From the NCBI GenBank assembly GCA_040904565.1, contig JBBDTI010000016.1, forward strand, positions 96,298 to 132,327: a stretch of DNA of 36,030 nt, given 5' to 3'. The notes under the pieces are model-generated. The model was not told the origin of the DNA. It saw only the letters and a list, made by a program, of their open reading frames with translations, and ran no database searches. Position 1 is the first letter of the stretch. Every line of letters starts with the position of its first letter. The translations under genes were made by a program, and so were the position numbers. This document shows, piece after piece, positions 1 to 36,030 of the stretch. Source of the stretch: Rhodothermales bacterium (GTDB taxonomy: Bacteria; Bacteroidota; Rhodothermia; Rhodothermales; VXPQ01).

Positions 1-35
1 AGACTGTGCGTAAGACTGTGCGTGAGACTGTGCGG
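1..35. repeat. 12-bp tandem repeat (AGACTGTGCGTR), about 3 copies, may extend left of the window
   Basis: agactgtgcgta/agactgtgcgtg/agactgtgcgg read directly at 1-35. Confidence 0.85.
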
Positions 36-52
36 CCACCGGACGCGCCGCA

Positions 53-88
53 ATCAGGCACGCGAGTATCAGGCACGCGAGTATCAGG
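53..88. repeat. 15-bp tandem repeat (ATCAGGCACGCGAGT), 2.4 copies
   Basis: Exact copies at 53-67 and 68-82, plus partial atcagg at 83-88. Confidence 0.85.
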
Positions 89-101
89 GAAGCGAGATGC
101 C

Positions 102-920
102 TCATTCGACCACGATGCTCTTTTCGACGGTATTGCTGGCGAGGCCGGAGAGGTCGACGGCCTGAAAGACGAAGGTATTCGTCCCCCCTTGATTGCTCGA
201 GGCGATCTCGACGACGCGGGTATACCGGCCGTCCCCGGCCACCTCGTCGCCGAGCTCGCCCGTGTCGAACATGTCGAAGCGCGCGGCCGGACTCGCAGCG
301 TTCCAGAACTGGACGGCGTTGATGTTGCGAAGCCCCTCGGGGTCGCTAACGACGGCGACGATCGGTATTCGCTTCGGCTCCTCGCCGAGCTGCGGCCGGT
401 ACACCGTGTCGGGCGCGACGACGAACTCTACGACGGGCGGGCGGCCTACCCCCTCCACGCGGAGCGTGCCTCGCACCTCATTGCTGAGCGTGCCGGCCGC
501 GTCTACGGCATAGACGAGCACGGTATACACGCCGACCTCTCCGACCGGTATCGAAAACTCCGCTCCTCCTACGAACCGGTTTCCGGATACTTGCGTGAGC
601 GTCCCACGAGCCACGCTCGAGGCGCCGGCGACGGGCGACTGAACCACGAACGAGACGGTCTCGAGCGCTCGATCTCCTTCCGTCACGGCGACCTCTATCG
701 ACAGCGGGACGACCAGCGACTCGGATTCGCCTTCCGCCGGCACGGCGACGACATGCGGGGCGAACGAAAACTGAGAGAGCACCGGAGCCCGGCCGAGATC
801 GGCCTGAGGGCCGGGGGCCTGATCGCATGCCGCAACGAGAGCGCAGGCGGCGACGAGCATCGCGGCGACGGGATGGCGGAAGAGCGGCAAGCTGAAGCGT
901 CTCGTTAGGTTCACGTTCAC
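102..920 (-). CDS. Lipoprotein with Ig-like domains and a C-terminal choice-of-anchor X-like motif
   Basis: Hydrophobic segment ending in lipobox-like VAAC. Motif MFDTGELGDEVAGDGRYT resembles the D-D-G-x3-D-x2-A-G-D-G-x-Y pattern. Start placed at GTG 920 after gaagggg; the ORF track extends it to 1022. Confidence 0.65.
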   Translation of the reverse strand: MNVNLTRRFSLPLFRHPVAAMLVAACALVAACDQAPGPQADLGRAPVLSQFSFAPHVVAVPAEGESESLVVPLSIEVAVTEGDRALETVSFVVQSPVAGASSVARGTLTQVSGNRFVGGAEFSIPVGEVGVYTVLVYAVDAAGTLSNEVRGTLRVEGVGRPPVVEFVVAPDTVYRPQLGEEPKRIPIVAVVSDPEGLRNINAVQFWNAASPAARFDMFDTGELGDEVAGDGRYTRVVEIASSNQGGTNTFVFQAVDLSGLASNTVEKSIVVE

Positions 921-1046
921 ATCTACATACGCCCCTTCGCACCGGTGTCTGACCGCGGCGTTCCGCGAAACGATACGGCAACCCTCTTCCAAGGATCCCC
1001 AACCGGAGGCCGCCGCATTCACGCCACGTGCATTTATACCACGTAT

Positions 1047-2261
1047 TTATACCACGTACAGCGGCTTAAAGCTGAAGCACAGAATAAACACGATGATCGC
1101 GAGGACGGCGAGCACCTTGCGCTCCCGCGTCAGCGGTCGCTCGTGCAGCACGGGGGGATGGTCGATCTTGACCAGATAGATCAACAGCAGACACCACAAC
1201 AACCATCCGCTGTAGGCATATTCCTGCATCCACGTTGCTCCCGAATTCGCCACCACAACCAGCACCATGAGCGCCAGCAGCGCCGGTACGATCTGCTTCA
1301 GCGACCCGTCGAACAGCTTCGTCAGGTAGAAATACAGCACCGCGGCAAGGAGAAACCAGGATGTGTCTCCTGCCAGCGGACTGGCCTCGTAGAGCATCGG
1401 AACGGCTTCGATCACGAATCCGATGGCACCGGAGAGCAGCAGCACGAGAAAAAATCCACGTGCCAGCCGGCCGTGCCATTTGCGCCCGAAGAGGGCGTAG
1501 ATGATGTGTCCCCCGTCAAGCTGTCCGACCGGCAGCAGATTCAATGCCGTGAAGAACAGTCCCAGCCAGCCGGCAAACAGCATGGGATAGTGATACATTT
1601 CCCACATCGGCGGCACGCCGGCGAAAAACTGCTTCAGGATCCAGTACAGCAGCGTGTCGCCGACGACCAGCGTGACCGCCCCCTCGCCGGACTCCAGCAT
1701 CTGCGTGGGGTATTCCCCGAATTGCTCGACGTAATGCTGGATGGCTTCGTGTCCGCCCCCCAAGCCGAAGATGTAGGACGGCGGCGGCAGCGTGGCGAAA
1801 GCATAGAGGAGAATGCCCAGGGCGACGACGAATCCGGCCAGGGGTCCGGCCGCGCCGATGTCGAACAGCTTGCGCAGGCTCGGTACGGGTTCGCGGATGC
1901 GTATGACCGCGCCGAGCGTTCCGACGCCGACGAAGGGGAGGGGTATAAAATACGGCAGCGACGTCGAGACGCCGTGCGCACGCGCGGCGAAATAGTGCCC
2001 GAACTCGTGGACCGTCAGAAAGAAGAGCAGCGAAAGCCCGAACCGGAGTCCGTCCAGCACGAACTGCATGACGCCGTACTCCCCGTAGATCGCCCAGCGA
2101 CCGGCCAGATTACCGCCTTCGTACACCGTCGTGAGCAGCGTCACGAAAAAGAGGAGCAGATGCAGCCAGTACCGGTCCTTGTGCTCCGTCGCGTCTCCGC
2201 GAGATGCGGAGGACGTGCGGTCCTTCAGCCAGTTCGTTCGTGCGGACACTCCCGGCTCCAC
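1047..2261 (-). CDS. Site-2 protease family (peptidase M50) intramembrane metalloprotease
   Basis: HEFGH zinc motif, IGAAGPLAG, NLLPVGQLDGGH and many TM segments. Confidence 0.93.
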   Translation of the reverse strand: MEPGVSARTNWLKDRTSSASRGDATEHKDRYWLHLLLFFVTLLTTVYEGGNLAGRWAIYGEYGVMQFVLDGLRFGLSLLFFLTVHEFGHYFAARAHGVSTSLPYFIPLPFVGVGTLGAVIRIREPVPSLRKLFDIGAAGPLAGFVVALGILLYAFATLPPPSYIFGLGGGHEAIQHYVEQFGEYPTQMLESGEGAVTLVVGDTLLYWILKQFFAGVPPMWEMYHYPMLFAGWLGLFFTALNLLPVGQLDGGHIIYALFGRKWHGRLARGFFLVLLLSGAIGFVIEAVPMLYEASPLAGDTSWFLLAAVLYFYLTKLFDGSLKQIVPALLALMVLVVVANSGATWMQEYAYSGWLLWCLLLIYLVKIDHPPVLHERPLTRERKVLAVLAIIVFILCFSFKPLYVV

Positions 2262-2303
2262 GATATAGACTCCTCTGGGTGATCGACAGCGACGAAACGT
2301 GCT

Positions 2304-3512
2304 CTAGCGGAGGGCGGACAAACCCCGTTCGACCCTGTCCATCGCTTCGCCCAGATCCTCCATCGAGGCGGCGTACGAGATCCTCAGTCCGTCCGGCGAA
2401 CCGAACGCGTCTCCCGGCACGAGCGCCACGTGGTGCTCTTCAAGAAGGTAGAAGCAAAGGTCTTCGCTCGTCTCGATCGACCGTCCATCGGGCGAGCTGG
2501 AGTCGAAGTAGGCGGAAACGTCCGGGAACAGGTAGAAGGCACCCTCCGGACGCGGACAGCGAAGGCCCTCGATGCCGCTCAGGCGATCGAGCATGTAGTC
2601 GCGCCGCTCGCGAAAAGCGGTGACCATATCGCGGACGTAGGATCCCTCCAGGCCGAGCGCCGCGATGCCCGCCCGCTGCGTGATGCTCGACGGCGCCGAC
2701 GTGAACTGGCTCTGCACCTTCGCGGCGGCCTTCACGATGGGCCGCGGTCCGGCCAGATAGCCCAGACGCCACCCGGTCATCGCATACGCCTTCGAAAAGC
2801 CGTTGACCGTGATCGTCCGATCCTTCATCCCATCCAGCGACGCAAACGACGTATGCTCGGCATCGAAGATGACCAGTTCGTAGATCTCGTCCGACAGCAC
2901 GAATACGTCCGGGTAGCGGCGGAGAACCTCCGCGATGGCCTGGAGCTCGTCCGGCGGATACACCGATCCGGTGGGATTCGAGGGAGAGCAGAGAATGAGG
3001 AGCCGGGTGTCGTCCGTAATGGCCTGCTCGAGGTCTGCCGGACTCACGCGATACTCGTCCGCCGCCGTCGTCGGCAGCGCAACCGGCGTCCCGCCCGCCA
3101 GGCGCACCATCTCCGGATAGCTGACCCAGTAGGGAGCCGGTATCAACACCTCATCGCCCGGACGGCAGAGAGACAGGATCGAGAGCGCGACGGACTGCTT
3201 CGCGCCGTTCGAGCAGAGCACCTGGTCAGGTGCGTAGCTCAGGCCGTTGTTCGTTTCGAGCTTCCGGCATATGGCTTCGCGGAGCTCGGGCATGCCGAGA
3301 TTCTCGGTGTAGTGCGTGAAGCCGTCCCGAATGGCCTCGATGCCGGCCTCCGCTATCGGAGCGGGGGTATCGAAATCCGGTTCACCGGCACTCAGGCCGA
3401 TGATCGGAAGCCCCTCTCGCTTGAGCTGCTTGGCCCGCGCCGTCATGGCGAGCGTGGCGGACGGTTGAACGGCTTCGACGTTCGGGTTGAATCGAATGGT
3501 CTCAGGCATCAT
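2304..3512 (-). CDS. PLP-dependent aminotransferase class I/II (aspartate aminotransferase-like)
   Basis: GEPDFDTP, SPSNPTG, SDEIY and SKAYAMTGWRLG (PLP lysine). Confidence 0.93.
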   Translation of the reverse strand: MMPETIRFNPNVEAVQPSATLAMTARAKQLKREGLPIIGLSAGEPDFDTPAPIAEAGIEAIRDGFTHYTENLGMPELREAICRKLETNNGLSYAPDQVLCSNGAKQSVALSILSLCRPGDEVLIPAPYWVSYPEMVRLAGGTPVALPTTAADEYRVSPADLEQAITDDTRLLILCSPSNPTGSVYPPDELQAIAEVLRRYPDVFVLSDEIYELVIFDAEHTSFASLDGMKDRTITVNGFSKAYAMTGWRLGYLAGPRPIVKAAAKVQSQFTSAPSSITQRAGIAALGLEGSYVRDMVTAFRERRDYMLDRLSGIEGLRCPRPEGAFYLFPDVSAYFDSSSPDGRSIETSEDLCFYLLEEHHVALVPGDAFGSPDGLRISYAASMEDLGEAMDRVERGLSALR

Positions 3513-3552
3513 ATCGAATGAATGGATTGGTCGACGTCAGGTACGGAAACAG

Positions 3553-4029
3553 TTACGAACGTTTGCGTTCGAGGGCGTCCACGACAGGAGGCGGCACGAA
3601 AGGTGACACGTCGCCTCCCCAGCGGTGAATGTCCCGCACGATGGTGGCACTGATGAAGGCGTGTCTCCCCGAAGCCGGAAGGAATACGGTTTCCAGATCT
3701 CCATGAAGTTCTTTGTTCGCGAGCGCCATGCGCATCTCGTAATCGAAATCACTCACCTGCCGAAGCCCACGCACGAGGGCGATGGCGCCGGTCTCTTTCG
3801 CACGGTCCGCGATCAGTCCTTCATGCGCTGCCACGTCGATACGATCCACGTGACCGACGCATTTACGAATTAATTCACACCGCTCGTCGATCGTAAAGAC
3901 CGACGTCTTGTCGGCATTCACGGCCACCGTCACTTCGACGCGGTCGAAGATCGAGCGCGCTCGTTCGAGAATATCGAGGTGCCCGAACGTGAACGGGTCG
4001 AAGGTACCGGGATACAGGGCAAGCTTCAT
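3553..4029 (-). CDS. coaD: Pantetheine-phosphate adenylyltransferase
   Basis: YPGTFDPFTFGH, RGLRQVSDFDYE and ISATIVR motifs; 158 aa. Confidence 0.97.
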   Translation of the reverse strand: MKLALYPGTFDPFTFGHLDILERARSIFDRVEVTVAVNADKTSVFTIDERCELIRKCVGHVDRIDVAAHEGLIADRAKETGAIALVRGLRQVSDFDYEMRMALANKELHGDLETVFLPASGRHAFISATIVRDIHRWGGDVSPFVPPPVVDALERKRS

Positions 4030-4628
4030 GGCGCTTCGCTTTCGTTAGCAGCATCCGAGGCTTCCTCGCCATCACCGCCTACGGGCGATGGCCGGAATAC
4101 GGAGACGAACGTACGACCATACGGACGACACGTGTCCAGGTTGGGGTGCCGCGGATTTTCGTCAAAAAAGATATGTTTGTCGTGCTCGAGGATAAACAGC
4201 CCCCCTGGAGCTACGTGCGGCAGGGCGAGGTCGGGCATCTCGGGCATGGCGTCAAGATCGTAGGGAGGATCCGCAACGATGAAGTCGAAAGGCGGTCCGG
4301 AGTATCTCCGGAGATACTTCACGGCATCAGCGCGAAGAAAGATGCACTGGTCCTCTACGCCCAGTTCAGCGGCATTCCGGCGGGCAAACTTGAGCACACG
4401 ACCCACCTTTTCCACAAACGTGACGGTTTCTGCACCGCGGCTGAGCGCCTCCAGTCCGATGGCGCCCGTACCCGCAAACAGATCCAGCACGTGGGCGCCC
4501 CGAAGATCCATTCGACTGGTGACGAGGTGAAAGAGCGACTCTCGCGTCTGGCTCATGGTCGGACGCGTGAGGTGCCCCTTCGGAGAGAACAGCTTTCTCC
4601 GTGCGTACTTCCCCGCAATAATCCTCAT
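4026..4628 (-). CDS. rsmD: 16S rRNA m2G966 methyltransferase
   Basis: MRIIAG start at ATG 4628, TRPT, LDLFAGTGAIGLEALSRG, DPPY; ATGA overlap with coaD. Confidence 0.95.
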   Translation of the reverse strand: MRIIAGKYARRKLFSPKGHLTRPTMSQTRESLFHLVTSRMDLRGAHVLDLFAGTGAIGLEALSRGAETVTFVEKVGRVLKFARRNAAELGVEDQCIFLRADAVKYLRRYSGPPFDFIVADPPYDLDAMPEMPDLALPHVAPGGLFILEHDKHIFFDENPRHPNLDTCRPYGRTFVSVFRPSPVGGDGEEASDAANESEAP

Positions 4629-4772
4629 GACACGATGCTCTTCGACTACCTGGATGAATCGATTCGAACGCATCCGGGCCCGGAGGGTCCGGCGCTGCGC
4701 GATGTGTCAACGGCCCCGGACGCCCACTTAAATTCGGCCCGGACGGGCGCCGGCAGATATAAATCAGCTGCC

Positions 4773-5684
4773 CTACAGCGCGGCGCCGATACAGCCTGCA
4801 TACCCCTCAGCTCCGAAATCGGCTCCGAACCCCCCTTGATCCACGTCGAGCACGGTAAGCGGATTCAGCAGGCTAACCTCCGAATCGAACACGGATTCAA
4901 GATCTGAAAAGTGCCCCGGATCGGCATCCGTTCCATACAGATACACCGCGTCGATGTCTCGCGGACGCAAGCCGAACCGATCGGCCACGTGTGCGCCGAA
5001 GAACGCCACGTCTAGAGGCGGAACGGGGTCGGTATACGTGTTGAAGTGCACCACACCGTCACGGCAAAGCACGTACTCGACGCAGTGAGGAAACATGCCG
5101 ATGGCCAGCGAGAAACCGCTCGGATCGATCGCGTGCGCCGGCGGCGCTACGTGGATGAGCGTCGATGCGGCCGCGTGCATGCTGACGACAAGTCGTTTCG
5201 CCGGCTGCGGAAGCGGATTGACGATGCGGTAAATCCGTTCGTGCACGGCTTCTTCCACGGCTAGAACCTGCACCCAGTCGACCGTGCTGCCGTCGTCGAG
5301 CGACTCGGATCGGACCAAGTCGGCGGTAATGTGCAGCGATCGTTCCGTACCCGCGAGAAGCGCGGCCTCTTGCTGGAGCCGCACGTTCCGTCGCGTCTCG
5401 GACGATCCTGCAGGAAGCGGTGAGAGGAACGAGTAGCAATCCGGTGGATGGATCGCCACGTGAAGCACCTCTGTGACCGATCCGGAAAAGACGTCCCCGA
5501 GAGCGTCCGAGACGATCGTTATGCTCTCGTCACTCGGGTTCGAAAGCACACCTTCCGCCACGTCGAACTCGAAATCGCAGCTCCCCAATCGGAGCAGGCG
5601 ATACCGCGGGCCGTACTTTTCGATCTCGGCGTAACGCAGGCTGCGGCCGACAATGTCGATCCCTGCCCGGGCGTGTGCTTCCAT
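4773..5684 (-). CDS. Hypothetical protein, PilM/actin-like fold suspected (DUF3822-like position upstream of rsmD)
   Basis: N-terminal AGIDIVGRSLRYAE, VYLYG, LLNP and C-terminal YAGCIGAAL resemble PilM/FtsA-type patterns; co-oriented with rsmD-coaD. Confidence 0.5.
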   Translation of the reverse strand: MEAHARAGIDIVGRSLRYAEIEKYGPRYRLLRLGSCDFEFDVAEGVLSNPSDESITIVSDALGDVFSGSVTEVLHVAIHPPDCYSFLSPLPAGSSETRRNVRLQQEAALLAGTERSLHITADLVRSESLDDGSTVDWVQVLAVEEAVHERIYRIVNPLPQPAKRLVVSMHAAASTLIHVAPPAHAIDPSGFSLAIGMFPHCVEYVLCRDGVVHFNTYTDPVPPLDVAFFGAHVADRFGLRPRDIDAVYLYGTDADPGHFSDLESVFDSEVSLLNPLTVLDVDQGGFGADFGAEGYAGCIGAAL

Positions 5685-5774
5685 GGACTCGGATGCTCAA
5701 GCACGATGTGAAATAAGGGCCGTGCGTGCGACACGGAGGCGTACGGAGAGAGGCTTCGCAGCCCGGCCACGTCG

Positions 5775-6236
5775 CTACTCCCAGCTCGCGGCGTTCAGCG
5801 CCGTCGGATCAGGCTCCAGCGTACCGATAACGTCGTCGGAATCCGGATCGCGAAGCTCGTACATCATCACGCGCGCCGTATCGTTGACCTCATACTCGAA
5901 CGACTCGCCCGTGCGAGGAGAATAGATCAGCGAATCGAGATCGGCATCCGCGCCGAAGAGGCTGTCCCGCTGCGCCAGGATCGTTGAGTCGGTCTGGACC
6001 CACGTATGAAGAGAGTCGAGCGTCATGGGGAATCGGTCCAATCGCTCCTCGTACCGGATGAGCGCCGCGCGTACGTCGCTCATTCGTTCACGCGTCATCT
6101 GCGTCAGCTCTTCCTGGCGCTCGATGACCTTCCAGGGCTCGGTAATGGAGACGTAGAGCCAGTAGCCCAGCACGACGATAGCGATCCCGAGAAGGATCTG
6201 AATGCCAGTGCGAATTCTTTGGCTGGTTGAAGCCAT
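5775..6236 (-). CDS. Conserved hypothetical protein with a single N-terminal TM helix
   Basis: IQILLGIAIVVLGYWLYVSI TM followed by a helical soluble region; ggag SD-like sequence upstream. Confidence 0.8.
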   Translation of the reverse strand: MASTSQRIRTGIQILLGIAIVVLGYWLYVSITEPWKVIERQEELTQMTRERMSDVRAALIRYEERLDRFPMTLDSLHTWVQTDSTILAQRDSLFGADADLDSLIYSPRTGESFEYEVNDTARVMMYELRDPDSDDVIGTLEPDPTALNAASWE

Positions 6237-6576
6237 AGTGATATTCTGCTCCCGCGTTGTTTATTGCCTAATCCAAATTAGTAAGAAAGTGGGAGGCTGC
6301 CGCTCCGTTTTTATGCCGGTCGAAAATACACGAAGCCCCTCCGAAAAGCAACCTGACGACCATCGGGAAAACGGGTGAGGTCGCTCGTCGCTACCTACCA
6401 ATATACATGTTTCGGGCACTACATTATTTGCCCGATACGGAAACGCACCATTTCGAACGCCTGTCAATCTTCAGCGTTTACTGACCGGATGTGTTTCGAG
6501 CCGCCGATTCCGATATTGAGGCCGATGCCGATATGGAGACGGACTTTCCCGACAACGAGTGGTGACAACCTCTACG

Positions 6577-7305
6577 ATGGACACGAACCTGCTGATAAAC
6601 ATCGACCACGTCGCAACGCTGAGAAACGCGCGGAGAGAGGCGTTCCCGGATCCGGTTCATGCGGCCCTGCTCGTCGAATCGGCCGGCGCGGACGGGATCG
6701 TGTTCCACCTGCGTGAAGATCGGCGGCACATCACCGAGCGCGACGTGTACCTTTTGAAGGAGGTCGTACGGTCGAAGATCGACTTCGAGCTGTCGATGGA
6801 CGACGAAATCGTCGGGATCTGCTGCGACGTGCAACCGGATCTGGCTACGCTCGTGCCGGAACGACGCGAAGAGGTAACGACGGAAGGCGGACTGGACGTC
6901 CGCGCCGGCGGAAGCCGGCTTCGCGATGTCGTAGCGCGTCTTTATGAATCCGGTATCGAGGAGGTAGCACTCTTCGTGGATCCTGACCCGGAGCAGATCG
7001 AAGCGGCCGCGGAAACCGGAGCCAACTGCATCGAGCTGCATACGGGCGACTTTGCCAACGCCGAAACGCAGTCGGATCGCGAGCGCCTCGCTCGAGAGCT
7101 CGGCGCGGCGGCCGAACGGGCGGCAGAGGTCGGGCTCGTCGTACACGCCGGACACGGACTCGACTATCACAACTATCGTATCTTCGACGACATCGTCCCG
7201 CACGTCCGTGAAGTATCGATCGGTTTCGCCGTCGTGGCACGCGCCGTACTCGTCGGCATGGACGAAGCCGTTCGCGACATGCTGCGGATCGTTAAGAGAG
7301 GATAG
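6577..7305 (+). CDS. pdxJ: Pyridoxine 5'-phosphate synthase
   Basis: INIDHVATLRNAR, HLREDRRHI, TTEGGLD, IELHTG and HAGHGLDY. Confidence 0.97.
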   Translation: MDTNLLINIDHVATLRNARREAFPDPVHAALLVESAGADGIVFHLREDRRHITERDVYLLKEVVRSKIDFELSMDDEIVGICCDVQPDLATLVPERREEVTTEGGLDVRAGGSRLRDVVARLYESGIEEVALFVDPDPEQIEAAAETGANCIELHTGDFANAETQSDRERLARELGAAAERAAEVGLVVHAGHGLDYHNYRIFDDIVPHVREVSIGFAVVARAVLVGMDEAVRDMLRIVKRG

Positions 7306-7315
7306 GCATTCAGGG

Positions 7316-8263
7316 ATGACGGATGCCCCGATCAATCCCGCCGCGAAAGCCATGGACACGACTCCCCTTATGCCCGAAGAGGTCCCGAAAGGGCACCAGA
7401 GCGGCTACATCGCCCTCATCGGAAAGCCGAACGTGGGCAAGAGCACGCTCATGAATGCCCTCGTCGGTCGAAAGCTCTCGATCGTAACGAGGAAACCTCA
7501 AACCACGCGCCACCGCGTGCTCGGCATCCTGTCGTCGGACGCGTATCAGATCATCTTCCTCGATACGCCCGGGATCATCAAGCCCCGCTATCGCCTGCAC
7601 GAATCCATGATGCACAGCGTCCAGGATGCCATACGGGACGCCGACCTGCTCGTCTTCATGGCCGATGCCACGACGAGCACGCCGGACGAGTTCAGCCTGG
7701 ACTTCATCAAGGATCATCCGGCCATCCTCGCCATCAATAAGATGGACCGCATCCGGAAGGAGGACGCCCTCCCCCTCGTCGAGTCCTACATGGAGATCAG
7801 GGACTTCGACGCCGTGGTCCCCATTTCCGCGACGGAGGAGACCAACCTCGACGTCCTCCTCGAGGAGATCGTCGATCGCCTGCCGGCGGGACCGCCGTTC
7901 TATCCCAAAGAGATGATCAGCGAACACCCCGAGCGCTTCTTCGTGGCGGAAATCGTTCGTGAGAAGATCTTCGAACAGTACCGTCAGGAGATACCGTACT
8001 CGGTTCAGGTAAACGTCGTGCAGTTCGAAGAACGAGACGGCGAACGGGATTTCGTATCCGCTGAGATCGTGGTCGCCCGCGACGCGCAAAAAGGCATCCT
8101 TATCGGCAAGGGAGGAAGCGCGCTGAAGCAACTGGGTATCGCGGCCCGGAAGGACATCGAAGCTTTTCTAGAACGCTCGATCTATCTCGACCTGCACGTA
8201 AAGGTGCGCGAGGACTGGCGCGACCGCCCCGCCTATCTCAAGTCCTACGGCTATCGTTCTTGA
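7316..8263 (+). CDS. era: GTPase Era
   Basis: GKPNVGKS, PQTTR, DTPG, NKMD and KH domain IGKGG; start at ATG 7316 or a slightly later ATG. Confidence 0.97.
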   Translation: MTDAPINPAAKAMDTTPLMPEEVPKGHQSGYIALIGKPNVGKSTLMNALVGRKLSIVTRKPQTTRHRVLGILSSDAYQIIFLDTPGIIKPRYRLHESMMHSVQDAIRDADLLVFMADATTSTPDEFSLDFIKDHPAILAINKMDRIRKEDALPLVESYMEIRDFDAVVPISATEETNLDVLLEEIVDRLPAGPPFYPKEMISEHPERFFVAEIVREKIFEQYRQEIPYSVQVNVVQFEERDGERDFVSAEIVVARDAQKGILIGKGGSALKQLGIAARKDIEAFLERSIYLDLHVKVREDWRDRPAYLKSYGYRS

Positions 8264-8343
8264 TGTCGAGGTCGATCGGCCGGTCCGGAGCTCCGGCCCG
8301 CTCCCCTGACGACGGCCCGGGAAATCCGTCTCCCTCCACCGAA

Positions 8344-9531
8344 CTACCGCCCCGTCCCGGGCGAACCATCCAGCCGTACGCCCACCCCCTTCTCGACGGC
8401 CTGTCGATACGGTTCCGGTACGTGATCGGCCCGAAGGTGATAGGCACCAAAGGTTCGCCGTTTGGGATACGTCCGCCGCAGTCCGGTAAAATGGTCGGTC
8501 GCCCGATCGGCGTCCAGCGGCCACTCCAGCCGCATCCCGCGGTCGTCGGCCGCAACGTCGTACATCCCCTTCACGAGATGATGCAGCCAGTCCGTCTCCG
8601 GCAGCGCGGGATCGGGCGAAACGGCTTCGACGCTTGACATATCGACGATGTCGTGGATCCCGGGCGGGTCCACACCGAGATGATCGGCCAGCGCGTCGAG
8701 AAGCATCAACGCCCCATTGACCTTCCCCTCGTAAGAATATCCGGCGATGTGTGGCGTCGCGATATGTACGCGCTCGACCAGCCCAGAAGCGGGGATCGGC
8801 TCGTTCTCCCATACGTCGAGCGCCACGGCCGCCGGGCCGCCGGCCCGCATGGCGTCCAGCAAGGCTTCGTTGTCGACGACCGGACCGCGGGAGGTGTTGA
8901 GCAGCCAGGCATGCGGGCCGAGTACATCCAGTTCCTTCGGGCCGATCAAATGGTACGTGGCATCCGGGCCCGTACTCGTCAGCGGAACGTGGCACGTGAG
9001 CACGTCAGCCTGCTCGAGCACGTCGCCGAGTGGGTGGTAGGAATGGGTCAGGCCCGCCGCCTCGGCCTGGCGCGCCAGGGGCGGATCGTTTTTCAAGACG
9101 TTCATGCCGAGTGCACGGAAGCGGCGCGCGACGCGGCTGCCTACGCTCCCGCATCCGACGACGCCGAGCACCTTGCCGCGCAGCGATTCGCGCCCCCGTA
9201 TGGCAAACACCAGGAGTACGGCCAGCACGTACTCGACGACGGAGTCCGCATTAGACGCCGGCGCGGAGGCCCAGGAAATCTCGTGTTGATGCAGATAATC
9301 GGTCTCAATATGATCCGTCCCAATCGTCGCCGTACCGACGAATCGGATGCGCGTGCCCTTCAACAAATTCTCATCCACGCGGGTAACGCTGCGAACGAGC
9401 AGCACGTCCGCATCCTCCAGCTTCTCTCGAGTAATGGCCCGGCCGGGAAGCAGGCGGACCTCCCCCATCTTTCCAAACAGATCCCGTGCCAGCGGAATGT
9501 TCTCGTCGGCGACGATGCGCAAAGTCGGCAT
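8344..9531 (-). CDS. pdxB: 4-phosphoerythronate dehydrogenase
   Basis: IVADENIP, LLVRSVT, GTATIGTDH, GCGSVG, DVWENEP and TPHIAGYS; ATG at 9531. Confidence 0.93.
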   Translation of the reverse strand: MPTLRIVADENIPLARDLFGKMGEVRLLPGRAITREKLEDADVLLVRSVTRVDENLLKGTRIRFVGTATIGTDHIETDYLHQHEISWASAPASNADSVVEYVLAVLLVFAIRGRESLRGKVLGVVGCGSVGSRVARRFRALGMNVLKNDPPLARQAEAAGLTHSYHPLGDVLEQADVLTCHVPLTSTGPDATYHLIGPKELDVLGPHAWLLNTSRGPVVDNEALLDAMRAGGPAAVALDVWENEPIPASGLVERVHIATPHIAGYSYEGKVNGALMLLDALADHLGVDPPGIHDIVDMSSVEAVSPDPALPETDWLHHLVKGMYDVAADDRGMRLEWPLDADRATDHFTGLRRTYPKRRTFGAYHLRADHVPEPYRQAVEKGVGVRLDGSPGTGR

Positions 9532-10051
9532 ATAGTTTGTGTAACGGATGGATGAACAAAACGGACCGTCTACGATCAGAACGGGATCCAAACGAATCGT
9601 GACGAGGAAATTACGAACGCAACACACCCTCAACCAACCGCCCCGGCGGGGCAGACAACCCGCCCCGAACATCGTAAACACAACAGGAATGAGCCGAATG
9701 CGATGTTTTCGCGTCCTTCCGTTGAAGACCGAATGAAGGCGTGCCGGGAATTCATCATCCTCTCAAGTGAAGGGGGAGTGAAATTCCTCCCTGATATCCA
9801 TAACCACTTGATTTGTCAACGTTTATAGCTGCCGGAAACTCATGAAACCTACCTATACACGGTTCGTTGATGCTGCCGGAACACGAGCTGCGTGAACGTA
9901 ATGGTTTTCGGTATCTCCGATGGAGGACGGCTTGGATGTCCTTCCGGGAGGAAGGCTGGGACGACGACTCGAAGCGTACGGGTCGTACCAACGTAGACTG
10001 GACGTCGTCAGACGCCGGATTCGGAATTCGTTTCACAGACATCGTGATTAG

Positions 10052-10729
10052 ATGAGAAGAGAGCATTTACCGGGATACATTCTGGTTGCCGTCCTATTCA
10101 CCACCGCCGGATTCACCGCGATGCAGGGTGAGGTGCACGGCGACGAGATAGCGAGCCGTATGCTCCCGACGCCTCAGGACCCTACGATCAGTGCTGAAGA
10201 GGTGGAGGCGTCGCGGTCGCAGTACGCGTATCTCGTACAGACGCTGCGCGCGAATCCACACAAGCTTCAGCTGCTCCCCCCGAGCACCATCAATTCGGAA
10301 ACCCTCTGGCTGGCACGTGCCATCTACTCCGAGACCAAACGTGCCGAGGAGATGGAGCTCGTCGCATGGGTCGTCCGAAACCGGGTGGAAACGGGGTATC
10401 GGGGCCGGTCCACCTACCGCGAGGTCGTGCTCGACCCGTTTCAGTTCAGCGCGTTTAATCCTACCAACACCAAGCGCTGGTATTACGCAAACCTGGACGT
10501 ACAGACGAACAGCCAGGCATGGCAGCGCGCTCTGACCATTGCCCACCGCGTTCGGTCGGCTCAACCGGAATACCGACCGTTCTCGATCCGGACGAGGCAT
10601 TTCTACAGTGAACGATCCATGCTCGGACGTCCGCATCCGAACTGGGCGAACGGAAAGCGGCCGGTCGTGCCGCAACGCCCCGTCTCCATCGAGGAGGATC
10701 GCTTCCGCTTCTACGAAGGGATCTCGTGA
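10052..10729 (+). CDS. Cell wall hydrolase (SleB/Hydrolase_2-like lytic transglycosylase), exported
   Basis: N-terminal hydrophobic signal, LARAIYSE (catalytic Glu position), VAWVVRNRV and PFQFSAFN. Confidence 0.8.
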   Translation: MRREHLPGYILVAVLFTTAGFTAMQGEVHGDEIASRMLPTPQDPTISAEEVEASRSQYAYLVQTLRANPHKLQLLPPSTINSETLWLARAIYSETKRAEEMELVAWVVRNRVETGYRGRSTYREVVLDPFQFSAFNPTNTKRWYYANLDVQTNSQAWQRALTIAHRVRSAQPEYRPFSIRTRHFYSERSMLGRPHPNWANGKRPVVPQRPVSIEEDRFRFYEGIS

Positions 10730-10782
10730 TCGCGACGGACGGACTCTCGTCCGCATGGTCGACATTGAAGATAGCGTTGAAT

Positions 10783-10819
10783 GTAGAAAGGCACGGTCGA
10801 TCTGACCGTGCCTTTCTAC
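10783..10819. terminator. Perfect 16-bp inverted repeat, probable bidirectional intrinsic terminator
   Basis: gtagaaaggcacggtc (10783-10798), 5-nt loop, gaccgtgcctttctac (10804-10819); lies between convergent genes. Confidence 0.75.
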
Positions 10820-10856
10820 GTTCTGAGAAGACCTACTTCCGGCCCGTCCGCGCGGT

Positions 10857-11504
10857 CTACAAGCTGATTCCCAGGCTGAGCATGACGGAGTTAAGGCGTT
10901 GATCGTCGTCCGGCGTGACGGTGACGTCACCCAGCTCGTAGGACTCCTTCATGAAGCGTGTGACGCCGAAGGTATACTTCAGTTCGGGATAGAGACGAAT
11001 GCCGCCGAGACCAATTTCAAATCCGGCGCCGGCACCGGCGGCAAGGCTGAACCGTTCGAGCTGGCCCTGATTATTCTGGTCCGTTGTGAAGCGAATGACC
11101 GGGCCGGCCATCACGTAGGGCGTAATGAGCGGCAGCGACATGCGGAGCCGAAGATCGACGGGAACTTCCATAAACGTGAAGAACTGGTCGTCCTCGACGG
11201 ATGCCCCCGGCCCGGCATTCTCAAATCCTGAGGTGGATGTCGGCTCCAGAAGCCGGCCGGCCTCCATGTACCGCAGTCCCGGACGCAAGGCCACGGGACC
11301 GACGGGCAGATCGAACCAGAGGTGGATGTGCCAGCCCGTAACGTTGTCGAGCGTCGCATCACCATCGGTCGTCCGGATGTCTCCCAGTTCGCTGAAATTT
11401 GGTCCGGCCGACACCCCTATTCCCTGCGCGCGAACGACGGCCGAGCTGCTGAATCCGATGAGAAGGAGGACGAACGCAGCGTGCCTGGTGAACCTGCAAA
11501 ACAT
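10857..11504 (-). CDS. Outer membrane beta-barrel (porin-like/OmpA-barrel family) protein
   Basis: Signal peptide ending VRA-Q, alternating beta-strands, GVSAGPNFS, EVPVDLR, PYVMAGP, and C-terminal LSLGISL. Confidence 0.8.
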   Translation of the reverse strand: MFCRFTRHAAFVLLLIGFSSSAVVRAQGIGVSAGPNFSELGDIRTTDGDATLDNVTGWHIHLWFDLPVGPVALRPGLRYMEAGRLLEPTSTSGFENAGPGASVEDDQFFTFMEVPVDLRLRMSLPLITPYVMAGPVIRFTTDQNNQGQLERFSLAAGAGAGFEIGLGGIRLYPELKYTFGVTRFMKESYELGDVTVTPDDDQRLNSVMLSLGISL

Positions 11505-11721
11505 TATGTAGCACTGTAAGATGGATGGGTCGACAACAATCGCGCCGCCGCCGTAAGGCGTTCAGGACCGTTCGCTGGGCGTCCAGCACAAACACGGCGG
11601 TGTGTTTGCAACCTCGTCAGAAGCCACGAGTTTCTCCGGATGGCACGGCGAACCGTGTGTAACAATGTACGGGGGAATGTCCCTCATAGGAAATATCAGA
11701 TCGCGATCGGGAAGTTCGTCC

Positions 11722-12876
11722 ATGAAGATTGGGATTACCTGCTATCCTGTATATGGTGGTAGCGGCGTCGTTGCGACCGAGCTCGGCAAGGCACTCGCGG
11801 AGCGGGGCCACCAGATCCATTTCATCGCCTATTCGATGCCCTTCCGCCTCAATCACGTTACCGAGAGCATCTATTTTCACGAGGTGGCCGTGAATGCATA
11901 CCCGCTGTTCGAGTACCCACCCTATTCGCTCGCCCTGACGAGCAAGATGGTGGATGTCGCCCGGTATGAGAAGCTCGACCTCCTGCACGTGCATTACGCC
12001 ATCCCGCATGCCACGAGTGCCGTCCTGGCCCAGCAGATCCTGAACGAGCAGGGTCTCCACGTGCCGATCATTACTACCCTGCACGGGACCGACATTACCC
12101 TCGTCGGACAGGACCCTGGGTTTGCCCCGGTCGTCAACTATTCGATCAACCATTCCGACGGCGTGACGGCCGTGTCGGACTTTCTGCGTCGGGAGACGCA
12201 CAACCATTTCAACATCGATCGGCCCATCGAAGTCATTCCCAATTTCATCGATACGCGGCGCTTCACGCGCATGAATAAGCAGCACTTCAAGCAGGCTCTG
12301 TGTCCGAACGGAGAGAAGGTGCTCCTCCACATCTCGAACTTCAGACCGGTCAAGCGGGTGGGAGACGTCGTGCACGTATTTCATCGCCTCCGACAGGAAG
12401 GGCACTCGGTGAAATTGCTTCTCGTAGGCGACGGACCCGAACGCATGCCCGTACAGCGGCTGGCACGTGAGCTGGGCGTCTACGACGATATCCGTTTCCT
12501 CGGCAAGCAGGAACCGATCGAAGAGATCCTGTCCATTGCCGACGTCTTTCTCATCCCGAGCGGTTCGGAAACGTTCGGACTGGCCGCGCTCGAAGCGATG
12601 GCGTGCAGCGTGCCGGTCGTGTCGAGCGACATCGGCGGCCTACCGGAACTCAACGTCGACGGTGAGACCGGCTTTCTCTGTCCCCTGGGCGACATAGACG
12701 CGCTGACGGCGAAGACGCGGCTCCTCGTGGAGGACTCCGACCTCCAGCAGACGATGGCCGAGGCGGCCCGCAAACGGGCCGTGGAGATGTTCGATCAGAA
12801 CCGCATCATTCCCGACTACGAACGCTTTTACGAACGCATCATCGAGGAATCGACGTCGGACGTGGAAGCGACGTAG
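11722..12876 (+). CDS. bshA: N-acetyl-alpha-D-glucosaminyl L-malate synthase (bacillithiol biosynthesis, GT4)
   Basis: MKIGITCYPVYGGSGVVATELG, HVHYAIPHA, TTLHGTDITLVG, SNFRPVKR and ETFGLAALEAM. Confidence 0.95.
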   Translation: MKIGITCYPVYGGSGVVATELGKALAERGHQIHFIAYSMPFRLNHVTESIYFHEVAVNAYPLFEYPPYSLALTSKMVDVARYEKLDLLHVHYAIPHATSAVLAQQILNEQGLHVPIITTLHGTDITLVGQDPGFAPVVNYSINHSDGVTAVSDFLRRETHNHFNIDRPIEVIPNFIDTRRFTRMNKQHFKQALCPNGEKVLLHISNFRPVKRVGDVVHVFHRLRQEGHSVKLLLVGDGPERMPVQRLARELGVYDDIRFLGKQEPIEEILSIADVFLIPSGSETFGLAALEAMACSVPVVSSDIGGLPELNVDGETGFLCPLGDIDALTAKTRLLVEDSDLQQTMAEAARKRAVEMFDQNRIIPDYERFYERIIEESTSDVEAT

Positions 12877-13061
12877 TTGGAACGGAACGAGGCGGCGTGT
12901 TGCCGATCCAGTGAGAACAGTACGAACGTGTGGTGGCCACATCGTGCGAACGGCGTAACGGCCGCGTGAAGTCCGGACAACGGCGCAAACCGGGGGCTTT
13001 CGGGAGCGTATATATAAACGGATGGATCGTCTATAAGGGATCGGCAGGGCGGGGGCTTGGT

Positions 13062-13442
13062 ATGGAAAATCTCAAACTGAAATCTGGAGAATCAGCGAGC
13101 GCGGTAGGCGCACGTCCTATCGGCCGCCCCGGGCACGTCGCACCGGCCGTGACGGTGACAAAAATCGTCCTCGTTCAGTTCAGAAGCGGTGAGGCCGTGA
13201 GCGAGCATCCCGAGCTGGTGGAATCCCTGGCGGATGGGTGGACCGTCCGCAGCGCCGTACCGCGTATGGTCGAAGCTGAAGGAACGAAGCTGCTCGTCGT
13301 GCTCGCCAGACCCAACCCGGTTTCGGCCGCCCCGACGATACGAACGGTCCCAGAGGCGCGTCGAACGGTACCGGATGCGCGAGAGCCTCTGAGGCGTTCT
13401 GAGACGTACGGATATCCGGCTGGACCTCACGCGTCCGGCTGA
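13062..13442 (+). CDS. Hypothetical protein
   Basis: Only plausible ORF in the gap; ATG 13062; compact core LADGWTVRSAVPRMVEAEGTKLLVVL. Confidence 0.5.
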   Translation: MENLKLKSGESASAVGARPIGRPGHVAPAVTVTKIVLVQFRSGEAVSEHPELVESLADGWTVRSAVPRMVEAEGTKLLVVLARPNPVSAAPTIRTVPEARRTVPDAREPLRRSETYGYPAGPHASG

Positions 13443-14077
13443 TACCCCGTTAAGAAGGGATTCGAAGCGCGTTCGCGCCCGATCGTCGTAACGGGCCCGT
13501 GGCCCGGATGCACGACGACCTCGTCCCCAAGCGGAACGAGCTTCTGGAAAATGGACTGCATGAGTTCGGGCATCGAGCCCCGCCACAAATCCGTCCGGCC
13601 GATCGATCCCTGAAACAGTACGTCACCGGATAGAACCTGCTTCGATGCCGCGTCGAAGAAACTGATGGAGCCGGGGGAATGCCCCGGCGTGTAGAGCACG
13701 TCCAGCACGACATCCCCGAACGCCACCTCGTCACCCTCTTGGAGGAATCCTTCCGGCTCCGGCGGCTCCTCGATAGACACACCGAACATCCGAGCCTGCT
13801 CGCCGGCCGCCGCGAGAAGCTTTCGATCTTCCCGATGCATCTTGAACCCCATACCGTATCGCTTCGCGAAATGGCTGCATCCGAAAATGTGATCGATGTG
13901 GGCGTGCGTGAGCAGAAGATGGCGCATCGACAGCTCCCGTTCATCGATGTACCGCTCCACGCGCTCGATTTCTTCGTCCGTCGAACAGCTTGGATCCACG
14001 AGCACCGCCTCGCCGCCGTCGTGGCATACGAAACTGTTCGTCTGGAAGGGATTGCACGTAAAACGTTGAATGTTCAT
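13427..14077 (-). CDS. MBL-fold metallo-hydrolase (glyoxalase II/YcbL-like)
   Basis: THAHIDH, TPGHSPG, SGDVLF, GRTDL and HPGHG; ATG at 14077. Confidence 0.93.
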   Translation of the reverse strand: MNIQRFTCNPFQTNSFVCHDGGEAVLVDPSCSTDEEIERVERYIDERELSMRHLLLTHAHIDHIFGCSHFAKRYGMGFKMHREDRKLLAAAGEQARMFGVSIEEPPEPEGFLQEGDEVAFGDVVLDVLYTPGHSPGSISFFDAASKQVLSGDVLFQGSIGRTDLWRGSMPELMQSIFQKLVPLGDEVVVHPGHGPVTTIGRERASNPFLTGYQPDA

Positions 14078-14232
14078 GAGGTCTCTGCGTACCGGTAGTT
14101 CGTAGCATCCAGGGTGAAGCGAAGGCATCGTCTCGAACAACCGCCGCGGGGGATCGTTAACGCCGCAAGCCCCGTTCTTGACGACCGTTCTCGCATACGA
14201 CCAACGCACCAGAACGTCAGCGGCTCCCCACC

Positions 14233-15648
14233 ATGAAGCGGCTCCACGGACTGATCCTTAGGACGTTGCCCGGCCCGATACTGGGCTGGCTCGGGACCCT
14301 CATGTTCCTGCTGCTTATGCAGTTCCTGATCAAGTACCTCCCCGACCTTGCGGGCAAGGAGCTGCCGTTCTTCGTCGTCGTGGAGCTCATCGCGTACAAC
14401 CTCGCCTACATGGTCGTGCTCGCCGTGCCGATGTCGGTACTCATCGGTACGATGATGGTCTTCAGCCGGCTCACGGAATCGCGCGCCTACGTGGTCGCAA
14501 AATCGTCCGGCATCTCTCCGATCCAGCTCATCTGGCCGACGCTCGTGATCGGGCTTTTCCTGACTGTCGGCATGACGTACTTCAACAATATGATCCTCCC
14601 GGAAGCTAACTTCCGCGCTCGAAATCTGTGGAGCGACATCCGGGAGAAGCGGCCGGGATTCGAACTCCAGGAAGGAGTGTTTTATGACGGCCTCGACGAG
14701 TACAGCATCCTCGTACAGCGCATCAGCGGTAACGCCGATCGGCTGGAAGACGTGCTCGTGTACGACTATACGGATGAGGAGCGCTACCAGACCGTCATCA
14801 AGGCGCGAGAAGGCCATCTACGCGCGATGCAGGCGCGCCCCGAGCTCGTGCTCACGCTGCTCGACGGGGAAGTTCACCGCATGCGCAGCGCGAGCGCTTC
14901 GTCGGTCGCGGAACGTTACGAGCGACTGGCTTTCGAGCGGTACCAGATGCGCCTCGATTTGTCGGAATTTGCGTTCGAGCGCGGAGAACGAGATGCCCAC
15001 CGCTCCGATCGCACGATGCGTACGATCGACATGATTCACCTGGTGGACTCGCTTCAGCGGAGCGTCGATGCCTCTCGCGACCGACTCATCGAAGAAGGTC
15101 GGCGGGTCGTCGAGGGGCCTCGAATCGACCTGACCGCGGTGCCGGACACGGCTCTTTCCGCCGCGCCGGCACCAGGCCGAATCGGTCTCGTCAACCTCGA
15201 GAGAACCGACCGGAATCGCGTCGTGCAGACTGCCTTAAGCCGTGCGCGCTCTACACGTACGCTCGTCGATGAAACGCGCCGCAATATCGAATGGGAGTCA
15301 CAGCGGACCGATCGCTTTCGCGTCGAGATCCACAAAAAGTACTCTATTGCGATCGCGTGCATCATCTTCGTTCTGATCGGCGCCCCGCTCGGGCTGAGCG
15401 TGCGACGGGGCGGGCTGGGTGCCGTCGGCGCACTATCGACGGGTATCTTTCTGTTCTACTGGGTCACCCTCGTGCAGGGAGAAAAGCTCGCCGACCGCGG
15501 ACTGCTAACCCCCTGGGTCGGAATGTGGGCCGCTAACATCGTGATGGTCACCCTCGGTCTCTGGCTGATGCTTTACGTGAGCAAAGACCTGCGCGCTACG
15601 CCGCCCCTCCGCAAACGGCTCCTCAAACGATTCCAGCGCTCTAACTGA
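14233..15648 (+). CDS. lptF: LptF/LptG family LPS export permease
   Basis: Three N-terminal TMs, LAVPMSVL, KSSGIS, a periplasmic domain, EIHKKYSIA, IGAPLG and three C-terminal TMs. Confidence 0.85.
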   Translation: MKRLHGLILRTLPGPILGWLGTLMFLLLMQFLIKYLPDLAGKELPFFVVVELIAYNLAYMVVLAVPMSVLIGTMMVFSRLTESRAYVVAKSSGISPIQLIWPTLVIGLFLTVGMTYFNNMILPEANFRARNLWSDIREKRPGFELQEGVFYDGLDEYSILVQRISGNADRLEDVLVYDYTDEERYQTVIKAREGHLRAMQARPELVLTLLDGEVHRMRSASASSVAERYERLAFERYQMRLDLSEFAFERGERDAHRSDRTMRTIDMIHLVDSLQRSVDASRDRLIEEGRRVVEGPRIDLTAVPDTALSAAPAPGRIGLVNLERTDRNRVVQTALSRARSTRTLVDETRRNIEWESQRTDRFRVEIHKKYSIAIACIIFVLIGAPLGLSVRRGGLGAVGALSTGIFLFYWVTLVQGEKLADRGLLTPWVGMWAANIVMVTLGLWLMLYVSKDLRATPPLRKRLLKRFQRSN

Positions 15649-15775
15649 CGCCCACGCCCCAAGTGGCTGCCGATCCATCCCGAACGCCCAATCGCCCAGC
15701 CGTAAACCGCCCAGGCACCTAACCGCGCGACCGTCCAACCGCCCGCCCGTTCACAGTCCGATCCTCAACCGAAAC

Positions 15776-16468
15776 GTGCTCTACCTCGTACCCACGCCCA
15801 TAGGCAATCTCGAAGACATCACGCTGCGTGCACTTCGCGTGCTGGAGGAGGTCGATCTGATCGCCTGTGAAGACACGAGAACGTCCGGCATCCTTCTCAC
15901 GCACTACGAGATCGATACGCCGACGACGAGCTATCACGAACACAACGAGAACAGAAAGGCGCCGCAGCTGATCAAACAGATGAGGGCGGGGTCGGACGTC
16001 GCGCTGATCAGCGATGCCGGATCCCCGGGGATCTCGGATCCCGCCTTCTACCTCGTCCGCGAGTGCATGCGGCACGACATCCGCGTAGAGGCCCTCCCCG
16101 GACCGACGGCCATCATTCCTGCCCTGACGACGTCGGCACTTCCTGTAGATCGATTCGTCTTCGAGGGATTCCTGCCGACGAAGAAGGGGAGATCGACGCG
16201 TTTGGAGGAACTGAGCAGCGAACCTCGCACCATGATCTTCTACGAGTCTCCCTACCGGGTCGTCAAGACGCTGCGACAGTTCGCCGAGATCTTCGGACCG
16301 AATCGTCCCGCCGCCGCCGCGCGCGAGATGACGAAGAAATTCGAGGAGATCCGCAGAGGAACGCTCGACGAGCTGGCGTCGTATTTCGACGCCCAGGCGA
16401 AGGTTCGCGGCGAGTTTGTGCTCGTCGTAGCGGGCGCCGGGGTGACGACCGATATCTGGGCAACGTAG
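15776..16468 (+). CDS. rsmI: 16S rRNA C1402 2'-O-methyltransferase
   Basis: LYLVPTPIGNLEDIT, CEDTR, SDAGSPGISDP, FEGFLP, YESPYR and REMTKKFEE. Confidence 0.97.
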   Translation: MLYLVPTPIGNLEDITLRALRVLEEVDLIACEDTRTSGILLTHYEIDTPTTSYHEHNENRKAPQLIKQMRAGSDVALISDAGSPGISDPAFYLVRECMRHDIRVEALPGPTAIIPALTTSALPVDRFVFEGFLPTKKGRSTRLEELSSEPRTMIFYESPYRVVKTLRQFAEIFGPNRPAAAAREMTKKFEEIRRGTLDELASYFDAQAKVRGEFVLVVAGAGVTTDIWAT

Positions 16469-16498
16469 CTCCGGCCGGGCCGCGTCTTCCCCCGAATT

Positions 16499-16580
16499 GA
16501 CGTCCTCGCAAGGACGTCCTCGCAAGAACGCCCCCGAGACGACACACCTGAAACGACATCCCGAGACGCCCCCGAAACGA
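16499..16580. repeat. Intergenic short tandem repeats: 14-bp GACGTCCTCGCAAG x2, then degenerate CCCGARACG units
   Basis: Exact copies at 16499-16512 and 16513-16526, then cccgagacg/cctgaaacg/cccgagacg/cccgaaacg. Confidence 0.7.
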
Positions 16581-16636
16581 GAGCACTCCGTGGGACGTTA
16601 CTTAACATTCTTTATCTCCCGCAAGTTGACGGACAC

Positions 16637-19504
16637 ATGAACTGGAAGCTTACCGATCGAGTTGTTGCGGGCGTCGTGTTCCTGTACGGTCTCGTGCTCT
16701 ACAGCCTCACCGTAGCGCCGACGGCATCGTTCTGGGACTCCGGGGAGTTCATCGCGATAGCCAACCTGCTCGAGGTGTCCCACCCCCCGGGAGCCCCCTT
16801 CTATATGCTCGTGGGCAGGCTGTTCTCGATGTTTGCTCCCGTCGAATACGTGGCCCTGTCCGTCAACTTCGTGTCCGTGCTGGCAAGTGCGGTGACGGTC
16901 CTGCTCACATTCCTGATCATCGTCCGTCTGGTTCGTGAATGGCAGGGGCCGGCTGACACGTGGACGGGTTCCGAGCGCATCACGGCGCTCGTGGGCGGCG
17001 TGGTCGGCGCCGCGACGTTCGCCGCGACGGATTCCTTCTGGTTCAACGCGGTCGAGTCCGAAGTGTACGCGCTCTCGATGTGTTTTACGGCCGTCACGGT
17101 CTGGTTGATTTTGAAATGGAGCGAACAGGCACAGGCAGAGGAGGCCGTTCTTTCCGGTGGCCAGCATCCGTTCGGCCTCCGCGCGAATCGATACCTGGTG
17201 CTCATCGCCTACATGTTCGGGCTTGCGATCGGCGTGCATCTTCTCAACCTTCTCGCCGTCTTTTTTGTCGCGCTCATCTTCTTTTTTACGGAGATCGAGA
17301 AGCCCTCATGGGACACCTGGACGCGCTGGCGGGGCATCGTCCTCACGGGCGTCGTTTCGTCGCTCGCGTTTCTAATGATCTATCCGGGCATCATCCAGAT
17401 GCTGCCCACCCTTGCCGAAACCAGCGGAGTCCCCGTTCTATTCGTGCTGCTCGTCATCGGCGCGGTATCGTTTGCCGTCTACTACACGCATACGCGGGCG
17501 ATGGCGACCGCCAATCTCGTGATGCTTTGCATCGCCGTCGTCCTGATCGGGTATTCGACGTACGCCGTGATTTTCATTCGCAGTGCGGCCGATCCCCCGA
17601 TCGACGAGAACGATCCGGAGACGACGGAAGCCATTATATCCTACCTCAAGCGAGAGCAGTACGGCCAGACTCCGCTCTTGAAGGGCGCGAATTACGACCC
17701 GCGAATTGGGCAGATCAACTACGATGAGGAGGTTCTCTTCCCGCGGCGCCACTCGCCGGACCCGAATCACAGCAATATCTACCGGCAGTACGAGTCGGAC
17801 TGGGACTTTTTCTGGCAGTACCAGGTCGGCCATATGTACGTCCGCTATTTCCTGTGGCAGTTCGTCGGACGATCCAGCGACGTACAGGATGCTCCCCCCG
17901 CCACGGGATTCCGGTTCGTCGACGAACGTGCCGGAAGGGACGACTTCCTCCGACAAACGCCTTCAGAGCGCGAGTCGAAGAATGTCTACTATGCCCTTCC
18001 TCTGCTGCTCGGACTCATCGGCGCGGGGTTCCATTTCAGCCGGGACTGGCGACGGGCGTTCAGCGTCCTGGTTCTTTTCCTGGTCACGGGGATCGGGATC
18101 ATCCTTTACCTCAACCAGACACCCATGCAGCCCCGTGAGCGGGATTATTCCTTCGTGGCCAGCTTCTTCGCCTTCAGCGTATGGGTGGGTATCGGCGCTA
18201 CCGGTATGCTGGAGCTTACGCGTGAAGCCATCCGGAAAAACCTGAAGGAGAGGGCCCGGCAGGGCATGCTGCTCGGATTGGGGGCGCTGCTTTTCCTCGC
18301 CGTTCCCGGCTGGATGGCCAAGGAGAATTACTTCGATCACGATCGGTCGGGGAATTACGTGGCACCCGACTACGCATACAACCTCCTCAACAGCCTGGAC
18401 GAACACGCCATCGTCTTCACGAACGGGGATAACGACACGTTTCCACTCTGGTACATGCAGGAAGTCGAGCGCGAGCGGCGCGACGTACGCGTCGTTAATC
18501 TCTCGCTGCTCAATACATCCTGGTACATCAAGCAGCTCAAGAACCAGTCGTCTCGCGAGTCTACACCGCTGCCGATATCGATGAGTGACGAAAACATCGA
18601 AGACATCGGTGTGCGGCGCTGGGATCCGCGTACGATCGAGCTTCCGGTAGATCCCGAGCAGTTCGAAACCGAATCCGACGTCTTTCTGCCGCGGGCGGAC
18701 ACCAATCTGATCATGAATCCAATGCGGTGGCGCCTCGAGGGCCGCCCGTATAACGACGAGTTCAACATCCTCTATGCGGCAGACCAGGCGACGCTGGACA
18801 TCGTCGCGACGAATGCCCAGCAGGGCTGGCAGCGTCCGGTCTATTTTGCCGTGACGGTGAGCCCGGACGGCCAGCTCGATCTGCAGGACTTCTTCCACCT
18901 CGAAGGCCAGGCGTTTCAGGTCGTACCGATTCGACACAATCAGACCCTCGGGCGTATCGTGCCTTCCGTCACCCCACAGCGGCTGATGAACTTCCGGTTC
19001 CGGAATGTGGCCGACCCGAACGTGTATTTCGACGAGAACGTCCGTCGCATGGTCGACAACTACCGAAATATCTTCGGCCACACGGCGCAGTCCCTCGCCC
19101 AGCTCGGCGATAGAGAGCAGGCCATAGCCGTGCTCGATACGATCATGACGAAGGTGCCTTTCGAGACGATTCCCGGGGACGAACGCTCCTACCTTCTGCT
19201 GGCACGGGCGTACCAGAGCGCCGGCGCAAGCGAGAAGGCCGTGGAGCTGATCCAGGGAGCGGAGCCGCTCGTCCTGCACCGTCTCGAGTCATCTCGTTCC
19301 TCACAGGATATCGACATGGCCGCCCAGTACATACAGATCCTCCGCGCGAGCTACCTGGACGCCGGCGCGTTCGAGGCGGCCGCTGACTTCAGCGCGCGCA
19401 TCGCGGAAGTGATGGACGATTCGTCGTACAGGCAGTCGCCCGAAGAATTCCGGCGCCTGTACGAACAATCAACGGAGCCGAACGAACTCGTCCCGGGCTC
19501 ATAG
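16637..19504 (+). CDS. DUF2723 / TMEM260-like GT-C membrane glycosyltransferase
   Basis: TASFWDSGEFI, HPPGAPF, WFNAVESEVY, PRERDY and GDNDTFPLWY; multiple TMs; TPR-like C-terminus. Confidence 0.9.
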   Translation: MNWKLTDRVVAGVVFLYGLVLYSLTVAPTASFWDSGEFIAIANLLEVSHPPGAPFYMLVGRLFSMFAPVEYVALSVNFVSVLASAVTVLLTFLIIVRLVREWQGPADTWTGSERITALVGGVVGAATFAATDSFWFNAVESEVYALSMCFTAVTVWLILKWSEQAQAEEAVLSGGQHPFGLRANRYLVLIAYMFGLAIGVHLLNLLAVFFVALIFFFTEIEKPSWDTWTRWRGIVLTGVVSSLAFLMIYPGIIQMLPTLAETSGVPVLFVLLVIGAVSFAVYYTHTRAMATANLVMLCIAVVLIGYSTYAVIFIRSAADPPIDENDPETTEAIISYLKREQYGQTPLLKGANYDPRIGQINYDEEVLFPRRHSPDPNHSNIYRQYESDWDFFWQYQVGHMYVRYFLWQFVGRSSDVQDAPPATGFRFVDERAGRDDFLRQTPSERESKNVYYALPLLLGLIGAGFHFSRDWRRAFSVLVLFLVTGIGIILYLNQTPMQPRERDYSFVASFFAFSVWVGIGATGMLELTREAIRKNLKERARQGMLLGLGALLFLAVPGWMAKENYFDHDRSGNYVAPDYAYNLLNSLDEHAIVFTNGDNDTFPLWYMQEVERERRDVRVVNLSLLNTSWYIKQLKNQSSRESTPLPISMSDENIEDIGVRRWDPRTIELPVDPEQFETESDVFLPRADTNLIMNPMRWRLEGRPYNDEFNILYAADQATLDIVATNAQQGWQRPVYFAVTVSPDGQLDLQDFFHLEGQAFQVVPIRHNQTLGRIVPSVTPQRLMNFRFRNVADPNVYFDENVRRMVDNYRNIFGHTAQSLAQLGDREQAIAVLDTIMTKVPFETIPGDERSYLLLARAYQSAGASEKAVELIQGAEPLVLHRLESSRSSQDIDMAAQYIQILRASYLDAGAFEAAADFSARIAEVMDDSSYRQSPEEFRRLYEQSTEPNELVPGS

Positions 19505-19845
19505 CCCCCGGTACATCCATACGTAAAACCGGTTCATCTGCACGCGGCACGAATTGAGTGTCGTCCTATTTACATTTGCCTCATCAACGTCCGTTGTTAC
19601 GCACCTCTTAAAAACCGGACGTACAAAGACAGTCCGAATGCACACCAAATTTGACTGGGGATGGAATTGCCTATATATTCATGACGTTCTGGGTTTGGTG
19701 CAAGCGAATTGCATACACCTCAGATACGCGGGCTTAGTGGCCGGGGAAAGTGCCTCCCGACCGACCCACTACCACCGTATCCACGGATTGGCCAATCACA
19801 TATCAACCATACCCCGTTACGCCAGGGACATCTTGGAGGCATCGT

Positions 19846-20190
19846 ATGAGTACTCGTCGGAGCGTCGTAAAGTGGTTTGACGCTAAAAAAGGCTACGGCT
19901 TCATCGTGCATCCTGAAGGCGGCGCGGACATCTTCGTTCATTACTCGGCCATCGAGACCGATAAACGGTTTAAAACACTGCGGACGGGACAGGTCGTGGA
20001 TTTCGATCTGGAAGACGGCCCGAAGGGGCTGCACGCCACCAACGTGATCCCGACCGAAGAGGATGATCAGCCGTCGAGCGACGAGGTGATGGGGCAGGAC
20101 CACGTGTCGTCGCAGGACATACATGAGCGTGCCGATGAGACCTATGGAGGGGATTCTTCTTCGTACGGGTCTGTCCAGCCTCCGCTCTAG
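19846..20190 (+). CDS. Cold-shock domain protein with acidic C-terminal extension
   Basis: VKWFDAKKGYGFI (RNP1), DIFVHYS (RNP2) and GPKG; ggagg SD at 19835-19839. Confidence 0.93.
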   Translation: MSTRRSVVKWFDAKKGYGFIVHPEGGADIFVHYSAIETDKRFKTLRTGQVVDFDLEDGPKGLHATNVIPTEEDDQPSSDEVMGQDHVSSQDIHERADETYGGDSSSYGSVQPPL

Positions 20191-20344
20191 CACACGTCTC
20201 AACATTGTTTTTGCCGGAAAAAGCGCCTATTTTTCTCCGGTATGAAACGATGACCGCGCCGCATCCCGGCCGGTCTCGCCGCCCGCAAGGCACCGTAGCT
20301 GCGGAGCCTTTTTGTTTGACTTGCGAAGGTGCAGTACCCCTTCT

Positions 20345-20800
20345 ATGTCGTTCTCCTTCTCCGACGAGGATTTTCAGCGCATTGCCGACGTGCTCGGCGT
20401 CCCGGCCAAGCGAGACCGCTCGCTCACGCGGTACGAACTGCGCGACGAGTCAAGCGGCCGGCAGCTTTCGCTCGAGATCGATCCCGACGTCGCTCTCCCC
20501 GAAGGGGTGCGCGACGATCAACCCGGCAATCTCGTTTCCGTCTACGCCGCAAGCTCTTTCCTACAGCTTCAGGGCTGCACGGGATTTATTGCCAGCCAGG
20601 AGCTCGGTGAGGTGATCTTCTTTGCCCGTCGTGCCGGGGCAACCAACGGTCTGGTGATCGAGCGAGAAGCGGGATGCTCCCTGTATGCCAATGTGGACAA
20701 GCGACTGCTATCGGCCGACTTCACGCAGCTGCCGCCCGAACTGATCATGAGCAGTGTGGCCCTGTCGATGACCGAGACGCTCTTCGACGACCTCGGTTGA
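20345..20800 (+). CDS. Hypothetical protein, translationally coupled to ybeY
   Basis: 151-aa ORF with typical composition; its TGA overlaps the ybeY ATG at 20800. Confidence 0.8.
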   Translation: MSFSFSDEDFQRIADVLGVPAKRDRSLTRYELRDESSGRQLSLEIDPDVALPEGVRDDQPGNLVSVYAASSFLQLQGCTGFIASQELGEVIFFARRAGATNGLVIEREAGCSLYANVDKRLLSADFTQLPPELIMSSVALSMTETLFDDLG

Positions 20801-21273
20801 TGGACGCTCAGGGCGAATTCGATCCTGATGCCTTCCATCCGGACTCCGATGATGCCGAAGGCTCACCGGGTATCCGGATTGAAGTACAGCATCCGTCCCG
20901 TACGCTCCCTATCAAGCGATGTCATCGCGTGCTCAAACGAGTGTTCGTCGCGGAGGGCGTCCAGCCGAAGCGTCTGACGGTCGTCCTGGCCGATCACGAT
21001 ACGGTGCTCGATCTCAATCGGCGGTACCTGGAGCACGACTATTACACCGACGTGCTGGCATTCGACTATGGAGGCCCCGATCGTCTGGAAGGAGAAATTT
21101 ACATCGACCTCGACACGGCCGCCGAGCGCTGCGACGAGTACGAGTCCGCCTACGAACAAGAAGCGCTCCGATATGCCGTCCACGGCCTACTGCACCTGAT
21201 CGGCTACTCAGACAAGACGCCCGAGGAGAAAACCGAGATGCACGAACTGGAAGACCGATACCTTAGCGGTTGA
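20800..21273 (+). CDS. ybeY: rRNA maturation endoribonuclease YbeY
   Basis: LNRRYL, TDVLAF, GEIYI and HGLLHLIGYSD (third His of the usual H-x3-H-x5-H motif not seen). Confidence 0.9.
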   Translation: MDAQGEFDPDAFHPDSDDAEGSPGIRIEVQHPSRTLPIKRCHRVLKRVFVAEGVQPKRLTVVLADHDTVLDLNRRYLEHDYYTDVLAFDYGGPDRLEGEIYIDLDTAAERCDEYESAYEQEALRYAVHGLLHLIGYSDKTPEEKTEMHELEDRYLSG

Positions 21274-21360
21274 CCACGACGCCTTCATGGGCCTAAACCA
21301 TCGATAGGGACCGGGCGAGAGTCCCGGCCCCGGGAATCGCGTAACTAGAAGGAAACCGGT

Positions 21361-21675
21361 ATGCAGATCCAAATCACCGCCCGTCATTTCGATGCCGATA
21401 CGGACCTTAAAGAGTATGCCGGTCAAAAGCTTGCCAAGCTCGAACGATTCTACGACGGCATTACGGAGGCCCAAGTCGTCTTCGGCGACGACGGAACGCC
21501 GGGCCGGACGAAGTCGGCCGAGGTGATCGTACACGTCTACCAGCAAACCCTCTCAGCCACGAGCAACGGATCGACCCACGAAGACGCCGTCGATCAGTGC
21601 GTCAAGGCCCTCCGCCGGCAGATCAAAAAGTATAAGGCAAGGCTTCGTTCGACCGATAAGGACTATCGCAAGTAG
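21361..21675 (+). CDS. hpf: Ribosome hibernation promoting factor (short HPF/RaiA)
   Basis: MQIQITARH, LKEYAGQKLAKLERF and AVD...LRRQIKKYK; 104 aa. Confidence 0.92.
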   Translation: MQIQITARHFDADTDLKEYAGQKLAKLERFYDGITEAQVVFGDDGTPGRTKSAEVIVHVYQQTLSATSNGSTHEDAVDQCVKALRRQIKKYKARLRSTDKDYRK

Positions 21676-21773
21676 GAGCAACCGCCACGAGCGCGTCGTC
21701 GCAAAGCCGCCGGATTGCGGCCGTCGCAGTCCGTCAATCGGGCCCTCGCAGCCCGCACGACCGTCCGCCGCTT

Positions 21774-22754
21774 CTATGCCGTCTTCCGCAGCGGCTCGAC
21801 GACGCGGGTGACCGTGTCGGCGTTCGACATGACGTAGAAATGGATGCACGGCACGTTGGCGCTCATCAATTCCTCGCACTGCATGCGCGCCCATTCGACG
21901 CCGATATCGGAAACGTCCTCCGGGTCCGCCGCCTCGACCTCGGCAGCCAGCGCCTCCGGGACGTTGACGTGAAAGTAGCTGGGCAGCGACTTCAGGTGCC
22001 GCTTCTTGGTAAGAACCTTCAGGCCGGGAACGATCGGCACGGAGATGCCCACGTCACGACACGCCTCGACGAAGCGGAAATACGCATCGTTATCGAAGAA
22101 CATCTGCGTCACGACGTAATCGGCACCCGCGTCGACCTTTCGCTTCAGGTTGAGAATATCCCAGGTTAGATTCGGTGCCTCGAAATGCTTTTCCGGATAG
22201 CCGGCCACGCCGATACAGAAATCCGTAGACTGGGCATCCATCATGTCCTCCAGGTACCGTCCTCGGTTCATGGCGACGATCTGATCGACGAGGTCGACGG
22301 CGTGCTCGTTGCACGAACGGCCCGGACGAACGGGCTTCTTGTATCCGTTATCATCACCTTTCAGTGCCAGCACGTTCTGGATGCCCAGGTAGTTGAGCTC
22401 GATCAGAGCGTCTTCGGTCTCTTCACGCGTGAAACCGTGACACAGCATGTGGGGGACCGTTTCGACACCGAACCGACTTTTGATGGCCGCACAAAGTCCC
22501 AACGTACCCGGTCGCTTCCTCTTCACGTACTTCTTCACCGAGCCGTCCGGCATCTCCTCGTAGTATACCTGCGCGGAATGGCTGGTCACGTCGATGAACG
22601 GGGGATCGAATCGCATCAGTCGTTCCACCGTCGAGAAGATCTGGTCGATGGATCCGCCACGCTTCGGGGGGATGATCTCATAGGAGATGAGTGGTTCCGC
22701 CGCACTGTCGATATATTCGATTACCTTCATATGCGGATGATTTTCGTTACTCAA
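21774..22754 (-). CDS. metF: Methylenetetrahydrofolate reductase
   Basis: SYEIIPPKRG, ETVPHMLCHGFT, VAGYPEKH, VTQMFFDN and IHFYVM. Confidence 0.93.
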   Translation of the reverse strand: MSNENHPHMKVIEYIDSAAEPLISYEIIPPKRGGSIDQIFSTVERLMRFDPPFIDVTSHSAQVYYEEMPDGSVKKYVKRKRPGTLGLCAAIKSRFGVETVPHMLCHGFTREETEDALIELNYLGIQNVLALKGDDNGYKKPVRPGRSCNEHAVDLVDQIVAMNRGRYLEDMMDAQSTDFCIGVAGYPEKHFEAPNLTWDILNLKRKVDAGADYVVTQMFFDNDAYFRFVEACRDVGISVPIVPGLKVLTKKRHLKSLPSYFHVNVPEALAAEVEAADPEDVSDIGVEWARMQCEELMSANVPCIHFYVMSNADTVTRVVEPLRKTA

Positions 22755-22859
22755 TGCCGTAAATAGTGAAAGCGATGCACCACGTTATTCGTATTCCGAA
22801 CGACGGCACGCACTTTCTTCAGCCGGTGCGTCTAACCTTTTAAATGCGTTCTATGTTCA

Positions 22860-23474
22860 ATGATCGGTATAATCTTCGCAACGGAAGAAGAAGCAGCACC
22901 ATTTCTCGACGAATACAAGAGAGGACGCTTCGACGATTTACGGGAGGGGGACACGCTGTTCGACGACGACATCTTCGTCTCTCTCACGGGTCTCGGCAAG
23001 ATTAAGGCCACGCTTCGCACGGAACGGTTCTTTCAAAACAATCATCCGGATCGCATCATTCATGCCGGGACGTGCACGGCGCTCAACGAGAGCTATTCCG
23101 TGGGAGATCTGGTCTCGGCAGACCAGGTGTTCGAGGGGGATCGCATCGAGCTCGCGGCCCCCACGTACCCTCGCATGCCGCTCGACGTCTTCTTCGACGA
23201 CCTGCCTTCGGGCACGCTCGTTACGCAGGACCACGTCGCCAGCGATAAATCAGAAAAGAGTTACTGGCAGCGCATCGCCGACATGTCCGACATGACCGGA
23301 TACGCGGTCGCCTACGTGGCGGCCACGCACGGAGTGCCCTGTCACATTGTAAAGGCCGTCACCGGCCACATCAACGACGAAGACAAGGAGTTTAAGAAGC
23401 ATTTGACGAGCGCCTGCCAGGCAGTTTCTTCGTTTCTGGTCGCCAGGTTAGAGGGGATCGGAGCCGAAGAATAG
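22860..23474 (+). CDS. MTA/SAH nucleosidase-like protein (PNP_UDP_1 fold) with a degenerate active site
   Basis: IGIIFATEEE, GLGKIKA, IIHAGTCTAL, DMTGYAVAYVA and KAVTG align to the MtnN/Pfs pattern. Confidence 0.75.
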   Translation: MIGIIFATEEEAAPFLDEYKRGRFDDLREGDTLFDDDIFVSLTGLGKIKATLRTERFFQNNHPDRIIHAGTCTALNESYSVGDLVSADQVFEGDRIELAAPTYPRMPLDVFFDDLPSGTLVTQDHVASDKSEKSYWQRIADMSDMTGYAVAYVAATHGVPCHIVKAVTGHINDEDKEFKKHLTSACQAVSSFLVARLEGIGAEE

Positions 23475-23620
23475 CAGCACTCTCGTTGTATTGCGACCCA
23501 TCGACGTTTGCATACATGATCGTTCGCATCGGCCCGACGTAATGGCCTTGCCGAACGGATTCGATAGATCTATGCCGGAACGTTCTTTGCGATCCATATC
23601 AATACCCGTGGAGGTGCACC

Positions 23621-24778
23621 ATGAGTGCATTCCTGAAACTGTCACGGTGGCTCGAGGCACACCGTGACGTGGCATTCGACCTGCTCCGCATGTACCTCGG
23701 AGTTGGGCTATTCGCGAGAGGCATCCTCTTCGTCGTACGACCTGAGGCGTATACGACGCTGATCTCGGCCGCCGATGCGTCGGTACTTACGTCTCCGCCG
23801 GTCATGTATCTCGTGGCCACCGTACACGTGATCGGCGGCTTGATGCTGGCCGTTGGATTCTACACGCGGCTGGCGGCACTCATCAATATTCCCATCCTAC
23901 TGGGGGCCCTGGTGCTCATCCACCTTCAGGGCGGCCTCTTTACGGCGAGTCAGTCGTTCGAATTCTCGGCGCTGGTTCTTTTCTTGCTATTCCTGGCTTT
24001 TCTACATGGATCGGGTCGCTGGTCGGTCGACGCACGCCGTACGCCACAATTCGTCCCCTTTCAGAAATATGTGGATCGACTCGATCGTTCGGGCGACGTA
24101 GCTTTCGAGCTCCTTCGCATCTACCTGGGCGTCGGTCTATTCGTGCGCGGCATCCTGTTTATCTCGAACTCGAGCGCCTTCATGGAGCTGCTCGGCAGCT
24201 CGTCGGCAGCCTGGCTTACGTCGGTCGCACTGATCCACTACGTGGCCCTGTCACACCTCGTGGGCGGCATCATGATCGCAATTGGACTCTTCACCCGGGC
24301 CGCCGCACTCGTACAGCTTCCCGCCCTCGTCGGCGCCGTATTCGTCGTGCACTTTCAGGGTGGGTTGCTGGCGCCGAGCCAGTCTCTGGAATTTTCCGCG
24401 CTCGTCCTCTTCCTGCTCGTGCTCGTCTTTCTGTGGGGATCCGGTAACCTGTCGGTCGACAATTACGTGATCGAGCAGCCGGTCGACGAGGAGTTGTACC
24501 GGCACGCCGGCTCGCTCGGTGCTCGTTCCACGGAGCCCGAGCCGCTGTTGAGTTCGGAGCCGACTACAACGATGCGGCACGCCAGATGCTCCTGCGGACA
24601 TGGTGTCGATCATCCGCGGGTGACCGCCCACGCCAGATACAGTATGTGGGGAGCCATGTACTTCCTGTCAGGGATCACCGGGCCACCCAAAGAAATCGTC
24701 TTTTCGTGCGGAGACTGCGGCGAGGTGATCGCGAAGAGCCACGAGCCGGAGGTGCTGGAACGGTATCGGTACCCGTGA
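23621..24778 (+). CDS. Tandem-duplicated DoxX family membrane protein with a C-terminal Cys/His metal-binding module
   Basis: Two homologous repeats (LLRxYLGVGLF...GxxTRxAAL...H.QGG...GSGxxSVD); tail CSCGH...CGDC; ggagg SD. Confidence 0.85.
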   Translation: MSAFLKLSRWLEAHRDVAFDLLRMYLGVGLFARGILFVVRPEAYTTLISAADASVLTSPPVMYLVATVHVIGGLMLAVGFYTRLAALINIPILLGALVLIHLQGGLFTASQSFEFSALVLFLLFLAFLHGSGRWSVDARRTPQFVPFQKYVDRLDRSGDVAFELLRIYLGVGLFVRGILFISNSSAFMELLGSSSAAWLTSVALIHYVALSHLVGGIMIAIGLFTRAAALVQLPALVGAVFVVHFQGGLLAPSQSLEFSALVLFLLVLVFLWGSGNLSVDNYVIEQPVDEELYRHAGSLGARSTEPEPLLSSEPTTTMRHARCSCGHGVDHPRVTAHARYSMWGAMYFLSGITGPPKEIVFSCGDCGEVIAKSHEPEVLERYRYP

Positions 24779-24797
24779 TCCGGCTTGCTGCGCGGGC

Positions 24798-25568
24798 TTA
24801 CGCTCCCGGCCCCGCCGACTGTTCGTCGAGCCACGCCTGGAAGTCGGCCTCCGAATGGACGGTAAAGTATCCGCGCATCCGATAATGCCCCACGCCGCAC
24901 AGCTGCGCGCAGGAGATCTCCCAGTCGCCCGTGCTCGTCGGCGTGAAATAGAGCGGAATCGATAGCCCCGGAATGGCGTCCTGCTTGACGCGCATCTCCG
25001 CGAGGCTGAAGCTGTGAATCACGTCCTTGGAGGTCAGGTGAACGATCACGGGGCGGTCGACGGGTACGTGCAGCTCGTTCACCGTCACGATATCATCCGC
25101 ACCCGCCGGATCGTCGGGCCTCAGTCCGATCGGATTCGTCTGCAGATCGATCAGCTCGATATCGCGCTCTCCGAACTCACCATCCGGCCCCGGGTAGTGC
25201 ACGTTCCACGCGAACTGTTCGCCGATGACGTGGACCACCGTCGATTCCTCCTCGGTCGGATAGTTAGCCTCCGCCCGCAAGGCCGCCCACGTGGGCACGG
25301 CGAATCCGAACAGCAGAACGAGCTCCGCCACGACGACACCCACTTCTTGATACGTCGAAAGATGGCTGTGTACGCCGAAGTAATCGGCCTTGGGATTCTT
25401 CGACGCCCTGAACCGGTAGAGGGTGTACAGGAAGAACGGTGCCCAGATCACGAAGAGAATGATCATGAGCCAGTGCACCAGACCCATGAGGGCGTCTACT
25501 TGCGCGCTGTGGGCCGACGCGGCCTCGGGCATCCCAAGGAGGGGAGATAAGTCAAGCCAATCGAACAT
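24798..25568 (-). CDS. coxB: Cytochrome c oxidase subunit II (CuA), no fused cytochrome c
   Basis: Two TMs, GEQFAWNVHY, DVIHSF, KQDAIPG and CAQLCGVGHYRM. Confidence 0.95.
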   Translation of the reverse strand: MFDWLDLSPLLGMPEAASAHSAQVDALMGLVHWLMIILFVIWAPFFLYTLYRFRASKNPKADYFGVHSHLSTYQEVGVVVAELVLLFGFAVPTWAALRAEANYPTEEESTVVHVIGEQFAWNVHYPGPDGEFGERDIELIDLQTNPIGLRPDDPAGADDIVTVNELHVPVDRPVIVHLTSKDVIHSFSLAEMRVKQDAIPGLSIPLYFTPTSTGDWEISCAQLCGVGHYRMRGYFTVHSEADFQAWLDEQSAGPGA

Positions 25569-25601
25569 GACGATTTCCGGCAGATCTGGTCTAGTTTCTG
25601 T

Positions 25602-25895
25602 TTAGGATGGGTCCCCGTCGACGTGGCGCACGTCCCCGTATTGGGTAACGACGACATCGCTGCGTTCGAGACGACTCGAACGGCGCTGCACGTTATAGAA
25701 AAAAGCGCCGATCCCGCCGCCCACGACGCCTACCATGCCGATCAGCGAGAGCATAGCCATGCTGATGCCGCGCGTGATGGGCGTGTCGACCCCCGCGCCC
25801 CAGCACATTTCACACGCCGAGGCAACGTCCGGGCCCAGTGCCCATCCGACGGCGACAATCCCGAGCACGACGAGGTTCTTCTGGAGCTTTGTCAT
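25602..25895 (-). CDS. Small exported/membrane protein with CxxC after a predicted signal peptide
   Basis: Hydrophobic N-region, ASA-CEMC, then a Gly-rich TM; inside the cox operon. Confidence 0.75.
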   Translation of the reverse strand: MTKLQKNLVVLGIVAVGWALGPDVASACEMCWGAGVDTPITRGISMAMLSLIGMVGVVGGGIGAFFYNVQRRSSRLERSDVVVTQYGDVRHVDGDPS

Positions 25896-25910
25896 GATGA
25901 CCACCGCGTG

Positions 25911-26117
25911 TTACAGATATCCGATATGCTTCAACTTCCTTAGAAAGCGAACGCCGTAGACGACCAGACCGACCCCCACACCGAACGAGACGAGTCCAGC
26001 CACCAGCATCCACACGTTGCCCGACTCCGCATACCGCGCGAGCTCCCACACCCCGAACCCCACGGCAAGCAGGGTCGACACGGCGATGAACACGATATGA
26101 AAGGCCTTCAGAGACAT
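25911..26117 (-). CDS. Small two-TM membrane protein of the oxidase operon
   Basis: 68 aa, MSLKAFHIVFI..., two hydrophobic helices, tight spacing to both neighbours. Confidence 0.75.
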   Translation of the reverse strand: MSLKAFHIVFIAVSTLLAVGFGVWELARYAESGNVWMLVAGLVSFGVGVGLVVYGVRFLRKLKHIGYL

Positions 26118-26129
26118 GTTCGGCGGTAG

Positions 26130-26450
26130 TTAGAGTCCGGTAACGGCGCCGACCTGATCGTAGTAGTACACGCTCAGTATCGTGAACATGAAGACGAGCA
26201 GCCCGAGGCTCATCCAGACGAGCAACCTTATGACGCGCTCTTCCGACACCAGGTGCATGAAGTAGGCGGCGACGAGGCCCGCTTTGATCGACGCGATGAC
26301 GAGCGCGGCGATGAGCGCGGGAAGGATCGGCAGGTGTAGATATCCCACGCCCACCGTGACGACCGTGAGTATGGCCAGCGCGGCAAAGACGGAGATATAT
26401 ACCCGTACGTGCTTCTTAACCTCTTCAATGTTGTGTGCTGCGTCGCTCAT
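26130..26450 (-). CDS. Prokaryotic cytochrome c oxidase subunit IV family protein
   Basis: YISVFAALAILTVVTV and KAGLVAAYFMHL signature; three TMs. Confidence 0.9.
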   Translation of the reverse strand: MSDAAHNIEEVKKHVRVYISVFAALAILTVVTVGVGYLHLPILPALIAALVIASIKAGLVAAYFMHLVSEERVIRLLVWMSLGLLVFMFTILSVYYYDQVGAVTGL

Positions 26451-26498
26451 GGCTGGCTGATCGTTGTGATGACTCGGCGACCGGTATGGACCGCGGGG

Positions 26499-27116
26499 CT
26501 ACAGGAGATAGATGGTTGGAAACAGGAAAATCCAGACGAGATCGACGAAGTGCCAGTACAGTCCGGCGATCTCAATCCGGTTCGTAAATTGCTTCGGGTT
26601 CGTCTTCCACATCTTAGCGCCGGGTCCCCAGAAATACGCGTTCACGATGATGCCGCCGATCACGTGTAGCCCGTGCAGCCCCGTCAGTACGAAGTAGATG
26701 GCCAGGAAATTATGTTCGGCCGGCAGGAGTCCGTGCTCGAACTTGGTCCCGTACTCGAACGCCTTGACGACGAGAAACGCAAATCCGAGCAGGATCGTCG
26801 CACCCATGTAGAGCTTGTAGCGATCGAACCGGTCCATGGCCAGCGACGCCCACGACATCACCATCGTTACGCTCGATCCGATCAGGATCATCGTGTTGAG
26901 CGTGGCGAGCGGCACATTCAGAATTTCGGAGGCCCTCGCGTACATCACGCCGTGGATCTCACCCGGCCAGGCCGGCGCACCGACGCGTAGAAAAATGTAG
27001 GCCGAAAACAGACCGCCGAAGAGCATCACCTCGGATGCCAGAAACAGCCATACGCCGATCTTGGCGTTGTAGACGCCGGTGTCGGGGCGGGGAGCTACGG
27101 TGTAAGGAATCTGCAT
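26499..27116 (-). CDS. coxC: Heme-copper oxidase subunit III (short five-helix type)
   Basis: WLFLASEVMLFGGLF, NTMILIGSS, TGLHGLHV and YWHFVDLVW. Confidence 0.95.
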   Translation of the reverse strand: MQIPYTVAPRPDTGVYNAKIGVWLFLASEVMLFGGLFSAYIFLRVGAPAWPGEIHGVMYARASEILNVPLATLNTMILIGSSVTMVMSWASLAMDRFDRYKLYMGATILLGFAFLVVKAFEYGTKFEHGLLPAEHNFLAIYFVLTGLHGLHVIGGIIVNAYFWGPGAKMWKTNPKQFTNRIEIAGLYWHFVDLVWIFLFPTIYLL

Positions 27117-27165
27117 GATGCTCTATATCTCTCGATGTGTCTCGCTCGAGCTGTACGGTTCGGCG

Positions 27166-28959
27166 TCAAACGCTCGCCGGCTGCCGTGCCGGTTCGGGCG
27201 GCGTATGCTGCGGCCAGAAGTCGTCGTGAAAGTCGGGATGGCTATACTCGTAGGGCGCCCTGTAGACGCGGGGGAGCGTCTTGAAATTGCCGTGACCGAC
27301 CGGCGGCGATGGCGCGGCAGCCCACTCCAGCGTCGTCGCCTCCCAGTGATTGTCTTCCGCCGGCTTCCCTTTCCACATGCTCATGATCAGGTTCACGATG
27401 AAGGGGATCTGGAAGAGGAACAGCACCCAGGCGGCGATCGACATGACCTCGTTGTAGTGAATCACGCCCTGCGCATGCGCATAGACCTCACCTCCGTCGT
27501 AGAGCCTCCGCGAGACCCCGGCCAGGCCCTGGATGAACATCGGGAAGAAGATTAAATTCATGCTGATGAGGGTACCCCAGAAGTGGATCTTCCCCAGGGC
27601 ATCGTTCATCGTGCGCCCGGTCATCTTCGGGAACCAGTAATAGATGCCGCCCATGAGGGCGAGAATCGTACCGGGAGCGACCACGTAGTGGAAGTGGCCG
27701 ATCACGTAATACGTATCGTGCAGCGGAATATCCGTCGGCGCCAGCCCCAGCGGCAGCCCCGTGAGCCCGCCGATGCCGAACATGGGAAGGAATCCGAGCG
27801 CGAACAACATCGGCGTGGTAAAGCGTATCGATCCGCCCCAGAGCGAGATGAACAACGCCGTAAGGATGATCACGGACGGAATCGAAATGATCATCGTCGT
27901 GGTCTGGAAAAACGTGCTCATCACCTGGCCCATGCCCGTGATGAACATATGATGCGCCCACACGATGAAGGACATGAAGCCAAGAAACAAAAGGGCGTAG
28001 ACCATCACCTTGTAACCCCAGAGCGGCTTGCGCGTGTTGTTGGCGATGATCTCCGCCACGATGCCCATGGCCGGCAGGATCAGGACGTACACTTCCGGAT
28101 GGGCCAGGAACCAGAATAGATGCTGCCAGAGCAGCGGGCTGCCTCCTCCGGCAACGTCCAGGGCTTCACCGCTGACGACCAGGCCGGACGGCAGGAAGAA
28201 GCTCGTGTCGAGCAGGCGGTCGGACAGCTGCAGGACGGAGGCTGCTTCGAGCGGCGGGAAGGCCAGCAGCAGCAAGAACGACGTGACGAACTGCGCCCAT
28301 ACGAAGAACGGCATGCGCATGAACGTCATGCCGTCGGCGCGGAGCTGGATGATGGTCGTCAGGAAATTAACGGCACCGAGCAACGATGACGTGATGAGGA
28401 AAACCATCCCCAGCAGCCACATCGTCTGGCCCATCGTCTCGATGACGGAAAGCGGCGCGTAGGACGTCCAACCCGCCTTGGCCGCGCCCGCCGGGACGAA
28501 GAAACTCCCCAGCATCACGAGACCGCCCATGACGAAAACCCAGTAGCTCGCCATGTTCAGCTTGGGAAACGCCATGTCGGGCGCACCAATCTGAAGCGGC
28601 ACGATGTAGTTGCCGAAAGCGCCTACCGCCAGCGGAACGATGCCCAGGAATACCATGATCGTGCCGTGCATGGCCCCGAGCTGATTGTAGAACTCGGGAA
28701 GCATGACGCCTCCGGGCATCGTCTCGTCGCTGAAAAGGCTTCCAATGATCGGCAGGGCCTCACCAGGATAGGCGAGCTGCCACCTCATCAGCATCACGAG
28801 GGAGAACCCGAAGAGCAGGAAGAACAGTGACGTGATACCGTACTGAATCCCGATGACCTTATGGTCGGTCGAAAAAATGTACTTCCTCCAGAAAGGAAGG
28901 TCGTGGTGATGTCCTTCCTCACCGTCGTGGCTTTCTGGTGCGGTGGCGTGTTCAGCCAT
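27166..28959 (-). CDS. coxA: Heme-copper oxidase subunit I, A-family (HPEVY type) with an atypical K-channel
   Basis: STDHKVIG, MHGTIM, DMAFP, GWTSYAPL, WFLAHPEVY, WAHHMF, HDTYYVIGHFHY and GVSRR. Confidence 0.97.
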   Translation of the reverse strand: MAEHATAPESHDGEEGHHHDLPFWRKYIFSTDHKVIGIQYGITSLFFLLFGFSLVMLMRWQLAYPGEALPIIGSLFSDETMPGGVMLPEFYNQLGAMHGTIMVFLGIVPLAVGAFGNYIVPLQIGAPDMAFPKLNMASYWVFVMGGLVMLGSFFVPAGAAKAGWTSYAPLSVIETMGQTMWLLGMVFLITSSLLGAVNFLTTIIQLRADGMTFMRMPFFVWAQFVTSFLLLLAFPPLEAASVLQLSDRLLDTSFFLPSGLVVSGEALDVAGGGSPLLWQHLFWFLAHPEVYVLILPAMGIVAEIIANNTRKPLWGYKVMVYALLFLGFMSFIVWAHHMFITGMGQVMSTFFQTTTMIISIPSVIILTALFISLWGGSIRFTTPMLFALGFLPMFGIGGLTGLPLGLAPTDIPLHDTYYVIGHFHYVVAPGTILALMGGIYYWFPKMTGRTMNDALGKIHFWGTLISMNLIFFPMFIQGLAGVSRRLYDGGEVYAHAQGVIHYNEVMSIAAWVLFLFQIPFIVNLIMSMWKGKPAEDNHWEATTLEWAAAPSPPVGHGNFKTLPRVYRAPYEYSHPDFHDDFWPQHTPPEPARQPASV

Positions 28960-29070
28960 AGCGCATCGTCCGTATCTTGGTCGTCAAAATGGGTAGGTAG
29001 GGTACGCGCGTACCGATGTGGCGCACGCCGTTGGAGCGTGGGGTGCCGGATCACGGGTCACCCCGCCGAA

Positions 29071-29847
29071 TTAGCTTGCCGCCGCGCCGCCTTCGAAAGT
29101 AAAGTCGAGACTGACGGATTCACCGTCACCCACGCTCACGTTCTGCGTCTGGGTGCCGTACTCCTCGTGCCAGGCTTCGATCACGTAATCCCCAGCGGGG
29201 AGATTGTCGATCGAATAGCCCCCCGATTCGTCGGATGTGCTGAAGAAGGGATGCTCCGTTACCCCGGCCCAGGCCTCCATCCAGGGATGAACGTCGCACT
29301 TGATGCGTACCATGATCTCAGGAACGCGAAACGCTTCGTCACGCTGCTGACCGGCCGTAGGCATACCGAAATTAAACGGCCTGTTCTCGTTCGGAAGCGC
29401 ATGTATGTTGTGCAGCATCGGATCGCTGTTGTGAATCCTCAACGTCTGACCCGCCTGCACGCCGAAGACGTGGGGAGAGTACATGCACCCCTGCTGGTCC
29501 AGGATGACGGGCTCCTGACTCGGAGCGAACTGCTGGTCACCCAGACCTTCCTTGACGTAGACGAAGACCCAGCGCAGCGTACCGTTGTCGTTGACGACGA
29601 CGCGCTGGCTCAACGCCGGCTCGTCGCGCAGTCCCATGCATTCGCGATCGAGATTGAGCTCCTGGCGCTCCTGTGCCGTACCCGTGAATTGAATGGATCC
29701 CGCGACCGTGGCGCTTCCGGTCGGCGCCTGCTCGGCCGTGGCCGCGTCCGACTCGGACGCCCCACCAGATTCTCCGCCGCCTCCACAGCCGGCAAGGACG
29801 AAGGCTGAGGTGGTAACTGCAAGAACTAAAATCTTGATGCTGCTCAT
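29071..29847 (-). CDS. Lipoprotein with a cupredoxin-like copper motif and a carboxypeptidase-regulatory-like beta domain
   Basis: Lipobox LAGC, DQQGCMYSPHV, NSDPMLHNIH, CDVHPWM, then GGYSIDNLPAGDYVIEAWH; first gene of the operon. Confidence 0.85.
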   Translation of the reverse strand: MSSIKILVLAVTTSAFVLAGCGGGGESGGASESDAATAEQAPTGSATVAGSIQFTGTAQERQELNLDRECMGLRDEPALSQRVVVNDNGTLRWVFVYVKEGLGDQQFAPSQEPVILDQQGCMYSPHVFGVQAGQTLRIHNSDPMLHNIHALPNENRPFNFGMPTAGQQRDEAFRVPEIMVRIKCDVHPWMEAWAGVTEHPFFSTSDESGGYSIDNLPAGDYVIEAWHEEYGTQTQNVSVGDGESVSLDFTFEGGAAAS

Positions 29848-29859
29848 AGGGTACGTCAC

Positions 29860-30284
29860 TCTCTTTGGTGAATGAACAACCTATATGGAACAGCGTGAAC
29901 CGACTAGGCGGCCACTAAACACTGTATGCACATGGGGTGGCTTGTGCGCTATTCCCGACGACTTACGCACGAAAGGCGGCCTAACAACTACAGGCCGCCA
30001 GGCGCTTGCAACGGGACGTTACTGCTCTACGCTTCAATACGATGTTTCTCAAGACGGTCTCTGCTTTCCGTTACTACCTGGTTTCACTACTGAGATCCGT
30101 TGTGTACTGTGATTATCGAAAATATAGCAAAATTTCAAGCGCTAATGTAGCTGAATATGCCGGCAATCTATGCCGAAACGCAGATGGGAGATTGTTTTAG
30201 CTTGACGGCCCCATAGGAATTCCGGCACCAACCTCGATCGTTCCGTTCCTTCCGTCCTTCCTCGCCGAACGTCCTCGACGTACT
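29860..30284. promoter_or_regulatory. AT-richer divergent promoter/leader region of the oxidase operon
   Basis: About 425 bp between divergent genes; 8-bp stem ggcggcct/aggccgcc (29975-29999); palindrome cggca-N5-tgccg (30161-30175). Confidence 0.5.
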
Positions 30285-30644
30285 ATGGAGTGGCTCTGGC
30301 CGTTATTCGAACCATATATCCGAAAAGACTTCGAACGCAAAGGCATCGACGCACCCGCGGCGTCGGCCCTGCACGATGCGTTCGTACGGCTCGTCGGCAC
30401 GGTAACCGTAACGATCCTCGTCCAGGAGCCGTGGCGCGGTTCGGTGCGGTTCAAGGGACTGGACCGCATGCCGGCCGCGGAGAACATGGCGCTGCTCAAC
30501 GATCCGGAGGCGTATCTGTACGAACGCTTTGGCGGCGGCAAGTACAAGCTCAATTTCCACGAGGGCTGGAATTTCGTCGCGACACAGAATTTCAAGCCGG
30601 AAGGTGAACCGCGATGGAAGGACCTGCCCGGCATGGACTTCTGA
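30285..30644 (+). CDS. Hypothetical soluble protein
   Basis: 119 aa with an aromatic-rich, protein-like C-terminus (YLYERFGGGKYKLNFHEGWNFVATQNF) and GC-ending codons. Confidence 0.75.
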   Translation: MEWLWPLFEPYIRKDFERKGIDAPAASALHDAFVRLVGTVTVTILVQEPWRGSVRFKGLDRMPAAENMALLNDPEAYLYERFGGGKYKLNFHEGWNFVATQNFKPEGEPRWKDLPGMDF

Positions 30645-30679
30645 CCGCGGTTCCCGTCGAGGCCGGACGACGATCCCGC

Positions 30680-31144
30680 CTATCGGCGTTTCCCAGCGCC
30701 CCGGCGTCGATCCATCCACCTCCCCCATCCGGCTCGCGCGAGCAGCACGCACGCGCACACGGATACGACGAAGAATACGGCCGCTCCGTATGCTTCGGAA
30801 AGAGTGCCTCCCCATGGCATGGGTACCGCATCCCACTCTCCCCGAACCAGCAGGCGGCCAAGTCCCACGACGCGCACGCCTACAAGCACGGCCAGGACGC
30901 GCGTGAGCCACGTGTATTCCTTCCAGATCAGAACGGGCAACGCGACGACCATCGCGCCACCGAGCAGGAACCACCAGACGCTCCCAGGCCCCATCGCCCG
31001 TTCGGACGCGCCGGTCTGCGCCATATACAGCGCACCGAACAGATACAGTATCCCGTAGATCAGGTAGGCCGCGGCGGCCTGCCGATATTTCTTCGTATCC
31101 GCCTTCATGGGCTGTACTGCGGCATGGATGGTTTCACGTTGCAC
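30680..31144 (-). CDS. Hypothetical four-TM membrane protein
   Basis: Four hydrophobic segments; start uncertain (GTG 31144 or an internal ATG). Confidence 0.7.
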   Translation of the reverse strand: MQRETIHAAVQPMKADTKKYRQAAAAYLIYGILYLFGALYMAQTGASERAMGPGSVWWFLLGGAMVVALPVLIWKEYTWLTRVLAVLVGVRVVGLGRLLVRGEWDAVPMPWGGTLSEAYGAAVFFVVSVCACVLLARAGWGRWMDRRRGAGKRR

Positions 31145-31187
31145 GAACCGTTGGTATGTTTACGACCGTCCCCGATCCTTCCGGGTT

Positions 31188-31247
31188 ACGTTCTTCATCG
31201 CGTCCTTCGTCACGTTCTTCATCGCGTCCTTCGTCACGTTCTTCATC
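31188..31247. repeat. 24-bp tandem repeat (ACGTTCTTCATCGCGTCCTTCGTC), 2.5 copies, built from degenerate 12-mers
   Basis: Exact copies at 31188-31211 and 31212-31235, plus half copy at 31236-31247. Confidence 0.9.
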
Positions 31248-31257
31248 CCACGACAGC

Positions 31258-31743
31258 ATGATGTCCGGATCCGTCGAAAAAACGCCCGATCACCGGCAAC
31301 GCGTCGCCACGCTGCTTGCACTCCTTGCCGGCGAGAAAAGCCAGGAGGTCCTCGCCCGCCACGCGAGCCGCGAACGCGTCGCCTACGAGCTCACGCGCGT
31401 CTGGTTCGACGAGATCTACGTTCCTGGCGGGCGGTATCTCGGCGGACTCAAAGGCGACTTTTCCAGGGCGTCCGCCGAGACGTTCAACGATGCGTTCGAT
31501 CCCGTCGAAATCGCCGCCATGGAACGCTTCCACCGCTTTTTCGAGCTCCGGGTGGAGATGCTCCCGGGCGACTTCATCGAGGCGGAACGTATCCCGATCG
31601 ACGAACGCTGGCGCAGCCTGATGCGCGATGCCGGATACCTGCTGGAAGATCTCGGCATCGACGTCGGCGACCGCGGGCGGCGGCTTGCCTCCAGCCTGCA
31701 GGGTGTGGACGGACTCGCCTCGCTCATCCGTAGCGGAGGGTAA
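31258..31743 (+). CDS. Hypothetical alpha-helical protein
   Basis: ATG at 31258 after the repeat; protein-like sequence ELTRVWFDEIYVPG...WRSLMRDAGYLL. Confidence 0.7.
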   Translation: MMSGSVEKTPDHRQRVATLLALLAGEKSQEVLARHASRERVAYELTRVWFDEIYVPGGRYLGGLKGDFSRASAETFNDAFDPVEIAAMERFHRFFELRVEMLPGDFIEAERIPIDERWRSLMRDAGYLLEDLGIDVGDRGRRLASSLQGVDGLASLIRSGG

Positions 31744-32161
31744 GTGCTACGTAGACGACCACTCCCGCCAGCACGACGTGGGCCGCCGCGGCCCATCCGG
31801 CCCGTCGGCCCTTCCCGCTCGGTACCAGCACGAGACTGTACCACAGCTGGATGCCCACCATCCCCAGAAAAAGCACCAGTTTCACGCCCACGAGCTGGAG
31901 ATAGCGGCTGCCGTAGCTGAATCCCGTCATCACCCCCGCATTGATGACGTTGAAGATGCCGCTCAACAGGATGACGAAGATGAGTTCGCGGCTCAATCGC
32001 TGGAAACGCAGCACGAGCCGTTCCACGAGCTCGTCGGCACGCTCGGGAAGGAGGCGACGCACGTAGGGTGCCACGACGAACGGGATGGCGATCATCCCTC
32101 CCACCCAGGCGATGACGCCCGCGAGGTGTATCCACAATACGACGATGCGAAACGTGAGCAC
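31724..32161 (-). CDS. CopD/DUF4149-like four-TM membrane protein
   Basis: WIHLAGVIAWVGG, RFQRLS, LLSG and GVKLVLF patterns; GTG start 3 nt after the upstream stop. Confidence 0.7.
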   Translation of the reverse strand: MLTFRIVVLWIHLAGVIAWVGGMIAIPFVVAPYVRRLLPERADELVERLVLRFQRLSRELIFVILLSGIFNVINAGVMTGFSYGSRYLQLVGVKLVLFLGMVGIQLWYSLVLVPSGKGRRAGWAAAAHVVLAGVVVYVALTLRYG

Positions 32162-32164
32162 GGC

Positions 32165-32713
32165 CTACATCCCGAGCTGCCCGCGCGCCCGATCGAGCAC
32201 GTCGACCGTCACTTCGTCCACCCCTTCCTCTCGCGCAAATTCCTCGACACCCTTCATCACCATCGAGCGGGCATAGGATGGAATTTTTTCCATCCGCGTC
32301 CGCGCCGCGTCGGACCAGGACACGGCGTCCGCCTCGAAGGCCTCGTTCACCATCCCGGTAAACGGACACTTGGACGTGCCGTCCGACGGCGATCCGTCGC
32401 CACCGTGTCCGGGCTCGGGTCCCGCCGAGTGACTTGCCTCAGCGTGCTCCGGCGCACCGTGCCCCTCGCCTGCGGCCGGTCGTGCGCCGGCGAGCCCCGA
32501 ACGAATCCCCTCCATGGGCTCCGCCTCGACGGTGCGCCCGCCGATCTTGACGCCGAGAGATCGAACGACCTGCGTCTCGCTGGCATTCGTGAGCATCGCC
32601 GTCCGGCGCTCGCAGCTCGGGCATACAAACACGACCGTCATGGAGCCCCGATCCGGACCCCGCGTGTCGACGAGGGCCATCGCTTCATCACATTCGACAC
32701 AGAGAAATTTCAT
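32165..32713 (-). CDS. CxxC...CxxC zinc-finger-like domain plus PCP_red (BchB/ChlB C-terminal-like) domain protein
   Basis: MKFLCVECD...FVCPSC, linker with KCPF, then WSDAARTRMEKIPSYARSMVMKGVEEFAREEGVDEVT; ATGA overlap with mrp. Confidence 0.8.
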   Translation of the reverse strand: MKFLCVECDEAMALVDTRGPDRGSMTVVFVCPSCERRTAMLTNASETQVVRSLGVKIGGRTVEAEPMEGIRSGLAGARPAAGEGHGAPEHAEASHSAGPEPGHGGDGSPSDGTSKCPFTGMVNEAFEADAVSWSDAARTRMEKIPSYARSMVMKGVEEFAREEGVDEVTVDVLDRARGQLGM

Positions 32714-33600
32714 AGCTGATCCATCATGGATTGTACATCGTTCGCCAGGTTGAAGAAGGCCTTCGCCGCGGGACGCTCCGGATGATCCTGCGGAAAGGAT
32801 CGCCCCTCGTCCGCCGCCATCCCGATCGCCGGATCGAAGGGAATGCGCGCCACCACCCGCACGCCCAGTCCTCGGGCCAGCGCGTCCACGCTGCCGGACG
32901 GGAAGAGATCGTCGGCCTCGCCGCAATGCGGACACACGTAGGCTCCCATGTTCTCGATGAGTCCGACCGAAGGCACGTGGAGGTGCTCCTGCATCAGGCG
33001 CACCGAGCGGCCGACGACGGACATCGAGACCGCCGACGGGATGGTCACGACCAGCGCACCGTCGATGCGGGGCACGACGCCGGCCAGCGTCGGCAGCCGA
33101 TCGGAGCCCGGCGGCAGGTCGACGAGGAGCACGTCCAGCTCCCCCCATTCCGTGTCCGCAATCAGCTCCCGCAGCGCGCCGGCTTCCCGCAAGCCACGCC
33201 ACGCGGCCCCGTCCGTCTGCGACGGGGCGTCCCAGACGACCGGCGCCGTCTCATCGGCCAGAAACAAATCCATCGACATCACCCGCACACCGGCGCTCGT
33301 CTCGGCGGGGAGGACGCCGGCTCCTTTCCGTCGAATGGGTGCCTCAAGCACGCCCGCCATACGTCCGAGCGAGGGCCCGTTGATGTCGCCGTCGACGATC
33401 CCCACCCGAGCTCCCGTATGGGCCAGCGCGGCGGCCAGGTTGACGGCAACCGTGCTCTTGCCCACGCCGCCCTTACCGCTCATCACGGCTACGATGCGAC
33501 GCACGTCGGACAGCCGGCCGGCAAGGCGGTCGGACTGCGCCTCTACCTGACCGACGACGTCGGATCCACCGTCCGTCGCAATATCGTGGTACGTCTTCAT
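32710..33600 (-). CDS. mrp: Mrp/ApbC/NBP35 family P-loop ATPase (Fe-S cluster carrier)
   Basis: SGKGGVGKS deviant Walker A, DGDINGPS, WGELDVLLVDLPPG and ENMGAYVCPHC. Confidence 0.9.
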   Translation of the reverse strand: MKTYHDIATDGGSDVVGQVEAQSDRLAGRLSDVRRIVAVMSGKGGVGKSTVAVNLAAALAHTGARVGIVDGDINGPSLGRMAGVLEAPIRRKGAGVLPAETSAGVRVMSMDLFLADETAPVVWDAPSQTDGAAWRGLREAGALRELIADTEWGELDVLLVDLPPGSDRLPTLAGVVPRIDGALVVTIPSAVSMSVVGRSVRLMQEHLHVPSVGLIENMGAYVCPHCGEADDLFPSGSVDALARGLGVRVVARIPFDPAIGMAADEGRSFPQDHPERPAAKAFFNLANDVQSMMDQL

Positions 33601-33616
33601 CGTCTACGGTCGGTCA

Positions 33617-35530
33617 CTATTCGTTTTGCGCTCGAATGGCTTCTTCCATGGCTTTCCGCGCCGCTTCGATGCCTTCTTCGGCGACCTCCAGCGTCACGAT
33701 GCTCGTGTCACGCCGATCGGCTGCCTCCTCCATCCGTTCCCGGGTCTTTTCGCGCATGAATCCCTCGGGGACGCGCTCGAGCCGCGCCCAGGCGTCGGGC
33801 GTCCACTTGTAGTTCCCCTTCTCGAGCAGATCGACGGACGACGGGTCACGGCGTTCGGGAGCGTCCGAAGACGGCTTCAGCCGTCCCCGCTCAGAAAGCT
33901 CCGAGGTATCCTCCAGCAGATCGGCGACGACGCCGGCAACCATCTCGTGCGTGATGGTATCGAGCCCTTTCACGCGCGCGCTCTTTTCGATCTGTGCGCG
34001 GGCGCGCCGCATCTGATATCCGTCCGGTACCTTGCGCAGCAGGTCTCTCGCGTCGCGCGTCCACGACAGCTTCTTCTTATCGAACGTCTCCACCTCTTCG
34101 AGGGCCCCTTCGAGCGGTGCGAGTTCCTTGATGGCTTCCTTGTCCAGCTTGTGGAACGATTCGGGCGGCGCGCTGCATACGGCGCAGACGGCCGGCTCGA
34201 AGCCGCGGGCGGCGTACCCGCAGTTGCTGCAGATGTACGTGACTTCGTCGCTCGATTCCACCTTGTCCCGTGCCACCGTCTCCGCGATGATGCCCATCGA
34301 TTTCATGGCGGACTCAGGCAGGATCGTGGCCATCGACTGTTCGACGACCTTACGGGTGATGACCGAGTGCCCTCGTTCCATGGCCCAGCGATGAATGGTC
34401 GTCCGCGCGATGTTGCGGGCGAAGTCCGGTGCCGTATCGACCAGCGCCGTCGCCTCGTCCGTCCACAGCATGGATTCCTCGGCCTGCACGTCGAGCGGCG
34501 GCGTGTAGCGCCGGCTCGACAGCAGCACGTTGCACGAGGCCATCCGCAGGAGGTTTTCCGTGTTGCTGCCGATGTCCATATCTTCGTCGCTGTGCACGCC
34601 GATACGGCCGACGACGAGCAGCCACGGCTTCTCGCGGCGCACGTACTGCAGGATCTTGTCGAACGCCTTGCCGTCGAGCAGCGTGATCTTCAGATCGACG
34701 CCCTCGTCGGCAGCGATGCGGCGGGCCACTTCCAGATGCGACTGGTAGATCTTCGCCAGGCCCGTATCGATCACCTCTTCGTGGAGCTGTTCCTGCTCCT
34801 TGAACCTGAAAACCTTCGAGGCCTTCTCCGTGAGCACGTTTACGATGCTGTTGAACATCGCGTAATGGAGGTACGGATCGTAGACGGACACCGCCTCGAC
34901 GCGCTTGTCCAGCTTCCGGCCCAGTTCCAGCGCCGTTTTGAGTCCGGCGAACGACTCCGGACTGCCGTCGACGCCGACGACGATGTGTCCACCGTGCGGC
35001 TCGCCGACCTCTTTGCCGTTCATCTGCACGTCGAAATCGTCCGTATTCTTGACGACGAGCGTGTCCGTATGCACGCGCCGAACGACGCGCGAGACGACAC
35101 TCCCGAGAACGCTGTCGCGGACGGCTCCGAGCCCGAGCGAGCCCATGACGACCAGGTCGTAGTCGCTCTCCTCGACGTCCTGGACGATCACCTTCCAGTT
35201 CTTCCCGTCGTACATCTTGGGCTTGAAGGGAAGGTTTTCTTCCGCGCACCGCTTCTGCATCACGGTCAGGTAGGAATCGGAGATCAGTTCGAGACCCATC
35301 GTGATGAGCGTGTCGTGGACCTTGCGCTGCTTCTCCATCTCCTCCTCGACGAGGTACTCTTCAGGCAGCGTGAACTCCATCTGCTTGAAGCGGTAGTCGT
35401 GCATCCGCGCCGCGTAGGCGTGGCTGCCGACGAGGCTCGCATTCAGGCGCTTGGCGAGGTTGACGGCCACGTCGATGCTCGCCATCGAGTGATCGGAATT
35501 GTCGACCGGAACGAAGATCTTTTTATACAT
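33617..35530 (-). CDS. Multidomain universal stress protein: Usp-Usp-PCP_red-rubredoxin-like-PCP_red-PCP_red
   Basis: MYKKIFVPVDNSDHS and IVVGVDGSPES Usp starts; two G-x2-G-x9-GS motifs; three W-T-x-[ED]-A...P helical repeats; CSNC...CAVC. Confidence 0.85.
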   Translation of the reverse strand: MYKKIFVPVDNSDHSMASIDVAVNLAKRLNASLVGSHAYAARMHDYRFKQMEFTLPEEYLVEEEMEKQRKVHDTLITMGLELISDSYLTVMQKRCAEENLPFKPKMYDGKNWKVIVQDVEESDYDLVVMGSLGLGAVRDSVLGSVVSRVVRRVHTDTLVVKNTDDFDVQMNGKEVGEPHGGHIVVGVDGSPESFAGLKTALELGRKLDKRVEAVSVYDPYLHYAMFNSIVNVLTEKASKVFRFKEQEQLHEEVIDTGLAKIYQSHLEVARRIAADEGVDLKITLLDGKAFDKILQYVRREKPWLLVVGRIGVHSDEDMDIGSNTENLLRMASCNVLLSSRRYTPPLDVQAEESMLWTDEATALVDTAPDFARNIARTTIHRWAMERGHSVITRKVVEQSMATILPESAMKSMGIIAETVARDKVESSDEVTYICSNCGYAARGFEPAVCAVCSAPPESFHKLDKEAIKELAPLEGALEEVETFDKKKLSWTRDARDLLRKVPDGYQMRRARAQIEKSARVKGLDTITHEMVAGVVADLLEDTSELSERGRLKPSSDAPERRDPSSVDLLEKGNYKWTPDAWARLERVPEGFMREKTRERMEEAADRRDTSIVTLEVAEEGIEAARKAMEEAIRAQNE

Positions 35531-35551
35531 GCGTTTACTTATTAGTCTCGG

Positions 35552-35941
35552 CTAGTAGATCAGCTTGAGGCGTTCGTGAACGTAGTGCAGTCGGCGGGCA
35601 ACATATTCGAGCGTATCGTGATCTTCCGCGAGGAGGGAGACGGCCAACAGGGCCCGCCGCAGGGGCTCGGCCCCGTGCTCGGCCTCGCCCTTCTCCGCAT
35701 CGGCCAGTCCGTCCGCGAACCGCCGCATCTCGTACCGGGCACGCACGAGCATATTATAGGCGTCGCTTCCCGGAGCGAGTCCGGCCAGCACGCGCTCGAG
35801 GCGCGACAGCTCGAGCCCGATCACGGCGGGTGCCATCCGCCGGAATTCCTTCCATCCGACGAAATCCAGCTCATTCCAGTCGAGCTCCCGCCCGCCCAGC
35901 CTGGCCGCCTTCGTTTCCAGTATGTCCCGTGTCTCATCCAT
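35552..35941 (-). CDS. Hypothetical alpha-helical protein
   Basis: About 129 aa, co-oriented, ends 21 nt before the usp start; ATG 35941 (ORF track uses TTG 35956). Confidence 0.7.
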   Translation of the reverse strand: MDETRDILETKAARLGGRELDWNELDFVGWKEFRRMAPAVIGLELSRLERVLAGLAPGSDAYNMLVRARYEMRRFADGLADAEKGEAEHGAEPLRRALLAVSLLAEDHDTLEYVARRLHYVHERLKLIY

Positions 35942-35964
35942 GCCATCCAACGTCAAAGCAGGTG

Positions 35965-36030
35965 CTAGTAGCGGGGGGCCGCCTCTCGGACGGCCCCGGC
36001 GCCGTTGGAATCGTCACCGGTGGATTCGTC
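35965..36030 (-). CDS. Possible 3' end of an upstream gene truncated by the window edge
   Basis: Open minus frame ...DESTGDDSNGAGAVREAAPRY* with TAG at 35967-35965; too short to verify. Confidence 0.3.
   Translation of the reverse strand, partial: DESTGDDSNGAGAVREAAPRY

What the first reader, a model, noticed from the sequence alone, without database searches (positions are those of the whole stretch)
27841..28110. A-family oxidase subunit I has lost the K-channel lysine while keeping the D-channel and the active-site Tyr
Established (Rhodobacter sphaeroides numbering): helix VIII reads TMVIAVPT359GIK362IFS365, and K362 is essential for turnover. Seen: TMIISIPSVIILTA, i.e. T359S, K362I (codon 27865-27867) and S365A, plus S299A (GIVAEII). 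D132, N121, N139, N207, E286 and Y288, all six His ligands and the RR pair are retained. The gas-channel GHPEVY is AHPEVY. Inference: several coordinated changes in an intact ORF suggest a real subfamily, using the D-channel only, an alternative proton/cation path, or different chemistry (e.g. peroxide or NO handling).
Basis: partly seen in the sequence, partly recalled or inferred. Interest (0 to 1): 0.82.

Follow-up and report, generated by a model that had tools for sequence, protein, structure and literature searches.

The report
Lysine-less aa3-type oxidase clade
This respiratory oxidase gene really does lack the lysine that textbook enzymes need for one of their two proton channels; the loss is shared by a whole conserved clade found in many bacterial phyla, and its partner subunit carries a new buried glutamate that may do the lysine's job.

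Summary
The 597-aa CoxI (27166-28959, minus strand) aligns to Paracoccus CcO with I365 at K354(Pd)/K362(Rs), S362 at T359, A302 at S299 and A368 at S365. All six His, Y288, E286, the D-channel and the RR pair are kept.

It is not decay. In a tree of 216 A-family sequences the window sits in a 77-tip clade, and all 77 tips have I, L or V at this site. Members occur in Rhodothermales, Acidobacteriota, Verrucomicrobiota, Planctomycetota and other phyla, with a conserved operon.

No compensating Lys or Arg is conserved in subunit I. Instead, CoxII TM2 carries a clade-invariant second Glu (E82), seven residues after the E101(II)-equivalent, where K-bearing enzymes have Pro. It is present in 41 of 42 clade loci and 0 of 24 K-bearing loci. 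Helix VIII gains hydroxyls at Rs356 and Rs364, on the face a complex model places against TM2.

My best reading is a working oxidase with a rerouted K-pathway. D-channel-only operation is the main rival.

K-less A-family oxidases are already published for iron-oxidisers. This is therefore a new variant of a known kind.

The parts
29071..29859 (-). First gene of the operon: a 262-aa lipoprotein (lipobox LAGC, Cys25) with an amicyanin-like type-1 copper (cupredoxin) domain and a CarboxypepD_reg-like beta-sandwich. Putative Cu ligands are H150 (or H153), C188, H191 and M194. It is the likely electron donor to CuA.
   Evidence: Pfam CarboxypepD_reg matches residues 207-255 at E 1e-9. A profile of 22 homologues (A1) hits a blue copper protein (5fc9, 1.3e-5), the cupredoxin domain of a Cu nitrite reductase (9cck, 3.7e-5) and amicyanins (1.3e-4 and weaker) over profile positions 92-179. 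H150, C188, H191 and M194 are invariant in A1. A homologue was found by tblastn in 24 of 51 clade loci.
27166..28959 (-). CoxI, an A1-type heme-copper oxidase subunit I of 597 aa that lacks the K-channel lysine.
27856..27897 (-). Helix VIII motif T355-A368 (TMIISIPSVIILTA). S359 = Rs A356, S362 = Rs T359, V363 = Rs G360, I365 = Rs K362 (codon 27865-27867), T367 = Rs F364, A368 = Rs S365.
   Evidence: Alignment, codons, conservation table.
28054..28056 (-). A302, at the position of Rs S299 on helix VI.
   Evidence: The position is variable within the clade.
28087..28104 (-). AHPEVY: CuB ligand H287, E289 (Rs E286) and Y291 (Rs Y288).
   Evidence: E and Y are present in 77 of 77 clade members.
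26499..27116 (-). CoxIII, 205 aa (short form).
   Evidence: PF00510 at 3.7e-23. The gene follows CoxI in the clade loci.
26130..26450 (-). CoxIV, 106 aa (caa3-type subunit IV family).
   Evidence: PF03626 and TIGR02229.
25911..26117 (-). Conserved 68-aa protein with two predicted transmembrane segments (starts MSLKAFHI...). No known family.
   Evidence: The same ORF sits between CoxIV and the CxxC protein in 6 of 8 loci inspected (L010, L016, L020, L042, L024, L050). No family reaches its threshold.
25602..25904 (-). Conserved roughly 100-aa membrane protein with an A-C-x-x-C-[FWY]-G motif. No known family.
   Evidence: alignment of 12 homologues, plus ORFs in further loci. No family hit.
24798..25568 (-). 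CoxII, 256 aa, with a CuA site (H185, C220, C224, H228, M231) and no cytochrome c domain. TM2 carries E75 (25344-25346, the E101(II)Rs-equivalent in the multiple alignment) and the clade-specific E82 (25323-25325). Q222 replaces the Glu of the C-x-E-x-C loop.

Best explanation
The window encodes a working, conserved A1-type aa3-like terminal oxidase. The seven-gene operon is: cupredoxin lipoprotein, CoxI, CoxIII, CoxIV, two small membrane proteins, CoxII.

Electrons most likely enter from the type-1 copper lipoprotein, or from c-type cytochromes in relatives, at CuA. The D-channel and the active site are canonical.

The lower half of the canonical K-channel (Rs S299, K362, S365) has been given up. 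I propose that it is replaced by a path along the subunit I / subunit II transmembrane interface:
1. Protons enter at E75(II).
2. They pass T/S367 of helix VIII.
3. They reach a buried protonatable E82(II), at about the depth of the missing lysine.
4. They rejoin the retained upper K-path through S359/S362 to Y291.

Shown here:
- the substitutions themselves
- their invariance in a 77-tip clade
- the clade-specific E82(II)
- the clade-specific hydroxyls on helix VIII
- that a complex model places these residues in the I/II interface

Inferred, not shown:
- that E82 carries protons
- that the enzyme pumps
- that the cupredoxin is the electron donor
For: (1) It is a real clade, not decay.
- 77 of 77 tips are non-K. 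The clade has SH-like support 0.905, and its parent node 1.0.
- Members lie in contigs labelled Acidobacteriota, Verrucomicrobiota, Planctomycetota, Marinimicrobia, Ignavibacteriaceae and Omnitrophota, at 57-78% identity. Close hits are named Rhodothermales.

(2) Catalytic and D-channel residues are conserved in the clade: E286 77/77, Y288 77/77, D132 73/77, N121 73/77, N139 73/77, N207 74/77.

(3) Selection is split within the K-region.
- The lower positions are hydrophobic or variable: S299 to A/G/S/C/T, K362 to I/L/V, S365 to A/C/S.
- Hydroxyls are fixed at Rs T359 (S in 75/77). They are newly gained at Rs A356 (S in 77/77, against A in 92 of 101 K-bearing sequences) and at Rs F364 (T or S in 77/77, against F in 95 of 101).

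(4) CoxII carries a clade-specific Glu.
- E82 is present in 41 of 42 clade sequences. The 42nd, L008, has no aligned TM2.
- It is present in 0 of 24 K-bearing loci, which have P in 22, T in 1 and one gap.
- The Trp at +3 is replaced by Val.

(5) The complex model places these residues at the interface.
- ipSAE is 0.87, the best of 3 controls is 0.00, the runs agree in at least 97% of contacts, and partner pLDDT is at least 84.
- The mark was reached by 58 of 80 solved complexes and 2 of 110 mismatched pairs. The pass may be from memory of solved CcO structures.
- Among residues touching across the interface it lists CoxII 74-75, 78-79, 82-83, 85-86, and CoxI 359-360, 363-364, 367-368, 370-371 and 309-312.
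- E75, V78 and E82 therefore lie on the subunit I-facing stripe of TM2. S359, V363 and T367 lie on the subunit II-facing stripe of helix VIII.

(6) The enzyme looks functional in its hosts.
- The operon is syntenic in the clade: CoxII lies downstream in 37 loci and upstream in 4 of the 41 loci where it was found.
- In the genome holding L050 (titled Rubritalea marina DSM 17716), the only A-family match to PF00115 is the K-less gene. The other two matches are C-family-like.

(7) An independent K-less lineage (L064, L078) also has protonatable residues deep in TM2: E at +5 and H at +8.
Against: - No coordinates were available. The model output lists interface residues but not which residue E82 touches, and it gives no side-chain geometry. 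The depth match of E82 to residue 365 is my inference from helix periodicity.
- The complex model resembles solved CcO complexes and may simply reproduce them.
- All clade-specific changes trace to one ancestral event, so co-occurrence of E82 with loss of Lys has no statistical weight.
- Four other K-less loci (L061, L064, L078, L084) keep Pro at +7. Their K-regions are fully hydrophobic (T359 to F or V, S299 to L, A, I or F). K-less oxidases can therefore apparently exist without this Glu.
- The pairwise HMMER alignment to R. sphaeroides and Paracoccus subunit II puts a Ser, not E75, opposite E101(II). The register of TM2 is therefore not fully certain.
- There are no expression or biochemical data.
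Confidence: 0.5

Rival explanations
1. D-channel-only oxidase. The K-pathway is simply lost, and all chemical and pumped protons reach the active site through the intact D-channel. E82(II) and the new serines are structural packing changes at the I/II interface.
For: - The D-channel and E286 are fully conserved.
- Several other A-family lineages have lost K362, T359 and S299 together, without a Glu at +7 in CoxII (L061, L064/L078, L084).
Against: - A buried Glu invariant in 41 of 41 aligned TM2 sequences, at CoxII identities down to 38%, is hard to explain as packing alone. So are the invariant hydroxyls at Rs356, Rs359 and Rs364.
- From established mutant work (recalled, not from a call), K362M enzymes cannot reduce the binuclear centre even though their D-channel is intact.
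Confidence: 0.3
2. An enzyme with different chemistry. It would be an NO reductase, a peroxidase or a sensor, not an energy-conserving O2 reductase.
For: - A-family oxidases can reduce NO slowly (statement in Murali et al. 2024, passages seen).
- K-channel mutants of model enzymes retain peroxide reactivity (recalled).
Against: - The cross-link Tyr, the three CuB His, E286 and the D-channel are all conserved.
- The HCO-derived NOR families described lack the Tyr and have altered active sites, and they are related to the B or C families.
- The operon keeps CoxIII and CoxIV. In Verrucomicrobia it sits in a respiratory cluster with c-type cytochromes.
- It is the only A-family HCO found in the L050 genome.
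Confidence: 0.07
3. A decaying or inactive paralogue, made redundant by the A2-type caa3 oxidase 20 kb away in the same contig.
For: The genome has a K-bearing A2-type CoxI (L001, IPSGIKIF) and a B-like HCO (L003).
Against: - The ORF is intact and all cofactor ligands are kept.
- The same substitutions are fixed in 77 of 77 clade members across several phyla, with a syntenic operon.
- Some genomes have no K-bearing A-family gene at all.
Confidence: 0.02

Closest known systems
Canonical A1-type aa3 cytochrome c oxidase (Paracoccus denitrificans 1AR1/1QLE, Rhodobacter sphaeroides 1M56)
   Same: About 42-45% identity over the full length (E 1e-120). It shares the six His ligands, the His-Tyr motif HPEVY, the E286-equivalent, the D-channel residues, the RR pair, the CuA site in subunit II, and subunits III and IV.
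   Different: - K362 is I, S299 is A, S365 is A, F364 is T, W366 is L, G360 is V, A356 is S.
- Subunit II has P108 replaced by E and W104 replaced by V in TM2. The Glu of the C-x-E-x-C loop is Q.
- There is a 12-residue insertion in the helix V-VI loop.
- The gene order is I-III-IV-x-x-II, preceded by a cupredoxin gene.
K-channel-less COX of acidophilic Fe2+-oxidisers and relatives (Degli Esposti et al., bioRxiv 10.1101/2020.03.01.968255; Front Microbiol 2021, PMC8239418)
   Same: These are A-family COX1 proteins with K354 replaced by a hydrophobic residue such as Ile and the D-channel kept. A cupredoxin ('cup') gene sits in the operon (passages seen).
   Different: - Those enzymes are described as A2-type. 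Their COX2 has lost E78, and cup lies just before COX2.
- Here the enzyme is A1-type (Glu in HPEVY). The E78/E101(II)-equivalent is kept in 41 of 42 clade sequences in the multiple alignment, and a second Glu is added.
- The passages I saw name no Rhodothermales, Verrucomicrobia, Acidobacteria or Planctomycetes COX1 without Lys.
[quoted passage not shown]
B-family ba3 oxidase K-channel analogue (Thermus thermophilus)
   Same: It has a proton path with no lysine. The path is built from hydroxyls and starts at a Glu on the subunit II transmembrane helix (E15(II); recalled from the literature, with B-family K-analogue residues as listed in Sousa et al. 2011).
   Different: - The B-family lacks the D-channel and uses Tyr/Ser/Thr at the positions of S299, T359 and K362.
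- Here the D-channel is intact, and the helix VI positions equivalent to the B-family tyrosines are M295 and A302 (the B-family residue numbers are recalled).
- By sequence the protein is clearly A-family. The own-genome B-like paralogue L003 is only 24% identical.
COX of Ferrigenium straubiae (bioRxiv 10.64898/2026.01.22.701106)
   Same: [quoted passage not shown]
   Different: It belongs to a different lineage (Gallionellaceae) and has a different operon (coxBA11C). The passages seen propose no compensating residue.

Membership tests
A-family (A1) heme-copper oxygen reductase, subunit I | Six conserved His ligands for heme a, heme a3 and CuB | tested here: met
   H98, H287, H336, H337, H422 and H424 align to Pd H94, H276, H325, H326, H411 and H413. 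They are conserved in 99-100% of the clade.
A-family (A1) heme-copper oxygen reductase, subunit I | Active-site Tyr on helix VI (HPEVY), plus the helix VI Glu that defines A1 as opposed to A2 | tested here: met
   E289 and Y291. Both are present in 77 of 77 clade members.
A-family (A1) heme-copper oxygen reductase, subunit I | D-channel residues (Rs D132, N121, N139, N207) | tested here: met
   D128, N117, N135 and N198. They are conserved in 73-74 of 77 clade members.
A-family (A1) heme-copper oxygen reductase, subunit I | K-channel residues Lys354, Thr351, Ser291 and Tyr280 (Pd numbering, as listed by Sousa et al. 2011) | tested here: not met
   Lys is replaced by I365 and Ser291 by A302. 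Thr351 is replaced by S362, a conservative change. Tyr is kept. In the clade, 77 of 77 members have no Lys.
A-family (A1) heme-copper oxygen reductase, subunit I | Curated model scores | tested here: inconclusive
   PF00115 scores 462 bits against a cut-off of 34.8. TIGR02891 CtaD_CoxA scores 589.4 bits, below its cut-off of 670.75.
A-family oxidase, subunit II | CuA ligands (H, C, C, H, M) and the TM2 Glu at the K-channel entrance (Rs E101 / Pd E78) | tested here: inconclusive
   The CuA ligands H185, C220, C224, H228 and M231 are present. MAFFT aligns E75 with the canonical Glu. Pairwise HMMER puts S71 opposite it, with E75 four residues on.
A-family oxidase (function) | Heme a / a3 content, O2 reduction and proton pumping | not testable with these tools
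   This needs purified enzyme.
HCO-type nitric oxide reductases (cNOR, qNOR, eNOR, sNOR, gNOR, nNOR) | Loss of the cross-linked Tyr, an altered active site (FeB with a Glu ligand, or other changes), and relation to the B or C families | tested here: not met
   The Tyr and the three CuB His are present. The best structural relatives are all A-family. The family features are as described in the passages.
K-less COX of acidophilic iron-oxidisers (Degli Esposti et al.) | K354 replaced by a hydrophobic residue; COX2 E78 substituted; A2-type; cup gene before COX2 | tested here: not met
   Only the first feature is met. E75 is retained in 41 of 42 clade sequences. The enzyme is A1-type. The cupredoxin gene precedes CoxI and has a different architecture. 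No sequence of that group was available to place in my tree.
B-family oxidase | No D-channel; Tyr/Ser/Thr K-analogue residues | tested here: not met
   The D-channel is present. The helix VI positions are M295 and A302.

The most novel reading that the evidence does not exclude
In this clade the proton-carrying group of the K-pathway has moved from subunit I (helix VIII Lys) to subunit II (a buried TM2 Glu, E82). It is flanked by newly acquired helix VIII hydroxyls (Rs356 and Rs364), which would create an A-family oxidase with an interfacial 'E-pathway'.

If true, this is a natural experiment on why canonical enzymes use a lysine. It would also show that the K-pathway is an exchangeable module and not a fixed feature of A-type oxidases.
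Probability: 0.4. Interest if true: 0.72.

Novelty: new variant of a known kind. Interest (0 to 1): 0.55.

Why it matters
K362 is treated as essential in mechanistic models of cytochrome c oxidase. It is held to deliver protons and to compensate charge during reduction of the binuclear centre.

A large, widely distributed and evidently selected clade does without it. The clade keeps everything else that is canonical, and shows a single clear candidate substitute on another subunit. That gives bioenergeticists a tractable natural system for two questions:
- whether the lysine's role is chemical (a protonatable group at a given depth) or specific
- whether an A-type enzyme can run on the D-channel alone

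Cultured members exist: Rubritalea marina by record title, and Rhodocaloribacter litoris by the hit name at 80% identity.

There is also a practical point for annotation. The K-channel lysine cannot be used as a defining mark of A-family oxidases.

Tried and rejected
- **Regex motif counts on the 120 closest hits.** The patterns were too loose or too strict. caught an N-terminal motif in many sequences. Only the 'WFLAHPEVY' count (120 of 120) is used. The helix VIII counts were redone on alignments.
- **Search for a compensating Lys/Arg/Glu/Asp in subunit I.** I listed clade-specific positions (at least 90% in the clade, at most 15% in the K-group) and all conserved charged positions.
  - No clade-specific basic residue was found.
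  - The only clade-specific acidic residue, E238, lies at the P-side end of helix V, next to the loop insertion. That is the wrong side for the K-path.
  - E303 (Rs H300) is also Glu in 40 of 101 K-bearing sequences and in the own-genome A2 paralogue, so it is not a compensator.
- **NO-reductase idea.** I read passages of Murali et al. 2024. The new NOR families are B/C-related and lack the Tyr. Rejected.
- **Promoter and terminator scan of 24500-30400.** It found 0 promoter-like sites and 7 terminator-like sites, all inside genes, against 3.8 expected. Uninformative.
- **Expression.** The look-up of sequencing runs listed 4 DNA runs from one study and no RNA holder.
- **Complex prediction.** It was used mainly for its interface list. 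The pass itself (0.87 against 0.00) concerns a textbook pair and may be from memory.
- **Literature.** I ran seven searches (plus passages in 17, 20, 34, 54-57, 68).
  - I found no passage describing this clade or a second TM2 Glu.
  - Most subscription papers are not in the library, for example Hemp & Gennis 2008, Sousa et al. 2012 and Degli Esposti 2020 BBA.
Supplementary Figs S10/S11a of the 2020 preprint and Supplementary Fig 7 of PMC8239418 may list this clade.
- **Not done.** No structure prediction of CoxI alone or fold search was run, because no coordinates are returned. No second homologous-protein search was run on CoxII.
- **Rows dropped.**
  - Representatives shorter than 480 aa were left out of the 216-sequence alignment.
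  - Sequences with fewer than 400 aligned residues were left out of the tree, for example L059.
  - L007 and L058 were left out of alignment A3 because their tblastn ranges contain stops.
  - Only every sixth of hits P0002-P0120 was used in the tree (20 of 119).
Full report
**What is there.**
The finding lies in an intact 597-aa ORF on the minus strand (27166-28959).
- It is a full-length heme-copper oxidase subunit I. PF00115 scores 462 bits. TIGR02891 CtaD_CoxA scores 589 bits, just under that model's cut-off.
- It is the second gene of a minus-strand operon:
  - a 262-aa lipoprotein (29071-29859)
  - CoxI
  - CoxIII (26499-27116)
  - CoxIV (26130-26450)
  - a 68-aa two-TM protein (25911-26117)
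  - a 100-aa membrane protein with a CxxC[FWY]G motif (25602-25904)
  - CoxII with a CuA site and no cytochrome c domain (24798-25568)

**Checking the observation.**
phmmer against all PDB chains gives Paracoccus denitrificans and Rhodobacter sphaeroides aa3 subunit I as best matches (E 1e-120 and 4e-117).
- In the printed alignment the stretch from query 317 to 420 has no gap, so query number = Pd + 11 = Rs + 3.
- The helix VIII motif TMIISIPSVIILTA therefore reads against Paracoccus TMTIAVPTGIKVFS:
  - S362 = T359Rs
  - A368 = S365Rs
  - On helix VI, A302 = S299Rs
- D128, N117, N135, N198, E289 and Y291 are the canonical D-channel, E286 and Y288 equivalents. H98, H287, H336, H337, H422 and H424 are the six His ligands, and R484/R485 are the RR pair.

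**Is it decay or a family?**
- The genome (94.9% complete; close hits are named Rhodothermales) has three HCO genes over the Pfam cut-off:
  - this one
  - an A2-type CoxI with the lysine (IPSGIKIF), about 20 kb away on the same contig
  - a B-like enzyme
- All 120 closest database proteins (at least 76% identity) share WFLAHPEVY.
- A scan of species-representative genomes returned 80 loci. Every locus with at least 57% identity (51 loci) has the Lys-less helix VIII, IS[IV]PS[VI]x[ILV][LIV][TS]. The loci at 43-51% identity mostly have AVPSA[VI]K.
- I aligned 216 sequences: the window, 80 loci, 115 representatives at 50% identity and 20 close hits. The column holds K 101, I 69, L 23, Q 9, M 4, V 4, E 2, A 2, T 1 and H 1.
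- In a FastTree (LG+gamma, midpoint-rooted) the window sits in a 77-tip clade in which no tip has K (support 0.905). Its parent node (105 tips, support 1.0) joins it to a K-bearing Bacteroidia-type group and to other small K-less groups.
- Record titles place clade members in Acidobacteriota/Vicinamibacteria, many Verrucomicrobiota (including the isolate record Rubritalea marina DSM 17716), Planctomycetota, Marinimicrobia, Ignavibacteriaceae and Omnitrophota.
- Within the window's own phylum the gene is patchy. 11 of 150 sampled genomes have a copy at 75% identity or more, and only 1 of 11 genomes of the same order does.
- Cross-phylum identities are 70-78%. Together with the patchiness, this suggests lateral spread of the operon (my inference).

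**Conserved context.**
- By tblastn with the window's proteins, CoxIII follows CoxI in nearly all clade loci.
- CoxII was found in 41 of 51 clade loci: downstream of CoxIV in 37 and upstream of CoxI in 4. The other 10 loci are mostly short contigs.
- A homologue of the upstream lipoprotein was found in 24 of 51.
- The two small ORFs are also conserved and match no family.
- The upstream protein is a type-1 copper protein:
  - A profile of 22 homologues hits a blue copper protein (5fc9, 1.3e-5), the cupredoxin domain of a nitrite reductase (9cck, 3.7e-5) and amicyanins (from 1.3e-4).
  - H150, C188, H191 and M194 are invariant, in the amicyanin-like spacing C-x2-H-x2-M.
  - It is the obvious candidate electron donor to CuA (inference).
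- In the R. marina locus its place is taken by c-type cytochrome genes, a CcoN-like gene and an ActF/NrfD-like gene.

**What replaced the lysine?**
- Within subunit I, nothing basic did.
  - The list of clade-specific positions (at least 90% in the clade, at most 15% in the K-group) contains no Lys or Arg.
  - It contains one acid, E238, on the P-side. The list of all conserved charged residues adds none.
- Selection on the K-region is split.
  - The lower positions are hydrophobic or free to vary: Rs S299 is A 54, G 8, S 5, C 5, T 3. K362 is I/L/V. S365 is A 46, C 18, S 10. W366 is L.
  - Hydroxyls are fixed at Rs T359 (S in 75/77).
  - Hydroxyls are newly gained at Rs A356 (S in 77/77, against A in 92/101) and at Rs F364 (T or S in 77/77, against F in 95/101).
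  - G360 becomes V in 74/77.
- The largest change is in the other subunit. K-bearing enzymes read L-E-I-I-W-T-x-x-P in CoxII TM2. The clade reads E75-V-G-V78-V-V-A-E82. The entrance Glu is kept (41/42 in the multiple alignment), the Trp at +3 becomes Val, and the Pro at +7 becomes Glu.
  - E82 is present in 41 of 42 clade sequences. L008's ORF call lacks TM2.
  - It is present in none of 24 K-bearing loci, which have P in 22, T in 1 and one gap.

**Where these residues sit.**
No tool returns coordinates. The complex prediction does list interface residues.
- For CoxI + CoxII, each with its alignment, the score was 0.87 against 0.00 for the best of 3 controls. The runs agree in at least 97% of contacts and partner pLDDT is at least 84.
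- The mark was reached by 58 of 80 solved complexes and 2 of 110 mismatched pairs. As the tool warns, a pass for a textbook pair may come from memory of solved structures.
- The interface contains CoxII 74-75, 78-79, 82-83, 85-86 and 89-91. This is a stripe along TM2 that includes E75, V78 and E82.
- It also contains CoxI 352-353, 356, 359-360, 363-364, 367-368 and 370-371, a stripe along helix VIII that includes S359, V363 and T367, plus 309-312 at the N-side end of helix VI.
- TM2 runs from the N-side to the P-side and helix VIII runs the other way. By helix periodicity, E82 should therefore lie opposite residues 363-364, at the depth of the missing lysine (365), between the T367 and S359 hydroxyls. 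This last step is my inference. The output does not give E82's partners.

**Mechanism proposed.**
The enzyme is a working aa3-type O2 reductase with a canonical D-channel and active site.
- The lower K-channel has been abandoned.
- Protons for the reductive half-cycle take an interfacial route: E75(II), then T/S367(I), then E82(II), then S359/S362(I), then the retained upper path to Y291.
- A membrane-embedded Glu that is protonated at rest can serve as a proton store at that depth, as the Lys does.
- A Glu on the subunit II helix starts the lysine-free K-analogue of B-type oxidases (recalled).
- I put this at about 0.5. The more general statement, that this is a real, selected and functional K-less A1 clade, I put at about 0.9 or higher.

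**Evidence against, and rivals.**
- All clade features derive from one ancestral event, so the association of E82 with loss of Lys has no statistical weight.
- Four other K-less loci keep Pro at +7 and have entirely hydrophobic K-regions (L061, L064, L078, L084). L064 and L078 do have E at +5 and H at +8 in TM2.
- A-family oxidases may therefore be able to run on the D-channel alone. This is the main rival (0.3), and it is the reading Degli Esposti et al. gave for iron-oxidiser COX.
- Different chemistry (0.07) has no support from the active site.
- Decay (0.02) is excluded by conservation. It is also contradicted by genomes in which this is the only A-family HCO found:
  - the R. marina record has the K-less gene plus two C-family-like genes
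  - a Phycisphaerales MAG has the K-less gene plus one more distant HCO

**Comparison with what is known.**
- Degli Esposti et al. (2020 preprint, passages) describe COX1 of acidophilic Fe2+-oxidisers with K354 replaced by Ile and COX2 E78 lost. They call it 'a rare case'.
- A 2026 preprint notes a K-less COX in Ferrigenium.
- My own survey shows many more variants among the 150 best representatives: K to Q/H, K to E, or an acid two residues earlier on helix VIII.
- What I did not find in any passage is:
  - this A1-type clade
  - its breadth across phyla
  - its operon
  - the second TM2 Glu
- The relevant supplementary figures were closed, and several key reviews are not in the library.
- I therefore rate it a new variant of a known kind, with interest 0.55.

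**Limits.**
- There are no coordinates, no expression data (no RNA holder listed) and no biochemistry.
- Residue numbers for R. sphaeroides follow from Pd + 8 (recalled) and from the alignment.
- That R. marina is an aerobe is recalled, not taken from a call.

Noticed in passing
window 25911-26117 (-) and 25602-25904 (-): Two small membrane-protein genes lie between CoxIV and CoxII. One is 68 aa (MSLKAFHI..., two TM). The other is about 100 aa with a conserved A-C-x-x-C-[FWY]-G motif between a signal/TM segment and a second TM. Both are conserved across the clade and match no Pfam or NCBIfam family. They could be extra subunits or copper-assembly factors.
   Followed up: partly
window 24903-24905 (-), CoxII Q222: The CuA loop reads C-A-Q-L-C, where K-bearing enzymes have C-x-E-x-C. 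Q is present in all 42 clade sequences, against E in 20 of 24 K-bearing loci. In canonical enzymes this Glu also ligates the Mg/Mn site at the I/II interface (recalled). The subunit I ligands H414 and D415 are kept.
   Followed up: partly
window CoxI residues 236-270 (about 28150-28254): There is a 12-residue insertion in the helix V-VI loop (LPSGLVVSGEALDV). It comes with clade-specific P236, E238 and Q244 on the P-side end of helix V. Its function is unknown. It could affect the exit path or the Mg-site region.
   Followed up: no
window CoxI A96, A428, P429: There are clade-specific changes next to the heme a ligands. The Thr two residues before H98 is Ala (T in 93% of K-bearing sequences). 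HYV-x-S-x-G on helix X is HYVVAPG. These positions correspond to the region called the H-channel in mitochondrial enzymes (recalled).
   Followed up: no
window CoxII H32 (25473-25475): There is a clade-specific His in TM1 of CoxII (98% against 0%). The complex model places it against the clade-specific L402/P403 of CoxI helix IX.
   Followed up: no
L050 1-6000 (record titled Rubritalea marina DSM 17716): Upstream of the K-less CoxI lies a respiratory cluster: a c-type cytochrome, a 481-aa polytopic membrane protein, a 486-aa divergent CcoN-like protein (PF00115 141.8 bits) and two further CxxCH proteins. The same CcoN-like neighbour occurs in G002 and G005.
   Followed up: partly
L061, L064, L078, L084; P0134, P0137, P0151, P0167, P0170, P0173, P0175, P0176, P0185, P0209, P0217, P0224, P0225, P0231 and others: There are many other A-family lineages without the helix VIII Lys:
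- fully hydrophobic K-regions
- K to Q or H in long (about 840 aa) forms
- K to E
- an Asp or Glu one or two residues before the Lys position

. Loss of the lysine is recurrent.
   Followed up: partly
G019:C15:38629-40185, G070:C11:42357-43904, G029:C33:233883-235439: Three same-phylum homologues (75-78% identity) are each reported with one in-frame TAA inside the match. Their matches begin only at query residues 70-78. This could be a split or rearranged N-terminus, or an assembly issue.
   Followed up: no
window 33617-35530 (-): A 637-aa protein combines universal stress protein domains, three PCP_red (protochlorophyllide reductase 57 kD-like) repeats and a rubredoxin-like domain. This is an unusual architecture.
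   Followed up: no
window 23621-24778 (+): A DoxX/DoxD-like membrane protein gene of 385 aa converges on the 3' end of CoxII.
   Followed up: no

Follow-up and report, generated by a model that had tools for sequence, protein, structure and literature searches.

A universal stress protein family with histidine-bearing helical lids accompanies CydA-like oxidase genes and is a candidate haem or metal chaperone

We analysed a 36,030-nt window of a Rhodothermales genome (contig C16:96298-132327; coordinates are those of the window unless the contig is named, and all features lie on the minus strand). The ORF call, Pfam and AlphaFold defined a 637-aa open reading frame (33617..35530) with the order Usp-Usp-PCP_red-Cys4 knuckle-PCP_red-PCP_red. 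The Usp family PF00582 matched two stretches of this protein with 134.3 bits against a cut-off of 24, placing Usp domain 1 at aa 1-161 (35048..35530); domain 2 at aa 182-340 (34511..34987) was delimited by Pfam, AlphaFold and self-alignment of the domains. Three PCP_red repeats followed in Pfam at aa 356-398 (34337..34465), 489-532 (33935..34066) and 575-620 (33671..33808), scoring singly 35.9, 39.1 and 40.3 bits against the PF08369 cut-off of 32.5. As the first-pass annotation had noticed, a rubredoxin-like Cys4 knuckle (C434, C437, C449 and C452; 34154..34237, from Pfam and the alignment), which we regard as accessory, is present among these repeats; its match to RUBY_RBDX (PF21349, aa 432-459) reached 22.1 bits, under the cut-off of 26.5 that was passed by three relatives (27.4, 32.8 and 29.7 bits). 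Full-length rubrerythrin and nigerythrin models of NCBIfam were not matched (18.7 and 20.4 bits versus 200 and 340, in the C-terminal part only), and neither was the BchB/ChlB catalytic subunit (TIGR01278; 55 bits versus 490, over the C-terminal 50 positions only). A chlorophyll role was rejected because the BchB core is absent. Profile and fold searches matched the 637-aa protein to no catalytic family, and a Pfam scan of 30 family variants revealed no DNA-binding or kinase domain. Searches for a promoter-like site and for Rfam families returned no match, and two terminator-like sites were found versus 4.0 expected.

Each Usp domain contains a helical insertion with two histidines. Insertion 1 (35297..35410) holds H44 and H72 together with near-invariant R47, F48, E52, L55, P56 and R69, and insertion 2 (34763..34876) holds H222 and H250, also P219, F226, L233, F241, Q246 and I254. 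The two domains aligned gap-free with an offset of 178, pairing D10/D188, H44/H222, H72/H250, G79/G257, G109/G287 and the ATP motifs, which bore out the earlier claim that the histidines occupy equivalent positions of the insertions. Motif 1, G130-x2-G133-x9-G143-S144 (35099..35143), and motif 2, G308-x2-G311-x9-G321-S322 (34565..34609, including the conserved H313), could be read off the sequence in full in both domains, again as first annotated; G-x2-G-x9-G-S/T is described as the motif of ATP-binding universal stress proteins (USPs) (PMC10003552, PMC11841059). AlphaFold modelled the core with a mean pLDDT of 94.9 from a 120-row alignment and predicted insertion 1 as a helix at residues 41-50 followed by a long helix at 62-97, and insertion 2 as a helix at 221-230 followed by a long helix at 243-275; the full-length model had a pLDDT of 87.9 and a pTM of 0.65. 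The genome has 10 further Usp-like ORFs, and these lack the lids: none of them aligned across either insertion.

The Usp gene lies among closely spaced genes of the same strand. A 134-aa ORF without a Pfam family (35552..35956), with a homologue in 57 of the 80 fetched genome loci, is located 21 bp upstream. At 16 bp downstream lies a gene for an Mrp/NBP35-type Fe-S carrier ATPase (32710..33600; PF10609 with 238.7 bits, under the ApbC and MrpORP cut-offs), whose stop is overlapped by 4 bp by the gene of a 182-aa protein (32165..32713) that combines two CxxC motifs with a C-terminal PCP_red, followed after a 3-bp gap by a gene for a CopD-like membrane protein (31724..32161; a weak Pfam match, under cut-off). 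Further along, Pfam and the sequence identified a lipoprotein (29071..29859) with a C-x2-H-x2-M motif, which we take to be cupredoxin-like; the lipoprotein is 34% identical to the product of the gene heading the CydA-like block in another locus, L164. The haem-copper oxidase genes cox1, cox3 and cox4, two small ORFs and cox2 (24798..28959; Pfam) belong to a frequent but non-obligatory class of Usp-gene neighbour. Upstream, beyond the window, we found a radical SAM/SPASM gene whose product carries PCP_red at its C-terminus (C16:132704-133993), a CydA-like gene (C16:137138-138895; PF01654 with 87.6 bits, no NCBIfam match) and three cytochrome c genes on the same strand; a small ferredoxin-like ORF, recognised by eye, also lies upstream on this strand. 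All five PCP_red matches of the genome (4.0 Mb, 95% complete) fell on three proteins of this cluster.

To describe the family we used a pooled alignment of 404 sequences (effective number 189), in which all four lid histidines were kept in 373 of the 376 sequences covering all four positions. The first-pass annotation had made its reading depend on the conservation of these histidines, and conserved they proved to be. They were also invariant in 36 distant members with a mean column identity of 32%. Among 150 representatives of 50%-identity clusters, whose identity across the whole core is about 35-67%, H44 was kept in 114/119, H72 in 118/123, H222 in 136/140 and H250 in 135/141; H313 of the second ATP loop was kept in 122/134, and conservation fell to 98/141 for H265 and to 45/118 for H14. 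The histidines invariant in 81 close sequences were H37, H44, H72, H222, H250, H265 and H313. H37 and H313 were as conserved as the lid pairs; the position of H37 is one where histidine is common in Usp domains. Columns conserved at 97% or more numbered 30 of 344, and all of them were ATP-site and lid residues. In both domains the ATP-motif glycines were conserved at 0.95-1.0 and the serine at about 0.75. E52 was conserved at 0.97; lid 2 had no acidic residue at the equivalent position, and neither lid had a conserved cysteine. The conservation of the lid histidines is family-specific.

The tail of the protein proved to be far more variable. PCP_red copies ranged from 0 to 6 across the family, with none in 35 representatives, some of them possibly cut or frameshifted; atlas clusters of ~683 aa with Usp and PCP_red were commonest in Nitrospirota and Nitrospinota. 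The knuckle cysteines were kept in 79-81 of the 81 close sequences, and the C-x2-C-G...C-x2-C knuckle occurred in 16 of 103 representatives with the full core and in 1 of 74 distant metagenome proteins. Because the knuckle is rare, the number of PCP_red repeats variable and the lid histidines kept, the conserved functional unit, as far as the sequences tell, is the His-lidded tandem Usp and not the rubredoxin. The suggestion that the protein is a redox sensor built on the knuckle lost ground here, since most of the distant relatives have no knuckle.

We applied mean-field covariation analysis to the 404 sequences. The signal was weak overall, with 55 pairs at z >5 versus 29 in a shuffled control and a null maximum z of 7.3, and symmetry mates agreed above chance (24 versus 8 expected). 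The pair D45-D73, with its mate Y223-E251, ranked fourth among the symmetric covarying pairs, and M43-V71 and E52-H72 also scored within this weak signal. This pattern suggests that the two histidines of each lid are neighbours and that their flanking residues are in contact. Cross-domain covarying pairs were R47-Y262, D108-L221 and Y59-S322, a hint that each lid may touch the other domain near that domain's nucleotide site. The lid contacts and the cross-domain pairs thus support a candidate histidine site coupled to ATP, which would be compatible with either haem or a bare metal.

To place the family in its genomic settings, we surveyed 80 of 229 genome loci and 80 of 175 metagenome loci, the latter from the distant sub-alignment, and counted neighbours at the 72 loci flanked on either side by at least 4 kb. 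A CydA-like gene was found in 58 of these, a radical SAM gene in 52 and a haem-copper oxidase in 24, and 70 of the 72 held a CydA-like, radical SAM or haem-copper oxidase gene or ahbAB. Greedy dereplication at 70% left 22 loci (single-linkage, with 17 groups, merged lineages), of which 16 held a CydA-like gene, nine an ABC permease, six an AhbD-like radical SAM gene, six a split-barrel-like ORF, three Mrp and two a haem-copper oxidase; 20 held a CydA-like, AhbD-like or haem-copper oxidase gene and two held none of the three. A haem-copper oxidase as the main client was rejected, since it was near only 2 of the 22 loci. Docking of PCP_red on Mrp, in the way of BchB on BchL, was likewise unsupported with Mrp near only 3 of the 22; the consulted text of PMC12022308 has BchL contacting only BchB, and the term 'C-terminal' does not occur in it.

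Members of the family also occur at an archaeal locus and in an nxr cluster of the anammox type. The Usp locus L092 adjoins a thermosome gene and was assigned to the archaea for this reason, and at L099 and L110 the CydA-like proteins are fused to cytochrome c domains. Among cultured bacteria, a homologue is named from Rhodocaloribacter litoris. The homologue at L164 (genome G569) has 434 aa, 41% identity, all four histidines, one PCP_red and no knuckle, and is flanked on one side by a CydA-like/cytochrome block and on the other by nxrC-, nxrB- and chaperone-like genes. The anammox nxr cluster kustd1699-1713 comprises 15 genes (PMC8387239), and a count of gene order probably puts the L164 homologue at the position of kustd1706; the text of that paper, as available, contains neither 'kustd1706' nor 'universal stress', and its available supplements contain neither 'kustd1706' nor 'stress protein'. 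A quick phylogenetic tree had long branches, and no claim is based on it.

We then counted Usp and CydA-like genes over whole taxa. The order was represented by 121 genomes, 33 of which carry the Usp gene; every one of these 33 has a CydA-like gene, and the one additional CydA-like match without a Usp gene is broken and contains stops. In the phylum of G260, a genome whose locus is titled Acidobacteria, the correspondence was 15/15 both ways among 201 genomes, counting full His-Usp and close CydA-like matches with one partial Usp match set aside; it was 13/13 without the unpublished G317 and G414, and seven genomes had distant CydA matches only. Radical SAM matches of at least 46% identity were present in 14 of these 15 carriers, and 12 non-carriers had matches at 35-40%. 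The 151 genomes from the phylum of G262, whose locus is titled Planctomycetota, included 14 carriers, each with a CydA-like match; 13 of these matches were close, and the other was distant and lay on the same contig. Eight non-carriers had distant CydA-like matches only. Finally, all 10 genomes without a CydA-like gene at the fetched locus have one elsewhere, at 51-64% identity. The genomes are not independent, since the co-occurrence stems largely from one linked island, and it is co-inheritance rather than a series of independent events. No partner is tied to the Usp gene more tightly than the CydA-like gene; Mrp, the knuckle and the haem-copper oxidase all track it less closely.

The neighbouring radical SAM protein scored 306 bits with AhbD (TIGR04545) and 356 with NirJ2 (TIGR04055) versus 500, below both cut-offs; these were its two best NCBIfam matches. 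It carries the motifs CX3CX2C and CX2CX5CX2CX17C, the second of which is the AhbD auxiliary-cluster motif (PMC10114771, section 7) and was present in 75 of 78 near-full neighbouring radical SAM proteins. At L140 and L156 the radical SAM protein has three C-terminal PCP_red copies, and at L156 an HmuY gene lies near the Usp gene. At L118, AhbA and AhbB passed their cut-offs, and AhbC- and AhbD-like genes stood beside the CydA-like and Usp genes. Taken together, the surveys of loci and genomes showed genetic linkage of the Usp gene to haem synthesis and to a haemoprotein client. The host genome also encodes HemE, HemF and two ferrochelatases, one of them adjoining an ORF judged HemY-like by eye; no ChdC-family match was found in this genome, and such a match was present in 11 of the 33 carrier genomes of the order. 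With HemE, HemF and ferrochelatases present here and ChdC in 11/33 carriers, the module is not simply the sole source of haem. These 11 genomes also left unsupported the idea that the radical SAM gene merely stands in for ChdC.

The proteome of Nitrospira marina (PMC8115632) includes a 699-aa UspA whose gene (2597410680) adjoins a 460-aa SPASM radical SAM gene, MetK and SahH. By length and neighbour alone, this is a probable orthologue. It gave 112-132 counts in air and 97-132 at low O2, a log2 fold change of -0.01, and the four UspAs reported as significantly induced at low O2 are 288-315 aa long. The first-pass annotation had held that the protein is not a generic stress protein; the family-specific histidines, the CydA-like co-occurrence and a probable orthologue that is not induced by low O2 support this view well.

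Genomic context makes a haem or metal chaperone the best reading of the protein. In its specific form, to which we assign a probability of roughly 0.45, the tandem Usp with its histidine lids would be a haem carrier gated by ATP, or an assembly factor, that serves the CydA-like (OR-N-like) bd-type oxidase. Each histidine pair, or the histidines of both lids together, would ligate haem b or coprohaem in a pocket lined by the conserved Arg47/Arg69 and aromatic residues, and the lids would open and shut as the Usp cores bind ATP. The haem would come from the operon's AhbD-like radical SAM enzyme, where present, and would be passed to the apo-oxidase. The PCP_red repeats may be optional docking modules, common to the radical SAM enzyme and the 182-aa CxxC protein, and Mrp and the ferredoxin would serve the Fe-S enzyme rather than the Usp protein. 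Haem is preferred over metal because of the AhbABCD-like genes, HmuY, the haem b/c clients and the conserved Arg and aromatic residues near the histidines. Against a haem carrier, the radical SAM gene is near only 6/22 dereplicated loci, carrier genomes have further routes to haem, and the compact histidine contact suits a non-haem metal site no less well than a haem sandwich; in addition, the word 'heme' is absent from the consulted text of a USP review, which thus offers no precedent for a haem-handling USP. A broader form of the haem-carrier proposal, which we hold more tentatively, is that the whole USP subfamily is an ATP-gated haem-insertion or haem-tailoring factor dedicated to quinol-site-less bd-like oxidases. 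It would then supply the assembly gene that is missing for three systems: what is presumed to be the main terminal oxidase of Nitrospira, the bd-like block within the nxr cluster of anammox bacteria (where the gene is probably kustd1706) and the CydA-like proteins that some archaea took up along with a haem pathway.

The histidine pairs might instead be non-haem sites for Cu, Fe or Zn in an ATP-dependent metallochaperone that serves the bd-like complex or the radical SAM partner. Covariation puts the two histidines of each lid on touching helices, with E52 near H72, and copper-type neighbours point the same way: the cupredoxin-like lipoprotein accompanies the cluster both here and in L164, cupredoxin genes occur in distant loci, and the CopD-like gene follows in the operon. 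From the literature, one Nitrospira bd-like oxidase is said to have a putative copper site alongside a putative haem b site (PMC8115632), and the tandem USP YdaA binds zinc (PMC10003552). We nevertheless consider a metallochaperone unlikely, given that the covariation that would join the helices is weak (55 pairs versus 29 shuffled), that lid 2 has no counterpart of the acidic E52 and neither lid a conserved cysteine, and that the recurring neighbours make or bind haem.

Rather improbable, too, is a ligand-sensing regulator, which takes up the redox-sensor option of the first-pass annotation: the status of haem, metal or ATP would switch the protein, and it would act by contact on the oxidase, on the haem synthase or on an adjacent ABC transporter. 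Its appeal lies in the nearest fold, Rv2623, which the literature describes as an ATP-dependent intermediate in signalling that interacts with Rv1747, in the ABC permease gene near 9/22 dereplicated loci and in how abundant the probable N. marina orthologue is (97-132 counts). That same orthologue is unresponsive to low O2, most relatives lack the knuckle, and the 30 variants scanned contain neither a DNA-binding nor a kinase domain, all of which argues against regulation. We give still less weight to an enzyme, that is, an ATP-using chelatase or haem-tailoring catalyst that would make a special haem with the radical SAM enzyme. Chelatases with catalytic histidines offer an analogy, and the 30 most conserved columns cluster at the lids and ATP sites in the manner of an active site; an unclassified domain with a weak split-barrel match (PNPOx_N, below cut-off) is fused to the protein in 4 of 11 sequences read and has a homologue in 44 of 160 loci. 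The host genome already has two ferrochelatases, the split-barrel partner gene was not found in it, and no catalytic family was matched by sequence or fold. An ordinary USP that lies in a respiratory island by chance would agree with source annotations, which say only 'universal stress protein', with top fold matches that are all plain tandem USPs and with the reported frequency of USPs beside low-oxygen operons, and is very improbable in view of lids found in none of the genome's 10 other Usp-like ORFs, of a CydA-like gene that the Usp gene follows almost one to one in three samples and of low-O2-induced N. marina USPs that are the 288-315-aa proteins and not the 699-aa one.

If the haem-carrier reading is true, USPs gain a cofactor-handling function, a gene inside the anammox nxr cluster is assigned a function, and a gene to co-express for active bd-like oxidase is suggested. 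The OR-N bd-like oxidases are proposed terminal oxidases of nitrifiers and manganese oxidisers, and their oxygen affinity is still called unknown (PMC12342949). The His-lidded Usp family is real, widespread and uncharacterised in the literature searched: no description of the protein was found in this mainly open-access literature, and the supplement of the OR-N preprint, which covers operon content, may mention the gene.

Compared with known systems, the protein is, by its domain content, a USP family member with true PCP_red domains and neither a BchB nor a rubrerythrin. A fold search returned the tandem USPs Rv2623 (3cis) and TTHA0350 (3ab7/3ab8) as the closest solved folds, with VIA Z scores of 29.3 and 26.8 and Foldseek E values of 1e-18 and 2e-16. 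Like the protein here, both have a two-domain Usp fold with an ATP motif in each domain. In contrast, their identity to it is 16-24%, and the His-pair lids, the PCP_red tail and the tie to a respiratory cluster belong to the protein here. Its model superimposed on Rv2623 (3cis_A) with an rmsd of 3.1 over 281 aligned residues, leaving 57 of the 338 model residues in the aligned range unaligned. PCP_red (PF08369) is known from the C-terminus of DPOR BchB/ChlB (2kru, 2ynm_D) and from stand-alone Asr4154 (2l09), and the family's own PCP_red profile matched 2l09, 2kru and 2ynm_D, a likeness to the DPOR tail; unlike DPOR BchB, the protein here has no catalytic core, and its family varies from 0 to 6 PCP_red copies. 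The radical SAM neighbour resembles AhbD/NirJ2 in its motifs but stays under their cut-offs and adds a C-terminal PCP_red. Descriptions of the OR-N, TO_1 and nxr systems (bioRxiv 2021.01.16.426971, bioRxiv 2021.11.15.468770, PMC8387239) mention no USP or assembly factor in their available text. The CydA-like partner is likened to the OR-N bd-like oxidases (bioRxiv 2021.01.16.426971) by description and not by the authors' HMMs. The block upstream of the Usp gene matches the content of the TO_1 complex (bioRxiv 2021.11.15.468770), with a CydA-like gene, two cytochrome c genes and one for a haem c plus DMSO-reductase-type haem b protein. The proposed role is like that of the haem chaperone HemW (PMC10114771), by which a respiratory cytochrome of the membrane is supplied with haem from the cytoplasm. 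HemW belongs to the radical SAM proteins, whereas the protein here is a Usp protein with no homology to it, for which haem carriage is a proposal. New here are the restriction of conservation to the His-lidded core, a CydA-like gene as the tightest partner and the reach of the family to archaeal and nxr loci.

The CydA-like gene (cytochrome bd-like oxidase), the His-Usp gene (tandem Usp protein with two His-pair helical lids and a variable PCP_red tail) and an ABC transporter occurred together at the fetched loci L118 (96-12624) and L092. L118 additionally carried ahbA, ahbB and ahbC/D-like genes of the haem pathway, and L092 was surrounded by archaeal housekeeping genes. These loci suggest an archaeal haem-plus-oxidase module.

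The PCP_red repeats appear to shift between His-Usp and the neighbouring AhbD-like radical SAM protein. At loci L140 and L156, His-Usp genes of about 400 aa preceded AhbD-like radical SAM genes (L140:3032-4948 and L156:9190-11022) whose products each carried three PCP_red repeats. In a distant His-Usp subgroup (representatives P0222, P0230, P0241 and P0267), further PCP_red repeats were replaced by a C-terminal ~60-aa domain with a weak CDC48_2 match. A conserved ~230-aa ORF (L001:7886-8710; L116:7138-7803) was present in 44 of the 160 loci, and four His-Usp representatives (P0145, P0153, P0156 and P0215) were fusions with it. Searches of this ORF against Pfam and PDB gave no match to either, and one of the fusions carrying it had a weak Pfam match to PNPOx_N. 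The ORF was not found in the source genome, G000.

His-Usp was broken in genomes G196 (contig C11, split into two matches) and G371 (C21, three stops). G206 (C1) carried a CydA-like remnant with stops and gave no His-Usp match. Within the window, the membrane protein encoded at 23621-24778 (plus strand) is of double DoxX type, and its C-terminal tail is rich in Cys. It had homologues in 21 of the 80 genome loci; in many of these the homologue sits immediately upstream of the CydA-like gene, on the opposite strand. A 195-aa ORF, with homologues in 34/80 loci, begins with a short Ser/Arg-rich tandem repeat (31156-31260, plus strand), so the true start is probably later.

G000 possibly has two haem routes in a single genome: a second ferrochelatase (C20:29441-31940, locus L083) is convergent with a HemY-looking ORF, and the other, hemF-linked ferrochelatase lies on C73. 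A second haem-copper oxidase operon (C16:142977-149970, locus L081), which also contains SCO-like and ActF-like ORFs, both named by eye, is located just upstream of the bd-like block (CydA-like and cytochrome c genes). Its cox1 is 37% identical to the window cox1 (27166-28959, minus strand). A-family oxidases usually have a K-channel lysine, and at the position of that motif the window Cox1 has ISIPSVIILTALF.
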